Shown: positions 1-20,000 of the stretch, piece by piece
How positions within the stretch are numbered: position 1 is the stretch's first letter
How the letters are laid out: every line of letters begins with the position of its first letter
Source of the DNA: an uncultured virus (IMG/VR IMGVR_UViG_3300042860_003997)
Lineage: Duplodnaviria; Heunggongvirae; Uroviricota; Caudoviricetes
Length of the DNA: 20,000 nt
Strand: one strand, 5' to 3'
Virus record (IMG/VR): IMGVR_UViG_3300042860_003997
Made by a program: the position numbers and the translations under genes
Notes under the pieces: generated by a model
What the model saw: the letters and a program-made list of their open reading frames with translations, nothing else
The model's database searches: none
Told to the model about the DNA's origin: nothing

Positions 1-2308
1 TTAAGCTTTTAGGATAATATGTATAAATCTTTCTATTAGGACGGTATAAACCAGCACCTATAAGTTTAGCCAACATGGTTTCATTATTGTTACCTTTAAT
101 AAATCCAGTTTCAGGATCATTACCATATCCTTGATCTGGACGTAAAAACTTAGCTTCTCCAGGTTTACTTGGATAATCTAAGAATTTATTCCCACCAGCG
201 GTAGGCAATCCATATTTTTTACCTACAGACACTTCAAAATTTTTCCATTGAGGCATAGAAGGATATTTATCCTTACGTTTTTTCATATCTTTGATAACAG
301 AGATATCATCAATAGGTACTGGTACTACATTTGCTGTATATTTTTCTTTATTATTTACTATATCAGATAATGATTTATAGGTGGCTTTTAGTTGTTGACC
401 ACTGAGTTCTACTTTTCCTCCAAGTGCATATTTATTCATTTTATGCAAATTACCAGCACCAATAGTTTCTACAGCTTTTTTACGTATAACAAATTCACCG
501 GGAGTAAGTAAAGCAGGGACGGTGTCTCTATTTCCGCTTCCTGGGACAACACCACCCGTAGCAAATTTTACAATACCACCACTATTAAGAGTGGTACTTC
601 CTGATGTTTTAGAACTAACTGCTGATGTTAATTTATTTATAGCACTAGTTAATGTTTGAATAGCATTAGTATTATCTTGAATGACCTTAGAGGCTCTATT
701 GGTAGCGTCTGCTTTTTCTTTGTCTTTGGCACCACTAATCGAGCCACCGATATTAGAACCAACATTACCAGCACCACCACCCTTTTTAAGACCTCCAACA
801 AACCCACTGCCAAATTCACCTATAGCTTTAATACCCTTGACTGTTCCCATGATAGCTAATATAGGTAATATGGGCTTAAATGCTCCTGCTAAACTAATTA
901 AACCGCTGGTTAGTCCTGTTACTATTTGAAACATTCCTTGAAAAGCAGAACTCTTACCAACATCTCTAATTAAGGCCAGAAATTGCTCCCTAACTTTAGC
1001 AATTTGATTAGCTAAACTTTTTTGTGCCACAACTTGAGCTTCTGCTAAACTACCCTGTCCTTTTTGAGCCACTTTTAATGCTTCTTGAGCAACTGCGAAC
1101 TGTTGAATTAATGGAATAACCTTACCAATCTGTCGGAAACCACCAAGTTCTTCTACGATTTGACTAAATCTTAAGTCTCGTGGATCAAGTCCTCTTAATC
1201 CTTCACTAAGTCTTTTAATAGCCTCATATGGTCCAACGAATTTACCTTCTAAATCTGTTAATTCAACACCAAATTGTTTAAGCTGATCTATAGTTCTAGC
1301 TCTTTGTATTCTAGTAAAAATAGTTCTTAATCCAGTAGCAATAGTTTCAGCGCTTTCACGCGTAGTTTGACGAACACTTGTAAAAATAGCGACGAATTCA
1401 TTAAGAGCATCTGTTCCTTCACTAACTCCTTTACTAGCAGCGGCAAACACACCACCAGTACGCTGAATAGCAGAAATTATATCTTTAGATTCAACAGCAA
1501 ACGCAGCCGCTACAGCATTGATAGAACCTAAAGCCCCTTCTAGTTCACCGGCCTGTAATTCAAATTGTCTCAATGCAGCAATGGCTCCTTCTGTTGTATC
1601 TGTTAAATTATCGAATGATGGAGCAAGTTCGGTTTTAGCTAATGCTGCTAGTGCTATTCTGGTATCTTCTGCACTTAAACCAGCTTGGGCTAATGTACTA
1701 GCAACAGAGATTAAACTCTCACTACTAACACCAAGAGATGTGGCTAAACTAGTTATACTTTTTTCTAATAGGGCTATACCAGTGGCACCTTTACCTGTAA
1801 CCTGTTGTAGCTTGATAAGTTCTTTATCAAAGTTAATAAAAGCTTTGAAACCAGAATTAATAGCGTTGATTAAACCATATATTCCACTAGTCACAATACT
1901 AAATGCAGCAAATCTTCTAATAGCTAATGCTGATTGCTTACCAAATTCTTCCATTTCAGTCGTGGCAACTTTTAGATTTTTAGCTACGTTTTTAGCATTT
2001 ACAGCAGTATTATTCATAGCAGAAGACGTCTTAGATCCAGCAGATTGTACCGTTCCTAACGATGACGAGAGATTTCTTAAAGAAGCACTTAAAGAATCTG
2101 TATTTTGTTTAGCTTGTACTAATACAGCGTTCATTGCTTGTAATCTACTAGTAACATTATCAACAGCCTTAGCAGATTTTGCATCTAAATTAATTTTTAC
2201 ATTAGACGATACTGTACCTAATTGCCTTTTAATGTCAGCAACTATAGGTTTAAGATTAGATGGTCCCTGCAAATTAATTTGTGCTGTTAGATTAAAACCT
2301 TTAGCCAT
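1..2308 (-). CDS. Tail tape measure protein (N-terminal ~769 aa; continues beyond window edge)
   Basis: Translated by hand from ATG at 2308 (MAKGFNLTAQINLQGP...), open to the edge. Ala/Gly/Ser-rich helical core (FDKELIKLQQVTG...AETIATGLRTIFTRI) and the TMP-type motif FATGGVVPGSGNRDTVPALLTPGEFVI. Lies downstream of tail tube and chaperone genes. Confidence 0.9.
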   Translation of the reverse strand, partial: MAKGFNLTAQINLQGPSNLKPIVADIKRQLGTVSSNVKINLDAKSAKAVDNVTSRLQAMNAVLVQAKQNTDSLSASLRNLSSSLGTVQSAGSKTSSAMNNTAVNAKNVAKNLKVATTEMEEFGKQSALAIRRFAAFSIVTSGIYGLINAINSGFKAFINFDKELIKLQQVTGKGATGIALLEKSITSLATSLGVSSESLISVASTLAQAGLSAEDTRIALAALAKTELAPSFDNLTDTTEGAIAALRQFELQAGELEGALGSINAVAAAFAVESKDIISAIQRTGGVFAAASKGVSEGTDALNEFVAIFTSVRQTTRESAETIATGLRTIFTRIQRARTIDQLKQFGVELTDLEGKFVGPYEAIKRLSEGLRGLDPRDLRFSQIVEELGGFRQIGKVIPLIQQFAVAQEALKVAQKGQGSLAEAQVVAQKSLANQIAKVREQFLALIRDVGKSSAFQGMFQIVTGLTSGLISLAGAFKPILPILAIMGTVKGIKAIGEFGSGFVGGLKKGGGAGNVGSNIGGSISGAKDKEKADATNRASKVIQDNTNAIQTLTSAINKLTSAVSSKTSGSTTLNSGGIVKFATGGVVPGSGNRDTVPALLTPGEFVIRKKAVETIGAGNLHKMNKYALGGKVELSGQQLKATYKSLSDIVNNKEKYTANVVPVPIDDISVIKDMKKRKDKYPSMPQWKNFEVSVGKKYGLPTAGGNKFLDYPSKPGEAKFLRPDQGYGNDPETGFIKGNNNETMLAKLIGAGLYRPNRKIYTYYPKSL

Positions 2309-2325
2309 TATTATTTATATCCTAT

Positions 2326-2367
2326 TAAACAAAAATCCCCACAGTACCAACTAGGTAGTGTGAGGAT
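2326..2367 (-). terminator. Intrinsic terminator/attenuator-like hairpin upstream of the tape measure gene
   Basis: Minus strand atcctcacactacc-tagtt-ggtactgtggggat followed by ttttgttt. Confidence 0.6.
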
Positions 2368-2401
2368 AATTGATAGATTACAATAAATAAACGCAATACT
2401 A

Positions 2402-3280
2402 CTATGAAGCTTTAGTCTCTTCTGTTGGTTTGATTGAATCATCGACTTCCTCTTCCTTAGTAGCAGTAATTTCTGACTTCTTATCTTCTACAATAATTGG
2501 TTTACCGTCATCGTCCAAGAATGGACTAAATTCTACAATGTAGTCTCCTTGTTGATCAACCAAATTACCATCTTTATCAACAAATTCTCCTTTTTCATTT
2601 ATATATCTACCATTCTGATCAATAAGTTTACCATTTTCGTCTACTAATTTACCTTCTTTATTAATTAATCTTAGTTTATCATCAACAAATTTATATTGCT
2701 TTAAAAACTTATTTTCTGGCAATTTATCTTCATAATCATTATCCAAACCATATAGCATATTAGCCAAATTTTGAGCAGCAAGAATAGAAACAGGGTCTGT
2801 GGCTCTATTGTTGTACTCCTCATAACTCTTAAAATATTGCTCTTTAGTATCATTATACACCGTACATGCTGAAACTAAATAGTTAAATCTAGCATTATCT
2901 GCCTGGCCTTCAGCAGTGTGGGTGTCTAGATTGGTCTTAACAGAAATAAGTTCTCTTAGGTCTTCTCTGGTTTTTCTCATCTTAAGGGCCAAATTCTTAG
3001 CTTCTGTTAAAGAAATACCACCTTTTGCTAACTTACGTTCACCTTCAAGAATTTCAGCTTGTAATTCTGTAAATTTAGCCTGTTTGATACCATCCCATAA
3101 ACCCTGTTCCACTAATAGATCGTCTAATTTAGCTCTAACCACAGCCTTAGACTTTAAAGCTTCTGTAAATGCTTGGTTATATACTTTGGTAGCCTCTCTC
3201 TGATCCTGTAAAGAAGGAGATCGAACAAACATTTCTCGTTCTTTGCCATCAACAAAAGCCTTAAAAGTTCTAGTCTTCAT
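2402..3280 (-). CDS. Putative tail assembly chaperone with C-terminal 7-aa D/N-x-x-G repeats
   Basis: 292-aa ORF with GAGGA RBS, between tail tube and tape measure genes; function from position only. Confidence 0.55.
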   Translation of the reverse strand: MKTRTFKAFVDGKEREMFVRSPSLQDQREATKVYNQAFTEALKSKAVVRAKLDDLLVEQGLWDGIKQAKFTELQAEILEGERKLAKGGISLTEAKNLALKMRKTREDLRELISVKTNLDTHTAEGQADNARFNYLVSACTVYNDTKEQYFKSYEEYNNRATDPVSILAAQNLANMLYGLDNDYEDKLPENKFLKQYKFVDDKLRLINKEGKLVDENGKLIDQNGRYINEKGEFVDKDGNLVDQQGDYIVEFSPFLDDDGKPIIVEDKKSEITATKEEEVDDSIKPTEETKAS

Positions 3281-3282
3281 AT

Positions 3283-3561
3283 TTAGTCCTCTCTTTTATG
3301 AAAATAATAATTATATCTAATGTTACCTTTAGCCTTATCTAAGTCTGCAATAGCTTTACGCAATTGGTTATTTCCGTTGTTTAATATTTGATTTCTCACA
3401 CTATCCCATTTATCTAAAAATTCAAGTTCATTATCGGTGAGATCCTCTTCTTCTTTAGTGTGTCCCCATAAATATCCAAACATTTTTTCAAATTCAAATA
3501 AAGAACCTATCATTGTAGTTTGAAATCTTTTTGTTAAAATATTTTTTTCTTGATTTTCCAT
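3283..3561 (-). CDS. Hypothetical protein (tail module)
   Basis: 92-aa ORF with 2-nt gaps to both neighbours. Confidence 0.7.
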   Translation of the reverse strand: MENQEKNILTKRFQTTMIGSLFEFEKMFGYLWGHTKEEEDLTDNELEFLDKWDSVRNQILNNGNNQLRKAIADLDKAKGNIRYNYYFHKRED

Positions 3562-3563
3562 AA

Positions 3564-4616
3564 TTATTTTTTCCTAGAATTTTTAAATTGATCATTTGTT
3601 TGAACAACAATTTGTCTTTGTACGTCTGGCAAACTAGAATCTTGAATAGCTTCTGTATTTTTTTGTATTGTTATATGTCTTTCCTTTATAATATGTCGAG
3701 ATGTATGATCGTTCAAGTCATATATGTTTTGTGCTTCTTCTTGGGAATTAGCCATTACAAATATTTCTCCAGCTTTATCTAATTTTTTACCCTCTAAAAG
3801 TTTTTCTGTTCTATTTTTATTTTTAGTTTTTTCATTTTCCCGTCGTTGAAAAATCATCCATCCATCAAACATATCATCGTCTTCAAACACTTTATCTGGA
3901 GGACAATCAGGATGCTGATATGCACTATCATACATTTTAGTTAAAACAACTAAGGTTTTTTGCTCATCCGTCCAACCAATTGTAGGTTTATAAAATAAAT
4001 TATCACTATTTGCAGACCAATAATTTTTCCATATATCGCTTCTAGCGAGTTGTCTAAAAATATTAATATCTATAGTATTTTCTGCAACAGTAGTAGATAT
4101 ACGATTTAATAAATTAAAGTCTATATCGTCAATATTATCAAATAATAATATATTATTTTTAGTATATATACTATACATTAAAATATACTGATTTTTAAGA
4201 GTTTGACTATATCCTGATGGAGTATATTGATCTAATGAATGTCTTATCTCATAAGCTCTATTATATGCTGCTTTAGTATTATTGAGTGTGCGCCTTAAAG
4301 TTTTAATATTATTAGGATTCAATACATTTTTATATAAGTCTACTTTTAAATCTTCTATTTGTTTTTCTAAATTTTTTAGATTATCATCTCCATTATAATT
4401 CCAAACCCCCATACTAACTAGGGTATCAACAATAGTATCGTCATGAATCCAATCATTAAATTTATTATTTTCATATTCTTCCTGAGCATATAATTCTGCT
4501 TCATATTTAATATTCATATCTGGATAAATAAGTTTATATTTCTCTCCACCACAGAGAAAAATATAAAAACCAGATAATATCCTAGATAAATAAATCCCTA
4601 ACGTTCTTTGGTCCAT
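3564..4616 (-). CDS. Putative tail assembly chaperone-like protein
   Basis: 350-aa ORF directly after the tail tube gene, AAGGA RBS; shares motifs with 2402..3280. Confidence 0.5.
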   Translation of the reverse strand: MDQRTLGIYLSRILSGFYIFLCGGEKYKLIYPDMNIKYEAELYAQEEYENNKFNDWIHDDTIVDTLVSMGVWNYNGDDNLKNLEKQIEDLKVDLYKNVLNPNNIKTLRRTLNNTKAAYNRAYEIRHSLDQYTPSGYSQTLKNQYILMYSIYTKNNILLFDNIDDIDFNLLNRISTTVAENTIDINIFRQLARSDIWKNYWSANSDNLFYKPTIGWTDEQKTLVVLTKMYDSAYQHPDCPPDKVFEDDDMFDGWMIFQRRENEKTKNKNRTEKLLEGKKLDKAGEIFVMANSQEEAQNIYDLNDHTSRHIIKERHITIQKNTEAIQDSSLPDVQRQIVVQTNDQFKNSRKK

Positions 4617-4666
4617 AATCCTTATAAAAATCCATTGTCTTGATCGTAACCAACCTAGTAATATTA

Positions 4667-5782
4667 CTAGGCTGGGGTATAGGTACTATTTGCCAACTGA
4701 CTATAGAAATTACCACCACTATGGGCAACTACGAAGTCGTTGAATGTTGAGTAACTATATGTTACACTAACATTACCACCACCAGTGTCACCACCAGTGT
4801 AATTAACACTAGTAAGCTTATTCTTGGTGCCAAGATAAATTCTTGTGCCTTCGCAAGTTTCAAGGAAGATGGTCTGGTCAAGTAGATTATGACGAGCAAT
4901 ACAACCAGTATCACTAGGTGTAGCAACTGTATTACCAGTTAAACCACTATAGTAACCACTTTCTGTAGCGTTGATCATATCACCACTAACTGCTACAACT
5001 TCAAATTCACTTGTTACTTCTACTGGGAATGTAACATAACGATGGTAAGGAGCTAATGTGCCAAGTTCTTGAATAGCTTCACGACCAAAATCACAGCTTA
5101 CTGTGATATTTTGGAAATGTGCAGCGTGTCCACTACCATTACCGATTAGTGCGTTTACACCACCAACTGTAATACCAGGGATTTGACTTGGGAAGCGAGA
5201 AGTACCCATATTTAGATACTGTCTACGGCCAACGCCAGTTGTTGATAGTGGAGCATCATCATTTCCATTAAATGCACCAGTCTGAGTACCAGCCCAAACC
5301 TTATTGTTACCAACAAGTGTAACGTCTTCTGTGAAATTACCATCAACTGGGAATGTATAGCTAACACTACTAACATACATACCAGAGCAGGTTACAGCAC
5401 TAAATGAACTGCCGCTGGAACTAACGTTGGTGTCGCTGAAAATAGCAAGTTGCATATCACAACGAGCATTTTGGCGACCTGGGATTGTGGGATTAACAGC
5501 AGTTAAACCAGTAGCAACACTAGAACCCTTTTCAGTAGCTAGTACATAAATAAGAGGATAGCCATCAAGAACTTTATTTAGTGTTACTTCAACGTCGGGT
5601 ACGTTTTCAACGTTTTGATAAATGGCCAACTGACCCATTTCGAATACTTGTTCTAGATTAAAGTTGGTTGTGATACCAACAGTTTGAAGGCCGTGAACTG
5701 GTAACTTATCTGTGTTAAGTGTTCCAGCAGCTTGACCGAGTACAACCTGTTGAATTGCATAGTAAATACGATTATTGGCCAT
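4667..5782 (-). CDS. Major tail (tube) protein
   Basis: 371 aa, Gly/Thr/Ser/Val-rich with two repeated tube-like halves (GLQTVGITTNFNLEQVFEMG / HFQNITVSCDFGREAIQELG), strong GGAGA RBS, positioned after the terminator-like gene. Confidence 0.75.
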   Translation of the reverse strand: MANNRIYYAIQQVVLGQAAGTLNTDKLPVHGLQTVGITTNFNLEQVFEMGQLAIYQNVENVPDVEVTLNKVLDGYPLIYVLATEKGSSVATGLTAVNPTIPGRQNARCDMQLAIFSDTNVSSSGSSFSAVTCSGMYVSSVSYTFPVDGNFTEDVTLVGNNKVWAGTQTGAFNGNDDAPLSTTGVGRRQYLNMGTSRFPSQIPGITVGGVNALIGNGSGHAAHFQNITVSCDFGREAIQELGTLAPYHRYVTFPVEVTSEFEVVAVSGDMINATESGYYSGLTGNTVATPSDTGCIARHNLLDQTIFLETCEGTRIYLGTKNKLTSVNYTGGDTGGGNVSVTYSYSTFNDFVVAHSGGNFYSQLANSTYTPA

Positions 5783-5870
5783 AATTAATCTCCACTATAG
5801 TATTGTATTGTAATGAGGAAAGCGAATTAAATACTCTTCTTCTCTGTATAGATACACATAAATATTAAAA

Positions 5871-6824
5871 TCATGTTGAAATTACTTCCACAGTAGCTCG
5901 TGCCATACCTTGATGAAAATTAGGATTAGGAGAATCAATTTCAAAAAGGCTAATATTTTTAATTAAACATTTTCTCCAAGGATATGTCTCTATAATATCT
6001 GGATACATTAAAGCTGCATTTTTAATATCTCCATTATAATCTAATGGATAGTTATCGTTTTGAGCTAAAATATTAGTATCAAATAGTTGTAATGTAATAT
6101 CTTGTTGCAATCGAAGTATATCTAAAATTTTATTTCTATCATTTTTATTTTCGGCTAATACATAAAAAGCCAAATCTTGCTCTAGCCATAATAAACTATT
6201 ACCAATTTCGTAAGGTCTTGAGCGGGATCTTGGTAGTGATTCTATTACTATGGCTGGCAATTGTATTCTATGGTTACCTCCTATAGCCCACTCACCATCA
6301 TCTGTTCTTTGGATATCCTCATTAGATGTATTAAATGAGCTGTACTGAACGATATTAAACCATGGGCTATCACTAGCCCTATGTGTTTGTATAAATCTAT
6401 AACTATAGTCAAGACTCACATCAGAAGTTATAGAAATGGGGCTATTAAATATGATTCTACCCAAAGGATAATTCACAATAAAATTATTAGCTTTATTTAT
6501 TACTGAATTATTAACCTTTACACTATTAATCACTATAGGAGAAGTACTGTTGTAATCCACTCCGGTTTCCCATACCCAGTCTTTTCTTATTCCTTGCCAT
6601 ACTTGTCCGTCTAAAAATGCTGGATCATTAACTGGTAATAATTGATAGTGAGTATTGGTTCCATATAGTGTTTCATCTGGTGACTCTATATCAAACCAAG
6701 CGCCAATATGTAAAAAGGCCCAGTCAAAATACATTTTAAAATTAGATTCTAAGATATTTAATAATAAATCTTGAGAAATATTATCAACACCTTTAAATGT
6801 TGTATTATGCTCACAAGGACTCAT
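5871..6824 (-). CDS. Putative tail terminator/completion protein
   Basis: 317 aa just upstream of tail tube; LPAIVIE...LAFYVLAEN...RNKILDIL pattern resembles tail terminators; includes a VNYPLGRIIF beta insert. Confidence 0.5.
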   Translation of the reverse strand: MSPCEHNTTFKGVDNISQDLLLNILESNFKMYFDWAFLHIGAWFDIESPDETLYGTNTHYQLLPVNDPAFLDGQVWQGIRKDWVWETGVDYNSTSPIVINSVKVNNSVINKANNFIVNYPLGRIIFNSPISITSDVSLDYSYRFIQTHRASDSPWFNIVQYSSFNTSNEDIQRTDDGEWAIGGNHRIQLPAIVIESLPRSRSRPYEIGNSLLWLEQDLAFYVLAENKNDRNKILDILRLQQDITLQLFDTNILAQNDNYPLDYNGDIKNAALMYPDIIETYPWRKCLIKNISLFEIDSPNPNFHQGMARATVEVIST

Positions 6825-7459
6825 TGTTGTAGTGCTCTTTCTAATAGATTATTTATTTCTGCTTCTGTATTATCTATGGCTCTAGTGATCCAGTTATCTC
6901 TAATGGTACCAGCAAATTCTGCTGGAACTTTCCAGTTTTTATTGGATCCTCTCATTAATGCAAATCCGGTACGAGATCTAGGATTAGGCCCCATTACTAC
7001 TTCTTGTTTTTTTACAATAATTTTATTACCTTCTAATAATAACCATTCTAGCCATGGTAATCTATATTGATAGATATTATCTATTACATAAGCCAAGTCT
7101 GTAGATAACACATCATCAAAACTAGATTTAATTAAACTAGCGCTAAAACTACTTTTAATTTTACTACTAATAATTTTAGGAGGCATATATTCTATATATA
7201 TATTTTTAGTCCAAATATCTAATAAACCAGCAATTTTAGCATTGGCATCTGGTATACCAAGTTCATATTTCAGTTTACCAGATACTAATGACTCATATTC
7301 TGGAGTATTAACAATAGCATTGCTAATAATAGTTCCTATCTCTTTTCTAATAGTGGTTATTGCATCTTTCATATAATCATTAATTTGTGGCAATAAAGCT
7401 TCCATAATACTTTGTTGTATTTGAGAATTACTTTCTAATATTTTTAAAGATATATTCAT
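6821..7459 (-). CDS. Putative neck/tail completion protein
   Basis: 212 aa in head-tail junction block; WLLLEG...NWITRAID pattern reminiscent of HK97 gp10-like proteins. Confidence 0.45.
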   Translation of the reverse strand: MNISLKILESNSQIQQSIMEALLPQINDYMKDAITTIRKEIGTIISNAIVNTPEYESLVSGKLKYELGIPDANAKIAGLLDIWTKNIYIEYMPPKIISSKIKSSFSASLIKSSFDDVLSTDLAYVIDNIYQYRLPWLEWLLLEGNKIIVKKQEVVMGPNPRSRTGFALMRGSNKNWKVPAEFAGTIRDNWITRAIDNTEAEINNLLERALQQ

Positions 7460-7471
7460 AAATACTTTTAA

Positions 7472-8080
7472 TTATAACATGGATGGGGTTGGAGTCACAG
7501 TAGGAGTGGGAGTAAGTGTAGGAGTCATAGAAACAGTTGGTGTGACAGTAACAGGAACAGAATTATTTACTCCAATTTTTTTCCACATACAAAATAAATA
7601 ACTATTATCTCCCAATCCAGCGGGGTTGGGTTCTCCATATAATTGAAAAATAGGATTAGCCCCAACAGAATTATAAATTACTGTCATATCCTTGCACTGT
7701 CTTATCTGTGCTAAATAATCTTTATGACAAATAGTTTGAATATATCCATTAGGATTATCAATCTGAGGGGGCGGATTTATCCATTTTTTATAATCCCAAA
7801 TAACAGCTAAATATCCTGTTGAAGTATGGACAACGCCATAAGAACCAAGTCCGTTGCAATATGGACATATCTTTCCAAGAGTAAAAGGAATAGGACCACC
7901 ATTTTTATATTTACCAGACGATTTTTTTAAACTAACATCGTATATACAATTAGGACAAATGTTTGTATTAGTAGTACCAAAATTAAAATCACATCTTGTT
8001 GTTAGTCCAGTATTAGCCAATAATAAATCTATATGAGCATTATATATATTTTGTAAATTAGGAAAATTTATATTAGTCAT
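7472..8080 (-). CDS. Putative head closure protein with Zn finger and Pro/Thr-rich tail
   Basis: CPNC...CPYC motif, C-terminal (TP)n tract, follows the adaptor gene. Confidence 0.5.
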   Translation of the reverse strand: MTNINFPNLQNIYNAHIDLLLANTGLTTRCDFNFGTTNTNICPNCIYDVSLKKSSGKYKNGGPIPFTLGKICPYCNGLGSYGVVHTSTGYLAVIWDYKKWINPPPQIDNPNGYIQTICHKDYLAQIRQCKDMTVIYNSVGANPIFQLYGEPNPAGLGDNSYLFCMWKKIGVNNSVPVTVTPTVSMTPTLTPTPTVTPTPSML

Positions 8081-8088
8081 AATAATTT

Positions 8089-8613
8089 CTATGAATAAAA
8101 GTCATTATTTCCCACATTGCGAAATGGACCAACATTAAGATATCTTGGATCAAATTTATTACTCACAAATGGAGACAATACTGCGGCCCAAGCAGTAGCC
8201 TCTTTGATATCCCAGTAACTAGTTATTTGCTCATACAAAGCACAAGGGCCTTTATCTATAATAGACTGCCATCCTGTTAAAGATCCACCAAAACTTAAAT
8301 TAGCTGATCCTAATGCTGTTCTGATGCCCTCTAAGGCTGCTTTGGTTCTTAAATTGCTTTGATCTATAATACATGCAGCTTTTAAACATGCTAAACTAGT
8401 AAAGACGTTATCATTATTGCTTGTTGGATCCGGAGTAATTTCTTTATTTACGATATCTATCGTATAGACATAGTTTAAATCCACATCAATTTGTAGATAT
8501 TTACCAGCTACTACTAAAATTTGCTCTAATCTATCATCACTAAATTCATATGGAGTATCTAAATCATTAATTAAAACTCTTGTAGTAATTATCATTTCAT
8601 CTTGCCATGCCAT
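8089..8613 (-). CDS. Putative head-tail adaptor protein
   Basis: 174 aa directly after major capsid gene; RVLINDLD...FSDDRL N-terminal motif typical of adaptors; GAAGGA RBS. Confidence 0.6.
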   Translation of the reverse strand: MAWQDEMIITTRVLINDLDTPYEFSDDRLEQILVVAGKYLQIDVDLNYVYTIDIVNKEITPDPTSNNDNVFTSLACLKAACIIDQSNLRTKAALEGIRTALGSANLSFGGSLTGWQSIIDKGPCALYEQITSYWDIKEATAWAAVLSPFVSNKFDPRYLNVGPFRNVGNNDFYS

Positions 8614-8664
8614 ATTACTATCCTTCTAAAAAGAAAAAACTAGATCATATAGTATAATACACCT

Positions 8665-8696
8665 AAAAAAAAAGGCCGGCACAAGGCCAGCCTTTT
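8665..8696 (-). terminator. Rho-independent terminator after major capsid gene
   Basis: Minus strand aaaggctggc-cttgt-gccggcc followed by 9 T. Confidence 0.85.
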
Positions 8697-8721
8697 CTTT
8701 AGTCATACTAAGACATTAATC

Positions 8722-9738
8722 TTAGAGAGCACCAAGGAGAACTCTACGATTGTCTAGAACAGCAAAACCTTGCTCGGCCCAGCCGTAGAAGCCTGCTCTC
8801 TTCTGACGATGTAGTGTATCGTCTTCGAAGATTTGAACTTCTTGGCGAACTGGCATTATAAAGCTGTCTCTCTTACGTAGATCAAGACCAACAACAAGTT
8901 CAACCTTCTGGAAAGTTTCATCGCCGGGTAGTGAACCGCCGAGGATGTTTTCATAGAATAGTTGATATTGCTGACCTTCACCTAGCTCATCACGATCATG
9001 AAGATTAATACCAAATACACGGTTAAGAGTACCGTCGGCTGCTGTGTAGATTTCACGACGAGTTACTTCGTCGATCTGATCTAGACCCCAGTTACGGATA
9101 TCTTCCATAGCTTCTGGACTAACATAAAGATCTGTGAGCATACCACGGTTGTTACTGGCAGAGTTACCGCCACCGTTTCTACGCATTACAGTCTTCATGA
9201 GACTTACTAATCTCTTGCTGAATTGACCATCATTAGCATCGGTATCATATACTACGATGTTGCGATCAACACCAGCAGCAAGAAGTGTATGCCAACCATC
9301 GTCATTCATCTTCTTAACAAATTGAGCTTCGAGAACTTCCATAGCACGACCAACAACGTCCCAGCGGGCGTCACGGGCATACTTTAGAAGATAGTCGATA
9401 CTAGCGCCAATGTCATAGGTTGGAACCATGACATAATCGCCCTCAACATGCTTCTGTGGAATATAACCATGATTTGGGATGGTATAAGCCACGAAGTCTT
9501 TTTCAGTACCAGGAGCAAGGAAATCTAATGGGAATTCTGGAGTGGCACTTTGAGCAAGTTGGATTGGCTCGAAAATGTCATCTAGGATATTACCACTAAG
9601 AACGCCTTGACGTAGAGGAAGTTCTAGAGCCTTAGCAAATTCATGATTTGCAGCAAGAGCTTCTTCTTTGTGAGCAGAACCAGACTTAACAAGAAGATCT
9701 GTTAATTCTGATGTTGGTTCAAATTTTCTATTGGCCAT
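8722..9738 (-). CDS. Major capsid protein (HK97 fold likely), 338 aa
   Basis: Start reassigned to ATG 9738 (AGGGAGA RBS). Follows scaffold and decoration genes, ends at a strong terminator, and has an MCP-like C-terminus (GFYGWAEQGFAVLDNRRV). Confidence 0.85.
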   Translation of the reverse strand: MANRKFEPTSELTDLLVKSGSAHKEEALAANHEFAKALELPLRQGVLSGNILDDIFEPIQLAQSATPEFPLDFLAPGTEKDFVAYTIPNHGYIPQKHVEGDYVMVPTYDIGASIDYLLKYARDARWDVVGRAMEVLEAQFVKKMNDDGWHTLLAAGVDRNIVVYDTDANDGQFSKRLVSLMKTVMRRNGGGNSASNNRGMLTDLYVSPEAMEDIRNWGLDQIDEVTRREIYTAADGTLNRVFGINLHDRDELGEGQQYQLFYENILGGSLPGDETFQKVELVVGLDLRKRDSFIMPVRQEVQIFEDDTLHRQKRAGFYGWAEQGFAVLDNRRVLLGAL

Positions 9739-9752
9739 GTTTTTCTCCCTTA

Positions 9753-10211
9753 TCAAGTTATATTAATGTCTACTTTGATGTAACCATCGGCATCTAGAAC
9801 ACTTAGGAAACGACCAACCTTAACACTGTTTGTGCTAACATTGGTTAGTTTACCATTTGCACCATAATAAGCATCTTGCCCTATTGTTGGTGCTACGCCA
9901 GAAACAACCATATTTGTTGTTACTTGACCTTGGCGTAATAGTGTTACTTTACTACCTGTTTGAACTTCATCACGATGCCAGTTAATGTGTTGTCTTGTTA
10001 GATCAAGACTAACAACATCGTTTAGCAATAGGCCAGCTGGTTTGGTACCAGACTGTGAGGCAGAAACTGTTACTACGGCGAGTGAATCGTCCATAGCAAC
10101 GCCGCTACCACCAGTGCTGTGTACAACAACAACACCACGCTCTGCTGATGCATCATTGCAGAAGAATGAAATATCTGTGTAAGCTTCAACGCGATCTGAT
10201 TTTAAAGCCAT
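9753..10211 (-). CDS. Capsid decoration/cement protein
   Basis: 152 aa between scaffold and MCP; PAGLLL...VTLLRQGQV...IGQDAYYGANGKLT...VGRFLS pattern of decoration proteins; AAGGGAGA RBS. Confidence 0.65.
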   Translation of the reverse strand: MALKSDRVEAYTDISFFCNDASAERGVVVVHSTGGSGVAMDDSLAVVTVSASQSGTKPAGLLLNDVVSLDLTRQHINWHRDEVQTGSKVTLLRQGQVTTNMVVSGVAPTIGQDAYYGANGKLTNVSTNSVKVGRFLSVLDADGYIKVDINIT

Positions 10212-10213
10212 TG

Positions 10214-10840
10214 TTACTCTCCCTTATTAAGTTTTTTACCTAGTCTGATACAAACAAAGTCAACTAAGGCAGCTCTAGTGTTCTGCATTTCTGATTCTGT
10301 TTCGCTACCAACACTTAGATCAATTTCTTGATCATTTGTCTCAACATTTTCTAAAGCTAGCGAAACATCTTCGCTTTTGACTGTTGTTTCTTCTGCTTTA
10401 GTTTCTTCTTTCTTTTCTGTCTTAGCTGGTTTAACAGCAGCAACTAGAGCGGCAATACTTTCAAAAGCAGTGTCATCGAGATTTTCGAACTTATCAATAG
10501 TTGCACTAGCAACTTCTTCTTCAACACCACTTTCGATAAGAGCGGCCATTCTCTTCATTTTCTTTTCTTTCTTGGCCATCTCTTCTTCTTTCATTTTGTA
10601 GCCTGCTAAAACTTCATTAGCAGCATTAAGTTCAGCTTGAGCAACTTCAAGGGCAGCCTTCATCTTTTTCATTTCTTCTTCTTTCTTCATCATATCTTCT
10701 TTCATCTTTTTGGCTGCTTCGGCTTGCTCGTTTTCAACAGTTGGAGCAACGTCTGTGGCTTCTGTTTCAGTTACTGTTGTAACTTCTGTTTCGGCTACTG
10801 TTACTACTTCTTCTGTTGTTGTTGCGGATTCAACACTCAT
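10214..10840 (-). CDS. Nested in-frame scaffold protein (internal start, 208 aa)
   Basis: AAAGGAGA-ccaat-ATG at 10840 (Met284, MSVESATT), at the boundary of the acidic coiled-coil region, with GGTGTAT just upstream. Confidence 0.65.
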   Translation of the reverse strand: MSVESATTTEEVVTVAETEVTTVTETEATDVAPTVENEQAEAAKKMKEDMMKKEEEMKKMKAALEVAQAELNAANEVLAGYKMKEEEMAKKEKKMKRMAALIESGVEEEVASATIDKFENLDDTAFESIAALVAAVKPAKTEKKEETKAEETTVKSEDVSLALENVETNDQEIDLSVGSETESEMQNTRAALVDFVCIRLGKKLNKGE

Positions 10841-11689
10841 ATTGGTCTCCTTTAAATTGGCTTGATTTGAAAATACACCTTCTTCTACGGAATCGTCATT
10901 TTTTTCATTTAAAATTTTTATCATATTAGCAGATTCTGAAGTATTTTTTAGATTATCTTTCGTAAATATAATACTTTCTGGGTTAGCGGGTCTATTAACA
11001 AAACCCTTACCAGAAAATGTAATATTACGTAAAACCCTACCTATTTTATAGTTTTCATGTTCTCCTTGACCACCATATGCTCTTAAATGTTTTGTTAAAA
11101 ATGCTGTTTCTTCATTTCGTGGTAAAATATGATAACTACCATTACTCTTATTAATTAATCCATAATCAAAATTCTTAAAAAAGCATTCCATGCTAACATA
11201 TTTTTCGCCAGATTCTATCTCTTCAATTAAATTTTCGGCTCTTGCTCTTAATTCAGGTTCTGTAAAACCTTTGTATATTACTGATCCAGTTAATATATGA
11301 AACTTTTCTGGTAATTGATTTAATTCCATAGATTCATCCATCAACTCACCATTTTCGTTTATTGGCCAATTTGAGGTAATATGACCAACGATAGTTTTTT
11401 CGTCATGTTCTAGATTAGTGGGTTTGTGCATGGGTGTTGATCGTGCATTCCAAACTTCTAGTGCATCAAAAATATCGTCATTTTTATTCCAAGATGTGGT
11501 CACTAAAATAGACTGGGTATAGTATAAATCGGTATCCTCGATACCGGCTAAAGCTTTTAGGTTTTGTTTAACTTGTGAATTATTCACTTCATGATCAGAT
11601 TTTTCTAATAGTGAAGCATAAACAATAGAAGATTTTGCAGATAGGGTCTCAGTTAAACCATCCAATTTTTCGATTTCATAAATATGCAT
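10214..11689 (-). CDS. Prohead protease-scaffold fusion
   Basis: N-terminal NKNDDIF, NLEHD...IVGHI, VSMEC, FSGKGFVNRPANPES protease-like motifs; acidic coiled-coil C-terminal half; between portal and capsid genes. Confidence 0.75.
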   Translation of the reverse strand: MHIYEIEKLDGLTETLSAKSSIVYASLLEKSDHEVNNSQVKQNLKALAGIEDTDLYYTQSILVTTSWNKNDDIFDALEVWNARSTPMHKPTNLEHDEKTIVGHITSNWPINENGELMDESMELNQLPEKFHILTGSVIYKGFTEPELRARAENLIEEIESGEKYVSMECFFKNFDYGLINKSNGSYHILPRNEETAFLTKHLRAYGGQGEHENYKIGRVLRNITFSGKGFVNRPANPESIIFTKDNLKNTSESANMIKILNEKNDDSVEEGVFSNQANLKETNMSVESATTTEEVVTVAETEVTTVTETEATDVAPTVENEQAEAAKKMKEDMMKKEEEMKKMKAALEVAQAELNAANEVLAGYKMKEEEMAKKEKKMKRMAALIESGVEEEVASATIDKFENLDDTAFESIAALVAAVKPAKTEKKEETKAEETTVKSEDVSLALENVETNDQEIDLSVGSETESEMQNTRAALVDFVCIRLGKKLNKGE

Positions 11690-11706
11690 ATTATTAACCC
11701 TTATTT

Positions 11707-13926
11707 TTAGGACTCATTAGTGGGGTTATACACCGTTTGATAGAAATAGGCTTTGGTATACTTTAATTCTTCGGCTGTGGGGATTCTATTAATCTCACTA
11801 GAGATAGCCTTAATTAAATTATAGTATTTAGATACTTTTAGATTATTATCAATACTATTGATAGTATTGAGTTTTGCTAAAACTACTTCTTCTGTTATCG
11901 TAGCAAATGGATCCAAAGAAAAAAAGATTTTAGTTTTTGTAGCTTCTGCTTCATCGTACTCAGTTTTTGATAAGCTACGCATATTTTTTTTGTTATAGAA
12001 TTCTAATAATTGTGGATTTAAAATATCTGTAATTTTATCTTGGGCTTCAATAGACCATAGATATAAAGATGCTCCTGTTTGTGGGGCAAAATCTTTAGTT
12101 TTACGTTTCTTACTATCTTTAGAATTTTTAGGACGTCCTTGTTGTGGTTGTCCTTTAGGAGCTGACTCTTGATTTACTCCGCCTCCACCAAATGGCAATT
12201 TAGGTATAGCAAATTCTGACTTCACCTCAACAGCATTCATTTCGCCTTTCTTTTTTGGTTCTAGTTCTAGTCCTACTTGACTAGGAGTGGCTAGCCCTAA
12301 CTGTAAAGCCATCTTACGCATACTATTATCAAAAGTACCACCATCAAAAAATGGACCAGCCTTTTGTACCATACGATCACTATTTCTTTCTCTGCTTTCT
12401 CTATTAAGTCTACTCTTTTCAATTTCAGGATCAAAACCAAATGCTTTCTGTAGCATTTCATCGCTGATAAGATTTCTATCTGCTAATTGTACGAGTAATG
12501 CCTTTTCAGCATCTTCATTACTAAGATCCATTCTATCAAATTCAATTTTTGCTGGAAATCTAAAGCCCATCGCCTTTTGAACCATAGTAATTTCATTTTT
12601 CCAAAATGCCATTAAGACTTTGCGACCATATTGTAGTCTTTGTGTTAATGTTTTTAGACTAATAAAATTATTTGTTGTTCCAGCAGCACCAAACGTTCCG
12701 GTTAGGGTGGGAGGAATGCCAAGACCAGCATAAATACTATTTAAGTGAGGAGTATATTTACCCTCTCCTAAGAATTGATGAACACTAGTTTTACTTTCAA
12801 TTAATTCAAGATCCGGACCCCATACTAAATCCATTGTACCGCCACCAACATTAGCCTGTAATATACTACTAAGTTTACTAGCAGCAGCTTGTGTTGGAGC
12901 AATCTTGTGTTCTAAGCTACCAAGTTTAAAAATACGAATATTACTGATAGCACCATCAAGAGCGGCAAGGTCTGCGAGCTTTAGTTTTTCAACAATACTA
13001 ATATCGTCCATAATACTATAGATCATGGGAAATGCCCAAGTTTTCCAATCGTCTTTTTTATAGTGAAATACTAATGTCTTTTCTGGATCTAATAAATATG
13101 GCTTTTTACTCTTAGCTGCTTCAACTATAGCTGCTGGTAATTGATCTATAATAGATTTTTCAGCTTCGTTTTTAGGAGCATTAATAATTTTTCTTAACGA
13201 TGCTGGAATTGTAATGTAATAATTTTTCTTCCCTACGAACGATGCCAATGATGCTCCTGCAATATCAACTACTCTTGGATCAATAAAAGTATACTTCCAA
13301 GGTATTTCTCTTTTTTCAACTATTGGTTCATCATTAGTAACGATAAAATCAGGAGATGCTTTAGCCTTATACATATCTTCTGCAACTTTAACACTAATCT
13401 TTGCTGTTTGACGATTAATAACTACATTACCAACACGATATAAATGATTTAAAAATCTTTCACTACGTTCTTCGCCTTTGACTTTTTCAAACCAATTACG
13501 ATAGAATCTTTCTATTCTTTTATTGGGATGAACAAGACGAATACCCTGACTAGCAAAATCACCCATAAGGTCAATAACGTTTTTAACTAAACCAACACGA
13601 TTATAGATTTGATCTGCCATAGCAAAAATAGCTTTGATTTCTGTTGGAATAGCTTCGTCTGGACGAAAATAATCATAATCACTTTTTGTTAAACCAGGAC
13701 GGCCAGATGTTTGACCATCAAGATTCATGAAGTTTCTAAAGCGACTAGTTGCAGCAGTAGTTTTGTTGCTAAAAAGGCCATATTCATCCAAGCTTCTGGA
13801 TGATTCATCTAAGGCTTTTTGCTTACTGGCTAAATCATTATCGTCCCATGTAACATATGCATTATCTGGCATAACATTAGGAGCTATCGGTATATTATCG
13901 CTTTTTATAGGTTTTTTTCTTGGCAT
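11707..13926 (-). CDS. Portal protein
   Basis: 739 aa directly downstream of TerL; GLVKNVIDLMGDF and SIYAGLGIPPTL portal-like motifs. Confidence 0.8.
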   Translation of the reverse strand: MPRKKPIKSDNIPIAPNVMPDNAYVTWDDNDLASKQKALDESSRSLDEYGLFSNKTTAATSRFRNFMNLDGQTSGRPGLTKSDYDYFRPDEAIPTEIKAIFAMADQIYNRVGLVKNVIDLMGDFASQGIRLVHPNKRIERFYRNWFEKVKGEERSERFLNHLYRVGNVVINRQTAKISVKVAEDMYKAKASPDFIVTNDEPIVEKREIPWKYTFIDPRVVDIAGASLASFVGKKNYYITIPASLRKIINAPKNEAEKSIIDQLPAAIVEAAKSKKPYLLDPEKTLVFHYKKDDWKTWAFPMIYSIMDDISIVEKLKLADLAALDGAISNIRIFKLGSLEHKIAPTQAAASKLSSILQANVGGGTMDLVWGPDLELIESKTSVHQFLGEGKYTPHLNSIYAGLGIPPTLTGTFGAAGTTNNFISLKTLTQRLQYGRKVLMAFWKNEITMVQKAMGFRFPAKIEFDRMDLSNEDAEKALLVQLADRNLISDEMLQKAFGFDPEIEKSRLNRESRERNSDRMVQKAGPFFDGGTFDNSMRKMALQLGLATPSQVGLELEPKKKGEMNAVEVKSEFAIPKLPFGGGGVNQESAPKGQPQQGRPKNSKDSKKRKTKDFAPQTGASLYLWSIEAQDKITDILNPQLLEFYNKKNMRSLSKTEYDEAEATKTKIFFSLDPFATITEEVVLAKLNTINSIDNNLKVSKYYNLIKAISSEINRIPTAEELKYTKAYFYQTVYNPTNES

Positions 13927-13976
13927 AATAGTATTATAATAGTATTGTAATAAGTATTAATTTAATAATACACTAG

Positions 13977-16004
13977 TTATCTATAAATTCCACCATATAT
14001 ATTAGCATTTGCATTGTCTGTAAACCAGCTTGGCCCTTTATACATTTGCCCCTCTTTTTTTTCAACATCGGCCAAATTATTACCAATAACATCAAATTGT
14101 GTTGGCTCTAAAGTTCTACTCATTTGACGAGCTAACATATTAGCTATTAATAAAGCGCTATATCGGTCTTTTCTTAATTTACCCTTTTTACCATTTGGTA
14201 ATTTAATTTCTGGAGTATCCCACCGATCACGAGCATTTGGTCCGGTACTAGTTTGTGTCATAACAATAGTAGTTAATTCATTCTTAAGTTCTTCTATTTC
14301 TAACACACATTCGCTTTCACTATCATATAGATTACTAAGATCAGCAGTCATAATATCTTTATTTTCTCTATCCAGAGCCAACGCTAGAGTAATTTGATCA
14401 AAACGTGGAAATAATAATACTTTATCTTCTAAGTCTTTTCTTAAACCATGATTAGCCTGTGCTGTCCAATCTGCTCGTGCAAATTGCACTAATTCTAAAA
14501 TATGTAAACCAGATTGATCATCAGTATCCTTTGGTTTATTTATATCTATTACTGGCCATATTAAATTTTCACCCTCTTCTAACTTACCAGGATCATGTAG
14601 AGCCTCTTCTACTGCAACACCACCACCCTGAGCATCCATGCCAATACGAGTACAAGGAAAAATTTTCATCAGATTACGAATTTTCCTAGCACAGAAACCA
14701 TAAAAATCGTGCTCGTTTACTAGTCCTGTTTTCTGTCGATCTTTAAAATTATTTCTATTAGTACTCCATCCATAAACTATACGACTATGATCTTTATGTA
14801 ACTCTAAAATAACTATAGTAAAATTATCTTTTTCACTCGCTGGATCAATACCATAAATATATTGAAGATCAGGATTGCCTTTGGTACTCACATCAAATAA
14901 AACATTATTTCCATTAACACTAATTGGTCTAGATTCATTAGTAACACAACTCTCAATAAGACTACGCCTAAAGAATCCATCACTATCTTCTGTAAAACAA
15001 GCAGCATATTCCATATTATATATGCCAGTATGAATAGTAGCCTTAGCTCTACTTACTTGTTTGTCATCCATGAATCCTTTTGGAATTAACTCGTATGGAA
15101 TACGAATAATACTATAGTCTTTCCAATTAAAACTATCTGGTACTTCACCCTTAAAGATTTCTTCTAGTTTATGCTTATCTCCCTTGCTATTAATAATAGC
15201 TTTGTATCTTTTCCAGTAGCTGGCAAAATGCTTAAAACTATAGTCTGCGGTACCAGCAATAATAGCTTGGTTACCCTTTTTAATTTGTACTGCCTCTAAT
15301 TCATCATTCCATAATCCAGCCTCTAACATTGCTGCTTTTTTAGCTTCCTCTTTAACGTTCTGAATAGGACTGGCACTTACAGCAGCGAACCCTGATACTA
15401 CTGTCTCATAAATATCTGGTGAGATTGATGCGAACTCGTCTGCGATGATAATGTGTGCTCTTAAACCTCTGATCTTACTACCATCGCCCATAGGAACCGC
15501 AATTGTCCAACTTTCGCCCAGTCTCATAGTGCATCTGTCAACATCTCGACGCGGACCATCATCGTTTCCACTAAAGATGCTACGAAGAATGGGACTATTA
15601 CGCCACAACGTTTCCATATATTCGAATATGATTTTACTCTGTCGGAAAGCTGCACCAACCACAACAATCTTTGTTCCAGGAACCAGTATGCACCTAAGCG
15701 TACAATACATAGCCATAAGAAAACTTTTACCGAAACCACGAGAGGCCACAAACATAGGAAATGGTCGTAACCAAAACTCTTGTAGTATTGCTATTTGAAT
15801 AGGATGAAGTTCAATATCAAATAATAGTTTCGCTGTGGTTCCAAAATAATGAGGATCTCGTAATAGTCTTAACAAATGAAGATCAGGATTTTCTATATCT
15901 TCTTTGGTTCGGCCAATCATGTGATTGGTCGGAATAATTATTTGACTAAGATCTCCAAGTCCTAGCCACGCATTGTCATATAGTAGATTACTTTTTAGTA
16001 CCAT
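13977..16004 (-). CDS. terL: Terminase large subunit
   Basis: HPIQ Q-motif, Walker A ASRGFGKS, IRGLRA, Walker B IIIADEF, RNase H-like YGIDPA...KDRYSAL. Confidence 0.95.
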   Translation of the reverse strand: MVLKSNLLYDNAWLGLGDLSQIIIPTNHMIGRTKEDIENPDLHLLRLLRDPHYFGTTAKLLFDIELHPIQIAILQEFWLRPFPMFVASRGFGKSFLMAMYCTLRCILVPGTKIVVVGAAFRQSKIIFEYMETLWRNSPILRSIFSGNDDGPRRDVDRCTMRLGESWTIAVPMGDGSKIRGLRAHIIIADEFASISPDIYETVVSGFAAVSASPIQNVKEEAKKAAMLEAGLWNDELEAVQIKKGNQAIIAGTADYSFKHFASYWKRYKAIINSKGDKHKLEEIFKGEVPDSFNWKDYSIIRIPYELIPKGFMDDKQVSRAKATIHTGIYNMEYAACFTEDSDGFFRRSLIESCVTNESRPISVNGNNVLFDVSTKGNPDLQYIYGIDPASEKDNFTIVILELHKDHSRIVYGWSTNRNNFKDRQKTGLVNEHDFYGFCARKIRNLMKIFPCTRIGMDAQGGGVAVEEALHDPGKLEEGENLIWPVIDINKPKDTDDQSGLHILELVQFARADWTAQANHGLRKDLEDKVLLFPRFDQITLALALDRENKDIMTADLSNLYDSESECVLEIEELKNELTTIVMTQTSTGPNARDRWDTPEIKLPNGKKGKLRKDRYSALLIANMLARQMSRTLEPTQFDVIGNNLADVEKKEGQMYKGPSWFTDNANANIYGGIYR

Positions 16005-16458
16005 ATTTTTCGTATATTCTTTTCATAATACTAACAGCTACTCTTTCAGCATTCTCGGCATCATCACAAAATAGTATATGAATATTATAGTTTAATTGTG
16101 CTTCTATTAAATATTTCATAATATAATTACCACTAATACGCAACTTGTCCCACATTTTCTTAGGAACATCACTACCCACAGGAAACTGATAAATTTCATC
16201 CAAACTAAATTCCATAATCATGAAACTATGTGGTATACTTCCCAAACGCTCTAATACATCTTTAAATCGACTTTCTGTAATATTATTAGCAATTTCACTA
16301 ACGCTCTTTTTTCTTTCTATAGTAAATAAGCTTTCAAATCCTTCTATACTATAATCCCCAGTATCTAATTTACGTTTAGCAGTATTGTGAAAGCCAAATT
16401 CCCATGGCATCTGCTCTCTGGTATCTACTATTATAGTAAAAGGATCATTACTTTTCAT
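15988..16458 (-). CDS. ERCC4/XPF-family nuclease
   Basis: IIVDTREQ...LDTGDYS...TIERKKS signature. Confidence 0.8.
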   Translation of the reverse strand: MKSNDPFTIIVDTREQMPWEFGFHNTAKRKLDTGDYSIEGFESLFTIERKKSVSEIANNITESRFKDVLERLGSIPHSFMIMEFSLDEIYQFPVGSDVPKKMWDKLRISGNYIMKYLIEAQLNYNIHILFCDDAENAERVAVSIMKRIYEKYGTKK

Positions 16459-16729
16459 TGGAAGCTCGTAGTTTATTTAGTATTAGTGTGCTAAAAAATT
16501 GACTATAATTTTCTTCGTTATCTTTTATAAGATCATGATGAATTTTGCAGAGACAAATACCGTTTTGAGGATGGTATCTTAAGCCGGGAAAATCGGCCCA
16601 TTTTTGAATATGATGAGCATGAATTTTATAGTGGCTTTTACAACCGGGCCATTGACAAGTATTTTTATCTCTTGTTTTTATTAATTTTCTCCATTGTTTA
16701 TATTGAGGATCATTGTAATTCCGAGTCAT
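16448..16729 (-). CDS. HNH endonuclease
   Basis: RDKNTCQWPGC...HAHHI...NGICLCKIHH. Confidence 0.9.
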   Translation of the reverse strand: MTRNYNDPQYKQWRKLIKTRDKNTCQWPGCKSHYKIHAHHIQKWADFPGLRYHPQNGICLCKIHHDLIKDNEENYSQFFSTLILNKLRASNEK

Positions 16730-17531
16730 TAAGATTTACTGCCTCCTCATTTAGTATGGGGCAATCAACACTATGATCAGAATATTGATGATATCCATAA
16801 AGGGTCTGTTTAGCTTTTTCTGTAGCCAAGGCCAATATTTCCATCTCACGACCTTCTTTTTCTCGTATCTCTTCGTCTTCTAGCATACGTATTAAACCAA
16901 CCCAGCTACTTTTACCATCTTCGATTCTTTTAATACGTTGCTCTCTCGTAGCCTTAAGGTCCTTGCTAATTTTTTGTTGCTCGTTTAAAAGCTTAGTATA
17001 TTCATTTGTATAACTTGCTATACTGTTGCGGGCGAAACTTAATTGAGCTTCTAAATTAGCGAGTTTAGGAATGTCTCGTTGATCTTCGGGCTTTTCGTAT
17101 TCTTTATCAACCAATTTTTGTAATTTTTCAGTTTCACTAATGTGTCGTTTTCGCTCTTTCATGCTACGATTAATAAGAATATCTATGGTGATAAACTGTT
17201 TGATCTGAAGTTCTTCGGCGGGCAAAACGTCTTCTCTGAATTGTTTAATAAGGCCAATCCACGTATTTTCAAAGTATTCTAATTCGCCCGTGTGTTCATC
17301 AAACTGTCGTACTATTTCGGTCCAGAAAGTTTTACTTCGTAGCTTGCGCCGAAGAGTTTCATTCTCATTTTTTTCTTCGCTGCTAAATAATTGATTTTCA
17401 TCAATATAACGATTGACTGGTTCCACATTACGATTAAGTTGCTCTGCAATAGCTTCTATGCTAAGAGAGTTAATATTATCAGTAATAAATTTCTCTTCGT
17501 CTAAACTTAGTTGTCCGCGTTTTTTAGCCAT
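16710..17531 (-). CDS. HTH/coiled-coil protein, possible terminase small subunit
   Basis: N-terminal HTH-like LSIEAIAEQLNRN, long coiled coil, upstream of TerL. Confidence 0.4.
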   Translation of the reverse strand: MAKKRGQLSLDEEKFITDNINSLSIEAIAEQLNRNVEPVNRYIDENQLFSSEEKNENETLRRKLRSKTFWTEIVRQFDEHTGELEYFENTWIGLIKQFREDVLPAEELQIKQFITIDILINRSMKERKRHISETEKLQKLVDKEYEKPEDQRDIPKLANLEAQLSFARNSIASYTNEYTKLLNEQQKISKDLKATREQRIKRIEDGKSSWVGLIRMLEDEEIREKEGREMEILALATEKAKQTLYGYHQYSDHSVDCPILNEEAVNLNDSELQ

Positions 17532-18174
17532 GGTCGTTCATGATCTCCTGTAGTTTAGATGTTAACTTATCCATATCGCTCTTGGTTACTTTGGATCCGT
17601 TCTTAACTTTAAGATATATTGTGCGATATTCTCCTGTTAAGTGTGTTTCTACCAACTTAAAAATTTCGTTGGATGCTATGGAATTTGTTAATAAACTATC
17701 ATCACTACTAAAAGCGTTTCCGTAATCTTTAATTTCATCAATGGTGGTAAGGTGCATAAGATTCTTTTTGGTATTATTACGACTTAGCCAATTCTCATAT
17801 AGTTCACAGTCTTCTTTGTTAGAGTAGTCAACACAACCACTAATGCTCTTTTTGCAGTGGGGGTCGTATAGGGGACAACTCAAACACGGTTTGTCTGGTC
17901 GTTGATAGTTATCTCTTTTGTAGTTGAATAGTCGATTTCGAACGTGGGTCCAAAGAAAGTTTTCGAGGGGCCTTTTGTGGTCGTAATTTTTTAAGCCTTC
18001 CAAAGCAAATATGCTAATCTGCTGTTTCATATCGTCGTAGTCATGATAACCAAATTTAAATTTGTAGGCTAATTTTTTTGCTATTATATTAACTACATTA
18101 AGAAATTCGTTTTCATCAACTGTTAGTGGATGTTTCGTTTTGAGTTTCGTCGGTGTCTTTTTGGGTTTTTTCAT
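17524..18174 (-). CDS. Sigma70-family-like phage transcription factor with Cys-rich insert
   Basis: Region 2-like DDMKQQISIFALEGLKNYD...LENFLWTHVRNRLFNYKR, then CLSC..C..C..C, then a short region 4-like tail. Confidence 0.7.
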   Translation of the reverse strand: MKKPKKTPTKLKTKHPLTVDENEFLNVVNIIAKKLAYKFKFGYHDYDDMKQQISIFALEGLKNYDHKRPLENFLWTHVRNRLFNYKRDNYQRPDKPCLSCPLYDPHCKKSISGCVDYSNKEDCELYENWLSRNNTKKNLMHLTTIDEIKDYGNAFSSDDSLLTNSIASNEIFKLVETHLTGEYRTIYLKVKNGSKVTKSDMDKLTSKLQEIMNDHG

Positions 18175-18286
18175 TTATTAATTGTGCTATGGTTTTGGTA
18201 CCTTCTTTGGCCAAATCATCTTGTATATTAAGATTTTCTGTAGCAGTAACATGAAGGGTACTGGGGGAAATATGGTCAATATTCAT
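18116..18286 (-). CDS. Small hypothetical protein (56 aa)
   Basis: ATG 18286 with AGAGGT RBS; overlaps the start of the sigma-like gene. Confidence 0.45.
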   Translation of the reverse strand: MNIDHISPSTLHVTATENLNIQDDLAKEGTKTIAQLINEKTQKDTDETQNETSTNS

Positions 18287-18295
18287 AAAAACCTC

Positions 18296-18323
18296 TTGCG
18301 TTAAAGTGACCAAAGTATATTAT
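18296..18323 (+). promoter_or_regulatory. Possible sigma70-like promoter for the divergent HTH gene
   Basis: TTGCGT-N16-TATTAT. Confidence 0.4.
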
Positions 18324-18365
18324 ATATTATGTTTTGTACACTTTTTGTCAAAAAGGAAAATGTTT

Positions 18366-18575
18366 ATGGCAAACTATAAGAGATGGAGCGACGCAGAATT
18401 GCAGTATATTAAGGATAATTTATCGTCGTTTAGCGATATTGAGTTGGCTCAAAAATTAAGCCAAATGACAGGTGAAACTGTTAGTTGCAGCATGATACGA
18501 CGTCAAAGACGAAAACTAGGCATTAGCAAACCTAGAGGTCGTAGAAAAAAGAATATGGAAAATACTAATATCTGA
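18366..18575 (+). CDS. Small HTH DNA-binding protein (69 aa)
   Basis: AAGGA RBS then ATG 18366; WSDAELQYIKDN...SDIELAQKL...MIRRQRRKLGI with basic KPRGRRKK tail. Confidence 0.7.
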   Translation: MANYKRWSDAELQYIKDNLSSFSDIELAQKLSQMTGETVSCSMIRRQRRKLGISKPRGRRKKNMENTNI

Positions 18576-18810
18576 AGTTTCTAGAAGATAGTTTCTGCGT
18601 TCTAAAAGGGGCAAGTGTCGTTTGATGCTTGCTCTTTTTTTATATATGGGGAAAGTGGCTATTAAACTGGCCAATTATATATGAGGGTGCCTATTGTTTT
18701 TGGACCACCGCCGCCTTTTGGGGCCAGACCCCTCGGAAGGGGGGAAAACAGAAAAACCCCCCCTATGGTGGGGAACGTGCCACTATCCCCCAAACGTGGG
18801 GGAAAAGCAT

Positions 18811-18827
18811 AGCAAATATCGTGCCAA
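18811..18827 (-). promoter_or_regulatory. Sigma54 (RpoN) -24/-12 element
   Basis: Minus strand TTGGCACGATATTTGCT matches the TGGCAC-N5-TTGCW consensus. Confidence 0.7.
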
Positions 18828-18871
18828 AAAAATCGAGCGGTGAAACTTTCCCCAACGGAAGTTTTCCTATT

Positions 18872-18907
18872 TTTTTTTCTTGCATTAGCCGATACCATAT
18901 GTAGAAT
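18872..18907 (+). promoter_or_regulatory. Early sigma70-like promoter P1
   Basis: T-tract-c-TTGCAT-tagccgataccatatg-TAGAAT (16-nt spacer). Confidence 0.65.
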
Positions 18908-18927
18908 GATGGAAACGGAGAAAAGAT

Positions 18928-19035
18928 ATGAGAACGAAAATTGTGGAAAGCATTGTGGCGATTCTGGTACATTGTGAAATTGTGCGGAATGATGCTCAAA
19001 TGAAAATCATCATGGAAACGATGGAAAACGCCTAA
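18928..19035 (+). CDS. Small protein, 35 aa (MRTKIVESIVAILVHCEIVRNDAQMKIIMETMENA)
   Basis: GGAG RBS; fills the gap between P1 and P2 exactly. Confidence 0.55.
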   Translation: MRTKIVESIVAILVHCEIVRNDAQMKIIMETMENA

Positions 19036-19072
19036 TTTTTTTTCTGGACAATGCCGATATATAATGTATAAT
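19036..19072 (+). promoter_or_regulatory. Early sigma70-like promoter P2
   Basis: T-tract-c-TGGACA-atgccgatatataatg-TATAAT (16-nt spacer). Confidence 0.7.
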
Positions 19073-19114
19073 CGTGGCATGATGATGATCGAAACCCAAA
19101 CGGAGAGAATGAAA

Positions 19115-19345
19115 ATGACCACTACGCTTCAGCCCGTTTCCGGAATGTATATCAAGGCCGTTCGGAATGATGGTAGGATTTTTGAGGGACAGGTCGAAAA
19201 TGTCCGTCAAACGTCCAAGGGTACACTTGTGGTGGTCAAGAGTCACGCGAACTACATGGGATCGTACCATGGTGAAATGGATTATAGTTCGCTCTACCTT
19301 GAAAATTGCTCCAAGGTTACGCTGGACGATTTCCCCCTCGCATGA
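19115..19345 (+). CDS. Small beta-rich hypothetical protein (paralog A)
   Basis: GGAGA RBS at 19102-19106 (start at 19115, or 19109); similar to 19588..19803. Confidence 0.7.
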   Translation: MTTTLQPVSGMYIKAVRNDGRIFEGQVENVRQTSKGTLVVVKSHANYMGSYHGEMDYSSLYLENCSKVTLDDFPLA

Positions 19346-19373
19346 GGGGGTCTCCCCAATAAGGGGGATTTTT
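19333..19373 (+). terminator. Tandem hairpins with U-tract, probable terminator
   Basis: ccccctc-gcat-gaggggg then tcccc-aataag-gggga-ttttt. Confidence 0.55.
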
Positions 19374-19377
19374 GAAC

Positions 19378-19486
19378 CTGACAAATTGGCAGAGGAGAAA
19401 ACTGCCAAAATGGCAGGCCGCGGGGCCGAACTGCCAAAATGGCAGCCTCAGCAAATCTTGTGCCAAACTCTCTGCCAAATTGGCAA
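19378..19486. repeat. Four copies of a 15-bp palindrome CTGCCA-AAW-TGGCAG
   Basis: ctgacaaattggcag 19378, ctgccaaaatggcag 19402, ctgccaaaatggcag 19431, ctgccaaattggcaa 19472. Confidence 0.9.
19450..19466 (-). promoter_or_regulatory. Sigma54 -24/-12 element
   Basis: Minus strand TTGGCACAAGATTTGCT. Confidence 0.7.
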
Positions 19487-19487
19487 A

Positions 19488-19504
19488 TGCAAATGTTATG
19501 CCAA
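19488..19504 (-). promoter_or_regulatory. Sigma54 -24/-12 element
   Basis: Minus strand TTGGCATAACATTTGCA. Confidence 0.6.
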
Positions 19505-19526
19505 ATAAAATATTTTTTTCTTCTCA

Positions 19527-19564
19527 TTTTTTTTTCTTGCGTGGACGATAATCTAATGTATAAT
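19527..19564 (+). promoter_or_regulatory. Early sigma70-like promoter P3
   Basis: T-tract-c-TTGCGT-ggacgataatctaatg-TATAAT (16-nt spacer). Confidence 0.7.
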
Positions 19565-19587
19565 CAGGGAAACGAAAGGGACAGAAA

Positions 19588-19803
19588 ATGGAAATGCGAA
19601 ATGGTGCGGTGTTCGTCGGTCGCTCGATTCGTGCTATGCGAAATGACGGTAGGGTTTTTGTTGGCAAGATTGTAAAGGTTGCGGCCTATCTTGCTACCGA
19701 TAAGGTAAAGAGGCCGGGCGATACGATGGTAGTTGTCCAGACCGGTAACGATCACCGCTCGATTTATCTTGGCGATCTGTCCGATTGGTATGTTTCGGAA
19801 TAG
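19588..19803 (+). CDS. Small beta-rich hypothetical protein (paralog B)
   Basis: AAGGGA RBS, directly after P3, similar to 19115..19345. Confidence 0.75.
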   Translation: MEMRNGAVFVGRSIRAMRNDGRVFVGKIVKVAAYLATDKVKRPGDTMVVVQTGNDHRSIYLGDLSDWYVSE

Positions 19804-19825
19804 TAACACAGAAAGGTAATATAAC

Positions 19826-19993
19826 ATGAGCGAGTTTGAGCGTATTATCAACGATAGTATGATGGATGAGCCAGATTATATTCCGGGCTATGACGATGGG
19901 GAATGGGATCCTATCATGGGGGATATCGACGATTATCCCGAAACTGACGACGAATGGCTCGACGATTTCCAAGGTGAGGAGGATTGGGCATGA
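19826..19993 (+). CDS. Highly acidic 55-aa protein
   Basis: GAAAGGT RBS; MSEFERIINDSMMDEPDYIPGYDDGEWDPIMGDIDDYPETDDEWLDDFQGEEDWA; shorter than the ORFs in the supplied track. Confidence 0.7.
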   Translation: MSEFERIINDSMMDEPDYIPGYDDGEWDPIMGDIDDYPETDDEWLDDFQGEEDWA

Positions 19994-20000
19994 TATACTG

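Follow-up and report, generated by a model that had tools for sequence, protein, structure and literature searches.

The window, a 20-kb stretch of DNA from an uncultured lake phage, carries a group of small early genes and the signals that appear to control them (Table 1). Three sigma70-type promoters, P1, P2 and P3, serve early ORFs on the plus strand, and the ORF behind P3 is a paralogue of the one behind P2. Whereas P2 was returned by a consensus promoter scan, P1 and P3 were missed by that scan and were read from the sequence. The region is adjoined by a conserved ORF for a helix-turn-helix-like protein with a weak Pfam hit only. Two terminator-like hairpins with T-runs were recognized, one on each strand; the G-run and T-run of the minus-strand element are kept in all clades of relatives, and its fold is not unusually stable (z = -0.67). 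The non-coding block that follows it on the minus strand gave 44 nhmmer hits across the loci of relatives.

Table 1. Positions of genes and candidate control elements in the window.
Feature	Position	Strand	Sequence	Remarks
Helix-turn-helix-like ORF	18367-18575			69 residues
Conserved non-coding block	18640-18745	minus	holds GGCGGTGGTCCAAAAACA and ATAATTGGCCAGTTTAATAGCC	3' of box 1
Terminator-like hairpin and T-run	18756-18776	minus		about 25-45 nt past predicted start of box 1
Sigma-54-type box 1	18811-18827	minus	TTGGCACGATATTTGCT	predicted start ~18800
P1, sigma70-type	18880-18907	plus	TTGCAT-16-TAGAAT	hexamers at 18880-85 and 18902-07; serves 36-codon ORF 18928-19038
P2, sigma70-type	19045-19072	plus	TGGACA-16-TATAAT	serves ORF 19064/19106-19345
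Terminator-like hairpin and T-run	19353-19368	plus		closes early ORF 19064-19345, before palindrome array
Palindrome 3, imperfect	19378-19392		CTGCCAATTTGTCAG (minus-strand letters)
Palindrome 2	19402-19416		15-mer identical to palindrome 1
Palindrome 1	19431-19445		CTGCCATTTTGGCAG (minus-strand letters)	4 nt after box 2
Sigma-54-type box 2	19450-19466	minus	TTGGCACAAGATTTGCT	predicted start ~19439
Palindrome 0	19472-19486		TTGCCAATTTGGCAG (minus-strand letters)	1 nt after box 3, 6 nt before TGG of box 2
Sigma-54-type box 3	19488-19504	minus	TTGGCATAACATTTGCA	predicted start ~19477
P3, sigma70-type	19537-19564	plus	TTGCGT-16-TATAAT	hexamers at 19537-42 and 19559-64; serves ORF 19588-19803

An earlier, sequence-only reading of this DNA had proposed three 17-mers as sigma-54 promoter elements set back-to-back with early promoters. 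All three are present on the minus strand, all three are intergenic as claimed, and each has GG and GC exactly 10 nt apart within the consensus TGGCAC-N5-TTGCW. Scanning the window for TGGCAY-N5-TTGCW returned exactly these three matches, compared with a chance expectation of 0.06, and none of 200 shuffled sequences reached three. Boxes 2 and 3 end 71 and 33 bp, respectively, from the -35 hexamer of P3, and box 1 ends 53 bp from that of P1, which places the boxes 33-71 bp behind oppositely oriented sigma70-type promoters; P2 has no box behind it. Boxes 2 and 3 face palindromes, a terminator and the antisense strand of ORF 19064-19345, with no credible minus-strand gene after them, as the same reading had noted, and box 1 is followed by a hairpin and T-run. 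Two other assignments were rejected by eye: ATTTGCT as a T4 MotA box, given that the bases after it do not fit, and TTGGCA as a sigma70-type -35 hexamer, given that a -10 hexamer is absent at 16-18 nt.

Absent from the earlier account are four palindromes of the type CTGCCA-N3-TGGCAG that interlock with boxes 2 and 3, so that two of the three window boxes are joined to such elements. Box 2 is flanked by palindromes on both sides, 5 nt upstream and 4 nt downstream, and palindrome 1 would span about -6 to +9 relative to its predicted start. With the exception of palindrome 0, which precedes box 2, the palindromes are downstream of a box. Palindromes 1 and 2 are separated by a G+C-rich spacer of 14 nt, and the palindromes together display dyad symmetry, several copies and a 29-bp period.

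Relatives of the phage contain the box in large numbers, with 123 matches in 1.18 Mb of sequence from 81 loci. Unique exact copies numbered 87, and none was found in a reversed-sequence control; copies with one mismatch numbered 81 versus 21 in the control. In complete relatives, every copy is confined to a single early region of 6 kb that lies a few kb before the terminase gene: all eight matches in a complete 138-kb genome (G002) fall inside 5.6 kb, seven of them on one strand, and all seven in a 223-kb genome (G004) fall inside 6 kb, while the reversed pattern had no match in any of the four genomes scanned. The relatives thus show the early-region clustering, enrichment and strand bias that had been predicted for RpoN boxes. 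They also keep an orthologue of box 1, just upstream of a conserved GGGGGTTTTTTYGTTT tract; the closest record, G001, stops at box 1.

An information profile limited conservation to TT-TGGCAY-..AT-TTGCT, with variable flanks. Intergenic sites with one mismatch tolerate T1>C, C4>T, T12>C/G and W16>G, that is, changes at positions 1, 4, 12 and 16. The GG-N10-GC spacing, on whose constancy the sequence-only reading depended, is fixed in the relatives, and the exceptions to GG and TGC in intergenic DNA are a single decayed TAGCAC site and a single TTGT site, the remaining GG/GC "mismatches" being chance hits in coding DNA. Given that GG and TGC alone are invariant in the intergenic copies, the element bears the signature of sigma-54 recognition. 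The many copies derive from duplicated cassettes, however, and are therefore not independent, which counts against the sigma-54 reading.

Joining of box and palindrome is similarly regular. The gap from box to downstream palindrome was 0-5 nt in all 75 unique junctions (mode 4), that from palindrome to downstream box was 6 nt in 12 of 23, and the joined pattern was found in 94 stretches of IMG/VR contigs. In distant clades the box is retained while the neighboring dyad is replaced by an unrelated one; one such dyad, Type C, begins 12-13 nt past the TGC of the box (11-12 nt past its last base) in 18 of 25 cases. A constant box with exchanged dyads would be expected of a universal sigma factor working with clade-specific activators.

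The palindrome of the window has a bacterial counterpart. We found the paired 15-mer in 58 bacterial loci, where the neighboring genes include those for DnaK (7), Lon (3), ClpB (3) and Hsp20 (1). It lies upstream of DnaK, Lon, ClpB, Hsp20, GrpE or HtpG genes in Gemmatimonadota MAGs, one Bacteroidota genome and a Phycisphaerae MAG, often with a -24/-12 box between palindrome and gene. Matches to the -24/-12 consensus were about five times denser within 200 bp of bacterial palindromes (0.49 versus 0.10 per kb), and 9 of the 11 nearby matches point away from the palindromes, although a strict match was nearby in only 11 of 57 loci, which counts against the sigma-54 reading. One gammaproteobacterial MAG has a PAS-Sigma54_activat-HTH_8 gene divergent from the palindrome pair. 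In the Bacteroidota genome (G085), the palindrome precedes TTGGCAC-N5-TTGA by 32 and 10 nt at GrpE and HtpG. We rejected the palindrome as a phylum-wide element of Bacteroidota, since it occurred in 22 of 201 genomes sampled, about as often as its reversed control, G085 being the sole outlier with four sites versus none reversed. Its position upstream of -24/-12 boxes at bacterial chaperone genes suggests that an enhancer-binding ATPase probably docks at the palindrome. Our literature search found no description of the CTGCCA-N3-TGGCAG palindrome in connection with sigma54. In excerpts from PMC12316311, a PSSM survey predicts sigma-54-type promoters at chaperone genes of Planctomycetota and Bacteroidota.

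Phage and bacterial chaperone loci share the 15-mer itself, with a center that is usually TTT or AAA, its arrangement in arrays with a period of 29-31 bp, and a -24/-12 box close by. They differ in order: in bacteria the palindromes lie 10-175 nt upstream of the box and a chaperone gene follows, whereas in the phage this order is mostly reversed and the predicted transcript would be antisense or very short.

The earlier reading had also proposed a search for a phage-encoded RpoN or enhancer-binding protein gene. Neither was found in five phage records (G001-G005), four of them complete: all five are without a Sigma54_DBD domain and without a Fis-type HTH_8 domain, and no activator ATPase was detected in them, the PF00158 hits being RuvB. 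A phage RNA polymerase was likewise not found among the 77 ORFs of at least 150 codons in G002.

From these comparisons, we consider that the sigma-54 polymerase of the host probably binds the boxes, and that binding followed by enhancer-dependent firing is about evenly balanced between right and wrong. We would put at the same even level the fuller proposal that the three elements are genuine sigma-54 (RpoN) -24/-12 boxes in a repeated control module between early cassettes, where host polymerase would dock and fire antisense or very short transcripts. Such a module would comprise the sigma70-type promoter of the next early gene, one or two opposite sigma-54 boxes behind it, and interlocked copies of CTGCCA-N3-TGGCAG. 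Host sigma-54 polymerase would dock silently at the boxes until a host activator on the palindromes opened the complex, probably as protein-folding stress climbs during infection. Leftward transcription from boxes 2 and 3 would then oppose the preceding early cassette, that from box 1 would enter the immediate terminator, and early expression would be damped or shut off.

Of the functions suggested by the sequence-only reading, the stress-gated antisense switch is the most attractive in view of the chaperone-type enhancer link and the antisense orientation, and the arrays suggest a stress-gated second layer of control for the small early genes. A specific role of the boxes in antisense shut-off nonetheless seems doubtful to us. 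While the assignment of the elements to sigma-54 gained comparative support, their back-to-back, antisense arrangement proved not to be universal, because in a distant clade the box heads protein genes. More speculatively, and in our estimate improbably, the phage family may have copied the promoter-plus-enhancer grammar of its host's sigma-54 chaperone regulon to the 3' side of every early cassette, such that folding overload during capsid synthesis would cause the host stress activator to fire against the early genes and host stress would time the early-to-late switch; each clade would have swapped in the enhancer of its own host and kept the -24/-12 box.

Enhancer-dependent sigma-54 promoters of bacteria, such as glnAp2 with NtrC and pspA with PspF, have in common with the phage elements a TGGCAC-N5-TTGCW core with invariant GG and GC, no need for sigma70-type hexamers, and nearby dyads in at least two copies about three helical turns apart. 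The phage elements differ in that most dyads lie 0-5 nt past the -12 element rather than 70-150 bp upstream, in that boxes occur in tandem, in having no gene downstream in the clade of the window, and in residing on phages for which neither a sigma-54 nor an activator was found in the five records searched. A sigma-54 promoter can be served by activator sites that lie downstream of it: Gober and Shapiro reportedly found in 1992 that Caulobacter flagellar sigma-54 promoters function with 3' enhancers. Those enhancers lie some 100 bp off and leave the start site uncovered, whereas most phage palindromes overlap the predicted start. A promoter 3' of a regulatory or early gene that points back at it, and whose short RNA lowers that gene's expression, is known from lambda oop and P22 sar, short antisense RNAs of temperate phages that are made from sigma70 promoters once per genome; here, by contrast, a sigma-54 box occurs at every cassette and the RNA is a predicted one.

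Another possibility, though an unlikely one in our estimation, is that the arrays are operators, in which a phage protein, or a host protein unrelated to sigma-54, would read TTGGCA-type half-sites and repress or activate the adjacent sigma70-type early promoters, with the likeness to sigma-54 being mimicry or chance. The hexamer TTGGCA is indeed common to the boxes, the palindromes and, for some early promoters, the start region, and it occurs 20 times in the window versus 10.7 expected, nine of these copies falling within 18822-19666. The arrays sit at about -70 to -170 of sigma70 promoters, and the box itself at about -68 to -87 from the sigma70 promoter start whether the two are back-to-back or in tandem, which hints at a role tied to that promoter rather than to a transcript of the box's own. 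Most phage palindromes, moreover, follow the box and cover its predicted start (about -6 to +9), the inverse of the bacterial layout, making them more operator-like than enhancer-like; the neighboring dyads behave as DNA sites rather than RNA stems; and the helix-turn-helix-like gene nearby offers a candidate protein. Against an unrelated reader stand the 11-position match to sigma-54 sites with exact spacing and with just GG and TGC invariant, the constancy of the box while dyads differ among clades, and the presence of the same palindrome beside -24/-12 boxes at bacterial chaperone genes. The lack of HTH_8 in all five phage records also counts against it.

Somewhat less likely still is non-productive docking, whereby sigma-54 polymerase, perhaps with the activator of the chaperone regulon, would occupy the sites and the occupancy rather than any RNA would matter. 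Such docking could take several forms: an insulator or roadblock between cassettes, competition for a shared A/T-rich upstream element of the sigma70 promoter, and replicating DNA as a sink that titrates sigma-54 or its activator from host stress genes. Several features would suit such docking and are awkward for promoters that fire. Besides the palindromes over predicted starts and the many sites per cassette, the terminator directly after box 1 would leave a transcript of ~45 nt, mostly terminator, with nothing useful downstream in the window, and in relatives L020 and L030 a T-run starts 6 nt past the box. Tandem arrangements of boxes, 26 or 38 bp apart, are frequent, and boxes of distant clades (L029, L039, L068 and L024) form overlapping convergent pairs, both of which are odd for working promoters. 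Among 41 divergent pairs of site and promoter, 33-34 bp to the -35 hexamer was the commonest distance, and the similar position of the box in either orientation fits occupancy as well. Nevertheless, in the L042 clade the order is dyads, box, sigma70 promoter and gene, with box and promoter in the same direction, and one paralogous early gene of that clade has the box alone, 33 nt before its ATG, which is where the promoter of a protein gene would normally be. The terminators conserved on the box strand further suggest that this strand is transcribed, in keeping with enhancer-dependent firing.

That the boxes drive small structured RNAs, which would combine palindrome hairpins with a terminator and act as antisense regulators or protein decoys, is very improbable. 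A terminator-like hairpin and T-run do lie 25-75 nt downstream, G-U pairs in palindrome variants favor the box strand (32 versus 11 instances; 20 versus 9 distinct 15-mers), and an 83-nt stretch folds with z = -2.06. However, the predicted start inside palindrome 1 would leave that hairpin incompletely transcribed, 40 Type C elements yielded no consensus structure in RNAalifold whichever strand was used, the two remaining folds are unremarkable (z = -0.67 and -0.52), conservation is lacking for the T-run that follows the second palindrome, and none of six weak Rfam hits reached threshold (the best, CyVA-1, scored 22.7 bits versus 41.4 required). We therefore rejected the dyads as RNA stems, the G-U bias being weak, and favor DNA sites. 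A role as iterons of a replication origin, as sites for packaging or partition, or as sites of recombination between cassettes is just as remote: the repeats are clustered, have G+C-rich spacers and lie together in 6 kb, a few kb ahead of the terminase gene, but they come back once with each early-gene cassette, in step with promoters and terminators, they match in sequence a signal for transcription and a palindrome found close to bacterial promoters, and the window has no gene for replication initiation or partition next to them.

To our knowledge, phage gene timing has nearly always been ascribed to sigma70 promoters, phage sigma factors, phage polymerases or repressors, and enhancer-dependent use of sigma-54 has been documented in very few phages. 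Our literature search found no paper tying sigma-54 together with enhancer-binding activation to phage early genes, and, among the papers on sigma54 promoters in bacteriophage genomes, those listed do not, in their titles and abstracts, treat arrays of this kind. Excerpts of PMC10914365 associate promoter region P015 of Pseudomonas phage YuA with a sigma54-like promoter, which makes YuA similar in employing host sigma-54 besides sigma70 promoters; as far as those excerpts go, it has no repeated cassette array, joined palindrome or back-to-back pairing with sigma70 promoters.

The phages described here form a large family with whole arrays of sigma-54-type boxes, and the palindrome to which these boxes are joined also marks chaperone genes of three bacterial phyla. 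If the boxes function as sigma-54 promoters, these phages would use a host ATPase activator to pick up a signal of the host, probably folding stress, which would represent a new route for the timing of infection or for host takeover. Functional boxes would also provide a cis-element handle on the hosts, which must then have rpoN and a matching activator, and a way to track down the activator of the sigma-54 chaperone regulon, which has yet to be named.

Other clues to the host are mixed. Bacterial palindrome matches come mostly from G+C-rich Gemmatimonadota (65-72% G+C), which are unlikely hosts of a phage with 35% G+C, and this weighs against the proposed module. The tag of the phage tmRNA, GNNQLALAA, resembles Bacteroidota tmRNA tags, a hint countered by the TTGACA/TATAAT-type promoters and GGAG ribosome sites that the phage uses; in a BLAST search of the tmRNA against five genomes, the universal 3' end alone matched. 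The phage GMP reductase was uninformative on the host in the protein atlas, and no DNA similarity to cultured phages was found. TerL is at most 25% identical to that of any cultured phage and gives no host. IMG/VR holds 589 relatives of this TerL, and DNA of the phage was detected in lake metagenomes of 20 studies.

The three 17-mers that a sequence-only reading had placed on the minus strand as sigma-54-type -24/-12 elements were borne out in both position and strand when the sequence was read again. The pattern TGGCAY-N5-TTGCW matches the 20 kb at these three sites only, where 0.06 matches are expected, and none of 200 shuffled sequences contained three. The distance from each box to the -35 element of the divergent promoter is 53 bp for site 1 and P1, 71 bp for site 2 and P3, and 33 bp for site 3 and P3. 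Sites 2 and 3 are interlocked with four CTGCCA-N3-TGGCAG palindromes, which the earlier reading had not included. Along the minus strand, site 3 is followed after 1 nt by palindrome 0, after another 5 nt by site 2 and after 4 nt by palindrome 1; a 14-nt G+C-rich spacer, palindrome 2, 9 nt and the imperfect palindrome 3 follow, and then a terminator and the 3′ end of the early ORF 19064-19345. The predicted transcript of box 1 comprises hardly more than a terminator, and the predicted start of box 2 falls within palindrome 1.

Features of the window and of loci in its phage relatives (L-numbers)
Feature	Position	Strand	Remark
Tape-measure protein	2-2308	minus	structural/packaging operon
Large terminase (TerL)	13977-16004	minus	structural/packaging operon
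ERCC4 nuclease, HNH nuclease, cement protein		minus	structural/packaging operon
Weak sigma70-region-2 ORF	17524-18174	minus	Sigma70_r2 E 1.6e-4, below cut-off; head of late operon
Conserved non-coding block	18640-18745	minus	all clades, 44 nhmmer matches
Weak Rfam CyVA-1 match	18705-18771	minus	22.7 bits vs 41.4 needed, E 0.066
Site 1	18811-18827	minus	
P1	18880-18907	plus	
Early gene	19064-19345	plus	own promoter and terminator; paralogue of 19588-19803
Palindrome 3	19378-19392		imperfect
Palindrome 2	19402-19416		
Palindrome 1	19431-19445		
Site 2	19450-19466	minus	
Palindrome 0	19472-19486		
Site 3	19488-19504	minus	
P3	19537-19564	plus	
Early gene	19588-19803	plus	own promoter and terminator
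Different paralogous early-gene family	L042:2300-5500		motif ..KVYR..RKLLGTFK..A.RFMN
tmRNA of G002	L236:1292-1649		tag GNNQLALAA by ARAGORN
1126-residue ORF of G002	L240:15118-18495		contains intein with LAGLIDADG domain
Second sigma-factor-like ORF, G002	L241:10722-11378		Sigma70_r4
Volactin-family (actin-like) protein, G002	L242:2115-3113		Pfam E 1.5e-60

Sequence comparison indicates that the boxes and palindromes are a real, conserved and non-random feature. The box pattern matched 123 times in 81 loci (1.18 Mb); after duplicate removal, 87 unique exact copies stood against none in backwards-read sequences, and 81 one-mismatch copies against 21. The anticipated clustering in the early region was found, with every match of the complete relatives confined to a single short stretch upstream of the terminase gene: all eight in the phage record G002 lie inside 5.6 kb (seven on one strand) and all seven in G004 inside 6 kb, G003 and G005 each contain a single match, and the reversed pattern has no match in the complete relatives. 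In 82 unique copies profiled for information content, after exclusion of those lacking full flanks near a locus end, conservation was confined to TT-TGGCAY-..AT-TTGCT. Intergenic one-mismatch copies vary at positions 1, 4, 12 and 16. One-mismatch copies in which GG or the final C has changed are, two intergenic ones aside, chance matches inside genes (for example, in a conserved terminase codon run). Such constancy with drift elsewhere is what sigma-54 promoters would be expected to show, and by sequence criteria the box core is a member-grade match to one.

The palindrome also occurs in bacteria. When one genome for each prokaryote species was scanned for palindrome pairs 10-20 nt apart, 58 loci were identified. 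The majority belong to Gemmatimonadota/Longimicrobiales MAGs, in which a genome has several such loci, and L130, counted among the 58, is part of a phage relative. Pfam analysis of 96 flanking ORFs (86 of 105 candidates plus 10 others, the Mycobacterium, Paenibacillus, Alistipes and Bacteroidales loci being omitted) found that the adjoining genes encode DnaK at seven loci, Lon at three, ClpB at three and Hsp20 at one, with two UvrA-like genes, amidohydrolases and others as further neighbors. The bacterial arrays consist of 2-5 palindromes repeated every 30-31 bp. Within 200 bp of a pair, 11 strict -24/-12 matches were found in 22.5 kb, versus 30 in 300.7 kb elsewhere in the same loci, an approximately fivefold density; they belong to 11 of 57 loci, and nine are directed away from the palindromes. 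One palindrome pair, in a gammaproteobacterial MAG, has a PAS-Sigma54_activat-HTH_8 gene running divergently from it, with TTGGCACAGTCTTCGCA 95 bp beyond. Among 201 sampled Bacteroidota genomes there was no general palindrome enrichment, the 22 matching genomes being about as many as in the reversed control. One of this phylum, G085, has four sites versus none in the control, and there the palindrome lies 32 nt (GrpE) and 10 nt (HtpG) before TTGGCAC-N5-TTGA. A survey using PSSMs predicted sigma-54 promoters at chaperone genes of Planctomycetota and Bacteroidota (PMC12316311), whose passages on chaperone promoters do not mention the palindrome. The bacterial module looks like a sigma-54-dependent heat-shock regulon. 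Given the chaperone-gene setting and the nearby -24/-12 boxes, the palindrome is best read as the predicted site of an enhancer-binding activator of that regulon. Across the bacterial loci (L084-L141, L253 and L274), CTGCCA(AAA/TTT)TGGCAG arrays stand in front of DnaK, Lon and ClpB genes in Gemmatimonadota/Longimicrobiales MAGs, frequently together with a -24/-12 box; the same module is found before GrpE and HtpG in the one Bacteroidota genome and before Hsp20 in a Phycisphaerae MAG.

In the phage, the feature is most likely a sigma-54/enhancer module with an unusually inverted and interlocked layout. Host sigma-54 polymerase would dock at the boxes and an activator at the palindromes; the place of the palindrome in bacteria makes folding stress the most plausible trigger for switching the activator on. 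Activated transcription would then run against the preceding early cassette or halt at once, and early expression would be curtailed. We consider sigma-54 binding at the boxes probable, enhancer-dependent firing from them an even call, and antisense shut-off of the early cassettes rather doubtful. The phage records searched encode no sigma-54, activator ATPase or Fis-type HTH, so any such system must be the host's; PF00158 matches, considered as a phage activator, were all RuvB. A sigma54-like promoter is reported for Pseudomonas phage YuA in a passage of PMC10914365, and the literature listings and passages contained nothing on sigma-54 box arrays in phage early regions or on the palindrome.

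Some of the layout points elsewhere. Whereas the bacterial palindrome lies upstream of the box, the order in phages is mostly reversed, and most phage palindromes span about -6 to +9 relative to the predicted start, an apparently operator-like placement. Tandem boxes with a spacing of 26 or 38 bp are frequent, and distant clades have overlapping convergent pairs. With a simple sigma70-type pattern, 41 of the 82 unique boxes are back-to-back with a promoter (distance peak 33-34 bp, and a second at 61-72 bp from the second box of a tandem), 10 are in tandem with one, 30 have none, and one has a same-strand match solely on its upstream side. In either orientation the box lies at roughly -68 to -87 relative to the sigma70 promoter, which is consistent with a function linked to that promoter. 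Of the two main rivals, a phage protein that reads the TTGGCA boxes could share such positions, and we regard it as unlikely beside the sigma-54-like constancy of GG and GC. Non-productive docking of sigma-54 polymerase at the boxes, compatible with the minimal box 1 transcript, appears marginally less likely beside the following signs of working promoters.

For the sigma-54/enhancer module, these signs come from the L042 clade (a 206-kb contig), where the canonical order is a dyad pair termed Type C, box, small palindrome, sigma70 promoter and early gene; one paralogous early gene has TTGGCACACCGATTGCT, 33 nt before its ATG, as its sole upstream element. On the box strand, a terminator-like G-run and T-run is kept in all clades just before the conserved non-coding block, which would make sense on a transcribed strand. 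That block, with the early region on one side of it and the late operon on the other, includes GGCGGTGGTCCAAAAACA and ATAATTGGCCAGTTTAATAGCC and is preceded by a conserved GGGGGTTTTTTYGTTT; it may serve in packaging or recombination, act as a promoter or encode an RNA. The CyVA-1 match spans G/C hairpins after box 1 and, scoring below the Rfam threshold, is probably chance.

The dyads beside the boxes differ by clade. In close relatives, the 15-mer palindrome begins 0-5 nt after the box in all 75 unique junctions (mode 4), and in 12 of 23 palindrome-before-box junctions 6 nt separate the palindrome from TGG; the joined pattern was found in 94 stretches of IMG/VR contigs, 1-4 per contig and on a single strand within each. 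Distant clades keep the box, and the element after it is the different, long Type C pair, which in 18 of 25 cases starts 12-13 nt after the box TGC (11-12 nt after its last base). RNAalifold on 40 Type C elements (those of 64 unique ones with E ≤1e-7 and near full length) gave no common structure on either strand, and candidate transcripts of the window do not fold unusually well (z -0.5 to -2.1). These results and the start inside palindrome 1 lead us to read the dyads as putative, clade-specific protein-binding DNA sites. The sole hint of an RNA role is that, on the box strand, G-U pairs are modestly more numerous than A-C pairs (32 versus 11 instances). The Type C pair, yGTAAnnnnTT-N7-AAnnnnTTACr twice with a G+C-rich spacer, occurs many times per early region in L008, L011, L029, L039 and L068, and these clades also carry a TGTCAA-N6-TTGACA palindrome between sigma-54 boxes and the divergent sigma70 promoter.

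The window derives from an uncultured tailed phage with its structural and packaging operon on the minus strand; small genes, every one equipped with a separate sigma70-type promoter and terminator, occupy the plus strand from about 18880. None of the small early genes of the window or the L042 clade matched Pfam or PHROG. No DNA-level similarity to cultured phages was found, and no cultured phage has a TerL more than 25% identical to this one; it has 589 relatives in IMG/VR, from which 80 loci were kept. The stretch is present in lake-water metagenomes from 20 studies. G002, a complete 138-kb relative, encodes Pol III alpha, DnaB, primase, RecA, RuvB, ThyX, PhoH, a sigma70-region-4 protein, nine tRNAs and a tmRNA, and no RNA polymerase gene was found in it. 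The sigma-factor-like ORFs of the window and G002 are probably late-gene sigma factors, and the tmRNA and tRNAs may be a clue to the host. The DNA polymerase III alpha of G002 is encoded by two ORFs with an exonuclease gene in between.
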